64,000 nt of DNA, from the NCBI GenBank assembly GCA_028534125.1, contig CM052816.1, forward strand, positions 50,594,001-50,658,000. The letters are read 5' to 3'. The first letter of the stretch is position 1; each line of letters begins with the position of its first letter. Positions 1 through 64,000 of this stretch are shown one piece after another. The notes beneath the pieces were generated by a model. The model did not search any database. It saw nothing but the letters and a program-made list of their open reading frames with translations, and was not told where the DNA came from. Made by a program: the position numbers and the translations under genes. The stretch comes from Lama glama (lineage: Eukaryota).

Positions 1-2
1 GC

Positions 3-205
3 TTTTTTTTTTTAATTGAAGTATAGTCGGTTTACAATGTAGTGTTAATGTCTGTGTACAGCATAGTGATTCAGTAATACAAATACATATATACACTCTT
101 TTTCATTATAGGCTATTATATGGTATTGAATATAGTTCCTTGTGCTATGCAGTAGGAACTTGCTGTTTATCTATTTTATATGTAGTAGTTAGTATGTGCA
201 AATCC
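3..205 (-). mobile_element. L1 3' end (artiodactyl-type 3'UTR, 5'-truncated)
   Basis: Poly-T followed by 'aattgaagtatagt..tttacaatgt..tgaatatagttccttgtgctatgcagtagg', the reverse complement of the cetartiodactyl L1 3' terminus; same family as 7051, 20124, 37415, 61639. Confidence 0.85.
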
Positions 206-219
206 AAAAATTCAATGTT

Positions 220-870
220 TTATTCATTCAAAAAACATTTCTTGAGTGTCTGTTACGTGCCAGTTACTGTGCTAAGGGACTGAGGATGTAGCAAGCAGTG
301 CTTGTACCTCTGGGGCTTGCAGCGATGGTGAGGTTGGCCTTAACCAAAGAGTATACAAGAGCAAGGTGGGCCCTGCATGTGTCTCTCTTCGTTAAATACT
401 TTTTTTCACTGCAGCCTTCTATTATGGTACTTATTGGCTATATTCAAGTCCTCCTGTCACTTTATATTTAAATACAATGACTATTCATCAATTCATTCAT
501 TCATTCATTATTCTTTCAATAAATATCATTTGAGTGCCTCTATCATCTTTCTAACAATTGAGGGATAGAAAAATGAGCTAGTTCTGCCCTCAAGCATCTT
601 ATGTTCTAGTGTGTCTATGTGTATACCCTATGGCGGTGATGCCACCAGTGAGAGTTATGGAAGTTCGGATAAAGGAGTGATTATTTCCAGCTGACAGGAT
701 CAGGAAAAGCTTCATAGATGAAGAGTCTGTAAATGAGACTTTGTGATTAATGAGATTGTGAACATATGGCAAAAAGAGAAAGATACCCCAGGTAAAGGAC
801 AGGAGAACAAAGGCATAAAATTGGGAACTCAGGGAGAATCCACAAAGCAAGAGCAAGCATTCAGTTTGGC
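220..870 (-). mobile_element. L2 LINE fragments (two 3' ends, ~220-330 and ~483-870)
   Basis: 'ttcattcaaaaaacatttcttgagtgtctg..gtgcca' and 'ttcattcattcattc..aataaatatcatttgagtgcct' are antisense L2 3' termini. Confidence 0.65.
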
Positions 871-1234
871 CAACTTCTTACCCCACTTCTGATGGGTCGG
901 TTGGGAAGGGTGAAGAGGAATAAAGAGAAAAAGAGGAATGTTAAAAGCAACTCAGAGATACTTGTTGCCAAGGACCACCACAGAATCCTCACCTATTTGG
1001 AAGCATCTTTCATGAAACATGTTCTACAACACCACCCCCATGGTGCTGGTCCTCTATGTGCCAATTCTCTTACACTATACCTAGCTACTCAGGAATGTAC
1101 AACATTAAACACGACAGACGCTAGGGCCAAATCGTCAACAATAGTTGGAAACATGTAACTTGGAAAAACAGGTCCTCATTTTGAAATTGAGTCCCAGACA
1201 AAACTTCTGTGATTTTAGATTTGGTGATGAACGA

Positions 1235-1263
1235 TGAACTTGTACCAAGTTCACCAAAGTTCA
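1235..1263. promoter_or_regulatory. Candidate nuclear-receptor response element (ER7 + DR4 of AGTTCA)
   Basis: TGAACT(1235-1240)-n7-AGTTCA(1248-1253)-n4-AGTTCA(1258-1263), three perfect half-sites in repeat-free DNA. Confidence 0.35.
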
Positions 1264-1747
1264 CTTGCAGGGATCCTGGAGAGAGTTAGGAGGAAATCAG
1301 AACCAGCCGAGGTGGCAGTCTGTATACATACATTCATAGGTACAGACCAACCTGCCCCAGTCCTTTGTAGCTTCAGATGGAAACCACAGGAAATGCCATG
1401 GCGTTACACAGCTTTCGCTGGATGCCTGGCCAGTCCAGTGCCTTCTATTTGATCCTGCGCTGACTGCAGGGTGCACATCCTGCCCACAGAAAGTAAGAAG
1501 CTTGAAGAATTAGGTGGGCCCGAACTATTGCACTGTCCCGACTGCCCAAACCTACATTCTGCAAAATTTCTGACAGATGTGATCACCTCACATTTCCATG
1601 TAAATGAGAGCATGAAAGGGGAAATTTGACCTGCTGGAGCTTCCATGATTGGATTTTTCCAGTTGGCATCAACTTCTGTTGCTAGAGGGAATTATTTTAA
1701 AAAGGGGGAAAAAAAAGGCATGAGAGGGAGAAAATGTCTTATCTTAC

Positions 1748-1767
1748 TTCAACAAGATCCGTTTCAT
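1748..1767 (-). CDS. Candidate short first coding exon (MKRILL + phase-2 donor)
   Basis: Minus strand gcaATG AAA CGG ATC TTG TTG AA|GTAAGA; no homology recognised. Confidence 0.15.
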
Positions 1768-2847
1768 TGCAGGTTATCAATTATGTTAGCATGTTGATTC
1801 ACCTGTAGAATGTGTACATTTAATCACAGTTCTGAATTGTTTCGTGGGTAGTATTTAACTTACCAAAGAATAAAAGCTGTGACTGCTAATGCCTTAAGTG
1901 CACTTTTCCTGGTCAAAGAAATCTTTAAAAAAAAAAGTTCAGCATTGCCTCTCTTGGGACTTTTCTCTTTTATACAAGCCAAAGATGCAAAGAGATGCTA
2001 ACAAGCTTCCTATTTGAATATGCTTGAATAACTGAGGTGATGTTTTGGTACTTTGCTTAAGGAACACTAGACAGAAAGTCATGTGTAGTGTGGTTTAATA
2101 TGTATTTATCACATCGACTGAAAATGTATCTGAGCTTCGTATCCTCACTCCCTGCACAGTACAGTAAAAAGTTACTTAGGTCCTAAAATGGTAGTACATT
2201 TTTTTAAAAAAGCACTTCCATTGTCACATGAATGAAAGGTACAAATGAGGGCAATGTGTTTTAATGTTGTAAAACAAGCTTGAGAAGCAGGCATCAAAAT
2301 GAATCTATTTTTAAAGGTCTGCATTTCACACTGAGTGATTATGTGCATGTTATTGCTCATTTGCAAGGTCTGGGACAAAGGAGTACGATATCGCTCTCCC
2401 TCCAGGCTGCGGCCATTCAGTGTATTTCAGACATTTTGGCTCCAAAAGGAAAGAGGGAAAAAAGTTCCTTGTATGTGTTCTAATACACATTATTTCAATA
2501 TCTAAGATGTCTATCCCTGTAACAACAAAGTTTACTCATTTTTTTCCCAAGTGACTTGCCTTCTTAGTTTAAACCATCAGGTTAAAAAGAAAAAAGAAAA
2601 AGGTGAGGGGGAAAAAAGACCACCTATCCTTTTAAAAAAGGTGCAATCATTGATTTTCTTGCAATGTTTCACAAGAAAGTGGCACCAGTGAGTGATGTGC
2701 GCACCCCAGGGCTAGCAGCTGGAGGGCAAAAACCACTTTTTATCCATGATTGACAAATAATACATAATGAGACTAGAGAGGCAATTCAAGTTTTAAATTT
2801 CACTCTCTTTTTGGCTTTTCAGGGCAGCTGGGCACTGCTGTTCTTAC

Positions 2848-3029
2848 TCGGTAACCTTTGAGGTGCTGCCAGGAAAGGGGACTCGAGTGACAATTGTTTT
2901 GCTCCTCCCACAATCCCCCAAAGCTCTACAAATATGTGCGGCTTGCTCTTTCAAAGAGGACCCAGCTGCTAACAATTCCACCGTTTCTCCTCGGAATGAA
3001 AATCCTGGGGGTCTGGAAATGTATTGCAT
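2848..3029 (-). CDS. Candidate alternative first coding exon, 60 codons + 2 nt (MQYISRPPGFSFRGETVELLAAG...STSKVT)
   Basis: Kozak-like accATG at 3029, open frame to CGA|GTAAGA donor at 2847; the ORF-track stop is the TAA inside the donor; GC-box and CCAAT motifs just upstream; protein not recognised. Confidence 0.35.
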
Positions 3030-3059
3030 GGTTATAATGACCACGGTAGAATCAGACTG

Positions 3060-3180
3060 AGATTTAAAATCGCTCCAAGTGGCGTCTCAAGGCGGGGAGA
3101 CCGGGGCGAGCTGATGAGGAAGCAGATGGAGAGAGAGGAGTAGGAAGAGTCTACTAAGAAGAAAAACCCAATCAGAGCTC
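3060..3180 (-). promoter_or_regulatory. Promoter-like patch upstream of the candidate exon
   Basis: Local CpG retention, GGCGGGGA and GGGGCGAG GC-box-like motifs (~3091-3110), CCAATCAG (~3168-3175). Confidence 0.3.
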
Positions 3181-3980
3181 CATCGCTTTCATAAATGAGC
3201 TTTATGAAGTAGTGTGGTAGATAGTCAAAATTCTTACATTTTACAAAATTAAGACGTGTTTGATGTAAATCATTTAAGAAACATGTAGGAGAAAAATCAT
3301 CACATGGAAGTAAAAAACTAGAGATAGCTGATGTTAACATTTCTGGTCTCTTTAGAATTTTTTTCTACATTTCTGTACCTCTAGCTCTATATTTTTTCTA
3401 TGTCAGCATTCATGTCCATCTCTTCATCTCCCTGTAACTATACCTACATATACTGCGCATACATACAGTATATATCCTTATGTACCTGCGTTCATCTATC
3501 AACATAAATGGCTATGCAATGTGGTCTTTCTTCCTAATCCCTCTGCCTCCAACCAAAATTGTTTTCCCTCTGGGTTTTCCATCACAACCACAAATGACAA
3601 TTCTATCCTTCCAAATAATACTGATCAGGCCTAAAATCTTGGATCCATCCTCTACTCCTCTTTTTCTCTCACACGCTGCTTCTAATGCATCAGCAAGATC
3701 TGCTGACTCAATCCTCAGTATTTATTCAGAATCCAACCGGTTCTAATCTCCTCCTTTCTACCACCCTGGACCAGCCATCCTCATCTTTTACACGTGTTCT
3801 TGTGACAGCCTCTTAACTGGTCTCTGTGCTTCTGCCCTGATCTCCTTCTCCTCAAACACAACGGCTAGGCTGAGCCTTAATAAATGTGTTAGATCATTCA
3901 CTCTTCTGCACTGGGATCTTTAATGGCTCCCCATCTCATTAAGAGTAAAATCCAGAGTTTATACAATCGCTAAATTTACT

Positions 3981-4160
3981 CAGGGTCTTTCAGTGGGGGT
4001 GATGTTGGCATTTGGGCAAACAGTTTCCTGCTACGCAAAACGTCCTACAGAGTATCTCTGCTCTCCTGAGGTGCCAGGAGGGTCCCAACTAAAAAATACC
4101 TCTCCCCCACATTTCCAAATGCATCCTGAGGGGAAATGCCCCCCATGTTGGAGAACCAAG
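3981..4160 (-). mobile_element. MER20/MER20B-like hAT-Charlie relic
   Basis: 'cagggtctttca..ttggcatttgggc..aaaaatacctctcccccacatttccaaatg..ttggagaacca' resembles reverse MER20-family sequence. Confidence 0.55.
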
Positions 4161-4387
4161 AACCATTTTGACTTCCCTACCCACAATCCTCTCTTAAATC
4201 ATTTCCACCTACTTCCCCTGTTGCAGCCTTGCTGCTCATTGGGTAGACTAAGAATTTTAGTATCAGGGCGCCTTGTACTTGCTAAAATCTTTACATAGAT
4301 ATCATCAGCTCAGCAAGGCAGCCTTCTTGCTCACCACTTCATATCCCTTCACTCTACTCTATTTTGGTTTCTTAGCACTTATCACTA

Positions 4388-4435
4388 TTTATTTTTTATT
4401 TTTTTATTTTTTGTGGGGGTGGTAATTGAGTATTT

Positions 4436-4471
<36 letters not shown>

Positions 4472-4548
4472 TGGAGGTACTGGGGATTGAACCCAGGACC
4501 TCATGCATGGTAAGCATACACTCTGCCACTAAGCTATTCCCTCCCCCC
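4388..4548 (-). mobile_element. Vic-1-type camelid tRNA-derived SINE
   Basis: Reverse strand reads GGGGAGGGAATAGCTTAGTGGCAGAGTGTATGCTTACCATGCATGAGGTCCTGGGTTCAATCCCCAGTACCTCCAT (A and B boxes), then (TAAA)n, AATTACCACCCCC and an A-rich tail. Confidence 0.85.
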
Positions 4549-4745
4549 TTGACTGCTTTATTAATGTTGGTCATTATGGTCTAGTGTTCTGCCTCACTAG
4601 AATGTAAACTCCATGAGGGCAGAGGTTCACATCTCTCCCTCAATTATTTAGAGCTCTGCTGGCACACAGTAGGCACTCAATAAATAATGATCATGAGAGA
4701 TTTACAAAATGGAAGTATTTTAATATATTGTGTAATTTACTAAAT

Positions 4746-4910
4746 CAGTAGTTCTTAATCTTTTTTATGTCAGGAAACTTTCTGAAGATTCAGTGGAAGC
4801 TATGGGTCCTCTCCCAGGGAAAGTGTCGATTCCTGTATATGCACGTGCACTTGAGGGAGTCAGTCTTTTTATCCCCCACAGTATTCTTCTAGACAGGTGA
4901 AAAACTAACA
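4746..4910 (+). mobile_element. hAT-Charlie MER-type relic (subfamily unresolved)
   Basis: Starts 'cagtagttcttaatcttttt', contains 'gaagctatgggtcctctcccaggga', ends in a degenerate inverted terminus. Confidence 0.45.
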
Positions 4911-5099
4911 ATAGAGTTGAGTGGATCATTGACAGATAAATGGCTATTCTCAAAAAATATTGAGGGACCAGCTTCAATATGCAAACTAGGAAGGAGGACC
5001 TGAAGTAAGGTCCTTTCCTACTCTACTCATTTTCCAGTGGCCTGGAGGAAAAGATTAACTACAGACACAGCGGATCTGTAGAGATAGAAATCAAGAAGA

Positions 5100-5650
5100 G
5101 CACGTTCTAGAATCAAATCCAAAGAGACCCTGACAGTTCGGAATAATGGGCCAATATAAACCTGATGAGATTTAACAGGGATAAATAAGAAGTCTGGGAG
5201 TCCAATTGTGGAAGCACATGGTGGTGAAGATGAGGTTTAAGAGAACTTGGGAGTTCCAGTCAAGAGCAATCATGGTGTGAGTCAACAGAGGTTTGCAGCT
5301 GCCAAAACAACTAGTTAAACTTTGAGACTGCATAAATAAAGTCATAGCAATGAAGTGACTCAGTATACTCTGCTATGCTTTGATGGACCAGACAATACCT
5401 GGAATGCCATGGCCAGTTTGGGGTGCCAAGAACTGTGGTGGAATGTAACGAACCAGAGAAGACTTAACCAGGGGATGATGAGAGTATTACTAACCAGAAA
5501 CTGTAGGTGTTTCACTTGAAGAACATTACACTTTGAGGTAACATGATCATCATCTTCAAATATTAAAAAAAAAAAAAAGACTATCACGTGTGATTATTGT
5601 TACTCTGGAGGGAAAATGAAGGACCAAGGAGAGGAAATTATATTAAATCA
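5100..5650 (+). mobile_element. CR1/L3 LINE fragment
   Basis: 'gtgagtcaacagaggtttgcagctgccaaaac..gactgcataaataaagtcatag..cctggaatgccatggccagtttggggtgcc' matches the CR1 RT C-terminal region. Confidence 0.65.
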
Positions 5651-6579
5651 TCTTTTCCCTACAAGAGAAAACGAATGCTTTTGAAGTACAAATTGTGAAA
5701 TTTTAAATGTGCTGGCCCTCATTGGAGAGCTGAGGATTTTAAAATCAACTTGGTAGGAATGTCATAAAATAATTAAAGCATTGGATTGCCTTTCTTTAGA
5801 TCCCTGCTAGCTATGGAATTCAGTCACCTGCTTTGCATTCTGCTCCCCCGGCTAGTAGGTAGTTTCCCTGGTAATGTCTCAGTGTGACATCCTGTAGCTC
5901 CAGTGACAGTTTTCTTTATGTGTATAGAACTTCTCTATATTTCCATTAATAAGCCTGAATGTAATGACTGACTTAACTTCGGCTTAAGGTGTTCCTACCT
6001 GAAGAGGGTGGGTTACTCTTTCAGAGATGGTTAAGAAAATTGCTTTCCCCAGGCATTTGATGAAATAGGTATAGAACTCTGGGTGGAGGTAATGAATCTT
6101 AGGGACTTCTTTCCTGAAGGAAAAAGGATCAATATTTCTAGTAGGAACTGCAAGTGTAAAGGCATAGCACTCAACAGGTATCACAAACCAGTATAGCACC
6201 CCTCCACCCTGCATAAGACCGCCAGGAACAGTGGACCGTGGCACACCACACAGCCTGCACCTTACTGAAGATGGGCACAGTTTATCAACTCTAAATGTCA
6301 CGTGGCAGGGCAGAGTTCGTGTTGCTAGATTTACCCATTTTCAGGAAGACCTAGAAATTCAGATTTTCGCATAAGATCTTCTGATTTAAAATGATGGCAA
6401 ACAGTTCAAATTAAAAAGTAAACCCCCAAAGAACAAGCCCCGTGCTGTCTAACGATAGACATCTGTCTTTCAGTGCGTCACAAACGACCAGTTTGTGATC
6501 GCCACTGAGTTTCTGGGTTCTCTCTAAAGTTGGCTTCATCTTACAATGCGCCCCTGGTTTTCCAGAAAATCAATTTTTT

Positions 6580-7050
6580 AACTAAATTCAACCAATATTT
6601 TTGAGCCCCTGCCTGATAAGTGAAAATAGTTTGTTAGATATTTGGAAAAATGAACATGGATAGCAATAATCTTTGTTCTCAACGTTTACAGTTTTGTAGT
6701 CAAGTTAAAACAAATGCCAATACAACTACAATTTAAGAACCACATGCAATTTTATGAGTAGACCAATAATGGACTGATTGGAGAATAACTGAGGACTGGA
6801 GGGATCAGGGAAAGGTGCATTAAGAAGGACCATTTGTGGTTCACCGCAGAATATTTTCATGAATGATAAATGAAGTGGGGAGATGTTCTAAAGGGGAGAA
6901 AAGAAAAGGATAAAAGGTACAGTGAGAGTCAGTAATAAGGACTTAAGGAACCAGGGTTTAAATACTAGTTTACCTGGAACAAAGGATAGGTGTTGGGGAT
7001 TTGCATGAGAAAATTTCTAAGGAAGGTTAGAAATCAATGGTAGGCTACAG
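6580..7050 (-). mobile_element. L2 LINE fragment
   Basis: Begins 'attcaaccaatatttttgagcccct' followed by a purine-rich antisense L2 body. Confidence 0.5.
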
Positions 7051-7139
7051 TTTTTTTTTTTCCCATTTTTTTTCTTGATTGAAGTAGAGTTGATTTACAA
7101 TGTTGTATTAGTTTCTGGTGGACAGCATAGTGATTCAGT

Positions 7140-7184
<45 letters not shown>

Positions 7185-7285
7185 TTTTTCTTTTTCCACA
7201 TTCCTTTTCATCACAGGTTACTACAAGCCATTGGATATAGTTCCCTGTGCTATGAGTAGGACCTTGTTGTTTATTTGTTCTGTAC
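7051..7285 (-). mobile_element. L1 3' end (artiodactyl-type) with internal (CA)n expansion
   Basis: Poly-T, 'ttgaagtagagttgatttacaatgttgt..gatatagttccctgtgctat'. Confidence 0.85.
7143..7177. repeat. (AC)17 microsatellite
   Basis: Perfect dinucleotide run inside the L1 3' end. Confidence 0.95.
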
Positions 7286-8609
7286 ATTGGGATGAGCAGA
7301 TACAAAGAGTCTTGATTTAATTTAATATGCTATCTATAAGAGGCTGCATGATGTCATTGAAAGTGGCAAGTATTCCAGGCTCCAGTCTCAGCAGTATTAC
7401 CTGTGAGTTGGGTACTCCTGAACAAATCTTTTAAATTTCCTACACGCCATTTTACTGCTTATCGTAGAAGGCATAACCTACTTCAAAATGTGGTGTGAAA
7501 CATAAATTCTATCAGTAAACCAATTCTTGGGAACCATGTGAATTAGTTATTATTAGTGATGGGCATGCACTGAAGGTTTGGGACCAGGGGCAGGATGTGT
7601 TAGAAGCTGTGCTTTGGGGAATTAGGCTGGCAGTTATGCTTTGAATGCATTGTGAGACAGGCAAATAGGCCACTGGATAATCAATTCATTTGCAATAAAC
7701 ATATTTTCGAATACATAATAATACATGTATAGCCTTTGAAAGTGAAAAATTCCAAGGGGTTTGGAGGGAGAAGCAAAGTAAGCCCCGACCACCCAGCTAT
7801 CTTTCCCTGAGGCAATTGCAATGGCCAGTTTTTATGTTTTCTCCCAGAGATGATCAACTTATTTATAAACACCCATGTATGAGCTATTTAGGTTTTGGAG
7901 CGATCACCAATTCAGTTTAGGAGGAAAACTTCATTTCTGATGTGGTGTGAGCCTGAATTTCATTTCAAACTGACTCGTTGAGGAGGCCAGACTGCAAAAT
8001 GTGTGGAATGTGGAGGAGCCGCCCTGGGAGGTCACCTGGGGGCTGAGGGATTTCCAGGTCACCAGCACGTCTCTTGCTTTCTCCCTGGGGTAGGCTGACC
8101 CAGGATTTGAAAAGTATTAACCTTTTCGCTATTAAGAACACTTCTATGCTTTTGAGTTGCATCTAAAAGTCTGGAAGATGTTGGGTGGTCTCTGGTGATT
8201 CATTTTAGGCCCTTTGGAATTTGAAGATGCAGCTGAGGATGAGAAAGAAAGGAGATGAAAGAGCTCAAAGAGTTATTTTATATTGAGAAATTGTTGTGTA
8301 AAACTCTTCAGTGCCTTTATTAACCTCTGTAACTCAACTCCACTGAATTTGTCTAATCTTTTCTTCCCGTTCGACCTTGTCCAAACTTCAGACTAAGTCT
8401 GGGCAGTTACTTTTAAAGGCCTGAATATATGCCATGGGGAGTCCAGCAACTATGCCTTCACTTGGGCTGGTCCTCTTTCCTAAAATGCCTCTCTCCATTC
8501 TTCTTGATTTAGAAGTCTTCAAAGTGTTCATCAAGTTTGTCTTATTCCATGAAGGTCGAATACCTTAGTAGCTAAGCTAAGCAACATGGTAGGACCTGAC
8601 AGTATATGC

Positions 8610-8790
8610 TCACTTCCCAATTCTGCTTTTTACTAACTTTTCAACTTTGGCAAGTTAATCTCTCTAAGCCTCAATTTCTTTGTCTGTAAAATATTGATGA
8701 TAATGACCGGAATTTATAGGTTTGTTGTGGGATTAAATGATACGTTATTAAACATATCTGGTACAAGGTAAAGTTTCAATAGATGTTAGC
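8610..8790 (+). mobile_element. MIR SINE
   Basis: Core 'ggcaagttaatctctctaagcctcaatttctttgtctgtaaaat..ttgttgtgggattaaatga'. Confidence 0.75.
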
Positions 8791-9869
8791 ATGATGTTAG
8801 TATGGCTTCTGTAATTTCTCTAAAGGACACAATTCTCCTCATCTGATCTTTTCTACATTAGTATGCCCTGATTCACAATTAGGTGGTTAAGTAAATGCCA
8901 TCTTTTATTGTGTATTAATTGTTCCTTGTATTTTTGGATTGATGTCCTTAAATGGATTTTAAATTATTTGAGGGCAAGAACTATGGATTGTAATTCTTTC
9001 TAGGTATATAGCACTTGTTTAATAAATACTTAAATAATCAATTAATATAAACAATCATTTTTCAAAGTTAAATTAGTTTTGGAGAAAAGTCCAATTGCTT
9101 CTTTGGGGTAAAGATTTGTAAATGCTTTAAGAACAACTATAGGAAAGTGAATAAAAAGAAATTCTAAAATAGAAGAAATATTTCCTACTTTGATGCAGTC
9201 AATCACTGTCCAAAACACCATTTCCAGAAAGTCTGTGTTTTTCTTCTTGGCTTCATTAGACCTCTGAAAATCTTCATTTTTCATTTTTAAAAATTGTGGT
9301 AAACATTAACAGTAATATATAAGTCTTTTTGTAAGTAAAATCTCATTTCCAGGGAAATAATTTTTTGGTTCTGGACAGATCATTGGCTAAAATTAATCTG
9401 TGAATCATATGAGTATCTGGCATTCTATAGATCTTAATAGTATCCCACTCCTCAATGCCTGTCCCAAAGGTGAGTGCTTTCATGAGAAAACTTGTTTTTC
9501 CTCTTTAATGTTAGTTAGCATGAAATCTTCTGGTTTACATTTTTAAGAGGCAATATGCACCATTATATGTGCATGAAACATATTTGCAGAGGCCTCCTTT
9601 CTTACACTTGGACTTATCCCAGCCATTAAACTTACAGTTTAATCTTGTCCATGCCTTGTGACATGGTTGCTTGCCAGCAGTTTAAAAATTTTATAGCTCA
9701 AGCCAAGTTATTTAATACTTAAAACATTTGTACTTTTCTTCCAAGGGTATATCAGAAGGAGTATTTGTGTTTCAGGATCTTAACTAACTCAGTTAACACC
9801 TCTTGGAAAAATGAATGTGTAGATATTGGGAGAGGTAGAGGACACAGATGGTTGTCTACACAGAAGTAC

Positions 9870-10378
9870 ATCTTCTCCATTTTTTCCTTCCCCAGGGAAC
9901 CCCAATTCTGCTTCATTCATTACCCTTTTATTTTGCAGCCAAATACCTGAGGGGAAAATTGAACTTGAGTGAGCCATAATTCCAATACTTTACCACCTCA
10001 AACACTGGTACATAAGTGAGCATGCAACTCAATTTTAACCAAACACATTTCAGAGGGAATTTGCTGGGGGATTCAGAAAGAAGTTCTTTCTCTTTTATGA
10101 GAGAGTTATGAAAGCTAATTTTTCTCTTCTCTTGGCTGTGGTCATTTGTTGTTGTGGGGCTTGTATCTTCTGAAGCTATTCTGCTCCATCCTGAGGATCA
10201 CATTATGCAGACAGTGGGACAGAGCTGGGAAAACTGTAAGGGAATCCAACCAGAACCACTGGATAATGCCTCCTCCAAAGTTCCCCTTACCTCTGAATTT
10301 CCAGCTATGAAAGCCAACAGTTTCCTTGATGTTTAATCCATTCTGAGCTTTTTATTACTTGTGACTGAGAACATGGTA
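9870..10378 (+). mobile_element. MLT1-type (ERVL-MaLR) solo LTR, old
   Basis: 3' end 'cctctgaatttccagctatgaaagccaacagtttccttgatgtttaatcca..ttattacttgtgactgagaac'. Confidence 0.6.
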
Positions 10379-10450
10379 AATGCTAGAGAAATATTCTGAA
10401 TTTATGTACACAAGTATGTTAATGCAGTTATCATCACCTAAAGTGTGTAT

Positions 10451-10465
10451 AAAGATTTTGGGGTG
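10451..10465 (+). repeat. Left target-site duplication AAAGATTTTGGGGTG
   Basis: Exact 15-bp copy at 13427-13441. Confidence 0.9.
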
Positions 10466-11397
10466 AATTTTCCGGTCAAGATGGCAGAGTGGTAGGACTA
10501 CGAGCTTGCCTCTCCTCGCAACTACAATGAAACCACAACTGAATGCTAAACAACCATTGAAAAAAGACTGGACGCTAGCAAAGAAGATCTTCTGCAACTG
10601 GAAACATAAAGAGGGAACTACAGCAGGTATGGTAGGAGTGGCATGCTCGCAATATAATTGGGCCCCATACCCCTCAGGTGGGTGACTCACAAGCTGAAGA
10701 TTTGTTAAATCACAGAGGCCCTCCCACAGGAGTGAGAGCTCTAAGCCCCATGTTAGGCTCCCCAGCTCAGGTTCCAGCATTGGGAAGAGAAGGAGACCCC
10801 AGGACATCTGGTTTTGAAGGCCAGGGGGGCTTGGCTCTAGGAGCCTCATGGGACTAGGAGAAACAGAGACTCCAGTCACTTAGGAAGTGTACATGGAAAC
10901 TCATGCACACCAGGTCCAAGGGCAGAGGCAGTGATTTCATAGGAACCTGGGCCAGATCTGTCTGCTGGATTTGGAGGGTCTCCTGGGTATGTGGGGGATG
11001 GTTATGGCTCACTCAGGGGACACAGAAGCTGGTGGTATACATTCTGGGAGTGTTAATCTACATGAGCTTTCCTGGAGGCTGACATCTTGACTGGATCATT
11101 AGAACCAAGACCTAGCCCCACCCAACAGCCTGTAGAGAAGCCTCAGGCCAAACAACATACAGGGTGGGAACACAGCCACACCCATCATCCGACTACCTAA
11201 GCCACAAAGGCCTCTAGACACAGCCCTACCCACCAGAGGTCCAGGACCAAGCCTCACCCAGCAGTGGGCAGACACTGGCTCCTCCTGTATAAGCCTCTAG
11301 TCCAGCCTCATCCACCAGGGGCAGATACTAAAAATAAGAAAACAATAATCACAAAGCTTGTGGAAAGAATCCACAAACACATAGGAAGATAGACAAT

Positions 11398-12288
11398 ATG
11401 AGGTGGCAAAGGAAAATCTCCCAGGCCAAGGCACAAGAGAAAAACCCAGAAGAAGAAATAAGTGATGAGGAGATAGGCAATATGTCTGAGAAAGAGTTTA
11501 AAGTAATGATGGCCAGGATGTTCAGAGAACTCAAGAGGAGTATAGATGCACAGAGTGAAGTTTTTAGCAAAGAGTTGGAAAATATAAAGAATGCCCAAAC
11601 AGAGCTAAAGAATAAAATCACTGAGATGAACAATACACTAGAAGGAACCAAGAATAGACTAAATGAGGCAGAAGAATGAATCAGTGAGCTAGAAGACAGA
11701 TTAGTGGAAATCACTACTTCAGAACAGAAAAAAGAAAAAAGAATGAAAAGAAATGAGGCTAGTTTAAGAGAACTTTGGGACAACATGAAGCAGACTAATA
11801 TTTGCATTATAGGGGTCCCAGAAAGAGAAGAGCGAGAAAGGACCTGAGAAAATTTTTGGAGAGATAATCACTGAAAACTCCCCCAACTTGGGAAAGGAAA
11901 CAGTCACCCAAATCCTGGAAGCGCAGAGAGTACCATACAGAATCAACCCAAAGAGGAACACACCAAGGCACATAGTCATCAAATTGACAGTAATTAAGGA
12001 TAAGGAGAAAATATTAAAATTATCAAGAGAAAAGCAACAAATAACATACAAGGGAACTCCCATAAGGTTATCAGATGATTTTTCAGCAGAAACTCTACAG
12101 GCCAGAAGGGAGTGGCATGATATATTTAAAGTGATGAAAGGGGGAACTTACAACCAAGAATACTCTATCCAGCAAGGCTCTCATTCAGACTTTATGGAGA
12201 AATCAAAAGTTTCACAGATAAACAAAAGCTAAAAGATTTCAGCACCACCAAACCAGCTTTACAACAGATGTTAAAGGACCTTCTCTAT
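11398..12288 (+). pseudogene. LINE-1 ORF1p (coiled-coil, RRM, CTD), disrupted
   Basis: MRWQRK..EKEFKVMMARM..RLNEAEE*ISELEDR..RELWDNMKQTNICIIGVPE / ..RINPKRNTPRHIVIK..YKGTPIRLSDDFSAETLQARREWHDIFK / ..LQPRILYPARLSF..KPALQQMLKDLL; premature TGA at 11677-11679 and two frameshifts (~11840, ~12145). Confidence 0.92.
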
Positions 12289-12348
12289 TCATCAAACCAT
12301 AAGAAAAGAGAGCAAAAAGAAAGAAAAAAAAGAGAGAGATCTACAAAC

Positions 12349-12622
12349 GACTGCTTTGGCTGTTCAGGGTCTTTTGTGGTTCCTTACAAATTCTGGAATT
12401 GTTCTAGTTCTGTGAGGAATGTCGTGAGTATTTTGATGGGGGTTGCGTTGGATCTGTGGATTGCTTTGGGTAGTGTGGCCATTTTGATACTGTTGATTCT
12501 TCCAATTCAAGAGCACAAGAAATCTTTCCATTTCTTTGTGTCATTTTGGTTTTCAGAGTATAGGTAACCTCCTTGGTTAAGTTTATTTTTAGGTATTTTG
12601 TTGTTTTTGATGTAATGGAAAT
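12349..12622 (-). pseudogene. Antisense fragment of L1 ORF2 (post-RT region) inside the composite element
   Basis: Minus strand encodes 'KYLKINLTKEV' and frameshifted remnants of the '[34 protein letters not shown]' region. Confidence 0.85.
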
Positions 12623-12686
12623 GTCTCTGCCAGTTATAAAATTCTGGTTTTTGAAGTGAAAAAAAAAAAAGATGAATGAAGGGCCA

Positions 12687-12870
12687 GCAAATGGCAAAAT
12701 ATCCTTCTTTTTTATGGTTGAGTTATATTCCATCACATATATATGCTGCATCTTCATTATCTATTCAACTACTGATGTGCACTTAGGATGCTTCCATATC
12801 TTGGCAATTATAAATAATGTTGCTCTTAATAGCAGAGTGTACATATCTTTTTAAATTAATTCTTATTTTG
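12687..12870 (-). pseudogene. Second antisense L1 fragment (ORF2 C-terminus/3' region) inside the composite element
   Basis: Minus strand 'MEYNSTIKKKDILPFA' resembles the L1 ORF2 C-terminal 'MEYYSAIKKNEILPFA' motif. Confidence 0.8.
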
Positions 12871-12989
12871 TGGTTGGCTTTATTCCTTTGATATCTATGT
12901 AAGTTTAAAAAGCTAAAGCTCTAAACATTCTTAGAAACAATGAACAGTACGTATATGTAAAAATATACGTGCACTAAAAAAAAAAAAGA

Positions 12990-13426
12990 AAAGATCTATC
13001 AAGCCATGAAAGCCATGGAAGAAACTTAAAAGACATATTACTAAATGAAAAAAGCAAGTCTGAAAAGGCTACAAACTATGATTCTAACCAAATGACATTC
13101 TGGAAAAGGCACAGCTACAGAACCAAAAAATAGATCATGGTTGCGAGGGGTTTGGGGAGAGGGAGGGAGGGAGGGATGAATAGATGGAACACAAAGGATT
13201 TCTAGGGCAATTAAATTATTCTGTATGATAGTACAGTGGTGACTACATGTCATTATGCATTTGTCAAAACCCATAGAATATACATCATCAAGAGTGAACC
13301 CTAATGTTGAGGGTAGGGGACTATATATGTGAGGGTGGGGAGGGCTATATTTGAACTCTCTGTATTTTCGGCTCAATTCTGTTGTGAACCTGAAACTGCT
13401 CTAAAAGAATAAAGTCTATTACAAAA
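12990..13426 (+). mobile_element. Old L1MB-type 3'UTR serving as the 3' end of the composite element
   Basis: 'aagccatgaa..catattactaaatgaaaaaagc..tgaaaaggctaca..gacattctggaaaaggc..gagtgaaccctaatgt..gaacctgaaactgctctaaaagaataaagtctatt'. Confidence 0.8.
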
Positions 13427-13441
13427 AAAGATTTTGGGGTG
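13427..13441 (+). repeat. Right target-site duplication AAAGATTTTGGGGTG
   Basis: Exact copy of 10451-10465. Confidence 0.9.
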
Positions 13442-14189
13442 TCTTTGAATGAATCCTTTGGAATTATAATTGAGTTTTTCACCTTTACATTTATTACTAC
13501 TATATATCAATCCTACATTTTTAGGATGATAACAGAATTAAAAGGAGAAAAGAAAAAACAGGGCATTCGTTGTTGACTATGATTATTTCATGAAACATGA
13601 TCTTTATTTTAGTAGTTGGGGTATATTCAAGGCAATGAATCCAACCTATAAATGAAGAAGAATCTTCTAGCCTGGAGGAATCAATATCTAACTGGACCAC
13701 CTGATTTTAAAAATACTGATGAATTCATGTTGGTTGAGGTTTGAAAGCTAATGTTGGTTCCCATCCCTTTTGAATAATGTCAAATATTTTCACAAAGCAA
13801 TGTTTTCCTACCCCATCTGTAATTATGGGAGACTCTAACCATTTGTTGATCAAGAACATCTATAATGTAATTCTTTAAAGCTTTTTAGTAAATTTTCCAT
13901 TTATTTATTATGAGATCAAAAACCTAAAGATAAAAGAAATGGAGTCACATAGCTCCATAAGACATACTACTTCTTCAGTTCAAAGAAATTCTTCTTATAC
14001 ATCTGGATTCAAGAAACTTTGCAATCATTCCAAAGTGTCCAAGAGGTACGTGCCTGGAGGAGGGGTTTCTGTGTGTGGTCAGCATTTTGTACGTGATGAA
14101 ACCTATCTGAGTTTTCACAGTCTTTCCTCCAAAAAATATACGTATTATTGGGAAAAGAGAAATCAGTATACAGTGAAGTGTTAGTAGCA

Positions 14190-14390
14190 ATGATTTATGC
14201 AGTACTTAACGGTGGCCAAGAATTTTATGTTCCTTATCATATTTAAGTTCCATAACAATCTTCATTTTACAGATGAGGAAATTAAGGCTGGGAGGAACTA
14301 ACCTGTAATGCTTCCTTGAGCTAGTAAGTGGAGGACTGGGGATGTAAAGCCAGGTCTGGGTCTGGGAGCCTCTGCAGCCCATGCCCTTAT
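14190..14390 (-). mobile_element. MIR SINE
   Basis: 'cattttacagatgaggaaattaaggct..gctagtaagtggagga'. Confidence 0.75.
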
Positions 14391-14539
14391 CTGTGATGTC
14401 GTGTTGCCTGAGAGTACTAAATCAGGCCAGGTCAGGGGAGACAGGAATTCAGAGCTCTCGAATTTCAGACTGGTCTGCTGTCTCATCTGGCTGTTTACAG
14501 TGAATGTAGCTTCCGAATTAGAGAACTTGGTAGTACAAA

Positions 14540-14720
14540 CACTGCACATCAGCTGCAGAGAAGAGATGCTAAGATCCTTAATCCACCTCTGCTGTTTACT
14601 GACCATATCAGCTTGCACACATTATTTATCTTCTCTGAGCCCTCACTTCTATCTCGTTGGAATGGGAAAAACATAGATTTCACAGTCTATGCCACAGGTT
14701 TTGAGGAGTAAGCCAAATTC
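14540..14720 (+). mobile_element. MIR SINE (degenerate)
   Basis: 'aatccacctctgctgtttactga..ttctctgagccctcacttct..aatggg'. Confidence 0.55.
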
Positions 14721-16980
14721 TATGTACTGTCAAGTACAAAAACAAAAAAACAAAAAAGACCCCCAAAATTATCATTATTTTGTGATTTTCTTATCCCTTC
14801 TTATTGCTTTTCCACACCTGGAAACATTAAATTATAATAATGAGAGATCTCTTGTTATTGTTGTTGCTATTAATCTTATATAAAGAGATAGGATTGACTA
14901 TCCAGTAATTGGGGAAGGAGTAAGAAAAAGGCAAAATGTTCTGGATTTCACTTTAGGGAACTTAACAATCTAATACTGGAATAAGACCTTGGAAGTGACC
15001 TCAACAAAATATCCAAAGGGCTGTGCCACCAAGAAAACCCCTATTTTAAAAAAGGAAACATTCCATTTCCATTTTCTCATTTGTAAGAGGTAGAACAAAG
15101 TTTAAAAGATGACTTTTCATCCCCTCTCAAAAAAGGGAAAATAAATCTTACTAATGTAGCATATGCATTAGACAATTTTGTTCTCTTTCTGCACTTGGAT
15201 GGACAAAGGACATATTTTTATGATGTAGAATCACTTGAAATGGAAAGATTATGGAGAAACTTACATGTAAAACAATTGAAAAAGTAAAAAATAATATGAT
15301 ATCTCCAAAGTCAATTAGAAAAATCCATTAATAAAAATATTCTATCAAAGTGATGAGTTCCAGATTTAATGGATTCCTTGCCACATAGATATTCCAAGTG
15401 CAATGTTAATATGTTTTTCTTTTAAGATGATGTTTCACCCAGGTAGATTTTTCTAGAACTGAGTGCAGTTAAAACAGGTTTCAAATACCAGCCAATTAGG
15501 GATACAGTTTGTTGGATTTTCAACATGTGGAAAGATAGTATGAAATAACAGAAATAGCTCTGATCTAAGATACAGACATTCTAGGTTCTAGTACTTATTG
15601 TCTCTATGAAAATAACTATGTAACACATTATGTTTGGAGATTTCAATTTTAACATTCTTTTCATAATAAAAATTACACTTGAAGTTAAAAAATAAAAAAT
15701 AAAAATTCTAGTTGCTCTTTTATGATGGCATTCTGAATGGGATGTGTACTAACATGCGAAACATAGCTGAATCACATTTGCTCTTTCAGTTTTTGTTTAG
15801 GAACCCATATACCATAAGTTATTTGGAAAACTGGCTTTAAAAGCAACCTAGAGTCCTTTATACTGTTCGGCTCTTGTTACTTAGAGGAAACCCTTGGTGA
15901 ATCCTTTGAATGTGAATTGTAATAATGCTAACTATTATCTAAAATTTATACTAATTCTAATATTTCTTTATGTATATTCAGGGATGGTCTGGATACTTTA
16001 AAAAAGACCCATAACTACTTTGATCTTTAAAATATTTCAATTATGTCTTCAAAAACAAAACAAAAATTAAATTAGTAAACCTTTTCCTTTTCACCATTCT
16101 GGCAGACTAATCATGTGAACTGAAATACGGATAAGGAAGTATATCTGGTTCTAATTTCTGAACTCAACACCAGATGTTGTTTTCAAGGTTTGCCTTTTAA
16201 AAAAAAACAAATTAACTTTCATGAAGCCATCTCAGCCCAAGGAGGGGAAATCACTGCAGACTAGAATTTTGAATTTATATTTTACTATTAAGCCATGCTT
16301 AGGAGGAGTATCTCCAGCGAATCACCCCTAAGGACAAAATAGATCCTTTAGATATAAATATATTATATACGATGCTCATATATTGTCAAATCTTTTTAAC
16401 CTAGAATATGAGAAGTGCAGTTTTTCCCAAATAGAAACACCATGTTCCTTATGAAACCCCTAACACGCTGCAGGAGGAGAGGACCTTGGGAAAGGTTTGC
16501 GTTACACCACAGGAGCCTTGTGAGACAGTCAGTTTTGTGGTCTGTATTTGCTCTACAAGTTTGTGCTGCAGACAAATATGAGTCATGTGTTACGGCTGAG
16601 CATGGGGAAGCTCCAGACATTCATGAAATTAAAATATATTTACCTTTTAAATAATCATTTACAAGTTGTTGCCCAAAGGTCTTTTCAGGCTTTCTGGTTG
16701 GGAGGAAATGTAATTTTTGACAACTTCAAGTAGGCTATTAGCCAAATAGAATAACCAAATGTTGAAATACCTGTAGTTATTTATATAGGTATGCCTGTAG
16801 TTATTTATGTATGTTTCTTTCTTTAAAGTATTATGAATATGTGCATATATCTATTTATGTCAATATGGCATTTAGTGAATTCTATCTTATTTGAATATAA
16901 AAAGGGGAGATAAGAATTGTGAATGGGGTTATATATCAACTAAAATAGCATCTACTAACTTAGTAAGTCAACAAACTGTA

Positions 16981-17631
16981 TTGAACCATATGACCCAGCA
17001 ATCCCATTCATAGGCAGATATCCAGAGGAAACTCTAATTATTCAAAAAGGTACATGCACCTCAATGTTCATAGTAGCACTATTTACAATAGTCAAGACAT
17101 GGAAGCAATCTAAATGTCCATTGACAGATAACTGGATAAAGAAGTTGTGGTATAGATATATACATATACACACACACACCACATACCCAATGGAATACTA
17201 CTTAGCCATAAAAAAGAATGAAATAATGCCATTTGTAGCAACATGGATAGAACTGGAGACCATCACTGTAAATGAAGTAAGCCAGAAAGAGAAAGAAAAA
17301 TACCATATGATATCACTTATATGTGGAATCTAAAAAAAAAAAAAAAGACACAAATGAACTTATTTACAGAACAGAAACAGACTCATAGGCATAGAAAGCA
17401 AACTTATGGTTACTGGGGGAAAGGAGTGGCTAGAGGGATAAATTGAGAGTTTGGGATTTGAGATACTAACTACTATATATAAAATGGATAAATGAAAATG
17501 TTCTACTGTATAGCACAGGGAACTATATTCAATACCTTATAATAGCCTATAATGAAGAAGAATATGAAAAGGAATATATGTATGTGTGTAACTGAATCAC
17601 TATGCTATACACCAGAAATTAACATATCATA
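16981..17631 (+). mobile_element. L1 ORF2 C-terminus + 3'UTR (5'-truncated)
   Basis: ORF 17064-17333 'MFIVALFTIVKTWKQSKCP..MEYYLAIKKNEIMPFVATW..YHMISLICGI' is the L1 ORF2 tail; artiodactyl-type 3'UTR follows. Confidence 0.92.
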
Positions 17632-17654
17632 AGAGATCAGAGTACTGAGCAGAC

Positions 17655-18270
17655 TTTCATTCATTCTTCATTTATTCATCAGTGTTTATTGATCATCTAT
17701 TATCTGCTGGGCTTCAGAGATACAAGGGGAAAGGTGAGCAAGACAGACACAGGCCTTTCCTCTTGGAGCTTACATTTTCAGTTGTCCACAGGACATTCTA
17801 CTCCAGATGTACATCAAAAACAATGGATGGAAAATTGAGTGAATTATGTCCACCCTGAAGTGGGCTTTTCCTTCCCGCAGCCTGATTTCTGTTAATGGCA
17901 CTTTAAATCCTTCAGTTCCTAAGGCCTCCAACAGCAAATCATCTCCTCTTTCCCTGTGCCTCTCATAATGGTACTGTCGATTTTGCTCTCCAAATACCTT
18001 GCCATCTTCTCTTCTCTATCCTCACACTCCCCTTTTGGTTTCTCACTACCTTTAACCTGGCATATTGTAATGGCTCCAATCTGATTTCACTTGTCTTTTA
18101 TTTTTTCCCTTATTTATGTGGATGAAGCTATTAGATAATTCTTCCTAAAGAAGAATACTAATCACATCACCACCTTGTTCAGGAGCCCTCAATGTCTCCC
18201 TAGTTTTTGTCTAATTAAGCAAAATCTCCCCAGTCTGTTATTTATGCCTACATAATAGACCTAGTCCCAC
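17655..18270. mobile_element. L2 fragments (minus-strand 3' end ~17655-17780; plus-strand body ~17790-18270)
   Basis: 'ttcattcattc..tgtttattga' terminus, then a pyrimidine-rich L2 body. Confidence 0.55.
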
Positions 18271-19381
18271 TAACCAATGAATATAAATTGTATTTATGTC
18301 CAAATTACAATGGTGCTGAGTTACCCCCTGCAGAGAATATTCCTTAAACTTCTGGTTCTGATTATCTAAGTTTGCTTTGGGTTAAAAAAAAAAAAAGGAA
18401 AGAAAGGAAGCTGTTTTTAGCTTGTGTGTTGCATTTTCCTGAAGATTGTTGTATTCCAAGAACAATGGCACAAGACTTCTTATGCCTCTCTGATTATGTA
18501 CTCTTTTGTCTATTCCCCACTCTTGATTATGAGAACCTAAAGAATGCAACTGACAAGGCAGGGCCCTCCCAGGCGGGTGGAGAAAGGGGCGAGATAGTAT
18601 AGAAAAGTAAGACTCCTCTTGAGCCAGTAGGTGGAGGAGAAAGACTGGCAGCAGTCAGACATTAATAATTTTGGTCCCAATCACTTCATTTGCCAGCTGC
18701 AGTCAACACTTGGCATTTTCCAACTTCTTCCTTTCTGCTTTCCACTTGTCAACACCTGCTGCATAGAAAGTTTATTGAAGGAGCCTGACCGCTGTTTCAT
18801 CATGAGAACATCAACACATGTGCCAAGAGCCTGTACCTCACCCTCCAGATGAATGGGACCATTGGATCTTCCCCAAATAAATGTGACATCTTGTCTCTGT
18901 ATATTCCCTCTTTCTAAATTGTATCTTCTCATTTCTGCCTATTGTAGTCCTATCATTCAAGTTCCACATCTCATGCTAGCTACTCTCTGATGCTTTTTCC
19001 AATTTCTTTAACAGCAGGGCAATCATAGTCTATCTATGCCAAAGAAGCATTCCCAATTACCTTGAATAATCTGCATAATTTAAGACTAATTTCCCCAAAT
19101 GAAGCAAAAAGGGTGACAAGCATTTCTATTTATCAGTCCCCATGTAGGGACTGCCACCTGGTAATAGCATACATAGAATTTATAATTTACTTCATCTTCA
19201 TACTTTGAAAATATCTAATGCCCGGCAAAAGTTAAGCACTTTGAGAGATGTACATTATTTTGAAATCTGCAAAAAAGTACACCTGAAATACCTCTATTTG
19301 TCCATAACTAATTCAGCTATAATCTAACATACTCAAAATTATAGGTGTAAGAGGTAAGTCTATATGATATAAGAATATTCA

Positions 19382-19785
19382 GTCCATTGACAGATGACTG
19401 GATAAAGAAGATGTGCAGTGGAATATTACTCAGCCATAAAAGAATAAAATAATGCCATTTGCAACAACATAGATGGACCTGGAGATTGTCATTCTAAGTG
19501 GAGTAAGTCAGAAAGAGAAAGAAAAATACCATATGATATTGCTTATATGTGGAATCCACAAAAAGGACACAAATGAACTTATCTACAAAACAGAAATAGA
19601 CTCACAGAAATGGAGAATAAACTTATGATTATCAGGGGGTAAAGGGGATAGGAAGGGATAAATTGGGAATTTGAAATTTGTACCCCTTGGGGAGTGATGG
19701 AAATGTTAGCTATCTTGATTGTGGTGTACACAGCTATCAAAATTTATCAAATTGTACATCTGAAATGTGTGTAGTTTACTTATTA
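19382..19785 (+). mobile_element. L1 3' fragment joined at ~19680 to an older L1M-type terminal segment
   Basis: 'gtccattgacagatgactggataaagaagatgtg..ttgcttatatgtggaatc', then 'gtgatggaaatgtt..tatcttgattgtggtg..aaatttatcaaattgtaca'. Confidence 0.8.
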
Positions 19786-20123
19786 ATCTGTGTGAGAATG
19801 TTGGAGGCTCTCACCCGTCCTGAGATTTGCTTTATTTCTTAAGAGGTCCATTTAAAAAATAATTTTAATTTTCTGGTAAACATTTCTTTACACGTATGCC
19901 CTTTCTTTATAATTTCATCCATTAAAATTAAAATGGAAAATTTCCTTCCAGGCCAAGGGGAAGGACATATTTGGGTGTAAGTGGCTGGGCTTCCTGGCAC
20001 ACTCCACATGATTCTGTAAAGGATTAGTGTAAAGAGATGCTGAAAAAATGATTGAAGGTCATATCAATGACTTTGTTAGAGGATAGGCACAGGCGCCTGC
20101 TGGTCCACAACTGTCTTTGTTGG

Positions 20124-20410
20124 TTTTTTAAAAAAATTTTCTTGAAGTATATAGCCAGTTGAAATGTTATGTCAATTTCTGGTATACAGCATAATGTTTC
20201 ATACATATGCATACATATATTCCTTTTCATATTCTTTTCATTATAGATTCCTACAACATATTGAATATAGTTCCCTATGCTGTGCAGTAGAAACTTGTTG
20301 TTTATCTATTTTATGTAAGTAGTTAGTATCTGCAAATCTCGAACTCTCAGTTTATTCCGTCCCACCCCCTACCCACCTCCCCTACCCCTTGGATAACCAT
20401 AAGTTTGTTG
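20124..20410 (-). mobile_element. L1 3' end (artiodactyl-type)
   Basis: 'ttgaagtatatag..ttgaatatagttccctatgctgtgcagtag..tgcaaatctcgaactc..taaccataagtttgtt'. Confidence 0.85.
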
Positions 20411-20454
20411 GCAACACACATGTCTTCTGTGAGGTTCAGAGAGGAAGGAGCAAG

Positions 20455-20610
20455 GGGTTGAGGTCAAACAGACCAAGGTTATGGCCTGGCTTTACCACCT
20501 TGGGCATGGGACTCTGTCCTGGCATCTCCTTTACCTTAAAGAATTGCTTTGAAGATTAAAGGCGATATACATAAAGTGTCTAGCAAAAGCTGCCTGGCAC
20601 ACAGTATATA
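20455..20610 (+). mobile_element. MIR SINE (degenerate)
   Basis: 'gtcaaacagacc..ttgctttgaagattaaa..taaagtgtctagc..cctggcacacagt'. Confidence 0.55.
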
Positions 20611-21669
20611 TGATTGTTTTTATAGGTTCAAAAATTTCATCTTTCATGCCACTCAGGAGCAGATGATTAATACTGCATGAAAGGAAAAGAACAGGAAGAA
20701 CTCACTCTACAGAGTTTGGCTATAGTTCTCAGCCTGTCTTTATTTATGGTTATTTTGTAGCTAGTGATCCTGTGGATATTAGAATTGTGTTCTTAATAGG
20801 GATCTCTATCAGGGAAAAAAATAGAGTAGTCCTTTTCAACTGTGCCCTTTTCCCCCGCTGGGATACTAGAGAAGTTACAATTCTCAACATTTGCTAACAT
20901 TTTGAAAAGAAAGATGCTAAACATTAATTATACATAGTTATAAAACAGACTTCTCCTTGATGGAAAAGTTTCAAAAAATGAATTAGAAGGGGGAGGAAAT
21001 TAACAGCAGAAAGGAAACTGTATTTTGGCAAGCTCTGAAACATGGAAACGTTATTCTTTCATGGTTTTCCATGAATTTGAATCTCTTGACAGTTTCTCAA
21101 TTATAGCTTGTAACTGTGGGCTTCAAAGCAGTTCTGGAGTTGTGTTCACCTCAGCCAGTCAGTCGATAATCTTGATTGAATTCCCCCGGCAGGAAGGATG
21201 CGGAGTGAAGGGCCCATTTTCAGTTTCCTCAGCGTGGATGCCTTGATCCAGAGAGTCTGTCATTCAGCCCCTCAGACCTGCTAATGGTCTCTGACTTTGA
21301 ATCCTCCCCGACAGTGTTCCCAGAGACCCTCTGAGGCTGGAGGTGACCTCCTCCCATCTCTACGTCGTGTCTCTTCCTGCCTGGACCAGATGAAAACCCT
21401 TTGGGCCGGAAGCTTTCCCAGATGAATACCAGACCCTTAATCTCCTACCACCTCCTCCCCAATGCCGCTCAATTTTATTTTATAAATATGTGTATTGTTT
21501 GGGCTGAACTGAACCAAACTATAATCTCTACAAGTTTAAGGCTTAGGCTCAATTATAGGATCATAGGGTATCCGAGTTCAAAGGGGTTTTTCCGGTTGAG
21601 ACTCAATCATCTTATTTTTCCGATTAAAATAAATCAAAACTAAAACCCGGAAGAGGAAAATTACTTGTC

Positions 21670-21900
21670 ATAGTAGAGTGAAACAGCAGTAGGCTTCGGA
21701 GTCCAAAAAATCAAATCTGCGACTAGTTCCTGACTCTGTGAACTTCTAGCTATTAGTAACTGAGCAGGTCACTGAACCTCTCTGGGCCCTATTTCATTTT
21801 AATCTATAAAATGGGGGGCTAATAATTATTGTAGCGTTACTGACATTTTTAGAAGTGAATGGAAAATGCCTGAGATGTTCAGTAAATGATGACTATTATT
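21670..21900 (+). mobile_element. MIR SINE
   Basis: 'aggcttcggagtc..gagcaggtcactgaacctctctgggcc..tctataaaatgggg..aataat'. Confidence 0.7.
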
Positions 21901-22659
21901 CTCTAATAAGGTCATGACTGACACATGGCAAACCAGAACTGGAACCCAGGGCCTCAGGGTCCAAGTTCAGTGCTGACTTTCCTGGCCTGCTGCTTATTTC
22001 CAGAGGTGTATCCCCCACTTCCCCTAGGGCATTCAATAAACATCTCTTACTGGATGGTTGTTTCCCAGACAGATTAGAATTCTTTTGAGACGGGCAGGTA
22101 GGAGGGATTTTGTTATGTTTCTTGCCTTGAGGGGGAGTGAGGGGGAAGATTCCATCAGTAAAGTAGCAATAAAAAGGTTCCCTCTATTAATGGAAATGAT
22201 TAACACTCCTTTAGCTAGGCAACATGTTCCCATTCATTTCTGAATTTGGCCTCACACGAACTGAGCCACACAGATGGGGGAATCAGAAACCTAAGAAAAC
22301 AGCAACAAATTGGTTTGGTGAGTGGATGTGGTTGAAATCTTTCATCTGGTTTGTCTCAACTGGTTGTGGAAGTTATATGGGTTTTGAAGAAAGTTGAAAA
22401 TCCAAGCAAAATGTTATGAATATTAAGCCACAGGTATCAAAGCTTGGAGAATCTGATGAAAAATGAACCAATGTAAACCAAAACATAAGGCGATTACACA
22501 CCTCTTTTCCTGAAAGCCAATTTCTGGCAGGAAGAAACACTTAACTTGCTGTAGGAGAGGAATATGCAGGCTTTCTAATTAATTATCACCTCAGTGTTTA
22601 TTTTTCAATGAATCAGTGGGCTGGAATGATTAAAGCACATATGGGTCAGAAACTCAGGC

Positions 22660-23130
22660 AGGAAGGAGCGAGCCGGGACTAAAAGCCGATGCTGCATGTG
22701 CCGCATTGGCCGTCCCTGTGGAATCCAGCCTTGCCGTGAAGAAAGGGGTTTTCTGAAGCATAAGTAGTTACACAGCCTGCCAGTTTGGCCCTCCACATAT
22801 TTATGGTGATTGCTTGAAAATGGGAGTTCCAGCTGGAAAGCCGGGGAAGGGCGAGTCAGTTAGCACCGAAGTGACGTACGTTGTCCGCTGCCTTTGCAGA
22901 GTCTTTGCCATAAAGGTGCTGCTGCTCCACGGGGCCTTGTTCCGGTTTGTATGAGAAGTAAGACTTTACCACCAGAACAAGTATCTGAGATACAGCGTAT
23001 GACTTACTTTGCTTCCGTCAGACCAGTGGGTGAAACTGCTAGTGGGTGAGACGGTGCAGAACGAAGCAGCATCTATTCTAAGTTTCAGTGAAGTGAAGGC
23101 TTTGTTTTCCCGTATTATAGCTATTCTTCG
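22660..23130. promoter_or_regulatory. CpG-retaining promoter/enhancer-like segment
   Basis: Visibly more CpG than the surroundings, repeat-free, CRE half-site GTGACGT (~22871-22877), GGGCGAG, strong minus-strand donor at 23007. Confidence 0.45.
23008..23072 (-). CDS. Candidate alternative first coding exon (MLLRSAPSHPLAVSPTGLTEA + phase-2 donor)
   Basis: ATG at 23072, 21 codons + AA|GTAAGT (consensus donor); Kozak context weak; protein not recognised. Confidence 0.25.
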
Positions 23131-24369
23131 GCCATCTTCACAGGGTCTACTTCTATAGAATATTTGACATTGAGTAAACCAACAATTTTTTTTAAATGTT
23201 GATTTGACAAAGAAATGATGGAACTCTTAAAAGTCGAGTGAAACTGTGTTTGGAATCTGTTTTGTCATAGGCAATGTTTCAAAAGCTTCTATGTTGTTAG
23301 CCAACTGCAATTTCTCAGGGCCTTTAAAAAAAAAAAAACTGAAGTTCTTTTAGAAATTTAGAGAAGGAAGATCCAAACTGAAAATTTTCCTTGTCCTATT
23401 TAATTATAATGAATGTTTGTGATTCATAGTATAAGATGTGTCCACATAGAAAAAAGTTTGCTTTAAAATTGCTTTGCTTTAATTACAAATACCTGTGAAT
23501 AAACAATGACCCAGATGCCTTAAAGCTCTTGTGTTTAGTTCAGAAGAATAAATATTCATGGGAAAACAAGAAGTTAGGCCTTGTAAAGGTCTCTAATTAA
23601 ACAACATCAGGCTGAACTAGTTCATGGGTAATCTTAAATCATTCTATATAAAAGAATACATAATTGCAGATTTAAACCTAAAATTTTAATTGAGAGCAAG
23701 GAGTAAATTGGGAGAGGAGCTGCTGATGGTTCTTGAAAGGAAAAGGGGCTTGGAGAAATACAGGTTGCATACAGCAGCTCCTTGGCAACTGTCTCTTCCT
23801 CACTTGCCACGAGTCAAGAACAATGCAGGGAGGAAACTCTCAATGGACAAAGAAAACACAAGAATTTTGATTTTTTGGGTTAAATAGGCAAAGGGCTTGC
23901 CAAAGAAAATAAAATATGCAGACAATTAAACACTTTTGGTGGCTGAAGCAATGTCTTCCATGCCAAGCATGACAGCACTACAATGACTCACCAAACTGCC
24001 AAACTCTGGCTGGAGTGGACATCAAAATTCCTTTGAACATAAAAATGGGTGCATTGCAAGTTGAAAACAGTTTTTCAGGTTGCAAACATAAAAACTGAAA
24101 TGAACAGTATTAGATAAATAATAATCATTGTCACTAAGGCACAATTGCAAGTCTGCTGGGAAATGGATGACTGAGTACAGACCAGCACGGTCCCAACTGC
24201 TCTATCTAATTACTCAGCTAGGGAGTTCTGGACTTGGAACAGAAAATAGGTTCATGGTTTCCTGGATGATTCTAAATAGCACTTTCACTGTGTTCTTAAA
24301 ATATATTAACATTTCTAAATGTTTGTTTTAAGATGGTTGATTGAGAATGTGCTTTGGTCTTCCACTCTA

Positions 24370-24830
24370 TCATTCAGGGACTGTCAAGACAACAAACCAG
24401 TCTAGGTATTTTAAATAAAAGGAATTTAGTACAGGTGATTGGTTACCACACAGTCAAAATGTAGAGAAGGAAAAGAGGAGATGATGAGAGAACTACAAGA
24501 CATACAACAGCAGAAAGTCACTATTTCTAAGCTCTAGTAACAGCTCAGAGGACAGGGCCATCTGGCTATGGGTCGAGCCTTGGGTTAGGATCCTAAAAAG
24601 TAGGGGGTAAATGGGTACTGAAGCCGCAGAGAAAACAGAACCGTTATTAGAGATGTCAAAAGACAGAGAGAGAAGGAGCGGGGGAGATACCCTGACTTTT
24701 CCCCTCCTCCCACCTTCCGATCTTTTGCCAGTGTCTCTCATTTGCAAACTGACCCAGAAGTAGACCAGGGGTCCTAGAAACTATTGTTGCCTGCAATAAA
24801 AAGCAGAGAGGTGAAAAGAGAGCAAACTGA
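24370..24830 (-). mobile_element. ERVL-class solo LTR (LTR33/LTR41-like)
   Basis: 'ctcccaccttccgatcttttgccagtgtctctcatttgcaaactgacccagaag' and 'ctaggtattttaaataaaaggaatttagtacagg' motifs. Confidence 0.5.
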
Positions 24831-26285
24831 CATTCGACCCTCCCTTCCTGAACCTCTAAAAACTACACATACAGCATACGCAAATATCCACCTGCTCATG
24901 AACGTAAGACATAAAACTCAGACGACTGGAACCTATGATGAGCCCATGAATGTTGGAAAGCAGATGACAAGCTGAATAGAACAATTGTGGGCTAGGATGT
25001 GTGCAGGGGAGCACTAGCGGTGGGCCACAGACAGAGGGAGAGGAAGCCAAGCATAGCTGGGACATTGGATATGTTCATTATTTGGAATTCACTAGTAAGG
25101 AGTAGAAATGAATGTTGATCTCTGTTTATGTTCCTACCTTGGACCACAAAACCTAAACAGGAAGTCTGTCTCCAATGAGGAACAATGATCATGGGCACCT
25201 TGATTGAAGGAGGAATCAGCCAAGATCATGAAAACAGCCACTGCCCGGGGCATATCTTACCCCACCCCCCTTTTCACTAAAAACAGTGTGGCAGGCAAGG
25301 TGCAGCAGCATTTCCCATGTTATCCCAAAGAAACCACACAAATGGATGTGTTGAGACAATCTAATAAGGACTCCCAACGGTAAAGACAAATGCACAACCC
25401 AAAAGTCTCACACACTTAAGGAAAGCCAGCTCCGTAAAGGGACGCAGTCTCCTCAGTATCAAAGGAAACCAAGTTAGCTGAGGAGCCAGAGAGACTACTA
25501 AAATACATAACATTATTATTATAAATAAGGAAGGATATTATGTCCACGAAATCAGTATAGGTAGTTCTGAAACAAAATAAGACAGAGATAAATCCAAATG
25601 CATCATTATTTACAATGAATATGAAGAAAGAAGAGTGGAAAAGAGGTTTACTTTGGTTAGAACCTAAGTTTAGTCCATACTTTTCAGTAACTACTCACTT
25701 ATTAAAACCCAAAACTTTCAATTTAAAACTTGGCTTTTCTTTTGTGAGACAAACTAAAAGCATTTCCCTAGTTGGCTATGGGAGCCAAGTTGAGTGCCCT
25801 AACAGGAAATACAGCTACGATTTTGGTTCAAGCAGCAATAGTATGAAACTCTTTAAAATTAGATTCTCTCACCTCAGTACACAGTAACAATTGAATACCA
25901 CCCTTGTAAATAGTCATTTTTTTTCTTTAGCATGTTTTGCTTTCAATGCTTTGCTTCTCCGTGACCTCTCTGAGAAATGTGTGTGTGTGTGTGTGTGGTG
26001 TGGTCAAGGTTAACTCTGCAGATGAAGAGTCCTGTCCTGCCATCAGTTTTAACCAAAGCTCCCTGATACGTCATGGGAGCTCACAGCTTATCAGGATAGA
26101 TTCCTGGTTATCAGAAAAGCCTTAGAAGTTGATGCATATAAGATCCACAGAGATGTCTTAGCAGCATTGCTAGGATCATTAATATGGTTTCCCCTTCTCC
26201 TAATATCCTAGAAGTTAATGTCCCTCTTTGATTCACTTTCATCCTGGCAGGCACCATTGTAACTCCCAATTACAAGAGTAGAACT

Positions 26286-26453
26286 TACTGCACTTCATCA
26301 AGTTTAAGATGCATGTTTTTATCAACTTTGAAAGCACAAGGCATATTACAATTGATGGCATGTCAGCTTAATAACATTTTTTTTTCTTCACTGGTACATA
26401 AATAACAACGCATCTTATAATCAATGGTATCTTGGAGTCTATGAAATTTGGCA
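26286..26453. mobile_element. TcMar-Tigger-type MITE relic
   Basis: Degenerate terminal inverted repeats 'tactgcacttcatcaagtttaagatgc' ... 'gtatcttggagtctatgaaatttggca'. Confidence 0.5.
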
Positions 26454-26621
26454 CTTTTTTTTTGCATGCTTATTTTCACCAATATAGAAGATGTGACTAT
26501 TTATCTTGATAACTATTCCAGCCATCATCCACTGTTCACAGAATGAGTGTGTGTGTGTGTATGCTGGAGTATTATTTTACAGTAAAATTTTTCTAGATAT
26601 GTATTTATAGAATGCTGTAGG

Positions 26622-26786
26622 GCTGTGCTTCTTAAACTTGATCAACTAGCAGAATCACCAGAGGAGCCTTTAAAACAATACAGACGTCTGAGCTCTCCTG
26701 AGGTTCTGGTTCTAGAGGTACCTGAGAATCTCCAAAAAGTCCCCTGGCTGATTTTGATGACCAAAGAAATTTCAGGAGCTGTGCTA
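26622..26786. mobile_element. MER5A-like hAT-Charlie MITE
   Basis: 'gtgcttcttaaacttg..cagaatcacc..gagcctttaaaacaatacagac..ctgagaatct..gctgattttgatg'. Confidence 0.6.
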
Positions 26787-27239
26787 CAAATGAGAACAAA
26801 AGAGGAACGTCTATATACTCTACAGGAAACATGTGAAAAATAATTTTAATATATAAATATCACTGTCTGAAAGTAGGGGAAGGAAAGTCCACCCAATATC
26901 ATGCACTTCCATATTTAAAAATTCTGTTGTTTTATAAAAAACAATGTATAGTGTATCTTCAATGATTTTTTTTAGCATTAAGAAGTTAACTTCATGCTTC
27001 AAAATGTATTAAAAATGAATCTTCAGTGATCGTCAAAGTTCAAGTAGAGTTTTAACCACAGAAGATTCTGTTGATTTCCACTGAGACTTGAAAATGGATT
27101 CAATTCAATTCAGTGCCCTTTTTCTGTTACTTCCATGGTTTATGGCACACTGGTTATACCAGACATTAAGAATTATACTAGTCTCTTGAAATATTGGGTT
27201 GTATTTGTTTAATTTTGTTAGGCTTCATTGCACATGAGG

Positions 27240-27400
27240 AGGCATGATTTAATGGAAAGAGCCAGGAATCACAGGAGACCTGCTATTAACTGTGTGACCT
27301 TAGGCAGGTCATTTAATTTCTTTTGGCTCCAATCTTCTAATCTGTAAAGTAATTAAGCAGGATTAGATGACCTCTAAGATTCCTTCCACCACTACGATTA
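27240..27400 (+). mobile_element. MIR/MIR3 SINE
   Basis: 'ctgtgtgaccttaggcaggtcatttaatttct..tctgtaaag..gattagatgacctctaagattccttcca'. Confidence 0.7.
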
Positions 27401-27869
27401 TATGGCTTTTGCAGTCTGAAAAGATGCAAAGGCATATTTATTACATTTGCAGCTTATTGGCAGGAATATTTATACTATATTTGCAACTTATTGGCAGGAA
27501 CTAATCAATCTGCAATGTGAAGTTAAGAGGCACCTTTGCCATGGTGACTTTGAACTGTGATAAGTCAGTACAGTAATAAATGAGTTTCAGGGAAAGAATT
27601 TCAAGTGAATTAAGCACCAAAGAAAAGATAAGACCCTATAGCAAATTAGAGAAATATAGAAACTAATTTTAATGAGTTTTAAAACCTAATGTTATTCCAA
27701 GGACAAAATGAAACTTAGAATGTATCCTTCAAAAGAAGAAAATTGAGAGAAACTTCTTGGTCAAGTAAAAGCAAAGAAAAATTAAATTGAGAAGTAAAAG
27801 CAAGAGTGGTTCTGTCAGTTTGGACAGTATCAATTCTGAGTAACAAAAAAAATCTACTCAAACAGAAGA

Positions 27870-28380
27870 CCTTCTTTTTTGGCATATATAACTATTCAGC
27901 TGTACTAAGTGGGCTTCAGTCATGGTTTGACCAGAACCTGGCTCAGTTTCTCATCAGTTCACCTGGTCCTGTCTCACTCCATATATTGGTCTGTCTAGAC
28001 TGGCCTCCATCATGACAGCAAAACTGTTTCAGCAATCCCAGTTCTCATTTGCATTCATGACACTACCCAGAGCAAGTGAGAGGCCTTTTCTTCCCTTCAC
28101 CAGGACATAAATGCCTGAATTTCACCCTAAACCAATCTCTGAAATCAAATGAATGTCATGTCCTGATTGACTTTAATCTAAACAATTGCTCAACCATCAG
28201 GGATTAGATTAACAGATGGCTTGACATCAGTCAGAGTCCACACCTAGAGCAGGAAGTAGAGTCAACTGCATCCAAACCATATGCCTTCTGCACAGTGAGA
28301 GAAGATTGGTCTCCCAAAGGAAAGTCTGGTGGCTCTTAGGAAGGAGAAAGACAGGAATGGATACTTGGTGGGCAACCAAC
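27870..28380 (-). mobile_element. MLT1-type (K/L-like) solo LTR
   Basis: 'ccctaaaccaatctctg..tcctgattgac..tctcccaaaggaaagtctgg..ggaatggatacttgg' antisense old MaLR. Confidence 0.5.
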
Positions 28381-28554
28381 AACTGTCTTCCAAGCTGAAC
28401 ATGTGTTACCATACCAATCGCGGAGAAAAACAAGAACCTTCTCATCCCAAGATGTTGTCCTGAGACATAGACCAACAACAAGCACAGAAGTTAAAAATCT
28501 TAAGCCAAAAATAGTCAAGGAAAGGTAGTGTAAATAAACTCAATCTAATGTGTG

Positions 28555-28765
28555 ACAGCAATAATGGAGTGGTTAAAAGTTTGAGTCACAACAAACAGAT
28601 TCAAATCTCAGTTCAGTATAGCTATGTGCCCCGTTCTCTATCTATACTGTGGCCACAATAATAATATTTATGTCATAGAGATTTTATTTAATGAGAACTA
28701 CATGAGATAATGTAGGTAAAATGACTCTCAAAGTTAGCTGTAGAAGTTTCTTAGATATTAGCTTT
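28555..28765 (+). mobile_element. MIR SINE (degenerate)
   Basis: 'gagtggttaaaag..gagtcaca..attcaaatctcag..tgagataatgtaggtaaa..atattagct'. Confidence 0.5.
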
Positions 28766-30576
28766 AGTCAAATACTAAAGAAAACACAAAAGACAGTCAT
28801 TCTGAAAAAGCTCCAATTGAGGGTAAAAAAGGAAAGAATTCTCAGTAGCAGTTACGCCAAAATATAAAACCTTAATGCCATAAAAACTACACTTAAACAA
28901 TTATTGTGTCTAAATCCAGAGAAATAAAAGTTCCCTGCAAAATGACTCAAGAGCTCACAGCTGAAACATGATGCTTTGTTTAGCACAAGGAATACACTGC
29001 AGAAAAGATACTGCACATAGGTCAGTGCAGATCAACTGAGAGGAAACTGAAGGACTGAGTTGTGAGGAAGAATAAAAAGAACACGAAAACGTTTCATTAT
29101 CAGGGAAAGCTTCCTAACTGTAAGAGCTGTTAATCTAAGAAAGTGATGAAAGTTTCAATATTTTTGGACATTAAAAATAAAATGAGATAAACTGAAAGTC
29201 TAATTCACCTAGAAACAGCCAGGCATGTAGTAGGCACAAAATAACTGTGTGCTGGATAAATGAAGTTCTATGAATTATTACATATTAATTAATTTTTCCA
29301 AAGTGGATTGAGTGTCGGGAAGATGCTGTTCTAAGACCTTGGGAAACTTTGGTGAACAAAACAGACGAAAGTCCCTGCCTTCCTGGAGTTTGTATCTATT
29401 AACTTTTTAAGTAAATAATTTTATAATCTCAGAGTTCTCGCCTCTTGGAAACACAGATAATTTGAGGGAATCTTAATTTCCTATAAGCCAATCAAATTCT
29501 TTGTCTTAGTGGCAATTCCCAGAGTTTAATGAATAAATACAAATTATACAAAATGTCAGCATTGAAAATAGAGATAAAAATAAAAGTCTGTCAATTGTCA
29601 ACACTTAAATAGTTAGAATAATTTGGAGTTCTTAAAATTATTAATATTTTACTTTAAAATTCTTTCAGATTCATATATTCTTGGCACTCATTATTGGTAC
29701 AATGAAATATGATGTTATTTCATTTGTGGTAGATTGGGTAGTAACACCTTTCCTTAAGGTCCCACCCCTGTATAATACCTTTTATGAAGAAAGGGCACAG
29801 TCTGTATCTCCCGAATGTCAGTATATAGTGGAGTCTAACACAGCATCACAGACTTAAAATATTATTTGTCTAACACCTGCAATTGAATTCCTCCATAAGG
29901 AAACTGTATTTGTTCGGAAAATATATCTTGATAATTTTACTTGAAAGTCAAAACTTCATTCCATGGGATACATGTTCGGATTACTTGTTACTCTCTTAGA
30001 GAGTTGGAGCAAAGGAAGAAGAGAGTGAGTAGGGCAGTCCTAGCAAAATAGTAGAGTGAGATGTGACCTCTTCCCATGACCTTGTGAAACTTTAGGAAAC
30101 TTTTAGAATGCATGAAATTGTTGGCTCAAATTGATCTTCTGTGGAAATCAGCTAAAAAGCTGAATTTTGGATCTACATCAGCAGAGGCTGAAACAAAGCA
30201 TTACATACAGTTTTAGGGAAAATATCAGAATTAACCGTTAGAAATTGATGGAAGGCATAGGGAGGGCTCTGGATCTCCCTCGATCATAAAAATTAAGAGT
30301 TTATGCCAAGTAATCCTAAATCTTACGATGAGAGCACCTAGGTGAGGGCAGGGGGAAGTCTTGATTGGTTAATGGCTGCAGGTTGAAGTAAGAAGGCATC
30401 CAGCTGACAACTGGGTTGCAAGAAATATAAATAAAATTAGTAATATTCCTATTTCCCACTGCTTGGTAAATCTGTTCTTCAGTAATTGTACATTTGGGTT
30501 TTTGCCTATGCATTTTGCATTATGTCTTAAATATGGTGATGGATATATTCTGACCGCTTCATGATTTCTTGGGGAT

Positions 30577-30730
30577 TAATAATAGTAGCTGACATTTAAT
30601 GAGTTACATGCCAAGTGTGTTAACACTTTGCAAAGAGAAGTTTTTTTAATCCTTACATCAACCTGTGAGGTACATATTGCTTTCATCATCGTTTTATAGA
30701 TGAGGAACTGAGACTTATAAAGGTTAATTA
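30577..30730 (-). mobile_element. MIR SINE, interrupted by an L1
   Basis: 'aataatagtagctgacattta..ttttatagatgaggaactgagac..aggttaa'. Confidence 0.75.
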
Positions 30731-31112
30731 AAACAACCAGACAGAAGATCAATAAGAAAATAGAGGACTTAAACAACAGTAAAGATCGATAAGACCTAGC
30801 AGACATATACAGGAACACTTCACCCAACGACAGGGTACACATTCTTCTCCAGTACACATGGAATTTTCTCGAGATAGACCACATATTCAGTCACAAACAA
30901 GTCTTAACCAATTCAAGAAGATTAAAATCACATGAAGTATCTTTTCAATCACAATGGGATGAAACTAGAAGTGGAATGGTAGTTACCAGGGGCTGGGAGG
31001 AGAAAGATGAGGATTCTGTTTATTGAGTATAGAGTTTCAAATTTGTAAGATGAAAATATCCTGGAGATCTGTTTCACAATAACGTGTATGTGCATAGTAC
31101 TGTGGAACTAGA
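30731..31112 (+). mobile_element. L1M fragment: ORF2 endonuclease region joined directly to 3'UTR
   Basis: 30731-30970 resembles the EN region ('agacagaagatcaataag..tacacattcttctc..gatagaccaca..atgaaactagaa'); 30971-31112 resembles an L1MA/MB 3'UTR ('gaatggtagttaccaggggctggg..gagtttca..gatgaaaa..ctggagat'). Confidence 0.8.
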
Positions 31113-31544
31113 CCTGGGATGTGCTTTTCAACCCAGAGCTCACAGGCTCCCAGAATGTCATAGTTTTTTAAAAGATACCCTTAGACCATCTGTGCTCTAA
31201 GCACTTTCTGTTGCCTGAATAATATGGGTGGTCACATCAATCTTAGTCCTCAGATACCAAGCATCCAACATACTAGGCTGAAGGAAGTTCTGTCATAGTC
31301 ATCACTGGGTTTTATTCCCCTAGGTTGCACCAGGGTTCTCAGTCTTTGTGTAGCACCAATGCATGTGGAGGCCCCTGCATTTCTCACTGGTTCCCCTGCA
31401 AAGCCTACTGCTCTCTGGCTCCCAGGCTGCCTAGATCCCCGTGGGCTCAGGACCTGCTGGAATGTGATCCTTAAGCAACTTCTGCTTTCATCTCTATAAA
31501 AATTCCTGAGACAAGGAGATTTGAATATTTTTCCTTTGTCTGAC

Positions 31545-31985
31545 CAGTAACTTTTCCTTATTTTGGTAACAGCACCTCGGTTTCCTTGGGGAAAACACCT
31601 CTTCTCCACCATTAGTTTGTTTGGCTTAAATGGGAAACATCTTTGCTGGGCTGGACATATAACCAAATCCTGACCGATAAGAGCATTGTATCCCTTTGGT
31701 CACAGTGCTTGGTAAGAGATGCACAGAAGCCCCAAGCCAGGCCAAAGAGACTCGATCCAGGAAAGATGGAACTATGGGGAGAGAGGCTTTCTGGAGCTGC
31801 AGGGAGCTGGGGTGAGAGCCCACAAGAGCATGGAAACAGTCCAAAGAAAAGCAGAGCAGAGATGGCCAGAGACAGGTGACAACATTTGAGCTTTGGTTCC
31901 AGCCATGCTTGGACTTTCTAGGGAAGCCAATTAACAAGTTTTTGTGGCGATTTCACATTGCACCGTGACTAACAGTCCTTACTCA
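31545..31985 (+). mobile_element. MLT1-type (J/K-like) solo LTR
   Basis: 'ttttggtaacagcacc..tttccttgggga..ccctttggtcacagtg..acatttgagctttggttccagccatgc..gaagccaatt'. Confidence 0.6.
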
Positions 31986-34069
31986 TGGTCTTCACTGATA
32001 CACTGTACTTAATGCTTGCAATGCAGGGGAGGGAAAAATAAAAAAGTAAACAAAACAGACATTAAGATTTCAAAAAATCACCGTTCCACACACATCTTCC
32101 GAAGTTGAAGAGTGTTCAGACTATATGGAAATAATATGTTCCTAATTAATGACATTTCCAAAATTGATAAAGGTCAATTCAAAAATTTTTCATACCCCAC
32201 ATTTTCCACATATATTCTTTTGAGTTTTCTTTCTGTTATGTAGATTAAGAAAGAAGATGTATAAAAATAGGTATTTTAACCATTGCAGTTTATATCTTGA
32301 AAACATTTGTTATTTGCCAAAAGACACAAACAACAAGACCAACATGTGGGCATTTCAGTTGTTTGAATCACACCACATGTGTCAATATTGCTCATTTGCT
32401 CTTACAGTGTGATGTCTTCATTGCATATTATACTTCATAACAAATGGTTCTTCAATTGTTATGATGGAGTGTTTTTTAAAAAATTAAGATCATATAGAAA
32501 TATTGGAAATTTTGACTTCTGAAGCGTTCATTTAGACTCCCAGATAAATGACCTATTTATTCAAATACATGTGGATGCTTATAGAATTTTTTTAACTAGA
32601 ACATTTATTTCAAAGACACAGTGAATTTCTAATAGCTCTCTTTGTCATTGTGTATTTCCTTAATCAGCCACTGTTACACAGAGTTCTGCTTTTTTTTTTT
32701 TTTAACTTTCGGTAGAATGAGTTCTTAGCCTTGAGGAGTTGGAAAACACTAATGTAAGGGATTTCGTGCTGTGCATAGTAAACCAGAAAGACTCTTATTG
32801 CCCTCAGGGTTCACCCAACACCAAATCTTTAGCAGGGTTCAAAGTCATGTCTTTGGAGATGCAAGTTGCCTCTTGTAAATTAAAGCCTTTTGCTGAAGAA
32901 TCTTCCCTCTTATACTAAACTGTATACACTTCAAACCCTCAAAAGAGAAAACATTTCAGGTTCCTACCAGAGAAAAGCAACTAACTTTTGCTGAACCCGT
33001 TCAACGTTCAGCATTTCAAATGATAGCATGAAGGCTGACACATCTACTGGCCTGAACAAATGAAAAAAGAAAACAAAAACAAAAACAAAAACAGTCAAAA
33101 CAGACTCAACCATCACCTTCTAAGGAGAATATCTATGACTCAGAATTAGGTATTTTAGGATTAAGTTTTGTCAGTTTCCCTTCACATCTCTCCTTAAAGG
33201 GAAAATTAATCCACAGTTGATGCACCGCATGTTTATAATAAGAACTAATGTATTTTAATCCACAGACAACAAAAGCTGCGTCAGCATACAGTTTCCTGCC
33301 TTCATCTGTTTGCACTAAGCCAGCGGGAGGACACTTCTGTACCACTTTACCTCCACCTGCAGGTAACTGCTTTGGAACAAAACCTCATGTATCTGGGCTG
33401 GAAATAGAAGAGTTGAGAACACATTGAAGGTAAGATGTTTTAGGCTGCCAACAATTTATGAAAGAAATGCTTTTTACTTAATTCAATTTAGGTTTTTACA
33501 TTTTCTATAGTTTTTGTATTAATTTTAAGAGAAAAACATACCCTCCCTCCAACTATCAAAAAATACAGCAATATATTTTTAAGAATTAAAAATTTCTAGT
33601 AATCCCAACACCCAGTGATTGTCACTGTTATATTGGCTTGTTTTCCCAAACTTTTTAAAAGCACATTTACACACAAATAGAATTGCAGCAAATACTTTTA
33701 AGAAGAAAACTAATAAATCTTGAAAAATTATTTTGCTATGATATTCTAGATCATTTTGTGATTATCCAGATAGGGTGATAAACTTCCTGAATAACTGGCA
33801 TTCTATTTCATAAAGCATGCTCAGGAAAAGACATAGAGATACCCATAGTGAACTGTGTTTTTCACCTTGAGGTCACAATAAGAAATTTGTATTTACCACA
33901 TCTACCAGCCACCGGGAAGAAGCACCAGAATTGTCCATGTGCTCATGTGCTATACTCTGTAGCTCAGCAAAGGACAAATGTGTGTCCAGCATGGTACATT
34001 GTTTCTCCTTTCCAGGTTTTTCCTACTTTTCTTCAGTGTTTTATTTGGGCACCTTTGAACTGACACAGG

Positions 34070-34400
34070 TAGAAAATGGCACCTTGTAGGAACTCCTTGG
34101 CTTCCATGACTACCTTCTTCTGGCTTTATTACTTCTCTGAATATTCTTTCTCTTTCTTTTTTGTTAGATCTTTTTCTTCTATGTTTCTTGTTGATGTCGC
34201 TTTTCCCTATGGTTCTGTCTGCAGCTCTTCTCTCTTTTTGGGATCCCCTCCTCCTGTCCTCTTCTCCTGCCATCTCTTCCTAAGGCCTTACATACTACTT
34301 TAAAACAATTATTTCCAACTATGCATCTCAAGTGTCTACCTCTCTCTTGAGTTCCAAAACTGTACTACTTCCAACTGCCTACTCCAACTCTTTATTTAGG
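34070..34400 (+). mobile_element. L2 fragment
   Basis: 'ccttggcttccatgac..acctctctcttgagttccaaaac..ccaactgcctact'. Confidence 0.55.
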
Positions 34401-35357
34401 TGACTATTTTAAGTTAGATTTTACTTTCCAGAGAGAATGCAAGACAGGGAAATTTATTTTGGGATATGATCTGGTGAACAGAATTTGGGGACCAGTAAGA
34501 GGGGAAAATGGAAGGAAAGAAAGCTGTTTTAAGGATCTTATAGAATGCTATATTGCATTGATCTCAGGAGACTTACAAAGGTTCACAAAATGCTCCTTTT
34601 AAAAGGCTTCTCAGAATTATCTACGTAGAGTGTGAAAGGAAGAAGCTTTATCCATTGTCTGCCTTCCCCCAGTTTTTGCAGGTTGCCCCATGTGCTGTTT
34701 ATTCCCTTGTGCTTTTGGTGGCTCATAACTGAATGTTGGGAGGACTCCCTTGAAACTGGCATTCCACATGAGTGTCAGAGAAGCCCCTCTGGAAGGAAGC
34801 TAGTGTTTAGCAGCGCTTAACCCAGGATGGGCACTGTTAGCAGGAAGTGGGTCCAAATCTATACTGAAATTTGCCATGACTTGGCTGGAATCAGAGGCAC
34901 AGCTGAGCATTGCATATACCTGGACAAGTAACTTAATTAATTTGAGCATCAGCCTCTTGATTTGGAAAATGACGACTTGCGCTGTCTGCCTTATGAAGCT
35001 ATGATGAAGACAGAAAAGGTAACATATCTCAAAGTGTTTTTCAAACTCAAAAAACACTACAGAAAGCGAATATAATATTATTATGACACCCCATTTCTCA
35101 ACTACAACTTTATTTTTAAACTTTAGGAACCTAAAACCCATTTTATTTTGAATTAATTTCCCAACATAGTATGCTTATTTCTTTTGATTCTATTATGGTT
35201 AGAAATATTTACTACTGAGACAAGATCATTCAAAATATTTTATATTTTAATAGAAATTGCTTTTAGCGGGATAGCTATTTTTAAAAATCTTATTTTACAA
35301 TATTTGGTTATGTTAGAATAGCTCAGTAAACTAAAAAACAGAACTCCCAAACTTGAG

Positions 35358-35366
35358 ACACACACA

Positions 35367-35397
<31 letters not shown>
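35358..35397. repeat. (CA)n microsatellite, one interruption
   Basis: Direct reading. Confidence 0.95.
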
Positions 35398-35400
<3 letters not shown>

Positions 35401-36724
35401 AAGCTACCATCAGATGTTTAGACGTGTCATGAACAGCAGTGACACTCATTCATACTAACTTTGAAAAGCACTGTAGAAAGGATGGACAGAAGATAGGACA
35501 GAGCTGCACATGATGGATGCTAGTTACACACATGAAGAGTATTTAGGACTTCCAAAGTTCTGATACAAAGGATCTGGGCTCACATATGTGAATTATCCTT
35601 TTATAGCCTATAATTAGTAAGTTTCTGGGAACTTTGACCAAGAGATTTTTTTTTTTTACTTCTTTCCTTTGAAGCATGTAATATGATTTTTATTAAAGTC
35701 TGTATTTTTCACAAAATCCTTCCTTTGTTGAAGAATTTTCTTCTTCCCTAACAAAACAGTAATAAACAGAATATTTTAAACAAGGAAGCTGCAGTTGCTT
35801 TGTAATGTTGAAAATAATCACCCATCTTTGCAAAAGAAAATCTATTTTCAAATGTCTTTGTGGGCTAATTTTAGGTTATACGTGTCGACAGAAAGAAAGT
35901 AAGCTCGTGGGCTCCTTCTATTACTTTGAAGACGCACACTTTATCACTCTTTCTTTGACATGTAGTCATTATGTTGTTTATGAAAGTCAACTGTAGCTCC
36001 GTAGGAGATGTCCAAGAGATTTTGTCGTAAGGTATAAAAGCTTCTTCCTTAGGAAATTACCTCAAAAGCATGCAATTTGCTAACCCCTAGAGACATTTCA
36101 TTCGGTAAATAGCTTCAAGAGAGCTCTCCTTATGTTAATTACAACAGAAACTGGACTGGAACATATCTGGAAAATTGTGTAAAATTACTCTAGAGTTTTC
36201 TTTCTTACAAAGGCATATATATTTGATCCATTAACAATACTTACAATATACGGTATAATAAGATTACTTCAAATTCCCAGTCAAACCCAGTGAATCCACA
36301 TCATGTTCCAGACACAATGCCAGCTGAGAATAATGGGCAGATAACAATAAGAGAAGCATTTAATTTTTCCCCCTAATTGGCATATGCCTTTGCAAGACCC
36401 ATTCAATTAATTTCACGTGTAGGCTTATTATGCAGAGGCAAAATAAAAAGTTCAAGGTTAAAATATTTTTGGTTTCCACTGTCCAAACTTTGTCAACAGA
36501 GACTTTGACCTAATGAAACTGAGACCTTTTTCCAATCCCTTATTTTAAGAAATGATTACAGATACCATAAGCAGATCAGAGAGAAACTGGGCACAAAAGT
36601 GTTGACAAAGGAGATGTCTACTCAAGTTGACAGACAGCTCAGTTCCATTTTTGAACCAGTGCCTGTGGATTCGCTGCAGTTAAAAAGACATGAAATGCAT
36701 TCTTTTTTCCCCTCTTGCCCTTAC

Positions 36725-37027
36725 TTTATCTTGCAAGAAAACAAATATGTAACCCTAAAGACAGAGCTTATTCCAAACAATGTCTGATTCTGGGAGACAA
36801 CTGACGAGTTGGGGTGACAGGTTCTCCTGCCAGAACTAGACAGTTGGCTGTGTCGTTAATCTTTTGCTCCATGACAACTTTTCTTCAGCTGATTTTTAAA
36901 TTCTTTGGTCTTTGCAGATGTTGAAAGTGCTTTCAGATCAGATGCAAGTACAGATGCATTACTGCTTGACAGGCCTGTCAGTCTTCTGTTGAAAATGCGT
37001 TTTGGCACTTCGGGTTTTGATATTCAT
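36725..37027 (-). other. Possible decayed or non-coding first exon ending at a GTAAGG donor
   Basis: ~100-codon frame (ISKPEVPKRIFNRRLTG...FRVTYLFSCKI+AA) with one in-frame TAA (36856-36858) and the ATG one base out of frame; donor at 36724. Confidence 0.15.
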
Positions 37028-37414
37028 AATCAGGCCTTTTCATCTTAAATTATCAAGTTCTTTCATGGCTGTTACTGGCCTTTTAGGGGAGATCTGATGC
37101 AGCAAAGCCTGAAATTGCTGCTGCAGCTCAGAAGATAGACTGTCTTAACAAAAGGGACTCAAACGCACTGCAGAACAGATTACTTCTGCTCAGGAAATGG
37201 TCCTGGGAAGAACGTGTAGCCATCAAGACCACACTGGAGCCGACGTAGCGCTTCACAAGTTAGGCTGAGCTTATCTACTCCCCAGACAGCTTTCGTGGCT
37301 CTCCAGCTGTTGTCTAGCGTAATAACTCTCAGCAAGCTGTGTTGCTGAAGCTGACTCTGTCCTGGTGGAAGTAAATGAGCCTGATTCATATTTACAATTC
37401 AGATCATTGTTTTT

Positions 37415-37666
37415 CTGTTTTATTTATTTATTTTTTAAATTAAAATGTAGTTGGTTTACAGTGCTGTGTTCATTTCTGGTGTACAAGCACAGTGATTTGG
37501 TCATACGTATACACACACCTATTCCTTCTCATGTTCTTTTTCATTATAGGCCATTACAAGGTATTGAATATAGTTCCCTGTGCTATACAGTAGGACCTTG
37601 CTGTTTATCTATTTTATATATCGTAGTGTGTATCTGAAAACCCTGAACTCCCAATTTATCCCTCCA
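37415..37666 (-). mobile_element. L1 3' end (artiodactyl-type) with degenerate TSD
   Basis: 'tgtagttggtttaca..tattgaatatagttccctgtgctatacagtaggacc..actcccaatttatccct'; flanks CAGATCATTGTTTTT / CAGATTATTTCTTTT (12/15). Confidence 0.88.
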
Positions 37667-38304
37667 CAGATTATTTCTTTTTTAATGGAAGAAAAACCAC
37701 GATTATTTCTACTGTGCATAAAAGCTTCAGTAATTCTACAAGTAGCCACAAGGCAATTATTTACATAAGTCTTTCCTCATTGTTTGCTTCTTTTCTTAAC
37801 TTGCTAATATTTATTTTGACTACTTGGTAAAAGGACTGACCTCGTTCAGGATGAGAACCAGGCTGAGTGAAGTGTGCCACCCAGGTAGTTCCTAATAACC
37901 AAACCACTGAGTGCATCTTTCAGTATTTCCCATTTGCACATAATGAACATTATGCAGCACTTAACATAATTTGAGCTACGAACTGCTAGTTTCTAAGGAC
38001 ACTTGTTAGGGATGCCCAAGATCAACTGCATTTATAAACACATTATTGTAGTTTCCATATATCCTAGTGTTGGGAATTAGATTTGACAATCTGTCTGGGA
38101 GTCACCTGGACTTCACCTGGATCAAGCAACTTCGTTGAAGAGAGGCAAAGTGAAATTGCCCACGATGATTTTCTTCAGGCATTTTTTAAAAAATCCAAAT
38201 CTGATTCTTGTCAAATGGTCTGTGTCAGTCTGAGGCTGCTTAGGTGTTAAGGTGTCTCATTATACCAACAGAATGAAAAAATTCAGACTTGCGTTGGTGT
38301 AAGT

Positions 38305-38479
38305 CAGTGGTTCTCACAATGTGCAGGACTAGCCTTTCCCGGGACCTTCTTAACAAATGAAAACTCTCTGACACCACATAGGCCCACTGAATCCGAAACT
38401 CTGGGGGTGGAGGCCTGGCAATCTGTGTTTAACAAACCCTCTCGGTGACCCTGATGCTCCCTACGTTTGAGAACCACTG
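38305..38479. mobile_element. MER5A hAT-Charlie MITE, full length
   Basis: Perfect 12-bp TIRs CAGTGGTTCTCA / TGAGAACCACTG; 8-bp flanks GTGTAAGT / GTCTAAAT (6/8); internal 'actgaatccgaaactctgggggtgg..caatctgtgtttaacaa'. Confidence 0.9.
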
Positions 38480-39034
38480 GTCTAAATCAATCAAAAAGAA
38501 ATCCACTATAGTGGTTTTCAAAACCTTTAACTATGGAATACATTCTTCAAATAAAAGTTTCTAGAAATGCAAAAAAAAAAAAAATCCCATCATAGTTGTT
38601 TTAAGCTTGTGAGTAATATTAATATTAAGCTACAATGTTGTAAATCTGAATAAAATCTACACAATTCTTTTATTTACAGCTTCCATTAGCTATCATGGAG
38701 GTATAAAGTCAAACTTAGAAAGTAAAACTTAAAAGTTTGATGGTGATTTAAACAAAAGACTTTATGATTGGTGTTACACCATTACATCCCCTTCTTGTTC
38801 ACTTGTTTTCAACTTATTCAAGGGAAAAAAGTTGACTAGTCAAGGTAAGTCATGTATATACTCAATATTTACATTCCTATTTTACTTTATTTTTCTTTCT
38901 ATACAACTTCCTGGTCTCCATGTTTGTTATTATTGTCAACATCCTGCCAAATTACACAATTGAAAGGTGAAAGGAGAATTTACCTTCACAGAGAGATATG
39001 CTAAAAGTCAGTATTTCTAGGAGAATAATTCCCT

Positions 39035-39058
39035 TTCTAGAAAATTCCTAGAATTTTC
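39035..39058. promoter_or_regulatory. Overlapping heat-shock element and STAT/BCL6 GAS-type motif
   Basis: TTCtaGAAaaTTC (39035-39047), TTCCTAGAA (39045-39053), GAAttTTC (39051-39058). Confidence 0.25.
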
Positions 39059-39930
39059 TATGTGAAGAGAGTGAAAACACCGGCAGGGACAGGCACTGTT
39101 CCTGTAGTGCTCACAGGTGCGAGGAGAGGCGGGCTGATGTTTTACACGTGGAAGACAACCTTGGGGTTAGTGTTCACGGAGAATGGTATGGTTTTGGATT
39201 CTGAGAGGGAGAAAGGCGAAGCAATAAGGCAAAGAAAGAAATATTTTAAATGTAAATTTCGATGAGCTTAAGAGAAAAGTAAAGACTTCTAATGAGAATC
39301 AAGAAAAGAGTTCTTCAGATTTGGAAATTTCGTAAGGGAAAAGAATGTTCTGTTTTCCCTTTTACATCTGGAGGCAGGTTGGTTATATCCTCCTCAAATT
39401 CAGGTGGTGGCCAGAAAGTCATTCCTCTTGGGCTCGGGCTGGGACCACAGTACACCCTCTCCTTAGTTTGGTAGAAAGTACCATAAACCAAGAGTCAGAA
39501 AAATCAAGTTCTATTCTCTGGTTCACAGACATTGGGGAAATAATTCAATAATCCTTGCCTCTGTCTCTACTCAAAATTTAATCTGTTCTCTTATCAGCCA
39601 AACGAAGGGGTTATACCAGGGAGATCCTCAGGCAGCATCCAGCACAACCATTCTCGGATCTTCCCATCGCCTGGCTTTTAGTGTGAACACTACTGATGAC
39701 TTCCTAGCTTAAATGTAACTTATTGTTTTGTGGGAAAGAGGCTCAGTTTGGCTATTTATCAGGAAACATGTTTTCTGAGTACTGCTTCCTGCATTTGTGA
39801 TAGATTGATATTAAGCCTTTCACTCTTTCCTCCTTTTGAACAGCAGTACATATTGACTCTCTGGGGTTAAATGTTGAACTTTCAGTTATGAATCAGGAAA
39901 GCCCTCACTTAAACTTCACATTTATGACTT

Positions 39931-39981
39931 TGACCTGGCTAGCACTGAACTTTAACCTCTAACCAGCTGAGCTAACCAGCC
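39931..39981 (-). mobile_element. tRNA-Ile-like head of an ancient SINE (MamSINE1-like) fragment
   Basis: Minus strand GGCTGGTTAGCTCAGCTGGTTAGAG matches the tRNA-Ile 5' half with A box; no intact anticodon or T arm follows. Confidence 0.55.
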
Positions 39982-41189
39982 ACAAAGACTTTGCCAGCCC
40001 AGGATAGGGAAACTTAAAATAATGAGACAGATCATATTAAAATATAAATGTAGATACAGGTATCTTTCATGTTTGCAGCTGGAAGAAATGAACCTAAAGT
40101 TATAGAAAACTGCCCATTCTTTGAAATTGTGACAAAGGAGCAGCAGAATGAAAACAGCAGCAGAATTTGAAATGAATGGATATTACATGGATCCAGATAC
40201 CTCTGCAATGTTCTGAGTTCTCTGACAAAGCTGCCTGCACCGTGGTCCTGTTCGGTGGATTGACATAACCTGACAGGGTAAGTAAATCCTCTTCTTTCAA
40301 GTTGCAGCTATTGATGAAGGGACTGAGTCATTTGGCTTTGAAAGGAAATTTATCCTCCTGAGCTCCTTGTACCATGAAAGACAAAGACCTTCCGTGGAAG
40401 CCAAGGTCTTCAAGGCCACAGCATCTGGAACTCATTCCTGAGTGACTGCCCAGCTTCCCTGTATAAACATCACCTTTCTTCCCTTCATCTTTCTTTCTGA
40501 TGTTAAATGCAAAATGCTGGTGAGAAATCTAATTTTGATAATCACGGAATATTTACTTGAGAAATTTATATCACAAGCTTCTGCCATCTTTATAAAGCCC
40601 CAAAGATGGAAATAAGCCCTAAACAGAATGCTTGTTATTTGACTAATCTCAGAGGATTTCCTGTTTTTTCTCTCCTTGAAGCAATCAAATATAGATAGAA
40701 ATGTTGAGAGCACAGTTAGAAGATGTGTAGGTCGATCTTCAAGACCAGAGAAAAGTGGGGATGTGTTTTTTCACCCTTGAGGTCTCAGCACTTAAAGACT
40801 TTATTCAGTTCCTAGTAAAATGTCAAAGATTTTTGAGGTAAAGCATATGTTCATTTCAAAGAAAAATCAGGTTTTCAGCTGCTGTCACTTGACGAAGAAC
40901 AATTATTTTTTGGAATGATGGTGGTCATTGGCAGTTTCATTTTCAGACACAGTCTCCTGGTGCTGGGAGATTTCACTTTCTTTGATAAGACGATCTGCTT
41001 TACATTTTGTATGTTTTTCTTACACACAACTTAGACATTCCTGTTTTCAATAAGTTGCAAGACAAGCAGGAAAATACATGTGTTCAAAGATCATTTAGCA
41101 CTTAATACCAACTAAGAAGTTATAGTTTCACTGAAAAAATGAGCAAATTTTGTCAGGATATTGGTAATATCTATATTAGTAATATCTAT

Positions 41190-42160
41190 ATTTTCCTTTT
41201 TCTCTAGTTAGACTGGATAGAAGTTTATCAATTTTATTGATCTTCCTAGAAAAGAACCACCCCCAAACGTAGCTTTTGGTTTTCATTGATTTCTACTCTC
41301 AATCTTCTTCTTTCCACTTACTTTTAGTTTCATTTGCTTTTCTTTTTTCAAGATTGACCCTTCTTTTTTTTTTTTCTAATCTAGGCATTTAGGGGTATAT
41401 ATTTTCTTTAGCAGCATCTCACATATATTAACTAGGTCACGTTGGTGTTTGGTGTTAGGTATTTTTATATTCCTATAAATATTCTTGAAGTTTGTTCTGG
41501 GGTGCTGTTAAGTTCCTTAGGAAATTGTATGATCCTTTTGGGTCTTGATTTTAAGATTCGTTAGTCAGGGTTAGATCCATGTTTAAACTAGGACTAATTG
41601 TTTATTCTTGAAGTAAGATAATTCTAAGTAATCCATGATGCCTTTTGAATTATGAGGTTTTTCTATCTGACTGGTGGGACAGACAGTATTTCTTGCCCTG
41701 TGTAAGTGCCATGTACTATATTTTTTTTCTTTTAGATATTCTTTCCTCACATGCATGCACACATCAACACTGTGGAATACTCAGAGGAGACCATCTGAAG
41801 CGCCTCCAGAATTCCATTTTTGCCCGGTTTTCTCCTGTGTTTTTCTGTCCTTCCAGCTCCTGCTGCTTTTATTCCCCAGACTCTCATCATTATTTCCTCA
41901 ACTTAGGGAACCTGCCATGCTCTGCCCACGTTTTTCTCCATCTCTGTGCTCTGGCCTGTAAGCTCTCCCCTGGCAATAAAACTGGGGCAATTTTCTCATT
42001 TTGTTTCTTTCCCATCTCTCAGGGATCACTCTTATTTTCTTGATTGATGGTCAGTGTCTTGACCACCACCGTTTCAGGTATTTTCTGATTTTCGGTTGTT
42101 TCAGGCAGGAGGCTAGATCCAGTCCCTGTTACTGCATTTTGACCCAAAGCAAAAATCCCA
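41190..42160 (-). mobile_element. Ancient L1M (MD/ME-type) 5' end plus ORF2 scrap
   Basis: Minus-strand start 'gctttgggtcaaaatgcagtaacagggac' resembles old L1 5' termini; 'gtttatcaattttattgatctt..aagaacca..cttttggttt..cattgat' is antisense ORF2. Confidence 0.6.
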
Positions 42161-43249
42161 CTCATAATTTTTAAAATGAAGAACAGATGATTCTCGATTT
42201 TGAAATAAAATAATTTACTATTTGTGAAATCAGTATGATTGCAAGGACTGTTTCTTTTGAATCTGTCATGGTCTTCACTCAGGAAGCAGTCCAAAACTTA
42301 GCCATCTCTCAATTTTTATCTCAAACGCTGTATCACGTATCCCACAGCCAGAAGATTCTCTTCTGATGCACCATTACACTTTTTAATTTATCTACATGTT
42401 TGTTTTATCCCTCCTGCTAAAGTCTGAACAGTTACAAGGGAGGTTTTGAATTCCTATTTTTTGTTCCTGCCACAGTAACATACACAGTGCTTAGTACACT
42501 GTAGTTCTATCATTTTCAAGGGGGAAGAGTGATATCTGATGGAGGACAAAATAAGTTGTTAATTAGAATAAAGAATTTTATTTGTCTCCTAAAATATGAA
42601 CCTAGTTAATAGATGCCCTATTAGTAAATGACTAATATATTTCTAAACACTTTATATTAATAGAAGGGGAAAAACGTTTCTTAAAGATCAGAACTTGTAA
42701 AACAAAAGTGAGATCACTGTCTTTTTTGGCCCTAGACTCTTAATTTTAATTTGCTCAATATGTTTCTGTGTCTCAGTTCCCTAAGGTCAGTGATCATACT
42801 AACATACCATATGTTAGTTCTGCAAGCAAGAAGATTCAATTGCCAGTATGGAAGAATCTCCTTGGAGTTCTCTGAATTTTAATCATAAAGATCACTGAAA
42901 TTTCTTCGTAGCTTAAATTTACTTTGCTTTTGCCAGCAGATCTACATTTTAATAGAATAGACTTTACTACCAATTGTAAGATACATATATCTCGTACCAA
43001 TACACAAAAGTGGGTTTCTTAGTAATTAAGCCTTTGGACTGACCAATTTAGAGCCAATAAATATATTTTCTTGCTTTTTTCTCACAATCATTTTGGTAGT
43101 GAAGCAGATGTCAACATTACTTTCATTGAAATGGAAAATAATTTGAAGGCAGAAGTCAAACCTTATTTTTTTTCTTTTACTGACTGAATTGATTTTCTCT
43201 CTCTTTTTTTTCAATGCAAACAGAAAGAGAAGATGATTTCATTTTTTCC

Positions 43250-43760
43250 CCCCAGCTAACAAACATTTGTTGAGTAACATAAGATTTTTTTTCTCATGCT
43301 TGGGGTTAAGCCACAAATAAGTGTTCCCTCCTTGCTCTCAAGGAACTTGTACCTCTAGTAGGAGCATATGGACATGAAATACTAGATGATGTTTTAAGTG
43401 TTATTGTAGAGATGCATACGATTAACAATGAGGGCAAAAAGAGGGAAGAATTATGATCCAAAGAAAGTCTCCGCAAAGGAGATGATTGAGCTGAATCTTC
43501 AAGAAGGAGTAAGACTTGATGAAAGGAGAATTCTAGGCAGAGCAAATAATCTAAACCAAATGAAGGTTGAGAAGCATAATACTTCTTGGCACTCTAAGAA
43601 AATTGCCATCAATTTGATATGGTTACGGCATGGGGCAGGGGGAAAAGGAATTAAAGTGGGATGGGGCAGGGTGTAAAACAGGAAAGGAAGCTGGAAGAGA
43701 GATTAGAAAAATAGGCAGGGTTAGGGAGTGAGGACCTTGGATTTTATACAAAGAGGTTTA
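43250..43760 (-). mobile_element. L2 fragment
   Basis: 'aacaaacatttgttgagt..ccttgctctcaaggaactt..tgagctgaatcttcaagaaggagtaag'. Confidence 0.65.
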
Positions 43761-43766
43761 GTTTAG

Positions 43767-43972
43767 CAGTTTCTCAGTAGAGGGTGCAGCTGACATTTGG
43801 GCAGGACAAGTCTATGTTGTTCTGGACTTTCTAAGCCTTGCGGCGTAGTCAGCCTCTCTTCTCCCACCCATTAAATGTGCTCACCAGTCCCTGGGACAAC
43901 CAAAAATGTCCTCCACCCAAGTACTTCCAAACCGTGCCGAGGAGTGGTGGCATCCCTCCCGGAGAAACACTG
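43767..43972 (-). mobile_element. MER20/MER20B-like relic
   Basis: 'cagtttctca..tgacatttgggcaggaca..gacaaccaaaaatgtcctcc..gagaaacactg'. Confidence 0.6.
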
Positions 43973-44874
43973 AAGGACGGAGAGCTGACAAAAGAGAGCC
44001 ATTTCATAACTAGGTCACTGTTCACTTTTTCTTTATTCTCACTCTCCTCTTATTTTGAATACTGGCTATGAAATTCATATCTAGAGGGCTGTACAGCATA
44101 GCCTCTACAACAATGAGAGCTGTTCTGTTTTTTAAAGAAGGATGTACAACCATATTTGTTTCCAATGCTGGGGTAACATTTATGTATTGAAAAACTTGTA
44201 TCCACTAGAGTGATTCTTCAGAAGCCTAAAAAATATATTATCCAAGTGACATATGACTACTGACGACAAACTAGAGAACATAAATTACCCAATCTGGAGA
44301 AAATAAAAATCAATCATATTTGCTCAACAAGGAATAACTATTTTACATCATGCTGTGTGTTCTTTTCTGTTTCAAATCTAGTATTATACATAAGTATCTT
44401 TCCAAGTCAATAAATACTCGCACTGTGTGTTTAGATGGATGTTTTACATTCCATGACATGAATGTGCTATACGTTATCTGACTACTATGACACCTTAACA
44501 TTATACCAATTTTCCACTAGAAACAATTTTGCTATGTGATGAACCTCTATGTACACCTGTTTTCTTAAATTCCCAGAAATGGGTCGATAGATCTTTGTAT
44601 TTTAAGGCTTTTAAAATATGTATTTCCAAATTTTCTTCTGGAAGGATTTTTCACCAGTCAGCAGTATCAAAGGTGACAGTTTGGTCACATCTTTCTTTAG
44701 TAAATATTGTTTTTACTTAGAAATATTTTACAACTGCTTAGCAATTGGATCAGATGGGCAATGCAGAACAGAGTCTTCCATGAACCTAGCAACTTACTCT
44801 GGGGCCACTGGGGGATAGTGGCCATTCGCAGAGGGCTGTCGGGCTGTCCCTTGTCCCCAAAGCTGTCCTCTGCT

Positions 44875-45380
44875 GTCAGCATAGCTCTGCCCATCCTCTT
44901 TTCTGGAAACTATGCTCTTCCCGCCACATAGCCACCAGGCCATTCCAAGGCCACATGTCTTTGTCACCTTTGCCACATTGCAAGGTGCGTACTCTGTTCA
45001 AGCTGTGAATATCAGCTTAGTACCTCCCCGGAAATGCAGAATTGGGACTAAGAAATATTTTTCAGTCTCTCTCCAGGTAGCTGGACCTGCATTATATAAA
45101 TCTGAGACCCTCAGTTGCTTTTATTTTCTATTACTGAGTTGGATCAGCAGAAGCTGAGAGAGAGAGAGAGGGAGACAATTATGCAGCAAAAAAGCAGAGA
45201 TTGAAGACAGGGGGAACTCCCTGATGACAGCGGAGTCTCGGGTTCCAGTCTTTTCTGAGGCCAGGGTACATACCTGCCCACAGGTTCTACAGGTCATCTC
45301 CTAATCTCTGTAATAAATTTATTTTTCTTTGTTTAACTAACACAGTTGGTTTCTTCTACTTAAAAAGCAATGAATGTAAA
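44875..45380 (+). mobile_element. MLT1-type solo LTR (old)
   Basis: 'ccctgatgaca..ggttccagtc..ctgaggccag..aataaatttatttttctttgtttaa..gttggtttct'. Confidence 0.55.
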
Positions 45381-46449
45381 CACATGTGATTCACCCTGGG
45401 GGATACGCAGAAAGGCTTGGAGCAAGGGGTCGTCCCTGTAGTGGGTTGAGGCCTATCCGCCAGGAGTATTTGGGAATTAATGTTAACGTGACTCATTTGT
45501 GCCCCTAGGCCGGTGGGGTCTAGGGACATCTACATTACACATTTTGAATAATATAAAAACCAAAACCAGGCCTTATTGCAAAATCCACATTGTCCCTAAC
45601 GTAAAAACAAATTAATTGCTTAGTTGCTTTCAACTGTTTTGAGACCAGGAAGAAATTTCTCACTGGAGTCTTCATGAAGGAGACCCTGTGCCACGTACTG
45701 GAAAGAAGCACAATGCCAAGAAATCACACTTTTTAGTGTATTTGTCCTCACATGCAGGTCCCCAGCTGGGATCTTTACTTTAAATGAGCTCTTAGTAAGA
45801 TCACAGCAAATAAACAAAGATTTCCCTCCACCGGGTCCAGGCATTCCCTCAGAATAAAAAGGAACCCAAAAACAGGCTGTAGAAATCAAACTTCTCAGGG
45901 AATTTACTGGACTTTCTGTTCGCTAGAGTCATTAGTTAGGCTGGTCGCAAAAAAATGGCCTTTGGATTCTGGTTATCCCCCCTAGTCATAGAGAGCACAC
46001 GAACAGAGCAGACAAGCTCGGGCAGCTCATGATGAAAACACGTCTCAGAGGACTAGCGGGGTGTCGATTTGGTTTGTACTGCCGCCTATGTCTTGGGGGT
46101 TTGGATAAAATGTTACTGCTTATGGATTTTTCTACAAATAGCCAACGATTGAACAGATTCAATATTTGATCTTTCATTATTTTTTTTTAGTATAACAATC
46201 ACAATCAGGTAATCTGAGTTGTTTTTCTGCTTTACCCTTTTCAATTTAGCCTCTCTCTTTTTTCTTTCTTGCTCACTTGCTTTTCTAGCTATCCATGATA
46301 AAAATTCCTCACAGTTATGGATGATATTTTAATCCTTTGGAAGAGAGCAACAATGGAGAATTAAAAGTCTTGGGATCATAGTCCTCATCTTTATGTTCAC
46401 TTTGTAGAGCAAAGCATAGTTTATAGTTTCTTGTGTTCGTTCCAAAAAT

Positions 46450-46740
46450 TTTATTGCATTTATTAGCATATCTGTGTGAGTTATACATTCCTCCCTCATA
46501 AAATGACATAGAAAGTTGCCCATAATATGTTTAGTGAAAAAAAGTTGCAGAGCAACATATACTATTAGTACACCCATTCTTACAGCCGTAGCGGTAAGAC
46601 AATATATACATTAAGTGAATTTGAAAAAATAACCCATGCACTGTTAATAGTGCTTACCTCTCAGAGGTGGAGATAACAGGGCCCCTCCCCTAGCTTTGTT
46701 GTGTATAAATATCACAGCCTATATGTAATGTATTTTATAT
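46450..46740 (+). mobile_element. L1ME-type 3' fragment
   Basis: 'gacatagaaag..tagtgaaaaaaagttgcaga..ctgttaatagtgcttacctct'. Confidence 0.5.
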
Positions 46741-48622
46741 TTTTAAAAGGTAGGGGCCAAAGTGCAATGTACTGTCAGTCTGGGGAAAACATTTGACAGG
46801 CCACATCTATTCTTTTTTCCAAAACATAAATGTTTCCTACTTTTCACTGATTTGCTTTGTGACTCTAATTTCTAATTTGATTCTTTGTGACTTCTGATTT
46901 CAATTATCATAATTATCCTCTTCATCATCTAATGAAGATATATAACAACTCTTTGCCATTAATAACCATTCATTCAAATGTCTGCAGATGAAGATAAAAC
47001 CCAATTAACTGTCAGAATTATGCTTTATGACAATCGAACTTTGGTCTTAATCTTCTATCATACATTTGCCTATAAATCACGTCTTTAGAGTAGCACTCCT
47101 ACATACCCCCTTTTTTTTTCAGAATAATAACGAGCCATGCAAACACGTGTAAAAGAGATTGTTCCCAAAGTAATTAGCTTTTACCATCATAGAGAATCTC
47201 GCATTTTGTAGCAGGGATCTTGAGACCTGTGGATGGAAGTCTGCACTACCCTCAAAGAAGGAAAAAGTTAAATATCTCCTGCTTAGGAAGTGAAGCTCAT
47301 AATTTTCTACTAGAATATAGGCCTTGGGCAAGTTCCTTAAGACCCTGCATTTCCTTTAAGGAAGCAGTGAAAGGCTAACAAATTGGCAATCCCCAAATTA
47401 AAATTAGAGCCCTCTCAAGTACACCCAGTCCCTCCCATTGTTCCAAATTGTCCCGTGTAACAGCTAAATAGCAGTTTCAGCATCCACATCATGTTATTTA
47501 GGGTTCAACCATAATTCTATTCCTAATTTCAATTACCATAATAATCCTCTAGTAGAACAACTTTCTAAAAGTCAAAAATCAAAGCAGTTTCTACCGAAAG
47601 CTCTCAGGACTGGCTAATTACACAAAATCAACATTCAGCCTATTGGTCTATGGGGCTTTATTTGCATTCATAGTCTTGTGTGGCTCTTTTCTGATTCAGA
47701 GAACTAAGGAGGGAGTTGGGCTGAGATCTAGAGAGTAACCGACAAGGGCAAAACTGTTTTAGGGGAGTTTTGATTTCTCTTCTACTTCAAGGTGAAACTC
47801 AAGTGGTTAATAAAGAGGAACGGAAGACTTGCATTTGTTCTTCTCTGTTTTCCTGACCTGGCTTGTCCACTGTGTATCTTCCAGCGTACTTTGATAAGGG
47901 ATAGGAAGCCTACAGAGTTCACATTTTTTTGGTACTCGGAGAAGATTATTTTAGAGCAAGGGTTTCTTCTTCTGACTTCAGTCAGTCTACTGAGTGATTT
48001 CATCCTTGTCTTCATTACCTAGTCCCTTCCCTCTAGAACAAGTGATACGACTCTATCATGTTATGAAAAATTAATTATCGCAGCAAACTTTTCATTTGCA
48101 CAGGAGGAGACTTTCTAGCTCTAACTTAAAGGACATTTGTTAGGACAGCGAGATTATAACATCCTCATCATTACAGGTGCTTATTGGCTTACTTTAGCTC
48201 TCCTTCCATCAGAGATCATGCTGTCAAAGTGGTCTATAGTCTCTAACCTGGATAATTTCAGTCTTCTTTATTTGTTTTATGAATTTATTTTAATTTTTGG
48301 TTAGACAAAAAGATAACCACTTGAAGTAACTCCAGTCACTTATTCATTTATCCAGCTGGAGCATAGAATAGAATTATTTCTCTAATCTCTGGCATGAAAA
48401 GGGGTGATGAAGCCAGCTCTAGGCTGATTCAGCCGGCAGAGAACATCTGGGAGTGTTTGTGCCCATTATAATGTTGCTTGGAAAGACACATGACATGATA
48501 TGGTACCCTGGGGTTAAGATTATACATACATGAAAAGATTTGTATTGTCTAGAGGAGAAATGTGATGCTGTTTTTTATCTATTACTGAGACACCTGCCCA
48601 TGATATCCTTAAGGTTATGAAC

Positions 48623-48999
48623 TGTTATGAGCCAAATTGTATGCCCCCAGCAATTCACGTGTTGAAGCCCTAACCCTCAGTGTGGCTGTATTTGGAGATA
48701 ATACAAGTAATTAAGGTTAAATGAGGTCATAAGGGTGGGGCCCTAATCTAACAGGACTGGGGTCTTTACAGAAAGAGGAAGAGACACCAGGGATGCTAAT
48801 GGACAGAGAAAAGACCACGTGAGGACACAGCAGGAGGATGCCCATCTGTCAGCCAAGGAAAAAGACCTAAGGAGAACTCAATACTGCAGGAACCTTGATC
48901 TTAGACTTCCAGCCCCCAGAACTGTGAGAAAATAAATTTTTCTTGTTTAAGCCACTAAGTCTGTGGTATTTTGCTTAGCAGCCCTAGCAGGCCAATATA
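48623..48999 (+). mobile_element. MLT1A/A0-type MaLR solo LTR, full length
   Basis: TGTTATG start, AATAAA, 'gacttccagcccccagaactgtgaga'; perfect 5-bp TSD TGAAC (48618-48622 / 49000-49004). Confidence 0.92.
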
Positions 49000-50245
49000 T
49001 GAACCAAAGCGATTTCCTTAGTTAGCAAGGACCACTTCCGAGAGTAAAGTGCAAGGGGAGTCTACCATCCAGACATTTAAAAAATAGTAGGGATGAGGAA
49101 GTATATGTGTGAGCTGTGCATCTGAAAATGTCTGTGTCATACAATGTCTCCTCATCTAGAATAGGAAAAGAAGAAAATTTGCAGTTCATCATAAAATCTT
49201 AGGGCATCATGTCAAAAAAACTTAAAGTAGAACAAACGGTAACAGGATAATATTTGCCCCATGTGTGATCCATAACTATCCCAGACACATGGTGCTGAGT
49301 TGCTACATTGCTTCAAGGACACAGCCAACAGAACTCTCTAGGGTATCAGCAGGACACCCCCAGTTACTGCTCGTTCTTACGGACTGGGAGTAGCACTGAA
49401 CTACATACCGTAATTTGGAAATACAGCCCAAGAGGAATAAACCTATCTTTCACACACCATTGAAAAAAAAGAACTAAGTTAGTGTAGAAAATTTAAGCAA
49501 ATGGAGGGATAGACTGTCACTCGTGTTAGTTATAGTGCATTACTACTAGGAAGCCTAGATTCTAGGTCCGGACATCATAGTTTTGTTGAGCCTTTCTGTC
49601 AATAAACCAGGCTCACATGATAACATTTGTACAGTTAGTTCACTTCTACTGTATTGGCTCTGTTTTTACTATATTTTTCTGATAAAAACAATGTTGTTTG
49701 GGGCAGTATTTTTATTTGTTCTCATTGCTTAAAAGTGCTCTCCAGGACAAAGCATTGAAAGCAATGACTAACCAGTTCCTGGAACTCTTAACCTGAACAC
49801 ATCTTTTTTTTTCAATTTTTATTTTTAGTAGTCAGAATATGGTCAAGAACTAGTTGATTCTGCCTATAGCTCTAACTTAGTCATGGTGTACATGTTAAGT
49901 TAATTTTTTAAGAGAGACCTGGAATATTTCCCATCTAGTCCCATGGAGAAAAACACCTGTCAAGTGCCTGTTGCTACTCATTTTCCTGTAGAAAAGACAG
50001 TACTTTGTAGGGATGTCCATGGCAGTTCTTTCCAGAACAAGTGGACAGAGGAGGGATGGGAGGTAAAGAAGAGGGCATAATTCTCATAAAGATGCATCTC
50101 TGAACACTCAGTGGTGACCAGCCAGTGGTTTGCGAGTTCCTGAACCCGAGGGAACTGTCAGTGTGAGAGCAAGCACCTGGTGAAAACCCGCAGGCCAGAC
50201 AGCCTCGGTGCCTGGGGTGGGGATGGTGCGACCTCGATCTCTGCG

Positions 50246-50276
50246 GTGACTCAGCCTATCCACTGATTATTTGCAT
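50246..50276. promoter_or_regulatory. AP-1/ARE + octamer motif pair in a CpG-retaining patch
   Basis: GTGACTCAGC (50246-50255) and ATTTGCAT (50269-50276). Confidence 0.3.
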
Positions 50277-52461
50277 ACCTCCCTTCCTACATATGTAATA
50301 TGTACTGAAAATAACACTTTATGTCTTCATAGTTCTTAATGTTCCTATTCTTTCCCACCTCCAAAGTTCCCCATCTGCCCTCTGGGGTTCGGAATTTACC
50401 CCCAGCTACATATTCCAGTCTGGAAATCTTCTAATTGACTCCCCTTTAAATCTGCAGAATCATACCCTGAGTTTTAACCATCTACACTTTTTATTACTCT
50501 TAGAGAAGGGAGAACATTAACTTCCTGAGAGTCCCACACTGATGTAAGTCTTAAAACGAGGCCACAAAACAATGCTCTTGTGTACAGTGTGAGACTAGAC
50601 AAGAATCATGGGATGTTATAAAATCGGACTTGGCTCACTAAGAATGTACCAAGTATGGTTGTCTAGATATGATCATAGGGAATTTTTAGGGTTCCAAAAA
50701 CTTAAAATGTTTCTCAAACAGGGGTTTGAAAGAACACTAAAAGTAATTTTCAAAATTCTGTGTTTTACATTCAACAATAAGCTAAAATAAAATTAGTTGG
50801 AGCTTAGTTTGCTATTCTGTATGACTATAGCAGAACACCACCATCTGATTTAGTGCTTGCATTACATTTTTGTCAACTTTCTTATTGGCACCAAAAAGTA
50901 CCATGTCACTGCTGTGTGCTAGTTAGAAAAAGAACAAAAGATAACTTAATTTAGAAATGATGGCTTCCCACTAAGTAAAGAACAAATTATATCATCAGGG
51001 ATAATTTCAAATTGAAAAAAACTTGGAAGGAAAAATGAATCTTCAAAAGGCCCACAGCAGTGTTGGCATGTGAACTCTCTATTTGTCTTATGGATGGTGA
51101 TTTCATTTCTACAAAATACAATTTGTCACATAATCTGTTAATTTCAATTTAATTTTTTCATTTTTAAAATTTTGTTTACATTGATTTGTCTACTTTGATT
51201 TTATAGTGGTAGCACAATTGTGAGACAACAGAGCTTGCAATTAATTTTTTGGTATATGCACAATTAAACCATAATAAAAGTTACAGTTAATATTAATGGT
51301 TCTTGGGAGTTTTTTTTCTTCATTTAAAATGTTATATGATCGACATTCAAGAAACACTGAGCTAGGTGCACCAAATTCCCCAAAGTGATGGTAAATCAAA
51401 CAGAAATGTTAACTTAAAATAATTCTCTTTGTTGGGAAAACTAAATAATCTAATGAGTAAAAAAGATGTTCAAAAAAATGTTTAAATGATATAAAAGAAA
51501 GGTCAGTCATTTGTTTTTCATTGTCAGAAGTTTCTTTTTGCATAGTACTTTATCAGTTGGTTTGATAAAGATATATAATATATAGCTTAGAAAATAAATC
51601 ACCCTGAACTATAAAACCATGGAGTTCTGAACAATTCTAAGGCAATGACAATAAAAATAAGCAATCCCATGAAATTATTTAGAACTAAATTCTGTAGACA
51701 CATACTGTGAGTGAGGAGAACGTGTATTTCAATGAGAGATGCTTTATTCATCATGCTACTTCGATCTTCCACATCTTTACTATATATTTATCTAGAGGAA
51801 AAGTATCTTAACATTGCATGTATGAATCTATAAAGAAAAAAGTTACATTAAAAACAACCTTGGAAATAATTCTATTCAATATAAAAATGGAGAATTTGTT
51901 GCTTAAAATAACTTTATCTGGTGACACTAATGATTGGAAACCATTTTGGCAAGAGCAAGAATAATTTACATGCAAAAACTAGAAGACATTATGCCTACAG
52001 AGACCATTGTCTTTGAGTTTTCTTAAAGGATAAGACAAAGTTGTTATTGCTCCTTCTTTAATAAGATTTGCTATAGATTAGTTTGGCCACATTTAAGATT
52101 GTAGCTAAAGTTTGTGGCTTTCAGATGCAGTCTCACTGTACTTATACATTAAAATATTTCATTTCAGAAAAATTTACTTCAATGAGATCTATATTTCCTC
52201 TTAGGAAGGGAGAACATATGCTTATAAAAATTCTAAGGATGCCTCAGTCTTCTCTATGTAATATATAATGTAATGAAAATATCCAAAGGGCTTTGAGCAT
52301 AATGTATATAACAGACAGTGTGAACTTTGAGTAGTAAAACATAGACTACAAGGAGTGAGATCTTCCAATATCTTGACAAAGCCAGTTTTTGCTAGGGATT
52401 TTCTTTCTGATTTGAAGGGAAAATAAAAAGATGATTTGAAGAAATGTTTCCTCTGGGTTTA

Positions 52462-52809
52462 TGCTGTGGTGTGAAAGTTTGTGTCCTCCCAAACTTTATA
52501 TGTTGAGATCCTAATCCCCCAAAGTGATGGAATAGCATTACCAGATGGGGCCTTTGGGAGGTGCTTGAGTCGAGAGGGTAGAATCCTGACGAATGGGATT
52601 AGTGTCTTACAAAAGAGGCTCCAGAGAATCTCTCCTCCCTTCTGGCATGTGAGAATAAGTCAGCCACTCAGAAGGGGGCCCTCACCTGACCATGCTGGCA
52701 CCTTCATCTCAGACTTCCAGCCTCCACAACTGTAAGAAATAAATTTCTGTTGCTTATAAGCCAACCAGACTGTGGTATTTTGTTGTAGCAACCGAAACGG
52801 ACTAAGACA
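52462..52809 (+). mobile_element. MLT1A/MST-type MaLR solo LTR, full length
   Basis: TG...CA ends ('ggactaagaca'), AATAAA; perfect TSD GTTTA (52457-52461 / 52810-52814). Confidence 0.92.
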
Positions 52810-52962
52810 GTTTATATCTGTTAATAACTAGCTACATGGAAAATAATATTCATTCCTCTTCCAGTCATTTTCAGATATTTTGGAAAGCACATGTACTGGA
52901 ATATAGTTATTTTATAAATAATATAAAGTATAGTGAATAAATACCTAATTTATAATTTACAT

Positions 52963-53330
52963 TGTTATGAACTGAATGTTTGTGTCATCCTCAAATTGAT
53001 GTTATCAAACCCTAACCCCCAATGTGACAGTATCAGGAGGAGATGGCTTTGGGAGGTAATTAGGTCATGAGGGCAGAGGCTTTATGGATGGGATTAGTGC
53101 CCTTATCAAAGAGATGCCAGGGAAGTCTCATCTCTCTTTCCACCTCATGGGAAGCTATGAGAAGACAGATAGTCTACAATCTAGAAGACAGTTCTCACCA
53201 GAACCCAACCACGTTGGTACCCTGATCAGTTTCCGGAAATGTGAGAACTAAATTTCTGTTGTTTACAAGCTAAAATCGTATTTATCAGACTTATGATATT
53301 TTTGTTATAGCAGCCCAGAGGACCAAAACA
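52963..53330 (+). mobile_element. MLT1A/MST-type MaLR solo LTR, full length
   Basis: TGTTATGAACTGAATGTTTGTGTC start, CA end; perfect TSD TACAT (52958-52962 / 53331-53335). Confidence 0.92.
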
Positions 53331-54083
53331 TACATGTTTCCAAAGCAAGGTCAAACGGTATATGTATTTGAGATTTAGTAGATACAGCAAGGTTATTCTA
53401 TTACAGTGTGTGAAACGCCATTTTTCTTTTTGGGCTGGAGCAAACAAGTGAGGTAGAGATGAGAAGGAGATTAGATTAGGGAGACACAGAGAAGGGTCAG
53501 AGAGGGAGAGATGCCAGACCATGCAAGCCTTGTAGGCCATTGTAAAGACCTATCTTTTTAATCACCTATCTTTTTATCACCTTCTTATCACCTATCTTTT
53601 TAATCTTTCCAATCAGAACTTTTTTATACGTTTATTACTATGTATGCATTTTCTGTTTATATGCAATAAAAGAGGATTTCTTATTACATATGCATTTTCT
53701 GTTTGTATGTTTGATTATGAAAATTGCTCATTTTGCCTGTGTTTTCTATTGTGTTGTTTATCCCATTCTTTTTGATTTTTAAGATCATTTTTACAACTAT
53801 TAGAATTGTGAGCTCTTTGTCTCCTTTATGTCAGCACAGTTTTATCCTTCAGTTTTTTCTTTCTAAAGGATCTTAAGACTTCTCTACTCCTGAATTACAT
53901 TGAAAGTGTATCTTTGCAAATTAACTGAAGAGAATTTCAGGCCTATGATTTGCTTTGCCATGTTTGTCAATCACAGTATCCTGTATCTAGTAAATAATTA
54001 TCAAAAAAAATTTAAACAAAATTAACACATATATTGGCTAGATCCTTAGTCACTAATGAGGTCTAGACTTTCTGGTTGTTATA

Positions 54084-54488
54084 TGTGGTAGGCAGAATAA
54101 TATCCTGCCTTCCCCACCTTCCCCGTATACTCAACATCTGTGACTATATTACCTGACACAGTAAGAGAAACGTGACATTCATGATTAAGTTAAAGACCTT
54201 GAGTTGGGAGATTATTAATCATCAGGATGGCTGGAGGAAGGATAACTCAGAGAGGGGGATGTGACAGCAGGTGCAGGGGTCAGAGAGGAAAGATATTTGA
54301 TAATGCTATGCTGTTGGCTCTGAAGATGGACAGTGAGGCCATGAGCCAAGGAAAGCCAGTAGCCTCTAGACACTCCTGTAAAGCTTCCAGAAGGAACACA
54401 ACCCTGCCAACTCAGTTTAGGCTTCTAACTCCCAGGACTCTAATATAATGAGGTTATCTTTATCCCATGGTAATAGGAAGCTAATACA
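54084..54488 (+). mobile_element. MLT1D-type MaLR solo LTR
   Basis: TGTGGTAGGCAGAATAAT start, 'gctaataca' end, flanks TTATA / TTATT. Confidence 0.85.
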
Positions 54489-57400
54489 TTATTCTACTAC
54501 TGACCTGCATTAATCACGTCACTAACCTCTTGGTTTATCAGTTTCTTCATTTATAGAGTGGAAATGTATGGTATTTCTTTGGTCCTTAGATTCCTTTCAG
54601 ATAAAGCCCTCAGGGATTGTATATTTTGTGTAATGAAGCAGAACTCAGACTTGTCACTCTACTGACTTTCTCTCTCACAGAGAGGGGATTGCACGTTCAC
54701 TTTAACATCCTCAGGGAATTTCTGCCACCTGTTACTTTGGCTCTAGTGTAAGTTGCTTCCGCTGCTCTGCTCAGTTAATAAAAGCTGCGTAGAATCATGG
54801 TCACAGGGGAGGAGAAACTGTCATCCGAGCATAAATTCAAAAAAAGGGTGCCCAGTCCAGGCCAGGGCAGAGAAGTGGTGCAGCCAGTGAAGATGGCTCT
54901 TAGTGGAAGCTTGGGACGCACACTGATTTCGTGGTGTTCCATGGGTTTTTATTGTGAGTTCACTGGCTGTATGAAATGGGCTAATTTCAAAAGCTACACA
55001 GCCAGATGAGGAGGGTACAAGGTGAAGGGAATGGAACAGAGCCACATGTAGTAAATCCCAAGAGCTCGGTTTTTACTGGAGGCAGCAGGTCTGGGAATGA
55101 ACCGTCCACATTTGCCCAGTCGCCTTTCTGGCCTGGGCAAGGGTGACCAAGCATTATACAAAATGCATGGCTTTTAGAGGGACTGAACATGCAACCTGGC
55201 CTTATTTGCATGATGAACTAAGATACATGAACACCTTGATACACTGTGTAGACAGATTATAACTACTGAGGCACTGAGCAAATAAGCCTGAATAGTCTTC
55301 AGATATATATGAGATGGAGAACATGAGTCCACAAACCACTGTAAATACCATCACCTCACGGTTGAAATTTTAAGCCTATAGGAATCAGAATACATTAAGA
55401 AAATTTATATGGAATGAAGAATATCGTCAAGAGAAATGATCTCCTTAAGACTAAGAACAAACTTCTGGTTAAAATGACAGATTTCACAATAAAATGACAG
55501 AAAATACATTTGCTGTCCTTTTCCACAGAAAGCCTCGTGGGATTTAGAGTAAGTTTTCCATTCTGTTGCGTAGTTACACTTCCACAGTTGGGTCCAGGAT
55601 GTCTAATTGCTGTTCCTTCTAATTGGGCAGGAAGATTTGGCTCTGGCTGCCTATATGACTGCCCTGTGGGGCAGGGACCAGATGGACCTGTCTTGTTCTT
55701 TACTGGCGGTTTCATGTGGCCTGACTGACTGGTACGGGCTGAATGTTTCCATGTTCCCATAAGAGTACTGAGTGAGTAAACAACTGAGCACACTAAGCTA
55801 GCCATTAATTTATATTGAGAAGCACAACAAAATATGGTCAGAGTAAAAAGTGATATTGTGCAATGTGACAATAGCAGCTGATTTATGAGAAATTTCACAC
55901 TAGCATTGGGACAGTTGGATTCACTAATTTACGGGTTTGACACAGCTATGGTCTTCTGCTTCCTCTCATCTGTTGGACAAACTGTGTGTTTCTCAAAGGA
56001 ACAGTATCCATTTCTTCGGTGCCTGGGCTTAGAGGCCACATTTGTGGCTGGTTAACATTTTGCCAAAAGCTTCATTAAAATAAAATAGACTATTCTCTAA
56101 TCTGGGTGGAAACTCCGGGGGTGGGAAGAAGGAGACCTTTCTTACTGGGAAAAAAAACCTAATTTTGCTTTGGTTTCAATACAGTATTCAGCTTTTATTT
56201 GACACACAAACAATTCAATGTACACAGCTTATTCTGATGGGGTAATGTTTGGTTAGGACATTGTGAATAGGAAATAACATTAATAATTCTTTGAATATAT
56301 TTTTATATCATTAAAGAGCACATGTATTTAAAGAATTTGTCTTCTTTCTGTTCAGTGGTTATTTACCAAGGAGTATAACAAAGATTAAAGGACCTTCATC
56401 TAATTCTAAACTAGAGAAAACTGTGTTTCTGAGGGTAATCAGTTAACTGGGGTGTCTACAGGGTAACTTTCAGTGTGCCAACTTCCTCCTCCCTGCCATT
56501 TCATCATATTAACTACCACCTCCTTTCAGTGTTTCTGAGCAAGCTTTGTGCACGGCTTGGGTTCAAATACCAGAAGTCTTTAGCCAATTAAGCAGCACTC
56601 TGTTCCTTACAGAAGAATCTCAACAAAGCACTCCCTGATGCCTGCCCTGAGGACTCTGGCAGGAAAGGCAGAGTGGTGTGGAGCAAAGAGTACCGAAGGA
56701 GGAGGCAAACGGGCAAGGGGCTTGTCCTCACTCTTCTGGTAGTGTGCTCCTGCCTCTCTTTCCCAGGACAGTGGTGATAACTTGTGTGGCCTGCTAACAT
56801 CATGGGACGATGTGTGCCATAAATTAAATCAAGACTGTGGAAGTGCTTTGTAGGCCATCATGTGCTGAGCAGATACAAGGTGTGACTGGTATTGGATTCC
56901 ACGGAGGCCTTGCCCTGGCTGATCTGAGTTTCTCCACACTGCCAACATCTGCACCTGCTCTCACCCCGTCAGAGAGACAGAGCCCCTCCTTGGCAGCTGG
57001 AAGACAGAGTCATCTTCAGAACTGGCGTTTTCCATTCGAATGGTTCATTCATCCCACCTCCTCCAGCTCCCAGCTGCTGTGCACAGACGCTACCACCCTA
57101 GGGAGGAAAACGAGCTGCCTCACCACACACAGAGCTTTCCCCCCAGAGCACACATATCCAAGACATAGGAGTGTAGCTTTGCTCCCTCTTTCAGTAGAAC
57201 CATCCAGCACAACTCATTGTCCTTGCTCTGCACCCACGGTTTGTTCTTTCCTGCTGCCCCTTAATAATGTTCCCATATCCTGGAGGCGTCAGGATAATTT
57301 CTCTTTCATTATCAGTGTTCTCAGGATGTAACAAACTCACTATGACTTAGTATGAATTCAAGTACTTCTGACAGCGTTGTTTCCAAATTAGAAATTGGTG

Positions 57401-57659
57401 TTGATAATGTTGAAAAAGGATTGAGTTAATTTTTTTGCACTCTTCAGTTCCTAGTCAGGCCCCAAAGGCAAAATGAAACTGCAGAGAAGATGGAAAGAGG
57501 GATTCAGCAGAGGTCTGAGAAAATGCAATCAAGGGATAGAGAGCACAGCCTTCCAGGAAGGGTTAAAACTACTGGAATCATTTTAACCTAAAGATGAAGT
57601 ATGCAAAATGCTGGCCAATTACCCCCTATCTCCACCACAAAAGGAAACAAGAAAATGTT

Positions 57660-57825
57660 TTAAAATGTAGCAAGAGGGACTTAGGTTAGATATAAGGAAG
57701 AATTTCTTACTAATGTGGGTTGTTAAATATGGCAAGGGTTTACAAAGGAAATTTGTAAGGAATTTCCTGCTGTGGCCATCTTTCCATATTAGGGTAGATT
57801 CCACTTGTGTCGGATGGTTTAAATA
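57660..57825 (+). mobile_element. CR1/L3 3' fragment
   Basis: 'gacttaggttagatataaggaagaatttcttac..gttgttaaa..tgg'. Confidence 0.6.
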
Positions 57826-57949
57826 AAGTACTTCATAATTTTCCTAAAATGTCTGTACATTCACTTTGCCAATTAAGTGAACAGATTGGCACTACAGTGA
57901 ATATCTTGCACTCATGATTGCCTCTGTATCATTAAACATCTTTTGGGGG

Positions 57950-58207
57950 GATTTTTTACATTGTGGGAAAAATATATGTAACATAAAATTAAACATTTTA
58001 ACCATTTTAAGTGATCATTTCAGTGGCAGTAAGTATATTCACATTGTTGTGCAGCCATTACCACCACCATCCATCTCTAAAACTTTGTCATCATCCTAAA
58101 CTGAAACTCTGCACCTATTAAACAAGTGTTCCCACTACTCTCTCCCTCCAGCCCCTGGTAACTTTATTCCACTTTCTTTCTCCATCAATTTGAGCTATTC
58201 TACATTT
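57950..58207 (-). mobile_element. L1MA/MB-type 3' end
   Basis: 'aacataaaatt..ccattttaagtg..cagtggcagtaagtatattcacattgttgtgcagccat..ccagcccctggtaac'. Confidence 0.85.
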
Positions 58208-58209
58208 TA

Positions 58210-58720
58210 ATGGTTGCCCTACAGAGTGAATTCCACCTTCCCAACAAAAAGCCTGAAGTACTATGTGTCTTAGCCCCTTTTCTCTGTAAGGTGAAGACCT
58301 GGAATCTCTGTTCTGCCAACCAGGGATGCCCACGTGAGTCTAGGATCCACAAATATGGATCATGAGACGCAGGCAAGCTAGTGGCATTCGCTGGTTGGGA
58401 CAGAATGGAGAAGATTGGTGAAGGCACCAGCAGCTTTCCAAGTTGGGTTGGCCTGGCATGGTTCTCCGGTTAGTAGGGTGGGAGCAGCTTCCTCCCTGTC
58501 TAAGAGGAGACTTTTTTATGATACTGGGGTAAATCACGTCCTTTTCCAAGCTGGTTCACTGGTGTGATGAGGAGTTGGGGGTTATTCCTGTATGTTCTCT
58601 TCAGATTTTGTGCCTTCTGGTCTTCTGGCAATTCTGAAATCTACTCAACTAGCTCTAATAAATCCTTTTTTGCTTACTAAGGGTTAGAATGGATTCTGTT
58701 GTCTCTTTTAAGAACCTCAA
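58210..58720 (+). mobile_element. ERVL LTR16-like solo LTR
   Basis: 3' end 'taataaatccttttttgctta..agaatggattctgttgtct..taagaacc'. Confidence 0.6.
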
Positions 58721-59619
58721 CCACCCAGGCAATTATCTTCCTATACTGATACCTCCCATAGATGATCCTTCCCCATGGATGGGAAGGAAGTGAGTTGGAT
58801 GGACCCAGGAGAGCCGGGCAGTTGATACAGCCCAGGCAACCTTCTCCTGCAGCATCTCCATGATGCCTGACCAGCTGTTTGTGTGTTGGGAGGTTGGGGT
58901 GGGGACAGGATTTAGAAGCCAGCACACCAGAGTTGGCACAAGGTAGTTGTCACCTTCCTCACAGAGACTCTCTGAGTCGTTCTCCCTCTCAGAAACTTTG
59001 CTATATCACATCTGTATGCACGTAGCAGAGCTCCTCTGCTTGAGACTTGAAATGGTAACTCTTTTATCTGAGAAGCAACTTCCCCTTTCACTAAGCCTCA
59101 CGGGGTGAGCCTGTGTTATGTGGAAAGGAGTGTGGCTTGTGAGATGGGGAGGAGGAGGGATCCCTCGGTGCTTCTGAGGGATCATTATCAGCTTTACAGA
59201 AGGGGAGCTAGTGCTCAGCTATCCCCTCCATAGCAAGCTGCCGAGGGCTGAGGGCTCCTGAAGTAGTTTGCTTGTTTTCTCCCTGTATATAGATTCAGGA
59301 GTGTCTGCAAGCTCCTCCACGCCAGATCTTGCATACATTTCTGTAGCCCTCACTATCCCAGCATGGGAAGGTACTTACTTGATGTTCAGTTCCTGGCTAA
59401 TCTATGTAAGCATGAGCTTGTAGGCATGTCTGGTTACAGTCTTCTAAATTTCAGTCTTTGTCTTTAATTAAGTATGCTTATATATTTTCTCTATTTTAGC
59501 TATTATGCTTTTCATACCTAAAATTTCTTTTGCAGCTGCACTGTTCCTTTTTCATTGTGTTCCATTCTTACTACGTAAATGTAATGTCTTCTTCCATCAT
59601 GGTAGGATATCATTTAGAA

Positions 59620-59868
59620 TTGGCAAACTGGTTAAGAGAGCAAACTCTAGGGCCAAGGTCCCTTGTTAGAATCATGGCTCTGCCAATTACCAGCTGTATG
59701 CCCTTGGGGAATTCACTGTACTTTTCTGTGCCTCAGTTTCTTTATCTATAAAATGAGGACAGTGATGATATATATATGGTAAGGTAGTTGTGAAAAATAC
59801 ATAAATTAATATATATAAAGTCCTTAGAACAATGCCTAACACTAAGCAAGTAATGCTAACTATTATTA
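59620..59868 (+). mobile_element. MIR SINE, near full length
   Basis: 'tggttaagag..ggctctgccaattaccagctgtatgcccttggg..ctgtgcctcagtttctttatctataaaatg..cttagaacaatgcct'. Confidence 0.85.
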
Positions 59869-61069
59869 AGTTCTTTTCTGTTTTCTGCAGCGTTGATTTT
59901 CCTCTTTTATTATTTTAGTCTTTTCTTTTGTGTTTCTAGTTTTTTTTATTTGTTTGTTTAGTTTTGTTATTCAACCACTTTTAAGAATGAAGAATAAAAC
60001 TCTTTATTCTAAGTGATTAGTATAAGTTTCATCTGCTCGTGTGTGAATAGGTTTTTTTCTTCAAAAAGTACCCTCCACTGCATTGAAATTTGACTGACAG
60101 TTTTATGCATGTGGGCAAAGGCCTGTCAGCTAACCTGATTCATTTCCAGGGTGAGTGATTTGGACATCAGCCAACAGGTTGCTGTTTCTCTAAATAGTAG
60201 AACAAAGAGGTTTCAAACGTCTATGCCCCGTTAGAATCAAGTCATTGATCAAAGAGACTTTAGACTGCTTGACTTTCTGCTCTGATGTGAGGAAAGAGAG
60301 ATGAGAGATATGCTGGGCAGCTACATGGTACAAAGAACTCCAGATAATCTTCTGTTTGCCCTATTTCTATTCTCCTCACTTTGCCTTATTGGCCACTTTC
60401 AACCTGGTGCTTCCAATAAGACTGACTCCCACCTCCACCTCCACTGGAGTCTGCAGTCAGTGGATTTAGATCTTCATTTTGCTCTGTTCTATTTCATATG
60501 TCAGTTGCTTTTTATCTGACACCTTCCTGACTTTCAAAAAGTTGTTAGAATCTCTGTTCTGATTTGACTACGTCCATGCCCCCATTATCTTTTCTGTTAA
60601 TAAAATTGCTTTTGTTCTACTGTATGGTATCTTAGAATCACTGAAATTCCTGTAGAGCCCTGAGATTGATGGGAAGTTTGTTGCTCATTTTGCCTTCTTG
60701 ATCTGGAATTAACATCACAAGTATTATTGCTGGAATCACTGGAGATTATCAGTTAATTATTTATCCCCTCTCCTTGATTCTGAAATAACTGAAAATAAAG
60801 ATACTAGTCTTCCACCTTAAACAGAAACAGCCACACATAAACAGAGAAAATTAACGCATTATCCCTTCCAAAAAAGGAACCAAGTTTGATAGATATAAGA
60901 CTCTCCCTAATTGCATCCAACAATTAAGTCACTTCTTCTTCACAGGGGAAGGAAAAGTAAAATGCAGAGAAAGAATATCATTGTGTTTCGCCTCACAGAA
61001 TTTCCTATGAGGTGAGAAGTATTGGTGAATTCCCATGTTAGGAGTTGAGGCGGGAACATATGGAATGGA

Positions 61070-61200
61070 ATGGTAGGAAAATCTTTTACAATTATTTTAT
61101 AGATGAAGTACCTGAGATTTGAGGGGACTAAATGACTTGCTCAAGGTCACAGAATTTTTAAGTGATAAAGCCAGACTCTAGCATTCCTCACTTGGAGCCC
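61070..61200 (-). mobile_element. MIR SINE
   Basis: 'attttatagatgaag..ctgag..aaatgacttgctcaaggtcacag'. Confidence 0.75.
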
Positions 61201-61638
61201 TTTAAACCTGCTTCTGTGGTATATTTCTTCTCTAGAATATGCTCCAGTAACCTCAAACATCCAAACACTAAATTTTCAAAAACATATTCAATGAAATCAA
61301 TAATATTTATTTAGAATTAGACTCTCTCACAAGTCACTATACTGTGATTCCCAAGGCAAAAAAAGAAAACTCATACAGCTTAGACATTTCAAAAATATAC
61401 TGGAAACAAAAGGGTTTTCAGGCTCTCATTACTCTACATTTTATTAACCAGAATTACTATTTTTTCTACTTCTTAAGCTTTCTGATATATATTTTTCTAA
61501 CATAGAAAATATTGCTATTTTCTGAATTTCTCATTTCAGACTTTAGATTTCCTAGGAAATAGTTGACTTCAGCCCTATAACTGCCTTGCAGTAAATCACA
61601 AGTGTCTGCTTTCTTAGCATCAGAAAAAGCACAAAACT

Positions 61639-61839
61639 ACAAGGAACTACCTACTGTATAGCACAGGGAACTATATTCAGTTTTTGTAATAAGCTATAGT
61701 GAAAAAGAACCTGAAAAATATATATAGGCATGTAAATGTATAGCTGAATTGCTTTGCTGTACACCTGAAACTAACATTGTAAATCAACTATACTTCAATA
61801 AAAAATAAAATTGAAAAAAAAAAAAAAGAAAGAAAGTAG
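61639..61839 (+). mobile_element. 5'-truncated L1 3' end with poly-A and TSD
   Basis: 'ctactgtatagcacagggaactatattca..aatcaactatacttcaataaaa' + A tail; AGCACAAAACT at 61628-61638 and 61840-61850. Confidence 0.9.
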
Positions 61840-62359
61840 AGCACAAAACTGAAAAGGCTCCCTTGGGAGATGTAAGTACTGTGAGTCCTCATGAGGCTGC
61901 AGGTGGCTGGAATTCGACAGAAGTCCATTTTACATGTGGATGGCTTCCGACATTGCTCCTCTCACAGAATAGCTGGTGATAACACTTGGACATTTTCATT
62001 AAGCATCTCATTTTTTCCTTTGCTCAGCTTGAGATCGGTTCCTGAATTACAATCCCTGGCAGGAGAGCTGAGGCAGGAAAATATTAAGTTGCTGGTACGT
62101 GGAAACTCCTTTCTTCATCCTGAGATTCCACTAACGTCTCTCTGGCCCTTTCCTGGCACTTTTTATCATAAGTATTTTGGTGTTATTTGAAAAAAAAAGG
62201 CAGGGTGGGGGGGATAACTAGCTGAAACAGAGCTTCTGGTGTTTTCTCCTTCACAGTATAAAAATAATGAAGTAAAGGAGAATGTACTATACAGGTCATT
62301 AAGCCAACACAGCACACTGGTGACCTGATGGATGGAAGAGATTAGAAACTGTCTTTCTC

Positions 62360-62860
62360 CTTCATTCCAGTGTTTACAGGGCACCTACGATGTGCTATTC
62401 GGTATGCTCGGAATTGGTATATAACAACCAGAGCAAAGCCCCTACTTTTAAGGAGCCCACAGTCTACTGAGGAAGACAGAAGAATGAAGTCACTGATTTC
62501 AGTGTTCGGTGATACACACTGGGACAGGATGTAGTTTAGGTGAGTGTATGAACGTACTGTAGGGGTGAATAGCAGCTCATCTATGCGGTGCAGAGCGTAG
62601 GGGAGGCCCAGGAGATGATCTTTGAGTGGGGCCCTAAAAACAAAGACAGACGTTCCAGAAGGACAAGGTGAGAAAGGACCACCCAGGCAGAGGAAATAGA
62701 ATCTTTATATGGGGAGGCATGAGGGAGCCATGTGTGCTCCAAACATAAGGTCCTTATACCTGGAGTTTGGGGTGAAGGGAGAAGGGGGTAACAGTTCATA
62801 AGACCAGAGGTTAGACAAACGGCATTGTCGACGCGAGAAAGACTTTGAACTTCCTCCTCT
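62360..62860 (-). mobile_element. L2 fragment
   Basis: 'ttcattccagtgttta..ggcacctacgatgtgc..aaggagcccacagtcta..ccaggcagaggaaa'. Confidence 0.6.
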
Positions 62861-63434
62861 AGACTTCTTTTCCTAACACATGTGAGTTTCTTACACATTT
62901 GCACACTGGATTTCTGGTGGACAGGAGAGATGTGAACTTGCATCCATATTTACGGCAGATCTTTTTTGATAACAGTTTGAGTCAAACTGTATCCTGCCTC
63001 AATTATATGAAGAAGGAAAAGTTCCCTCATGTTCCACAGACATGAGCTTTCCTTGGTCCGATATGACATTTCTCTAGGCTACTTAGCAACCTGCACCCCT
63101 GCTCCATACCTCACAGTCACATCAATTCAGTGTTCTGTGTGGTAATGTCGCCGTCACAGTATTATCCCTGGCTAACCAATAATGCAAAACCTGTGCACGT
63201 AGCCTCCAGTTCAGCAACACATATGTGAACATGACCAGTTGGGAAAATGATTGAGAATTATTCCTAAGACTCCACTGAAATTAAGCGGGAGTGTGACAAG
63301 AACACATTTGTGCTTTAGGAACTTATTTCTTGAAGAGGGATCATTCAGATACATTGTGGTCAGAGCTTTATCTAAGAGCTGAGGGTGGAAGGCAGTGTGT
63401 ATTCATAAATAAATCTGTATAAAATAATTTTAGA

Positions 63435-63700
63435 AGGCAGTATAGCACTAGGATGGAAAGCGTAGGCTCTGGAGTTATCAGCTTGGGTTTGAGACCCTAT
63501 TCCTGTAGTTACCGGTTGTATGATGTTATATGGCAAGTTATATAACACCTTTGTACCTCAGTTTCCTCGGCTGTAAAGTGAGGATTCTCATGGCACTTGA
63601 TTCTTAGAGTTGTTGTGAGGGATACATGAAGTAATATATATAAAGCAGTTAGAATAGTACCCAGCACAACATAAGTGCTCAATAAGTATTAGTATTATTA
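63435..63700 (+). mobile_element. MIR SINE, near full length
   Basis: 'aggcagtatagc..ggctctggagt..ggcaagtta..cctcagtttcctc..tgtaaa..gttgttgtgagg..taagtgctcaataa'. Confidence 0.85.
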
Positions 63701-63739
63701 TACTGGAAAGTACCATTTTTACCAGGAGAAAATTGATAG

Positions 63740-64000
63740 GATATAGGAAATGATAAGATAAAGGGAAATGACAAAGGAACACTTAGATTGTTGATCGACT
63801 GCATGATAAAGGAGGAAAGAATCTAGAAGGGGGTGAGATTTGGGGAAAGTCATGAAAGAAGAAAGAATTTCAGTGTCTCAGGCATTAAGTTTGAGGAAGC
63901 TGTGATATATTTATTTATTGAGATGACAAGTAGCCAGTTGGATATATATGAGTTTGGGGTTCATATGAAAGACTGGGCTAAAAATATAGATTTGGGGAAC
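63740..64000 (-). mobile_element. L2 fragment running off the window end
   Basis: 'agtttgagg..tgtga..agccagttggatatatatgagtttgggg..gactgggct..atatagatttgggg'. Confidence 0.55.

Follow-up and report, generated by a model that had tools for sequence, protein, structure and literature searches.

A decayed ORF1-only L1 chimera in a camelid genome, probably one copy of a HAL1-type family

A 64-kb stretch of camelid DNA, referred to here as the window, contains an element that is very probably one decayed, full-length copy of a non-autonomous L1 family of the half-L1 (HAL1) type, carrying ORF1 and not ORF2. An earlier note on this DNA had read it as a HAL1-like family copy with a captured older 3' end. 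This reading is supported by the insertion marks around the element and by P0124, a partial second copy of the chimera which crosses three of the same joints. The family is drawn from two copies and a sampling argument; the window itself holds no second copy.

Half-L1 elements are reportedly described by Smit (1999) and by Bao and Jurka (2010, Gene 465:9). As defined in the accessible parts of two papers, HAL1s are non-autonomous L1 derivatives that encode ORF1p only and have several origins (PMC5753468, PMC13756887). Likewise, the available sections of two others name lineage-specific HAL1 families for bats, guinea pig, and marmoset (PMC3342881, PMC3183009).

Insertion marks and architecture

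The element is bracketed by an exact 15-bp target-site duplication (TSD). The same 15-mer stands at 10451-10465 and 13427-13441 on the forward strand, has no third occurrence in the window with up to two mismatches allowed, and is flanked by mismatches at both ends. Between the left copy and the motif CAAGATGGC at 10477 there are 11 nt; this motif lies near the native L1 5' end and is the only one of its type in the window. At the other end, 13 nt separate the AATAAA signal at 13408-13413 from the right copy, which overlaps a run of seven A. Other exact 15-mer repeats occur in the window, namely in L1 copies, in A-rich runs, and as at least two apparently chance pairs (21011/29897 and 53724/60681), so the significance of the TSD rests on its position. 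The probability of such a placement by chance is about 4e-7, and only 1 of 198,805 random pairs of 40-nt segments had at least 15 nt in common. At a pair divergence of 7.5-10%, an exact 15-bp TSD is expected with a probability of 0.2-0.3, which is compatible with the age of the element.

The nick implied on the bottom strand at the TSD is CTTT/AT, one base away from YYYY/RR. L1 endonuclease targets TTTT/AA, or YYYY/RR under a looser definition, and TTTT/AT and TTCT/AT are among the real insertions given in the accessible part of one study (PMC4859970). The TSD and nick site are in register with a full 5' end and with the poly(A) signal, so the block of about 3 kb bears the marks of one L1-type insertion of an RNA that ran from an L1 promoter to a poly(A) signal. 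The earlier note had argued from the shared TSD that the whole block integrated in one TPRT event, and its observations on the TSD and the AATAAA hold. The marks of L1-type insertion, namely TSD, endonuclease site, and poly(A), are seen for the window copy alone.

The 5' half is an L1 head. It begins with 932 nt of L1 5'UTR (10466-11397, forward strand; GC 51%, CpG observed/expected 0.10) that has a near-native start and, judged by eye, is colinear with the pig L1A 5'UTR. ORF1 follows on the same strand (11398-12288, 297 codons). Its pieces match the Pfam families PF17489, PF02994, and PF17490, which are the trimerization, RRM, and C-terminal families of L1 ORF1. The frame had been described as complete in length, and it does cover the full span of the homologues P0013 and P0014, but it is dead and broken in four places: there is a TGA at 11677-11679, the frame changes at 11821-11824 and 12143-12144, and the stop codon is lost, its position (12286-12288) reading TAT. 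Identity to P0013 and P0014, both full-length, falls from 79-85% in the RRM and C-terminal domains to 52-55% in the coiled coil. None of the 120 matches listed, out of 1,497 for ORF1, was conspicuous as a sister ORF1; the best reached 84%, and coiled coils reached about 70% at most over at least 60 residues.

With the stop codon lost, the last ORF1 frame runs on for 93 codons through the adjoining spacer and the first ORF2 fragment (12286-12567). We rejected this read-through as a feature of the family. It passes a 4-nt deletion private to the window copy, the other two frames stop early, and it is probably due to chance.

Downstream of ORF1, the element is a patchwork. The sense L1 breaks off before the start of ORF2, leaving 60 nt of inter-ORF spacer (12289-12348, forward strand) that by eye resembles the late spacer of pig L1A7. 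Inter-ORF spacers are likewise very short in pig L1A1 and L1A2, at 67-68 nt according to the accessible part of the source (PMC6501411). The breakpoint in the element differs by eye from theirs, pointing to independent spacer loss in related L1 heads.

Two antisense pieces of ORF2, each followed by a linker, come next. The first, scrap A (12349-12622, reverse strand, about 90 codons), corresponds approximately to residues 753-860 of human ORF2p. Positions 12402-12545 match residues 795-841 (E 1.5e-13), a weaker match covers residues 753-783, and a deletion lies between the two. Linker 1 (12623-12687) has a run of 12 A at 12659-12670. Scrap B (12688-12856, reverse strand, about 55 codons) is a C-terminal piece, matching residues 1190-1243 of human ORF2p at 12686-12850 (E 6e-10). 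Scrap B is 71% identical to one lineage-type L1 end in the window, whereas two such ends agree with each other at 77/85 aligned bases, so scrap B is either older or from another lineage. Linker 2 (12857-12987) is AT-rich (GC 26%) and closes with a run of 12 A at 12976-12987.

No sense ORF2 frame was detected in the element. The two scraps are the sole ORF2 material, which bears out the earlier account of an element with no sense ORF2 and two antisense ORF2 remnants. As in HAL1s, L1 ORF1p is encoded, though broken in the window copy, and ORF2 coding capacity is absent.

The captured 3' end (12988-13426, forward strand) carries the AATAAA signal and a short A tail. Compared with two lineage-type L1 3'UTRs elsewhere in the window, it scored 59.5 with one, where shuffled sequences reached 58.5 at most, and 43 with the other, where they reached 50.5. 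As it does not align with them above shuffled sequence, it belongs to another class of 3' end, which may be L1MC1-like rather than of the L1MB type named in the earlier note.

Those two 3'UTRs are 5'-truncated L1 ends at 16970-17630 and 19382-19680, 80% identical over 276 nt, and they served as age and class controls. Further L1 3'UTR pieces lie near 1-216, 7051-7287, 20111-20407, 37404-37664, and 61642-61833. A SINE derived from a tRNA lies antisense at 4416-4550 and has a (TTTA)n tail. We assume it to be of the camelid Vic-1 type (4472-4550), which makes it the chief indication within the window that the DNA is camelid. Related repeat pieces that are 70-80% alike, presumably old LTR fragments, occur at 48885-48983, 52472-52793, and 52973-53273. 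Outside the element, none of the 104 stop-free stretches of at least 75 codons matched Pfam, a search that short exons escape, and Rfam gave one weak match, far below threshold.

A second copy and the competing explanations

The joints of the chimera were found a second time. A protein search with scrap A gave one match among five candidates, P0124, a protein of 149 residues with 92% identity over the query. It is encoded on a public contig of 1,027 bp and forms a singleton cluster without a name. P0124 is a frame that reads this chimera in antisense: in a frameshift-aware alignment it follows the window colinearly from 12733 down to 12290. Of the 143 codons aligned in frame, 120 are identical, and there are six indel steps, which fall at about four places. 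It crosses the joints of scrap B with linker 1, linker 1 with scrap A, and scrap A with the spacer, which its residues 129-149 read in antisense. It also includes the internal deletion of scrap A, and it has linker 1 with a shorter A run; the 4-nt deletion in scrap A is private to the window copy. Among the best 150 of 6,840 ORF2-like matches, the 149 representatives other than P0124 all lack the junction words. What P0124 covers is the central 440 nt or so, as protein; linker 2, ORF1, the 3' end, and the flanks lie outside it. As a result, it does not demonstrate a second complete unit or a second TSD.

In P0124, a 149-codon antisense frame stays open over three joints and is stored as a protein in a public collection. 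We treat this as chance and ascertainment; the window copy has two stops as well as frameshifts there.

P0124 is too distant to be the orthologue of the window copy. Over three blocks, 17 of 125 unambiguous codons differ, for which a neutral simulation gives a best-fit DNA divergence of 6-7%; on all 143 codons the estimate is 7-8%. For comparison, the widest orthologous distance among camelids, that of wild camel and alpaca, is 2.5% (4,720/188,847 bp) in Table 3 of a partly accessible source (PMC6726744). The probability of at least 17 differing codons is 0.0004 at this distance and 0.023 at 3.75%. The chimera, in its central 440 nt, thus has more than one non-orthologous copy. The earlier note had envisaged, as a case against a family, that the joints might occur only once; P0124, with three of them at 6-7% divergence, contradicts it.

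The two copies also share a history of decay. Of 46 scrap A columns conserved in at least 70% of 149 ORF2 homologues, 10 show departures common to both copies, three depart in the window copy only, one in P0124 only, and one differently in both. The common decay indicates that scrap A was already a fossil in their common source.

Three other explanations were weighed. The strongest of them, though unlikely, is that the window element is a one-off retrocopy of a chimeric read-through transcript, with P0124 as the donor locus or its orthologue and no family. Just two copies, 6-7% apart, are at hand, and a sister ORF1 was not found among the matches listed. Moreover, 3' transduction and transcription beyond an absent poly(A) signal are ordinary for L1, as described in the accessible part of PMC4859970. 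Against this, sparse sampling, of unmeasured coverage, would be unlikely to catch a single donor locus, so the recovery of P0124 as a singleton on a 1-kb contig points to a repeated sequence. In addition, each copy has private changes, which would favor a family over a donor and its retrocopy.

Very improbably, the chimera was inserted once and copied afterwards by segmental duplication or gene conversion. P0124 lacks flanks, and a duplication dating back some tens of millions of years would leave the copies about equally far apart. However, the inter-copy divergence of 6-7% is about twice the window copy's own decay (4-5% in ORF1), as if both copies date from insertion, and the sampling argument from P0124 applies here too. 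The least credible alternative, that separate insertions or later rearrangements were framed by a chance 15-mer or that an ordinary L1 was inverted by twin priming, draws on the recurrence of exact 15-mers in the window and the differing ages of the parts, but it is opposed by the placement probability given above, by the failure to find inner TSDs longer than 9 nt flanking the antisense scraps, by the same joints in P0124, and, for twin priming, by a 5' piece in sense orientation, with no inverted 5' piece by the TSD, and a 3' end that is of another type than the lineage L1's own.

A HAL1-type family remains the preferred explanation, and its origin can be outlined as follows. A source L1 would have lost ORF2 together with its own 3' end, so that transcription from the L1 promoter continued into downstream DNA, through old L1 debris with the two antisense ORF2 scraps, and ended at a poly(A) signal that an older L1-type 3' end supplied. 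Scrap A may have come from the parent L1 by inversion, or may already have been present in the downstream DNA. The resulting 3-kb RNA would have made its own ORF1p, been reverse-transcribed in trans by the ORF2p of autonomous L1s, and inserted at several sites. Mobilization in trans is suggested by the insertion marks together with the absence of ORF2. The accessible parts of two papers raise the possibility, with reference to HAL1, that L1 RNAs truncated at the 3' end but with ORF1 are retrotransposed (PMC4859970), and name L1 as the likely supplier of HAL1 (PMC4161310).

We also considered whether the antisense scraps might have a role of their own, by pairing with autonomous L1 mRNA. Such pairing could tether the element RNA near nascent ORF2p and thereby get around cis preference, or could form dsRNA that silences the helper. 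Scrap B is predicted to pair with a lineage-type L1 end at -124 kcal/mol, compared with -41.6 +/- 5.1 for shuffled sequences, but identity is only 71% and the longest perfect run is 13 nt. Given that the decay of scrap A is common to both copies and that the pig family HAL1_SSc spread without scraps, we regard this role as distinctly improbable.

Decay, age, and distribution

Among 117 ORF1 homologues (P0007-P0123, with P0004-P0006 left out), 174 columns are conserved in at least 80% of the sequences. The window copy deviates at 19 of them, which fits 4-5% neutral change. This is about half to two thirds of the inter-copy distance, so ORF1 shows little beyond the window copy's own decay. At the same 80% cut, scrap A departs at 9 of 36 columns, an excess over ORF1 (Fisher p=0.03) obtained from two different homologue panels. 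The contrast is suggestive of a source in which ORF1 was either young or maintained and scrap A already fossil; it could also reflect a young head on old debris, with no selection involved. Bao and Jurka (2010) are said to have found ORF1 kept under selection in HAL1 source elements.

The insertion appears to be old. Sampled words of positions 10000-14000 were present at a fraction of 0.59-0.63 in 19 of 24 listed sequencing runs, which carry four organism labels and come from nine studies. A simple model predicts at most 0.40-0.54 for an empty site, so the insertion is most likely present in these 19. Next to none of the words turned up in three small runs of organism E and in one of organism C, which are informative neither way. 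The split between camel and llama is dated to about 16.3 Ma in the accessible part of PMC12337305. As the decay of the window copy exceeds the 1.25% per branch accumulated since then, the insertion probably predates the split, and we estimate its age at some tens of millions of years.

Searches of other sequence collections were largely blank. The junction pattern matched once in metagenome contigs (L001) and five times in viral contigs, in no case with similarity to the element. The search with P0124 returned none of 89 stretches in prokaryote genomes and none of nine in viral contigs. A 24-nt joint word was absent from prokaryote genomes, and scans of plasmids and phages gave no match. ORF1 gave one weak locus among 40 stretches in viral contigs (L007, 5001-5093 of a 166-kb contig; 45%, E 4e-5), which has no DNA similarity to the window and may be due to chance. 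Because these collections hold little mammalian DNA, the blank scans say little.

Relationship to known elements and significance

The element shares the defining features of HAL1s, namely L1 derivation, ORF1 without ORF2, L1-type insertion marks, and repeated independent origin. It differs in its 3' half, where two antisense ORF2 scraps and two linkers lead into an older L1-type end. Its closest counterpart is pig HAL1_SSc (Repbase; L1A6), for which the accessible part of PMC6501411 gives 3,016 bp, a 5'UTR of 944, an ORF1 of 906, and N=1482. The two have a similar length of about 3.0 kb and, as compared by eye, homologous 5'UTRs (944 vs 932 nt) and ORF1s (906 vs 891 nt). In both, the 3' half is foreign and AT-rich and closes with a borrowed L1-type end. 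In contrast, HAL1_SSc by eye keeps the early spacer, is without antisense ORF2 scraps, and has a short lineage-type L1 end. Since the joints differ, the element arose independently. Membership in HAL1_SSc was ruled out, as both the 3' half and the joints depart by eye from the consensus. The ORF1 decay of 4-5% and the 80-85% identity to the best homologues (suid where named) likewise argue against identity with the ancient eutherian HAL1, HAL1b, or HAL1ME.

Among autonomous elements, L1-1_Vpa, L1-2_Vpa, and L1-3_Vpa (Repbase names, PMC6726744 Table_4) are of the same camelid lineage and would be the likely ORF2p donors. They differ in being full-length L1s of at least 5.2-6.2 kb, a comparison based on their listed coordinates only. 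There is also a resemblance to L1 3' transductions and 3'-truncated read-through retrocopies, in which, according to the accessible part of PMC4859970, transcription to a downstream poly(A) signal carries neighboring DNA along. The carrier here is without ORF2, and the chimera occurs at more than one locus. A read-through of this transduction-like kind was probably the birth step of the element.

A camelid HAL1 family was not found in the literature searched, including the accessible portion of a camelid TE survey (PMC8605555). At 29 of 138 alpaca-repeat places in Table_4 of PMC6726744, the part of the table available, the only names are L1-1, L1-2, L1-3, and LTRs. A dromedary table uses the name 'HAL1' 869 times, and the two places examined in its accessible part are ancient HAL1ME (PMC6675863). 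The family may nevertheless already be catalogued in Repbase or Dfam.

As HAL1 is a known class, the mechanism is not new. If the family is uncatalogued, annotation of repeats would report every copy as four or five unrelated pieces and assign them wrong ages. After pig HAL1_SSc, the element would also be a second independent half-L1 to have formed from this cetartiodactyl L1 head. In addition, an ORF1 that lies beside non-coding L1 debris of known ancestry provides a built-in control for asking whether HAL1s need their own ORF1p.
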